This document shows, one piece after another, positions 1-14,257 of a DNA stretch of 14,257 bases. Under the pieces are notes generated by a model. That model was not told the origin of the DNA. It saw only the letters and a program-made list of their open reading frames with translations, and did not search any database. Position 1 is the first letter of the stretch; every line of letters begins with the position of its first letter. The stretch is from Myxococcota bacterium (GTDB lineage Bacteria; Myxococcota; JACRCW01), in contig JBFMGU010000268.1 of the NCBI GenBank assembly GCA_040752415.1, forward strand, positions 1 to 14,257. Direction: 5' to 3'. The translations under genes were made by a program, and so were the position numbers.

Positions 1-782
1 GAGACCGTCTGTGGCACGGGGGCGCGGGGCGGCGCGGGCGGCGCGGCCCGGGGCGCCGGAGGAGGCGGTGGGGGCGGTGCGGCGGCGGGCGGCGGCGCGC
101 GTTTGCCCTCGCGGCGACTGATCTCCCGCTGCTCCGCCTCCCGGATGGCAATGAGCAGGCGCTCCCCCGGGCTGCCGGCGGGCACGAACGCCACCGCGCC
201 CTCCCCCAGCGCCGCCACGATCTGCTGCGGGAAGCTGGGATCATCCACCAGGATGAAGCGCACACTGGGGTGGACCGCCTGCGCGGCCTTCATGAGCTCC
301 AGGCCGGAGAGGTCCCCCAGGTCCAGCGTGGTGACGACGAGATCCGGGCTCAGCGTATCCAGCCCGCTGAGGGCCTCCACGCCGCTCTCCACCACGGTGA
401 CGTCGTAGCCGGAGGTGGCCACGGCGTTGCGGTACATGGCCGCGGCGGCACCGGCCAGCAGGACCCGCAGCGGCGCCCCCAGGACCACCCCGCCCGCCAT
501 CGAGAGCTCGGCGGCGGGAGGGGGAGGCGGCGGTGGCGGCGTGGGGGCGCGGCGGGGCGCGGACGCGGACGCGCCAAACGGATCGAAGTCCAGGGCGTCG
601 TCGGCCGGCGCGGGCGCGCCCACGGGCTGGGGTGGACTCTCCGCGAGGATGTCGTCGAACATCAAGCCGTCCGCGGCCGGAAACCCGGGCGGACCGGCAT
701 TCACCGCTGCGTCCTCATCCTCGTCGATGGAGAAGCCGTCGGTGTCGATGTCGAAGGCGGGGCGCTTGGGATCGGGAGGCAT
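1..782 (-). CDS. Partial (runs off left edge) protein: acidic and Pro-rich N-terminus, atypical receiver (REC-like) domain, Pro/Ala-rich linker
   Basis: Not in the ORF track because it has no stop in the window. Manual minus-strand translation from ATG 782 (in-frame GTG at 785): MPPDPKRPAFDIDTDGFSIDEDED...PLRVLLAGAAAAMYRNAVATSGYDVTVVESGVEALSGLDTLSPDLVVTTLDLGDLSGLELMKAAQAVHPSVRFILVDDPSFPQQIVAALGEGAVAFVP...PPPPPPAP. The GYDV..VESGVEAL...PDLVV..L.L.DLSGLEL pattern is typical of the CheY-like fold. Confidence 0.8.
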   Translation of the reverse strand, partial: MPPDPKRPAFDIDTDGFSIDEDEDAAVNAGPPGFPAADGLMFDDILAESPPQPVGAPAPADDALDFDPFGASASAPRRAPTPPPPPPPPAAELSMAGGVVLGAPLRVLLAGAAAAMYRNAVATSGYDVTVVESGVEALSGLDTLSPDLVVTTLDLGDLSGLELMKAAQAVHPSVRFILVDDPSFPQQIVAALGEGAVAFVPAGSPGERLLIAIREAEQREISRREGKRAPPPAAAPPPPPPPAPRAAPPAPPRAPVPQTV

Positions 783-845
783 CACGGAGGCTCAACGCCG
801 CCCTTCACCAGCGGCAGTGGCGACCCTAACACCTGGCAGCGGACA

Positions 846-881
846 CGCGAAGCCTTTGTACGCCCCCGAAGCGGCTTCGCG
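846..881 (-). terminator. GC-rich hairpin downstream of the small basic gene (possible terminator or mRNA-stabilising stem)
   Basis: Inverted repeat CGCGAAGCC (846-854) / GGCTTCGCG (873-881), about 20 nt past the stop at 901. There is no clear U-tract. Confidence 0.3.
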
Positions 882-900
882 CGCAACCAGTGAGAACCGG

Positions 901-1248
901 TCAGGCCTTCTTGGCGGCCTTGGCCGGGCCCGCCAGGTCCAGCAGGCGCGCGCGGGACAGGCCCTGCAGCTCCTGACGGAGAGCGTCCGCGGCCTTGCCC
1001 GTGGCACCGCGCTTCTCGACGATGGCGCCCACCGCCTTCTCGGTCTTGCCGCCAAAGCGGGCCGTGAACTGATCCTCCACGCGCTTGAGCTTCAGCAGCT
1101 TCGCATTGCTGAGGGTCTTCAGGAACTTCTGGAACTGCTCCTTGGACTGACCCTCCGGGATGTCCATCGTCGACGCGAGCTGGGCCGCCAGCTTCTCCTT
1201 GGTACCGAACTCCGCCTTGACGATGGCCAACGGCGCTTGCCTGGACAT
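901..1248 (-). CDS. Small Lys-rich helical hypothetical protein (115 aa) with a two-fold internal repeat
   Basis: MSRQAPLAIVKAEFGTKEKL...AKAAKKA. ATG at 1248 is preceded by a strong RBS GGAGGAG (1253-1259, minus strand). Codon usage is typical of coding sequence. The 175-aa ORF-track start is probably too far upstream. Confidence 0.8.
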   Translation of the reverse strand: MSRQAPLAIVKAEFGTKEKLAAQLASTMDIPEGQSKEQFQKFLKTLSNAKLLKLKRVEDQFTARFGGKTEKAVGAIVEKRGATGKAADALRQELQGLSRARLLDLAGPAKAAKKA

Positions 1249-1283
1249 GGGACTCCTCCACCACGGGACAAAAAGGGGCGTGC

Positions 1284-1313
1284 TGCCTAGCCACGGACAC
1301 CCTTGCCTGTCAA
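1284..1313 (-). promoter_or_regulatory. Putative sigma70-type promoter for the 1248..901 gene
   Basis: Minus strand has a perfect TTGACA (1313-1308), an 18-bp spacer and TAGGCA (1289-1284, weak -10), about 35 nt upstream of the start codon. Confidence 0.4.
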
Positions 1314-1414
1314 CTGGCGCAGGCGGGATCCGGGCCTTCCAGGCCGCCCGGGTCGGGCCCACGTGGTTGGGGCGGGCTTGCGCGCGGCGGCGCCGGTCCC
1401 GCAGTGTGCGCGTC

Positions 1415-2212
1415 GTGCCGCACGTCACCGTGGATGGACTCCCGGTCCGCTACCGCGAAGAGCCCGGTCCCGCCGGCGCGCCCACGCTGGTCCTGCTGCA
1501 CATGGCTGGCGGCGGCAGCAGCGTCTGGGGACCGGTGGCCAGTCGGCTGGGGCGCCGGTTCCACGTGGTGGCGCCGGACTTCCCCGCGCACGGCCAGTCC
1601 GCGCCCAATCCCCACCTGGATCAGCAGCCCGGCGCCATCACCGGCGTCCACCCGCGCATCACCGCGCTGGCCCGCTGGACGCTGCAACTGATGGATGCGC
1701 TGAAGGTGGAGCGCGCAATTCTCGCCGGACACTCGTTGGGCGGCATGGTGGCGCTGAGCGTGGCGCTGCTGGCGCCGGCGCGGGTGGCGGGGCTGGGACT
1801 GGTGTGCACCAGTGGGCGCTTGCGGCTTGCGCCCGGCCTGCTGGAGGCCATCGAGGCGGACTTCGAGGGCTTTGCCCGGACCTTCACCGCCGCGGCGGTG
1901 CCGGCCAACCTGCCCACCACGGACCGCACGCGCGTGCAGCCCATCTTCCCCCAGGCCAGCAAGGCGGAGGTGCTGGCGGACTTCCGCGCCGTGGACGGGC
2001 TGGATCTGCTGCCGCAGCTGGGCGGGGTGGGCGTGCCGTGCGTCGTGGTGGCGGGGGTGCAGGATGTGCTGACGCCGCTGGCACACGCGGACGATCTGTG
2101 TCGGACGCTCAAGTCCGCGCGCCTGGTGCCGATGGAGGGGTGCGGTCACCTGGCTCCCCGGGAGGCTCCGGCGCGGGTGGCCGAAGCCTTGCTGGCCCTG
2201 GCCGACCGGTAG
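1415..2212 (+). CDS. Alpha/beta fold hydrolase (serine hydrolase)
   Basis: LVLLHMAGG oxyanion region, VVAPDFPAHGQS, nucleophile elbow GHSLGG, acid in AGVQDVLTP and His in GCGHLAP. Start placed at GTG 1415 (MPHVTVDGLPVRY), with GTG 1406 as an alternative. The 1160 start would overlap the divergent gene. Confidence 0.9.
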   Translation: MPHVTVDGLPVRYREEPGPAGAPTLVLLHMAGGGSSVWGPVASRLGRRFHVVAPDFPAHGQSAPNPHLDQQPGAITGVHPRITALARWTLQLMDALKVERAILAGHSLGGMVALSVALLAPARVAGLGLVCTSGRLRLAPGLLEAIEADFEGFARTFTAAAVPANLPTTDRTRVQPIFPQASKAEVLADFRAVDGLDLLPQLGGVGVPCVVVAGVQDVLTPLAHADDLCRTLKSARLVPMEGCGHLAPREAPARVAEALLALADR

Positions 2213-2259
2213 ACGCGGAAGAACAGTGCTGCCACCCGGAGCCACAGACGCGGTCGGGC

Positions 2260-2276
2260 AGCGGAAGCATTCCGCT
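2260..2276. promoter_or_regulatory. Perfect palindrome (operator or hairpin) between the hydrolase and the PqqD gene
   Basis: AGCGGAA-GCA-TTCCGCT, about 32 bp upstream of a TTGACT element. Confidence 0.3.
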
Positions 2277-2308
2277 CACTGCGTTGAAAAGGCAGGGAAA
2301 ATGCCTCG

Positions 2309-2337
2309 TTGACTTGCCCCCATGTCGCTCCTAGAAC
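2309..2337 (+). promoter_or_regulatory. Putative sigma70-type promoter for the PqqD-led cluster
   Basis: TTGACT (2309-2314), 17-bp spacer, TAGAAC (2332-2337), in a locally AT-richer stretch. The -10 lacks the final conserved T. Confidence 0.35.
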
Positions 2338-2669
2338 CACCGGCCGTGCTCCGGCAATTCCTTGTGCAGAACGTTGATACCGCGGCCCGCGTCATTGACG
2401 GGCAGGCCGTGGTGATCACGCCTCATGACGCCGTGCTCCACACCCTCAACGAGGTGGGCACGTTCATCTGGGCGCGCGCCGACGGGAAGCGGACCGTGCA
2501 GGAGATCCTGCAGGACGTGGTGGCGGAATTCGAGGTGCCCCTGGAGGCCGCCACCGAGGACGCGGTGTCTTTTGTGGACACGTGTGTGCGCAAGGGGATC
2601 CTGGAGCTGAGCAGCAGTCCCAGGCCGGTAGACCTGTCCATCATCCACGCGGGGGGGGCCATGCCCTGA
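2322..2669 (+). CDS. Stand-alone PqqD-family protein / RiPP recognition element (RRE)
   Basis: ARVIDGQAVVI...LHTLNEVGTFIWARADGKRTVQEILQDVVAEFEVPLEAATEDAVSFVDTCVRKGIL matches the three-strand plus three-helix PqqD pattern (LNxxGxxIW, DG.RT, EFEV, D..xF). The true start may be GTG 2346 or GTG 2364. Confidence 0.9.
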   Translation: MSLLEPPAVLRQFLVQNVDTAARVIDGQAVVITPHDAVLHTLNEVGTFIWARADGKRTVQEILQDVVAEFEVPLEAATEDAVSFVDTCVRKGILELSSSPRPVDLSIIHAGGAMP

Positions 2670-2764
2670 GGCAAGGTGGTCTGGCCGACGTCGGGGGCGG
2701 CGGTACGCTTCTGACGGGTTGGGTTGCCCCGCTGCCCCACGCGTGTCCCCTGAGGAATGCCATC

Positions 2765-5700
2765 ATGACCATGACCACCGGTTTCCTTCCGTCTCGTTCC
2801 TTTGCCCGCACGCGCGCGCGTCTGGGCACGCTGGCCCTGTCCGTGGGCCTGCTGGGCCTGGGCGCCTGCGAGGGGTGCCCGCTGGTTCCGCCCGGCACGG
2901 AGGACGCCGGCGTGGTGACGCTGCGCGGGCAGCTGTTCTTCTCCGCGCCCTCGGACAACGCCAACCTGACGCTCGCCGACGACGCGGATCCCAGCCAGCC
3001 CGGCTTCCAGGTGCAGGTGGAGGTCCGCGGCCAGGGCGTGGCCGACGGGACGGTGGTGACGTTGAAGGTGGACACGCGCCCCGGGGAGGAGCTGACCGAC
3101 CGGATCAACGGCGGCATCGTGCGGTTCCGTCCCACGCTGGCGGGCGGACCGTTCCCCGGCGGCAAGGCCAACAAGCTGGAGGTGAGCGCGCCCGACGCCG
3201 ACGGCGCGGCCATCACCGTCAAGGTCATCGAGAACACTGCGGCCTCCTGCAGCTTCCGCTCGCCCGCCAACGGCGCCAACCTCTTCACCGACGGGAATAC
3301 CGGTGAGCCGGGGTTCCAGACCGACGTCACCGTGGCGTGCGCCGGCACCACTGTGCAGGCCGAGGGGCCGGTCCGCCTGGAGGTGTTCCAGGGCCTGCAG
3401 ACCACCGGCACGCCGGTGCTGACCGTCCCGCTGGCCTTGTCCAACGGTGAGGCCACGTTCCAATCCGTGACGCTGCCGGAGGGCGACGTGACGCTGCAGG
3501 CTTCCGTGCGCAGCACCTCCGGGCAGCAGGTGGGCCACACCTCCATCCGCGTGCGCGTGGACACCGGACGCTGCGACGCGCAGATCATCTCGCCGCCGGC
3601 GTCGTCGGTGCTCACCACGCAGAACAGCACCGACCTGGATCCCAGCACCCCCGAGACACTGGACCTGAACTTCACGGTGACCAGCGTGCTGTGCCCGGGC
3701 GGCTCCGTCAGCCTGCAGGTCAACGACGCCACCGCCACGGGCAACCTGAGCGCGGGCACCGGGGTGGTGCGCGTGGCGCTGCCGCAGGGAAGCGTGCAGG
3801 TGGTGGCCACCATCGACGACGGGGACGGACCGCGCCAGCCCGGCGACAGCCCCGCGGTCAGCTACACGGTGGACACCCTGGCGCCCTGCCCCGCGCTGAC
3901 CGCTCCCGCCGCCAACGCCATCCTCACCGCCGGCGACGACGAGGAGGTGCCGCCCAACGCCGCCAACGGCGTGACCTACACGCTGCGCGGCACGGTGACC
4001 AACGCGGAGAACACCAGCCAGGTGAACGTGAACGTGCTGCGCGGCATGCAGAGCTTCACGCAGGTGGCCGTGCCGCTGAGCGGCAATGAGTTCAGCCTGC
4101 CGCTGCAGAACATGACCGCCAACCGCTACACGGTGCGGCTGAGCGCGGTGGACACCTACGGCAACGCGTGCAGCGCGCCGGACCAGTCCTTTGACGTCAA
4201 CCTCGACGCGGCGGCGGTGACGGTGGCCATTGTGAATGACACGCAGCCCGCCGACACGAACCTCATCCGCATCGAGGACGCCAGCGCCACCGACGACGGC
4301 ATGCAGGCGGTGGTGCGCGTGCGGCTGCAGAACGCCAATCCCTCCAGCGGGCAGGCTTCCGTGACGCTGGCGCTGGCGGGCGGCGCGCCCATCGAGCTGG
4401 GGCCGGTCACGCTGGCGGGCGACGGGACCGCGGAGTTCACCACCACGCTTGCCGACGGGGACTACTCGGTGGTGGGGGTGGTGTCCTTTGGGGACGGTCG
4501 CCCCGCGGTGGCCACGGTGGCGCCGCTGGACATCACCGTGGACGGCACCCCGCCCGAGCTCAGCCTGCTGCGCCCCGCCGACGGCGTGACCATCAACACC
4601 ACCAGCGTCGACGTGGAAGTGCAGGTCACGGGCACGGACCTCAACGGAAACCCGGTGCTGACCTTTGGCGCCCAGACCCTCAATCCCACCGTGAGCAACG
4701 GCGGCGTGCACGGGTGGACGGTGACGGGGCTGGATACCGCCGCGCCCAACGTCATGGTGGTGAGCGTCTCCGACCTGGCGGGCAACCGCGCGGAGATCAC
4801 GCTGACGGTGAACGTGGACACCACGCCGCCCACCGGGACCCTGTCCGGGCTCAACCCCGACGGCGAGTCGCTGACCCTCTCCACCGACATCCTGCAGCCC
4901 ACCCGCCTGGACATCAGCACCACCGAGGGTGCGCTGGCGCTGGACTACAACAACAACGCCGCCGACGGGCTGCAGTACGGCTTCGCGGTGGAGCTGAGCC
5001 TGGAGGACTGCGCCTCGCTGGGGGCCAACCCGGTGGCGGTGCTGGACCTCCCGGGCAACGACGTCGACGAGGTGGTGGCGCTCACGACGGTGGGCGCGGT
5101 GTGTCGGGGCACGGCCAACAACGGCGGCGCGGGCTACACGCTGCCCGACGGGTTGGGCGAGGCGACCCTCACGCTGGTCGACGTGGCCGGCAACGTCACG
5201 GTGATCACGGTGTACCTGGACGTGTACCGCGCGCCGGCGTTCGTGCGCATTGACTCCCCGCAGGACAACGCGCTGGTGAACGGCAACGGCCTGGTGGTGC
5301 AGGGCAGCACCAACCTGAGCGGCACGGGCACATGCACGTTGGTGGTGGATGGGACCGACGGGCCGAGCGTGGCGCTGGCCAGCTCCCTGGCCTTCCCGGG
5401 CGTCGACATCAACAACGGCGCCAGCGTGCAGCTGCTGGTGCGTTGCGCCAACGCCCAGGAGACGGTGACCAGCCTGCCAGTGACGGTGCTGGCGGATTCC
5501 CTGCCGCCGGCCAACGCGGCGCTGCGCCTCAGCAACGGCACGCCCATCCCGCCCGCGTTCAACCTGGGCTACCGCTCCGAGGGGCAGCTGGGCAGCGGTC
5601 GCTACACGCGCACCATGGCCGTGGAGGTCGACGCGGAGGGTGGTTGCTCCCGCCTGCGCGGCGCGGTGCTGACCACCACCCCGCAGAACACCGTCTACAA

Positions 5701-8700
5701 CGCGCGCGGCGACGGCACGGGCGGCACGTTCTGGCAGTACTCCAGCACGCCCACCGAGCGCTGCACCGCGTTCTTTGACGACGTGGACTTTGGGCTGGAG
5801 AACGAGCCCGGCTTCACCACCACCCTTTCGGCGACGGTGGCGGACAGCGCGGGCAACAGCGCCACGGTGCAGGCCAGCGTGCTCACCGACCAGGTGGCGC
5901 CGGAGCTGGGCCCGCGCACCTCTCCCGTCAACACCGTGCTGGGCTCGTCCGACGACGCGGTGGGCGACCTCAGCGACGGATTCCAGGTCACCTTCACCGT
6001 GCCCATCACCGCCGACGGGCGGGCCGGGACGGTCACGTTCACCTGCAGCGGCAACGACGCCGAGACCAGCTGCCCCGCACCCCAGGTGGTGGCGGCGGAC
6101 GCCACGGAGATCTCCGTCACCGTCACCGTGGCGGACGGCAGTGGCGACGCAAGCGTGACGCTGACGATGGACGTGGTGGACGCGGCTGGGAACGCTTCAA
6201 GCTCGTCGGTGGGGCTGGCCATTGACCTCAGCGCGCCCGTGGCGGGCAACCCCGCGCTCACGCTGGACGACGGGACGCCGCTGCCCACGACGCTCAACGC
6301 CACGATGCCCTCGCAGGTCAGCGGGACGGGGCGCTACCTGCGCGACCTTGGCTTGGAGCTGGACGCGGAGAACGGCGCCTGCGACACGCTGGGGACTCCG
6401 ACGCTGAACGTGAGCAACGTGCAGGGCAACACCGACTACGTGGCGGGTGCATACACGTTGGTGGGCGGCACGCGCTGTCGCGCGCTGTTCGACAACGTGG
6501 ACCTGGGCGACGAGCAGGAGGACGACCTCACCAGCACGCTCACCGTGACCCTGAGCGACGCGGCGGGCAACCGCACGCAGGTGCTGAGCGGAACCGTCGT
6601 CCTCGACGTGGTGGCGCCCCAGTTGGGGACGCCCACGCCCGCGGACGGGACCACGCTGGGTGCGTCAGGCGACTTCGACTCGAACCCGGGGAATGGAATC
6701 CAGGTGCAGCTGAGCGTGCCGCTCTTGAACGCGGATGGTCGGACGGGGGACGCGTCGCTGGCGTGCACCGGGAACGACGGCGAGACGAGCTGCCCCACGG
6801 GACAGGCGGTGGCGGGCAATGCTTCCGACGTGACGCTGCTGGCAACGGTGGCGGACGCGAGCGGCGACGCCAATGTCACGCTGACCCTCACGGTCACCGA
6901 CGGCGCGGGCAACAGCGCGCAGGTGGTGGTGGCCCTCACGGTGGACCTGACCGCGCCGGCGGCCGGCAACGCAGCGGTGGTGCTGGGCGACGGAACGGCG
7001 TTGCCGGCGGCGTTCAACGCGAGTGCGGTCTCGTCGACGGTGGGGAGCGGCCGGTTCACGCAGGACCTGGCGCTGGAGGTGGACGCGGTGAACGGCAGCT
7101 GCGACGACGTGTCCAGCGCGACGTTGACGGCGACGCCGACGCCGGGCGGAACGTCGGTGCTCTACACGGCGGGCTTCACGCTGGTGGGCGCGCGGTGTCG
7201 CGCGGTGTTCCCGGCGGTGGACCTGGGGAGCGAGGGTGACGCGGGAACGGTGAGCACGCTGGATGTCACGGTCACGGACGCGGTGGGCAACACGGCTCCC
7301 GCGGCGTCGACGAGCCTGCTGCTGGACCAGGTGGCCCCCGTGCTCGGCAGCTACACGGCGCCGCGCGCCCTGTTGCTGGGCCTCGCCGACGATGACGACG
7401 ACGTGATCGCCAACGGGTTCCAGCTCACGCTGGATGTGGCCATCACCAACCCCGACGGACGAACGGCGTCGGCGCAGCTGACCTGCACGGAGGGGGCCAA
7501 CCAGACCGCGGGCGAGGTGCAGTGCCCCGCGACGCCGACGAGCCTGACCGCGGGCGCGACCTCTGCCGTCCTCACTGGCATCACCGTCGCGGACGGCAGC
7601 GGGGATGCCAGTCCCACGGTGACCCTGGTGGTTTCCGATGCGGCCGGCAACGTCAGCAACAGCGTGGTGGTGTCCCTGACGCTGGACCTGACAGCCGCTA
7701 CGCTAACGCTCACCAACCCCACCGACCAGCGCCGGTTCAAGGCCGCCGACGACGCGCGGCCCGATCCCGGATTCCAGATGCCGGTGGTGGGCGTTGCCCC
7801 AACCACGTCCGCCAACTCCAGCCTGGAGATTGCCATCAACGGCGGTAGCTTCCAGGAGGCGTGCAATACCGGCGCGGGAACCAATTGCGCCGGTGCCGTC
7901 ACGCTCCCCGACCCGCCGGATGGAACGTACGCCGTGGTGGCTCGGATGCGAGAGCTCTCCGGCAACACCAGCGCTTCCATCAACCGTACCGTCTACGTCG
8001 ACACGCAGGCCCCGGTTGTCACCAGCATCACCGTCGTGGCCGACGTGAGCGGCAACAATGACGGGAAGGGCACGCTGGTGGATGAGAGCGTCGCGAATCA
8101 GGCTGTGGCGGGGTACCAGACGAACATCGTCGTCACGGTGACAGGAGTGGAGGACAACCAGCAGCTGACTCTCAGCACCAACGTGGCGGGCACCAATCCC
8201 CAGACCGCAGCCGTTGTGGGCGGTCAGGTGACCTTCACCGTGACGTTGTTCGATGGGGCCCACACCCTCCAGGCCGCCGTGTCCGACCTGGCTGGCAACC
8301 CGGGGTCGGGCATGCAGGCGTTCCTGGTGGACGTCACCGCGCCTACGGTGAGCATCACCCAGCCCAACCCCTCCACCACCAGCATCCTCACCTCGTCGTC
8401 CGACGCGGATGGCAACAGCGCCACGTCCGGCTACCAGTTCGGCAACGGGGCCTCGGCATTGGTGGCCAGCACGTCCGCCGCGGACGGTGACACGTGCACG
8501 CTCCGCGTCGTCAACGACGGCACGTTCACGCCGGTCGCGACGACGGCGAGCGGAGCTCAGGTCGCGTTTGGGCTCGGCACCCGGGTGCCGGAATCAGCGG
8601 CGCTGGGCGGCACCACCCAGCTGCAGGTGCAGTGCACGGACGCGAATGGGAACGTCGGCGTGTCCAGTGTCTTTGCTCCGCAGGTCGACACGCTGGCGCC

Positions 8701-11401
8701 GCAGATTTCCGCCGCGAACCTGGTGGTCCCGCTCCTGGACCCGGTCACGCCGCTCAATGAAGACGATACGGGGGCGAGCATGAGCGGCATCCAGGCGCGC
8801 ATGCGCATCACGCACGACCCGCTGGAGGGTAACCCCCTCCGCTTTGTGTCCGTGCAAGAGGGCCTCCTGGGGGCGGCGGAGGTTGCTGGCGCGCCGGTCG
8901 GCTCCACGGACATGCGCCTCACGTTCTTCTTCGAGGCGGTCCACAATGTGTCCGTCTACTCAGAGGACGCCGTTGGCAACTCGGACGTGTTCAACTTCCA
9001 GCTGGACATCCGCACGGGCACCATCAACGTGACCATCACCCCACGGGACACCAGCGGAACCGGCCTACCGGTCTACCTGGGCCTCGCGGACGATCAGGAT
9101 TCCGGGAAGGCCGGGCTGCAGCCCCTCATCTCCGTCGAGACCAGCGAGTCCGGCAGCTACACGGCCACGCTGGAGGTGGGAACCACTTCGGGACTGACCC
9201 AGGTGCAGAGCAAGAACGTCACCGGCACCACGTTCAGCTTTGACGTCAGCGCCTTCCCCGCAAACATCCTGGAGGACGGGCTGCGGGAGATCCGTGTCAC
9301 GGTGAACAACGGCATCATCGGCGGAGAAGCCACCACCTACTATTACGTGGACACCACGCGCCCGGTGGTGGCGTTCACCGCAGACGGGGTGCGCGACCTC
9401 TACAACCTGACCCACGACGAGCTGCCTTCCGCGGGATTGCAGACCACCTTGAAGGTCACGGTGTCCGACTGCGGCACCAGCGGGTACGCGGGGGAGCTCG
9501 TGGTCAGCACGTCGTTGGGCGGCGGGACGTTGGCGACGGTGTCGATCTCGTCGAACTACGACGCGACCTCGCCGTTGCTCGTGCCGGTCACGCTGGACCA
9601 CGGCAATCACACCCTGACCGTGACGTGCACTGACGTGTCCAACAACACCAACCAGCCGGCGCTGACGTACGCCACCGCAGTGGACGCCGTCGCTCCAACC
9701 AACAGCGGCCTGACCTACACCGCCATCGACCGCCGCCGCGCCAGCCTCAAACTCAACTTCACCGCCGCGGGTGACGACGGAGATCAGGGCGCCACCGCAA
9801 CCTACTCCGTGGCGATGTCCACCCAGCCCATCACCACCGACGCGCAATTCACTGCGGCCACACCGGTGGCGTTCACGCATGCTGGATTGGTGGCGCCGGG
9901 CAACCCGCAGGTCTTTGACGTGACGGACCTGGCCGTGGAGCAGCAGCTCTACTTCGCGGTGCGCGCCGAGGATGACCAGGGGAACGCATCCATCATCACC
10001 AACGCCAACGTGGTGGATCTGCGGCTGCTGACCCGCACCGTGGTGGGCAGCGACGGCGGCACGGGTCTGTTTGGCACCGCACTGAACCGCGTTGGCGGGG
10101 ACATCAACGGCGACGGCTTCGAAGACATCGTCGTGGGCGTGACGGGCAACGACAGCGGCGCGGGCGAGGTTCACGTCTATTACGGCAGCGCGGACATGGC
10201 CCTGGGCGACACCACCATCAACCCGGCCGCCATTGCCACCACCATCCTCAAGCCAGCCACCGGCAACAACACTGCGGGCTGCGGCGCGGGTGTGTTCATC
10301 CTCGGCGACCTGGATGGCGACGGCTTCGACGACGTCATGACCCGCTGCGGAACAAGCCACAACAAGGTCTACCTCTGGTACGGCGCCTCTCCCCGCATCT
10401 CAGATGGTGCAGCGCCGGTGGTCATCTCCGAGACCAGCGGCGGTGCCACCACGGCGCTGGGCTTTGGCGCGGCCGGAGTGGACTTCAACGGCGACAACAT
10501 TCCCGACCTGGCCATTGGCGAAGCGGTCCGGACGAGCAGCTCGCCGGTGCAGGGCACGGTGTGGATCCTGTACGGTACGGACTCGGGGGGCGGGGGCGCG
10601 CCCTACGACCGCCTGAGCACCGTGGACCTGGCAACCCTGACCGGGACGGCAACGCGGGTGCGCGGGCCGCTCAACGCCTACTTCGGCGCGGCGGTGACGC
10701 AGGTGCCCAGCTTCAACTCCGAGGACACCATCCCCGACCTTGTGGTGGGCTCGCCGTTCCACGACGGAGCGAACACCGACATGGGCCGGCTCTATGTCGT
10801 GCGCGGCCGCACAGGGGCGGCGGGGAGCATCATTGACGTCAGCACCGACGGCACCAACACCGAGGTTCGCGAGGTGACCGGCAGCAACGGTCTGCGTCTG
10901 GGCTACCGGGTCATGACAGGAGACTTCAACGGGGATGGCGTGGTGGATGTGGCCGCGGCGGGCGAGTCCAAGCTGGTATCCGGCACGACCTACAACGGCG
11001 GTGCGTACATCTACACCGTTGCGTCCGGCGGCGGTCTGGCGGCCAGTCCCATCACGCTGCTTCCCAGCACCGGTGTCCAGGCACTGCAGATTGCGTCGCT
11101 GCGGGACTTCAATGGCGACGGAAGCGATGACCTGGGATACGGCATCGGCGGAATTCTGTCCGGGTTCACCTACCCCGAGCAGGGCCTGGTGGTGCTCGGC
11201 TCGACGGGCCTGGCGAACCGTCTCGCCACCGACCCCAACACCCACGTGGCGGACTACGCCTTCTCGCTGGACCTGGAACCCAATGATCCCTTCCTCACGG
11301 TGGCCGGCGGCAGCGATGTCAACAATGACGGCTACCCCGACCTGATCATCGCGAACAAGGGCGGAAACGGGACGAACGGGCAGTTGCTCATCAAGTACTG
11401 A
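2765..11401 (+). CDS. Giant surface lipoprotein/adhesin (~2878 aa): lipoprotein signal, many bacterial Ig-like domains, FN3-like domain, C-terminal FG-GAP (integrin-alpha-like) beta-propeller
   Basis: RBS-like GAGGA before ATG 2765. Signal peptide RTRARLGTLALSVGLLGLGAC has a lipobox Cys at 2867-2869. The protein is Thr/Val/Gly/Asp-rich with recurring D-x-(A/x)-G-N and (V/L)D-x-x-(A/P)-P Ig-domain boundary motifs. FN3-like segment LNFTAAGDDG...YFAVRAEDDQGN at ~9683-10020. Seven FG-GAP-type repeats run from 10070 to the end. Confidence 0.92.
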   Translation: MTMTTGFLPSRSFARTRARLGTLALSVGLLGLGACEGCPLVPPGTEDAGVVTLRGQLFFSAPSDNANLTLADDADPSQPGFQVQVEVRGQGVADGTVVTLKVDTRPGEELTDRINGGIVRFRPTLAGGPFPGGKANKLEVSAPDADGAAITVKVIENTAASCSFRSPANGANLFTDGNTGEPGFQTDVTVACAGTTVQAEGPVRLEVFQGLQTTGTPVLTVPLALSNGEATFQSVTLPEGDVTLQASVRSTSGQQVGHTSIRVRVDTGRCDAQIISPPASSVLTTQNSTDLDPSTPETLDLNFTVTSVLCPGGSVSLQVNDATATGNLSAGTGVVRVALPQGSVQVVATIDDGDGPRQPGDSPAVSYTVDTLAPCPALTAPAANAILTAGDDEEVPPNAANGVTYTLRGTVTNAENTSQVNVNVLRGMQSFTQVAVPLSGNEFSLPLQNMTANRYTVRLSAVDTYGNACSAPDQSFDVNLDAAAVTVAIVNDTQPADTNLIRIEDASATDDGMQAVVRVRLQNANPSSGQASVTLALAGGAPIELGPVTLAGDGTAEFTTTLADGDYSVVGVVSFGDGRPAVATVAPLDITVDGTPPELSLLRPADGVTINTTSVDVEVQVTGTDLNGNPVLTFGAQTLNPTVSNGGVHGWTVTGLDTAAPNVMVVSVSDLAGNRAEITLTVNVDTTPPTGTLSGLNPDGESLTLSTDILQPTRLDISTTEGALALDYNNNAADGLQYGFAVELSLEDCASLGANPVAVLDLPGNDVDEVVALTTVGAVCRGTANNGGAGYTLPDGLGEATLTLVDVAGNVTVITVYLDVYRAPAFVRIDSPQDNALVNGNGLVVQGSTNLSGTGTCTLVVDGTDGPSVALASSLAFPGVDINNGASVQLLVRCANAQETVTSLPVTVLADSLPPANAALRLSNGTPIPPAFNLGYRSEGQLGSGRYTRTMAVEVDAEGGCSRLRGAVLTTTPQNTVYNARGDGTGGTFWQYSSTPTERCTAFFDDVDFGLENEPGFTTTLSATVADSAGNSATVQASVLTDQVAPELGPRTSPVNTVLGSSDDAVGDLSDGFQVTFTVPITADGRAGTVTFTCSGNDAETSCPAPQVVAADATEISVTVTVADGSGDASVTLTMDVVDAAGNASSSSVGLAIDLSAPVAGNPALTLDDGTPLPTTLNATMPSQVSGTGRYLRDLGLELDAENGACDTLGTPTLNVSNVQGNTDYVAGAYTLVGGTRCRALFDNVDLGDEQEDDLTSTLTVTLSDAAGNRTQVLSGTVVLDVVAPQLGTPTPADGTTLGASGDFDSNPGNGIQVQLSVPLLNADGRTGDASLACTGNDGETSCPTGQAVAGNASDVTLLATVADASGDANVTLTLTVTDGAGNSAQVVVALTVDLTAPAAGNAAVVLGDGTALPAAFNASAVSSTVGSGRFTQDLALEVDAVNGSCDDVSSATLTATPTPGGTSVLYTAGFTLVGARCRAVFPAVDLGSEGDAGTVSTLDVTVTDAVGNTAPAASTSLLLDQVAPVLGSYTAPRALLLGLADDDDDVIANGFQLTLDVAITNPDGRTASAQLTCTEGANQTAGEVQCPATPTSLTAGATSAVLTGITVADGSGDASPTVTLVVSDAAGNVSNSVVVSLTLDLTAATLTLTNPTDQRRFKAADDARPDPGFQMPVVGVAPTTSANSSLEIAINGGSFQEACNTGAGTNCAGAVTLPDPPDGTYAVVARMRELSGNTSASINRTVYVDTQAPVVTSITVVADVSGNNDGKGTLVDESVANQAVAGYQTNIVVTVTGVEDNQQLTLSTNVAGTNPQTAAVVGGQVTFTVTLFDGAHTLQAAVSDLAGNPGSGMQAFLVDVTAPTVSITQPNPSTTSILTSSSDADGNSATSGYQFGNGASALVASTSAADGDTCTLRVVNDGTFTPVATTASGAQVAFGLGTRVPESAALGGTTQLQVQCTDANGNVGVSSVFAPQVDTLAPQISAANLVVPLLDPVTPLNEDDTGASMSGIQARMRITHDPLEGNPLRFVSVQEGLLGAAEVAGAPVGSTDMRLTFFFEAVHNVSVYSEDAVGNSDVFNFQLDIRTGTINVTITPRDTSGTGLPVYLGLADDQDSGKAGLQPLISVETSESGSYTATLEVGTTSGLTQVQSKNVTGTTFSFDVSAFPANILEDGLREIRVTVNNGIIGGEATTYYYVDTTRPVVAFTADGVRDLYNLTHDELPSAGLQTTLKVTVSDCGTSGYAGELVVSTSLGGGTLATVSISSNYDATSPLLVPVTLDHGNHTLTVTCTDVSNNTNQPALTYATAVDAVAPTNSGLTYTAIDRRRASLKLNFTAAGDDGDQGATATYSVAMSTQPITTDAQFTAATPVAFTHAGLVAPGNPQVFDVTDLAVEQQLYFAVRAEDDQGNASIITNANVVDLRLLTRTVVGSDGGTGLFGTALNRVGGDINGDGFEDIVVGVTGNDSGAGEVHVYYGSADMALGDTTINPAAIATTILKPATGNNTAGCGAGVFILGDLDGDGFDDVMTRCGTSHNKVYLWYGASPRISDGAAPVVISETSGGATTALGFGAAGVDFNGDNIPDLAIGEAVRTSSSPVQGTVWILYGTDSGGGGAPYDRLSTVDLATLTGTATRVRGPLNAYFGAAVTQVPSFNSEDTIPDLVVGSPFHDGANTDMGRLYVVRGRTGAAGSIIDVSTDGTNTEVREVTGSNGLRLGYRVMTGDFNGDGVVDVAAAGESKLVSGTTYNGGAYIYTVASGGGLAASPITLLPSTGVQALQIASLRDFNGDGSDDLGYGIGGILSGFTYPEQGLVVLGSTGLANRLATDPNTHVADYAFSLDLEPNDPFLTVAGGSDVNNDGYPDLIIANKGGNGTNGQLLIKY
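5501..7693 (+). repeat. Three diverged tandem intragenic repeats of about 240-247 aa, each apparently two Ig-like domains
   Basis: Units 5501-6232, 6233-6952 and 6953-7693 share motifs such as N.A..L..GT..P...N, G(S/T)GR(Y/F), EVDA/ELDA..G.C, RC.A.F..VD(F/L)G, D(Q/V)VAP.LG, DGR, VAD(G/A)SGDA and D.AGN. Confidence 0.85.
10070..11398 (+). repeat. Seven FG-GAP / Ca-binding DxNGDG repeats (predicted 7-bladed beta-propeller)
   Basis: GDINGDGFEDIVVG, GDLDGDGFDDVMTR, VDFNGDNIPDLAIG, PSFNSEDTIPDLVVG (degenerate), GDFNGDGVVDVAAA, RDFNGDGSDDLGYG, SDVNNDGYPDLIIA. Confidence 0.88.
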
Positions 11402-11437
11402 GTGGTTCTCTAATACGTGGCAGGCAGGAGGCAAGAC

Positions 11438-11620
11438 ATGGGCAACACGCAGACAAAGGCCGCTGGGGACGAGAAGTCGCCCAAGCGGACCTATGCGCCC
11501 CCGTCGGTGGAGAGTGCGGAAGCGTTTGAGCGTGCCGCGCTGGGCTGCACCCAGGGCGACACCACGAACCCAGACAAGTCACCCGAGGACTGCGGCGGAA
11601 TCGGAGTTCCCGCCAGCTGA
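11438..11620 (+). CDS. Putative RiPP precursor peptide (60 aa)
   Basis: Perfect RBS AGGAGG (11426-11431) before ATG 11438. Sequence MGNTQTKAAGDEKSPKRTYAPPSVESAEAFERAALGCTQGDTTNPDKSPEDCGGIGVPAS carries a KRxYxPPxV RRE-binding-type leader motif and two Cys in the C-terminal part. It lies directly upstream of the kinase-like and rSAM/SPASM genes. Confidence 0.82.
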   Translation: MGNTQTKAAGDEKSPKRTYAPPSVESAEAFERAALGCTQGDTTNPDKSPEDCGGIGVPAS

Positions 11621-11626
11621 GCGCGC

Positions 11627-12421
11627 ATGACAGCAGTCCACTTCCTGGAGATAGCGGATCTGGGGGTCCGGTTGGACCTGCTGGACGACGAGGAGCCACC
11701 GGGTCCACGTTTTGAGCCGTTTGCTGCCCTGTCGCGGACCCGGGTGGACGTGGTCCTGAGGCAGCGGCTCTCGCCTCCCGACGAGCGAAGCTCCTGGCAG
11801 TACCACCGGGAGAAGGTTCTTCACCTTTGGCAGTGCGGTGATGGGGAGTTCGAATTCCAGCGTGTCCGGGATGTCTCCATCAACCCGCCCTACAGCCACA
11901 CGGACCTGGCGCTGGACACCGGGTTGCGCGTGATCCTGGCGCGCTTCCTGGCCACGCGCGGAGGCCTCCTGCTCCATGCCAGCGGTTGGCGACGGGACCG
12001 GACCGCCGCGGTATTCTTCGGGATGCACGGCGCGGGCAAGTCCACGACGGTTCGAAGCGCCGCCACGGGTGAATACCTATGCGACGACGGCATCATCATC
12101 CGGGCGTCGACCGGAGGATGGCGCGCCTACGGAACCCCGTTCCGGGGCACGGACGGCCGACCGGGCTCACCCGGCGGCGGCGCGTTGCACGGATTGTATG
12201 CGCTCCGAAAGCAGGCCGGCCCCCCGGTGATCCGCAGGCTTGAGCAACTGTCCGCCCTCAAGCAACTGATGCGTTGCGTGATGCTCCACGACGAAACCAC
12301 GGTGGAACGCGAGGGCAGCCTGGACACCGCCACGCGTCTGGTGCGCGATGGTTGGGTCCGCGAGCTGGCGCTGGGCCTGGGCACCAATCCGTGGGACGCG
12401 CTCGCCGACTGGGCGAACTGA
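11627..12421 (+). CDS. HPr-kinase/PEPCK-like P-loop protein (RiPP-associated kinase-like)
   Basis: GGLLLHASG (His motif at ~11972), Walker A GMHGAGKST (12020-12046), YLCDD acidic pair, WRAYGTPF. Starts 6 bp after the peptide stop. Confidence 0.82.
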   Translation: MTAVHFLEIADLGVRLDLLDDEEPPGPRFEPFAALSRTRVDVVLRQRLSPPDERSSWQYHREKVLHLWQCGDGEFEFQRVRDVSINPPYSHTDLALDTGLRVILARFLATRGGLLLHASGWRRDRTAAVFFGMHGAGKSTTVRSAATGEYLCDDGIIIRASTGGWRAYGTPFRGTDGRPGSPGGGALHGLYALRKQAGPPVIRRLEQLSALKQLMRCVMLHDETTVEREGSLDTATRLVRDGWVRELALGLGTNPWDALADWAN

Positions 12422-12431
12422 AGGGGCGGCC

Positions 12432-13547
12432 GTGGCCACAACCAGCAAAGCACCCCGACCCCGCCGCGCGATGCTCCATGTCACGCACCGCTGTGACCTG
12501 GCATGCCAGCACTGCTTCCAGACGGAGGAAACCCACCCGCACGAGCAAATGAGCCGGGAACAGATTGCGCACCTCCTCGACGAGCTGGCAGCCGCGGGTG
12601 TGCTCTTCCTGACCCTGACGGGCGGTGAGCCGTTCCTGCGTCGCGACCTGCTGGACATTGTGGCCGACGCACGGGCCCGGCGCTTTGCGGTGATCATCAA
12701 GACGGCGGGACACCACATCACCGCGGAGAAGGCGCAGCGGCTGAAACAACTGGGCGTGCACGAGGTGCAAATCAGCCTCTACAGCCATGACCCCGCGGTG
12801 TCGGATTCCTTCACGCAACGCAGAGGTTCGTGGCAACGCACCGTCAACGGCCTCCGCCTCCTTCGCCAGGCGGGCGTACGCACCAACGTGCGCGCTGCGC
12901 TGACGAGCTTCAACCACGACCACGTGCGGGAGTTGAAGGCCTTGGCGGAGAGCCTGGGGGCCGAGATGCAGTTTGGCGCCGGCGTGGACATCCGCACCAA
13001 CGGCGACCGCTCCGGCTTGCGTTTCAACGTCACGGCGGAGCAACGCGCGCGCGCCGCGGAGGAGATGGGAGCAACGCCTGAGAACGTCATGAATAACGCC
13101 GAGGCGATCTGCGCTGGCGACGGATTCTCGATGAGCGACCGGCATCTGTGCTCCGCCGCGCGTGACCTGGTCTCCATCAGCGCTACTGGCGAAGTGCATC
13201 CGTGCATGCTGCATCCTCGCTCGGGCGGAAACGCGCTCAGCCAGGGGTTCCGCAAGGTCTGGGAGGAGAGCTCGCTGCTGAACGATGTCCGCCGCATCAC
13301 CTACGGCGAGATGGCGCGGACGGGTTGCGCAGGGTGCGGGTACCAGAGCTCATGCAAGCCATGCATGGCACTGGCCGCGAGCGAGAACGGCGACAGCCGC
13401 TCGTGCAACACCTCCAGCCATCTGAACGCCCAGGCAACCCTGCTGCTGGCCCGCGCGCGACTACCCACCCCTCCCGGCGGGTGGCCAGAGCCGGCACCGC
13501 CGCCCCACCTGCGCAATGGGCGCGGTCTGCTTCGCGTCTTGTCGTGA
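12432..13547 (+). CDS. Radical SAM enzyme with SPASM domain (peptide maturase type)
   Basis: CDLACQHC (12492-12515), LTGGEPFLRRD and VQISLYS motifs. SPASM Cys pattern CSAARDLVSISATGEVHPC...CAGCGYQSSCKPC...C (13149-13406). GTG 12432 follows AAGGGG, 10 bp after the kinase stop. Confidence 0.93.
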   Translation: MATTSKAPRPRRAMLHVTHRCDLACQHCFQTEETHPHEQMSREQIAHLLDELAAAGVLFLTLTGGEPFLRRDLLDIVADARARRFAVIIKTAGHHITAEKAQRLKQLGVHEVQISLYSHDPAVSDSFTQRRGSWQRTVNGLRLLRQAGVRTNVRAALTSFNHDHVRELKALAESLGAEMQFGAGVDIRTNGDRSGLRFNVTAEQRARAAEEMGATPENVMNNAEAICAGDGFSMSDRHLCSAARDLVSISATGEVHPCMLHPRSGGNALSQGFRKVWEESSLLNDVRRITYGEMARTGCAGCGYQSSCKPCMALAASENGDSRSCNTSSHLNAQATLLLARARLPTPPGGWPEPAPPPHLRNGRGLLRVLS

Positions 13548-13597
13548 ACCGGAGCGGGCCGCCGCGAGGAACGGCGACGACCCGCACCCCACCGTGC

Positions 13598-14257
13598 TTA
13601 CTTCGTGGGCTCCGCGCTGGCTTCCACGGCGCGGTTGTCTTCCACCTCCGCGCTGATGGGCCCGCCAATGCCCGCGCCCAACGCCGCCAGCGGCACCGCC
13701 ATGCCCACCACCAGCGCACTGGTGATGGCCAGGGCCTGCGGCGTGTTGGAGGTGATGTCCCCGCCCGCAATCTGGTTGCGGAAGGAGCGCAGCGGCTCCG
13801 GCACGTAGGTCACCACCAGGAACGACGTCACCAGGCCCAGCACGGTGCCCACGCCGCCAAAGAAGAGCGCGCCAATCACCGCGCCCAGCAGCGACGGCTG
13901 CGGGCCCATCAGCGGCCGCACGATGCGCTGCACCACCGCCGAGGCCAACACCGCCAACGAGAGCACCACCGCTACCACCGCGCCGGTGATGAGCATGTTC
14001 AGCGGCACCCCCAGCGGCTGGATGGACTGGATGTCCTGCGGAAGCACCATGGGCAACAGCGCCAGCGGCGTGGCCACGCCCAGCCCCAGCACCAGGATCA
14101 CCGCGGCACCGGCCACGCCCGTCACCGCGTCCATCAGCAACCGGTTCCCCAGCGGCGCCTTCTCCACTCGGGCCACCGGCGCCGGCGTGGGAGCGGGCGG
14201 AACCGGCTCAGCCGCGGCGGCGGGCGCGGGAGCGGGGGCGGCCGCGGCGGGCGCCTC
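13598..14257 (-). CDS. Partial (5' end outside the window) multi-pass membrane protein with Pro/Ala-rich N-terminal linker
   Basis: The frame is open to the right window edge (EAPAAAAPAPAP...VARVEKAPLG). It has about four hydrophobic segments and a TAA stop at 13598-13600, convergent with the rSAM gene. Confidence 0.75.
   Translation of the reverse strand, partial: EAPAAAAPAPAPAAAAEPVPPAPTPAPVARVEKAPLGNRLLMDAVTGVAGAAVILVLGLGVATPLALLPMVLPQDIQSIQPLGVPLNMLITGAVVAVVLSLAVLASAVVQRIVRPLMGPQPSLLGAVIGALFFGGVGTVLGLVTSFLVVTYVPEPLRSFRNQIAGGDITSNTPQALAITSALVVGMAVPLAALGAGIGGPISAEVEDNRAVEASAEPTK

Follow-up and report, generated by a model that had tools for sequence, protein, structure and literature searches.

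Why should an 8.6-kb gene for a predicted lipoprotein lie between the RRE gene and the precursor gene of a RiPP cluster? The question is raised by a contig of a Myxococcota bacterium, analyzed here at its full length of 14,257 nucleotides (the window). RiPP clusters are normally taken as factories of secreted bioactive peptides, and the giant gene could be either an accidental neighbor or a working part of the peptide system. The genes form an ordered putative operon, (alpha/beta hydrolase)–PqqD RRE–giant–YxxP-leader precursor–ScmC (HprK-like)–radical SAM/SPASM, whose order, spacing, domains and conservation are described below. We consider it probable that the giant gene is inherited with this conserved myxobacterial operon as a fixed part of it, and that a peptide matured in the cytoplasm acts together with the exported giant protein.

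Table 1. Features of the operon, in window coordinates.
Feature	Positions	Strand	Evidence or remark
Alpha/beta-hydrolase gene (S33-like)	1160..2212	+	Pfam Abhydrolase_1, E 9.6e-23; Hydrolase_4 (S33), E 6.9e-9
Stand-alone PqqD-type RRE gene, 115 aa	2322..2669	+	Pfam PqqD, E 4.1e-15
Spacer between RRE gene and giant gene, 95 nt	2670..2764		Free of terminator-like and promoter-like sites
Giant lipoprotein gene, 2878 aa, 8637 nt	2765..11401	+	Lipobox, Ig-like stalk, C-terminal propeller
Ig-like stalk part, 685 residues after the lipobox	2870..4924	+	Alignment, AF2 model, Foldseek
FG-GAP beta-propeller, giant residues 2421-2878	10025..11398	+	Pfam FG-GAP, E 4.3e-25; AF2 model
Spacer between giant gene and precursor gene, 36 nt, with the precursor's AGGAGG ribosome-binding site	11402..11437		No terminator-like site
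Precursor peptide gene, 60 aa	11438..11620	+	AGGAGG 7 nt 5' of ATG; stop 11618-11620
ScmC-family (HPr-kinase-like) P-loop protein gene, 264 aa	11627..12421	+	PF27840 ScmC
Radical SAM/SPASM enzyme gene	12348..13547 (ORF)	+	Pfam Radical_SAM, E 7.4e-25; SPASM, E 1.3e-5
Best terminator-like hairpin of the window, 8 pairs (7 G-C)	13612..13634	+	65 nt 3' of the radical SAM stop

The PqqD, giant, precursor, ScmC and radical SAM genes all lie on the forward strand (Table 1), their starts having been placed by eye in stop-to-stop frames. The reading frame of the giant is open from 2582 to 11401, and its ATG (MTMTTGF...) is preceded by GAGG 9–10 nt upstream; the radical SAM enzyme probably begins at the ATG at 12471 rather than at the start of the ORF. 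The two gaps around the giant gene given by the sequence-only reading proved exact to the base, and its one-strand layout without an obvious terminator in the gaps was borne out: the terminator scan, which returned 7 sites over the whole window against 5.0 ± 2.8 expected, placed none in either spacer. The best hairpin of the window is the probable end of the operon. The promoter scan detected 0 sigma-70-like promoters. The short gaps, the strong ribosome-binding site and the absent terminators suggest co-transcription of the cassette. The hydrolase gene may also belong to the operon, as orthologues with 40–41% identity occur immediately 5' of PqqD in two other loci, L100 and L108; its real start is probably downstream of the ORF start, because the Pfam domain begins only at ORF residue 108. 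The same reading had seen no transposase or insertion scars, and this was upheld: a scan of 9 window proteins gave no transposase-like match, neither direct nor inverted repeats flank the giant gene, no tandem array was detected, and GC content is even along the window (0.64–0.76), with no composition break at the borders of the giant gene.

The peptide module has the features of RRE-guided biosynthesis. A PqqD-fold RRE is encoded together with the precursor, scoring 56.3 bits with the Pfam PqqD profile, for which the cut-off is 23.4; it shares 39–48% identity with PqqD from other cassettes, and its nearest solved chains are PqqD-family/lasso and LPP chaperones (9x8z_B, 9x90_B and TbiB1). The precursor leader contains Y19-A-P-P22-S-V24 (YxxPxV) followed by F30-E31-R32, and its core includes Cys37 and Cys52 and ends in a C-terminal Ser60; Y19, P22, E28, F30, E31, R32, L35 and C37 are invariant in the alignment. 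Within the six-member subfamily of the window, YxxP, [FY]ER, LxC and a second Cys are present in 6/6 sequences, all six keep Cys37 and Cys52 of the core, and the final residue is Ser or Thr in every member. With a [Y/W]xxPx[L/V/I] docking motif and a variable core, the peptide has the make-up of an RRE-dependent RiPP precursor, and the leader motif recurs at the same position in 35 of the 45 big-gene loci of the survey described below, and also in compact loci. Several genera share core motifs such as [FY]GPxR[ED]xPRR or WEQPF...C..PGESEC, and because these recur across genera and are not strain-private, the earlier proposal that the peptide serves as an identity tag for the propeller was rejected as unlikely.

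Two putative modifying enzymes are encoded downstream of the precursor. The ScmC protein, a member of the broader Pfam family PF27840, has a P-loop (GMHGAGKS) at residue 132 and conserved G113, H117, G132, G137, K138, T140 and D153. Its similarity to solved HprK is distant (PDB E 0.02), and its closest homologue, P0002 (46% identity, 97% coverage), is the sole close one among 51 matches; two scans of metagenomes yielded no relative. The radical SAM enzyme carries the CxxxCxxC motif as CDLACQHC at ORF residues 49–56, together with SPASM cysteines at ORF residues 268, 286, 327, 330, 336 and 339, and among solved chains it comes closest to SkfB and PqqE. A CxxxCxxC radical SAM enzyme with a SPASM domain, paired with core cysteines in its presumed substrate, fits a sactipeptide/ranthipeptide-type pathway at the sequence level, the thioether itself being a prediction.

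The giant begins with a signal peptide and the lipobox ...LLGLGAC (L-G-A-C, Cys35), followed by Cys38, which predicts a bacterial lipoprotein. Inspection by eye showed the same lipobox feature in the majority of FG-GAP-type relatives, and an export signal, either a lipobox with CxC or a signal of Sec type, is present on all big proteins of the surveyed cassettes. Pfam matches comprise Big_13 and FG-GAP (87.6 bits; FG-GAP_3, 46.4 bits). The first 685 aa after the lipobox form about six Ig-like beta-sandwiches in which the module P.DG..L..DD.DP...G[FIL]Q recurs; their AF2 model is all-beta (pLDDT 78.7), and Foldseek matched it at low TM to titin, complement MG and Ig-receptor chains. The C-terminal part is a seven-bladed propeller with calcium-type DxNxDGxxD loops (4 exact motifs plus degenerate ones identified by eye). 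Its AF2 model (pLDDT 75.6, pTM 0.83) finds its best PDB matches in the propellers of integrins alpha5, alpha6, alphaIIb and alphaV, with E about 1e-12 and TM 0.57–0.65, so blade number, loops and modeled fold all agree with an integrin-alpha-type FG-GAP propeller. The models of these two parts, with about 1700 residues between them, point to a stalk of Ig-like domains with an integrin-alpha-like seven-bladed propeller at its tip. Thus the description of the protein as adhesin-like with an integrin-like tip, originally made from the letters alone, gains support from the Big_13/FG-GAP matches, the structural matches to integrin alpha and the Ig-like N-terminal model.

To place the operon in the context of the phylum, loci were first anchored on the ScmC profile A2, which matched 201 of 401 genomes; 65 loci, each ScmC-centred, were read. 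In 31 of the 65, spanning 11 families and 29 genera, the gene immediately 5' of the precursor/ScmC genes belongs to the giant's own propeller subfamily, so that the neighborhood survey proposed by the sequence-only reading did find large propeller genes at homologous loci. The giant's slot is occupied by a PQQ_2/BamB-like propeller protein in 10 further loci and by a C25 peptidase in 2 (L065 and L081), and 11 of the 65 are compact sister cassettes in which no big gene separates PqqD from ScmC. Homologous peptides are found at the precursor position in 35 of the 45 big-gene loci, where the precursor starts -29 to +71 nt from the big-gene stop, usually within about 40 nt, and in nearly all loci the RRE gene lies immediately 5' of the giant gene. 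The big genes of other cassettes are collinear with the giant at 24–37% identity. A survey anchored on PqqD added 17 new loci, 10 of them with a long ORF straight 3' of PqqD; the closest reachable relative, L108, repeats the order hydrolase–PqqD–giant of the window, with a giant 36.8% identical over residues 6–764. Many big-gene cassettes lack the radical SAM enzyme. For the protein 3' of ScmC in cassettes without this enzyme, Pfam with E as high as 1 gave a GNAT match and none to an S26 peptidase.

As the genomes are related to one another, these counts exceed the number of independent events. The survey places the adjacency of giant and peptide genes far beyond chance. The layout, which had been called unusual, is unusual for RiPPs in general, whereas within this cassette family it is the norm. 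The arrangement named beforehand as refuting, relatives with the RRE gene beside the precursor and no large gene, occurs as the compact cassettes, and the opposite is seen in the big-gene lineages.

The propeller subfamily is also specific to the cassette. All propeller-profile matches above 140 bits fall between PqqD and ScmC (in about 1.15 Mb of loci), and the others reach at most 108 bits. In the window's own genome the giant is the only full-length match (254 bits), beside roughly 30 other FG-GAP ORFs with partial matches of at most 106 bits. A single full-length copy, tied to the cassette, was found in 5/5 cassette genomes, and 0/5 genomes without ScmC had a full-length match. Mapped on the ScmC tree, the big-gene type requires 11 changes versus 33 for shuffled labels, with 0/200 shuffles as low; single genomes were observed to hold two cassette types, and the pattern is therefore not merely species phylogeny. 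Divergence is correlated between propeller and ScmC (r 0.69), propeller and PqqD (r 0.75) and ScmC and PqqD (r 0.73), with Mantel 0/2000 in each case. The net charges of core and propeller gave a Spearman coefficient of only -0.34 (p 0.07, n=28, uncorrected for kinship). By comparative genomics, functional coupling of the giant with the peptide machinery is well supported. Conservation strongly favors the core of the earlier inference; the specific roles it offered for the peptide, as a ligand of the propeller, a signal in contact or a factor for assembly, are candidate functions.

Several known systems resemble parts of the operon. The SynChlorMet (SCM) cassette is defined in NCBIfam/Pfam by ScmC (PF27840/TIGR04249), ScmD (TIGR04248), ScmE (TIGR04250) and ScmF (TIGR04251), and the window shares with it a ScmC-family P-loop protein, a PqqD-type partner whose best NCBIfam match is ScmD, and a radical SAM/SPASM enzyme. 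However, the scores all fall far below the cut-offs: 20.9 bits (E 1.8e-4) against 125 for ScmC with TIGR04249, 42.2 against 100 for PqqD with TIGR04248, and 82.6 (TIGR04251) and 77.5 (TIGR04250) against 400 for the radical SAM enzyme. The definition also includes two radical SAM enzymes (ScmE and ScmF) where the window has one, and contains no counterpart of the giant lipoprotein gene that lies 3' of PqqD and 5' of the precursor. The integrin alpha head is similar to the giant in having a seven-bladed propeller with DxNxDGxxD loops atop an Ig-like stalk; in contrast, sequence identity is about 15%, the window operon encodes no beta subunit or betaI/vWA partner, and the window protein is a predicted bacterial lipoprotein with at most putative ligand binding.

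The PQQ system comprises the precursor PqqA, the RRE PqqD and the radical SAM/SPASM enzyme PqqE, and its product is used by exported beta-propeller dehydrogenases. A PqqD-type RRE and a radical SAM/SPASM enzyme are shared with the window, and ten sister cassettes contain PQQ_2/BamB-like propellers, whereas the window lacks PqqB, PqqC and the Glu/Tyr motif of PqqA, scores under the PQQ equivalog cut-offs and has a propeller of FG-GAP type. In quinohemoprotein amine dehydrogenase, the QhpB subunit is a beta-propeller. According to PMC7876137, the gamma subunit QhpC is cross-linked by the radical SAM/SPASM enzyme QhpD, exported and built into a periplasmic enzyme; like the window, the qhp operon places a small leader peptide with Cys and Asp/Glu beside a radical SAM/SPASM gene and exported partners. 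Among the 9 window proteins there is no haem subunit, QhpA/QhpB, QhpE protease, QhpF exporter or QhpG flavoprotein monooxygenase; the window shows no evident Trp-quinone motif, and the partner is a 2878-aa lipoprotein and not an enzyme subunit. The resemblance is one of logic only, not of membership.

A study on linear polyphosphorylated peptides (LPP) and paeninodin-type phosphorylated lasso peptides (Popov et al. 2026, PMC13381572) describes how YxxP-leader peptides bound to an RRE are phosphorylated at Ser by kinases of the LppK type, and those systems share with the window a discrete lasso-type RRE, a YxxPx[V/I/L] leader with F-E-x and an HprK-like enzyme. The terminal Ser/Thr of the window subfamily (6/6) parallels this, whereas the ScmC–HprK similarity is weak. 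The 9 window proteins include no SpI/S26 peptidase, NTP transferase, MsbA-like exporter, lasso cyclase or B2 protease; the window adds a radical SAM/SPASM enzyme and the in-operon giant gene, and belongs to another phylum. No published description of the cassette (ScmC/HPr kinase, PqqD, radical SAM, FG-GAP, Myxococc) was found among the matches listed; for SynChlorMet and ScmC no relevant paper was found, the names ScmC/ScmD appearing in unrelated uses among the matches listed, and a term search of PMC12710340 gave no mention of kinase, propeller, FG-GAP or HprK.

We propose that in the cytoplasm the RRE would dock the YAPPSV leader and hand the peptide to two enzymes: ScmC would probably phosphorylate Ser/Thr, most likely the C-terminal Ser60, and the radical SAM/SPASM enzyme would probably make a cross-link through Cys37 and Cys52. 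Outside the cytoplasm, the mature peptide would work together with the exported giant. The data suggest that the cassette yields no antibiotic but a small modified peptide at the service of the integrin-like giant. For the form of this service we tentatively favor, by analogy, a role at the C-terminal propeller as its dedicated ligand or a small subunit, following the logic by which radical SAM-made PQQ or radical SAM-cross-linked QhpC ends in a periplasmic protein. That the RRE, ScmC and radical SAM enzyme build a covalently modified peptide loading into the propeller, and not a diffusible antibiotic, is put forward with similar caution. No exporter or leader peptidase is recognizable in the window, which counts against a modified peptide reaching the exported giant; the compact cassettes indicate that the peptide chemistry is possible where a giant is absent, and the big-gene cassettes without a radical SAM enzyme that the chemistry is not uniform. 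Since the slot is held by unrelated FG-GAP, PQQ-like and C25 proteins, some exported partner fits better than one fixed binding mode.

Other relationships between giant and peptide were weighed. The giant could be an extracytoplasmic handler that captures the peptide, removes its leader or displays it, without being its target, and would then replace the large C25/S8 peptidases of sister cassettes. A C25 peptidase does occupy the identical slot in L065 and L081, a C25+S8 protein lies 3' of ScmC in L084, the window encodes no other leader peptidase except possibly the S33-like hydrolase upstream, and LPP leader removal requires a dedicated exported-type peptidase (PMC13381572). Nevertheless, we regard such a handler as unlikely: searches of Pfam, NCBIfam and PDB sequences returned no peptidase match for the giant, and both modeled parts consist of Ig-like sandwiches and propeller only, although the roughly 1700 residues outside them may contain a further domain. 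The gene-order evidence is equally compatible with shared regulation or physical interplay, so that the peptide module and the surface protein might simply be needed in the same situation (e.g., surface contact, predation or development) without contact, and the compact cassettes agree with this. Against it, the big gene lies between the RRE gene and the substrate gene and not at the operon edge, and the order is kept in 11 or more families, along with a propeller subfamily that is single-copy and specific to the cassette, a persistence unusual enough to make co-regulation alone quite improbable.

It is highly improbable that the giant is itself a substrate of the RRE/ScmC/radical SAM machinery. 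Protein-sized RiPP-like substrates exist and, with few exceptions among the loci, the giant gene is the next one after the RRE gene, but the motif [YW]xxPx[IVL] is absent from all 2878 giant residues, whereas the small peptide has it in almost every locus, and the Sec/lipoprotein signal implies that the giant would exit the cytoplasm unfolded. The probability of a one-off insertion or chance adjacency of an adhesin gene is negligible: the other FG-GAP ORFs of the genome mean that such genes are common, yet no support was found, every survey result contradicts it, including the order conserved in 31/65 loci, and the borders are free of repeats, mobile-element genes and composition breaks.

The tentative reading of a modified peptide that loads into the propeller would turn this protein into a bacterial 'integrin' supplied with a ligand or subunit made to measure, and the cassettes with PQQ-like propellers or C25 peptidases would be variants of one principle, a peptide and its exported client protein. 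A giant exported propeller protein as a conserved, cassette-specific member between RRE and substrate would point to a class of modified peptides whose function is linked to a machine of the cell surface, in a cluster that genome-mining tools would split at the 8.6-kb gene. Myxobacteria rely on surface contact in gliding, predation and kin recognition, and a peptide-dependent integrin-like surface protein would thus be a new, testable player. The uncharacterized ScmC family gains a defined set of candidate substrates. The cassette occurs in genera with complete genomes (e.g., the one-contig genome G200), so cultured strains may be at hand for genetics.

In the window, which is an entire 14,257-nt contig from an 11-Mb source genome (520 contigs, about 70% G+C) assigned to the Myxococcota by the names of homologues, six genes lie on the + strand. 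The sequence-only reading, a giant gene within a RiPP cluster that sets the RiPP recognition element (RRE) apart from its precursor, was confirmed, and its gap sizes proved exact (95 nt between the RRE and giant genes, 36 nt between the giant and precursor genes). AGGAGG stands 7 nt upstream of the precursor ATG, and the precursor stop is followed by the ScmC start after 6 nt. As had been claimed, no obvious terminator interrupts the cluster: a terminator scan found no terminator-like site in either gap, and the best hairpin of the window lies downstream of the radical SAM (rSAM) gene. Insertion scars were likewise absent, the big gene having no flanking repeats, mobile-element genes or composition break. 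Just beyond the operon end, a convergent multi-pass membrane protein without a family match is encoded on the minus strand (13598-14257), and the other contig end encodes a protein (3-785, minus strand) that combines a response-regulator receiver with an extended, Pro/Ala-rich N-terminal part; the two recur in none of the other loci, and no link to the cassette was found.

Genes of the cassette and its upstream neighbor in the window
Product	Position	Strand	Remark
Alpha/beta hydrolase, S33 aminopeptidase-like	1160-2212 (ORF)	+	upstream of PqqD
PqqD-type RRE, 115 aa	2322-2669	+	Pfam PqqD, E 4.1e-15
Giant protein, 2878 aa	2765-11401	+	
Precursor peptide, 60 aa	11438-11620	+	
ScmC-family, HprK-like P-loop protein, 264 aa	11627-12421	+	
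Radical SAM/SPASM enzyme	12348 or 12471 to 13547	+	

The neighborhood survey proposed earlier was anchored on ScmC, whose profile, at E ≤ 1e-8, had matches in 201 of the 401 Myxococcota genomes sampled. The 65 loci read comprise the window and 64 matches, each covering 20 kb or whatever the contig allowed: four better ones from the first relatives search, the 20 best further ones, and 40 down the ranking, mostly one or two per genus; some contig-start matches without upstream DNA (e.g., G006:C58 and G294:C588) and most additional genomes of the two largest genera were left out. PqqD, ScmC and rSAM genes were located by profiles on stop-to-stop frames, and long frames were searched with Pfam and a profile built from the propellers. 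The same FG-GAP propeller subfamily was found directly upstream of the precursor/ScmC genes in 31 of the 65 loci, representing 11 families and 29 genera by genome taxonomy labels, and the layout is therefore no one-off. Of these, 29 are long ORFs (up to 3068 aa, three cut at the contig end). The other two are L072, where the gene is split by a frame change, and L035 (G096:C4, 7347-8725, minus strand), where nothing more than a short propeller-only gene stands between PqqD and precursor; it is apparently frame-split and is perhaps a decaying or minimal form of the big gene. In ten loci the position is held by a protein of 728 to about 1490 aa with a C-terminal PQQ_2/BamB-like propeller, in two by a C25 peptidase, and in three (L039, L057, L046) by a long ORF with no hit in Pfam. 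The compact order PqqD-rSAM-precursor-ScmC accounts for 11 loci, and eight, one of them cut by the contig end, have neither PqqD nor a big gene. Since C25 (gingipain-like; L065, L081), C25+S8 double peptidase (L084) and NHL-repeat big genes (L060, a propeller protein with DUF4215 adjoining the cassette) occur in other lineages, the theme of a cassette with one large exported protein is wider than FG-GAP.

A survey anchored on PqqD gave 29 loci, 12 on contigs of the earlier survey and 17 new. A long same-strand ORF immediately follows PqqD in 10 of the new loci, most running past the sequence end; the propeller profile matches L114 and L117, and Pfam assigns FG-GAP to L105. Of the other seven, two are compact cassettes, both in MAGs without a myxobacterial label, two lack a big gene, and three stop too early to be scored. 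The closest relative reached, L108, has the order hydrolase-PqqD-giant before its contig ends, with identities to the window of 40% (hydrolase), 47% (PqqD) and 36.8% (giant, residues 6-764). The upstream hydrolase may belong to the operon; orthologues 40-41% identical stand in the same order in L100 and L108.

All propeller-profile hits above 140 bits in the 65 loci (roughly 1.15 Mb) fall between PqqD and ScmC. The window's genome has about 30 FG-GAP ORFs, of which none but the giant matches the profile over its full length (254 bits versus at most 106 for partial matches). In each of five cassette genomes the gene of the cassette is the single full-length match; these sequences had gone into the profile, so the informative point is the lack of a second copy. 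Five genomes without ScmC yielded no full-length match. On the ScmC tree, big-gene type requires 11 changes, where shuffled labels need 33 on average and none of 200 shuffles was as low. Pairwise divergences correlate at r 0.69 (propeller-ScmC), 0.75 (propeller-PqqD) and 0.73 (ScmC-PqqD). To all these figures species relatedness makes a contribution. Propeller divergence thus tracks ScmC and PqqD about as well as those track each other. Two cassette types coexist within single genomes, e.g., G200, G076, G051 and G086.

At the N-terminus of the giant are a signal peptide and a lipobox whose cysteine is Cys35; Cys38 comes next. The 685 residues after the lipobox form about six Ig-like sandwiches in the predicted structure, and the C-terminal 458 residues a seven-bladed FG-GAP propeller with DxNxDGxxD loops (pLDDT 75.6, pTM 0.83), whose best structural matches are integrin alpha propellers (E about 1e-12, TM 0.57-0.65). 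A double Cys at the mature N-terminus is a conserved feature of FG-GAP-type big proteins. The window reads C-E-G-C (2867-2878), and in most relatives the second Cys comes right after the lipobox Cys (C-D-C, C-H-C, C-S-C, C-N-C), as seen in L002, L036, L038, L040, L048, L049, L056, L070 and others. Three copies of a roughly 720-nt (240-aa) module stand in tandem within the giant (5748-7900, starting near 5748, 6462 and 7182), and every copy shows D-x-A-G-N and a conserved Cys pair.

The enzyme families represented in the window take their names from the SynChlorMet cassette (ScmC, PF27840; best NCBIfam hits ScmD and ScmC), but the window proteins miss every NCBIfam equivalog cut-off by a wide margin. 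Among studied systems the closest are the phosphorylated lasso and linear polyphosphorylated peptides, whose YxxPxV leader is bound by a stand-alone RRE and in which the HprK-like LppK puts several phosphates on one Ser (PMC13381572); their peptidase, nucleotidyltransferase, exporter and cyclase genes are absent from the window. A literature search limited to main articles turned up no account of a giant FG-GAP or PQQ-like protein enclosed by a RiPP-type cassette. PQQ, an rSAM-made peptide product that ends in an exported protein, is one precedent. A second is QhpC of quinohemoprotein amine dehydrogenase, likewise an rSAM-made peptide product that joins an exported protein (PMC7876137).

By family resemblance, the RRE would bind the YAPPSV leader, ScmC would phosphorylate Ser/Thr, probably Ser60, and the rSAM/SPASM enzyme would cross-link through Cys37 and Cys52; gene order suggests that the product could act with the giant outside the cytoplasm. 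An exporter and a leader peptidase are missing from this mechanism among the window's genes; the conserved S33-like hydrolase could be a candidate for the latter. The earlier interpretation is borne out in part, in that conserved order and co-inheritance support functional coupling. We tentatively favor the peptide as a ligand or subunit of the giant's propeller. The giant might instead handle or process the peptide, which we consider doubtful; sequence searches matched no catalytic family in it, and the structure models cover the 685 residues after its lipobox and its last 458 residues, with some 1700 between them outside. Co-regulation alone of giant and peptide module ranks next and seems rather unlikely. 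That the giant itself is the substrate is highly improbable, and the [YW]xxPx[IVL] motif is absent throughout it.

Peptides were sought as small ORFs with a basic residue followed by [Y/F/W]xxPx[I/V/L/M/A]. In 35 of 45 big-gene loci such an ORF starts between -29 and +71 nt relative to the big-gene stop; it lies 496-1059 nt away in three, was not found in five, and in two the script picked a wrong frame. Leader and core classes go along with cassette lineage. PQQ-like-cassette peptides combine YxxPxIxWExxF with a pair of Cys. One large FG-GAP class (L036, L038, L040, L041, L043, L048, L049, L002, L035) is Cys-free with a basic C-terminal [FY]GPxR[ED]xPRR; its rSAM-like neighbor gene scores weakly and, in L002, the one case scanned, lacks a SPASM hit. 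Another FG-GAP class has short cores with a Cys pair. The class of the window (with L052, L055, L061, L090 and L094; five different families) shares YxxP, [FY]ER, LxC and a second Cys 13-32 residues further, ends in Ser (5/6) or Thr (1/6), and is accompanied in every case by an FG-GAP giant and an rSAM gene. Many big-gene cassettes lack the rSAM gene, so the constant core comprises RRE, exported big protein, peptide and ScmC. One Myxococcaceae-like group has only PqqD-propeller protein-peptide-ScmC, then miaA; other rSAM-less cassettes add a GNAT protein.

The window's genome carries a second cassette, which is of the PQQ-like kind (L001, G000:C64:11500-25515). It encodes two large propeller proteins, a PQQ-like one before PqqD and another after it, then a lipoprotein of roughly 150 aa, a two-Cys precursor bearing YxxP, ScmC and rSAM. 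This kind is also present in the sole other genome of the window's family, represented by L046, where PqqD has shifted to the operon end after the rSAM gene. The approximately 150-aa lipoprotein and the gene order of L001 recur in L046.
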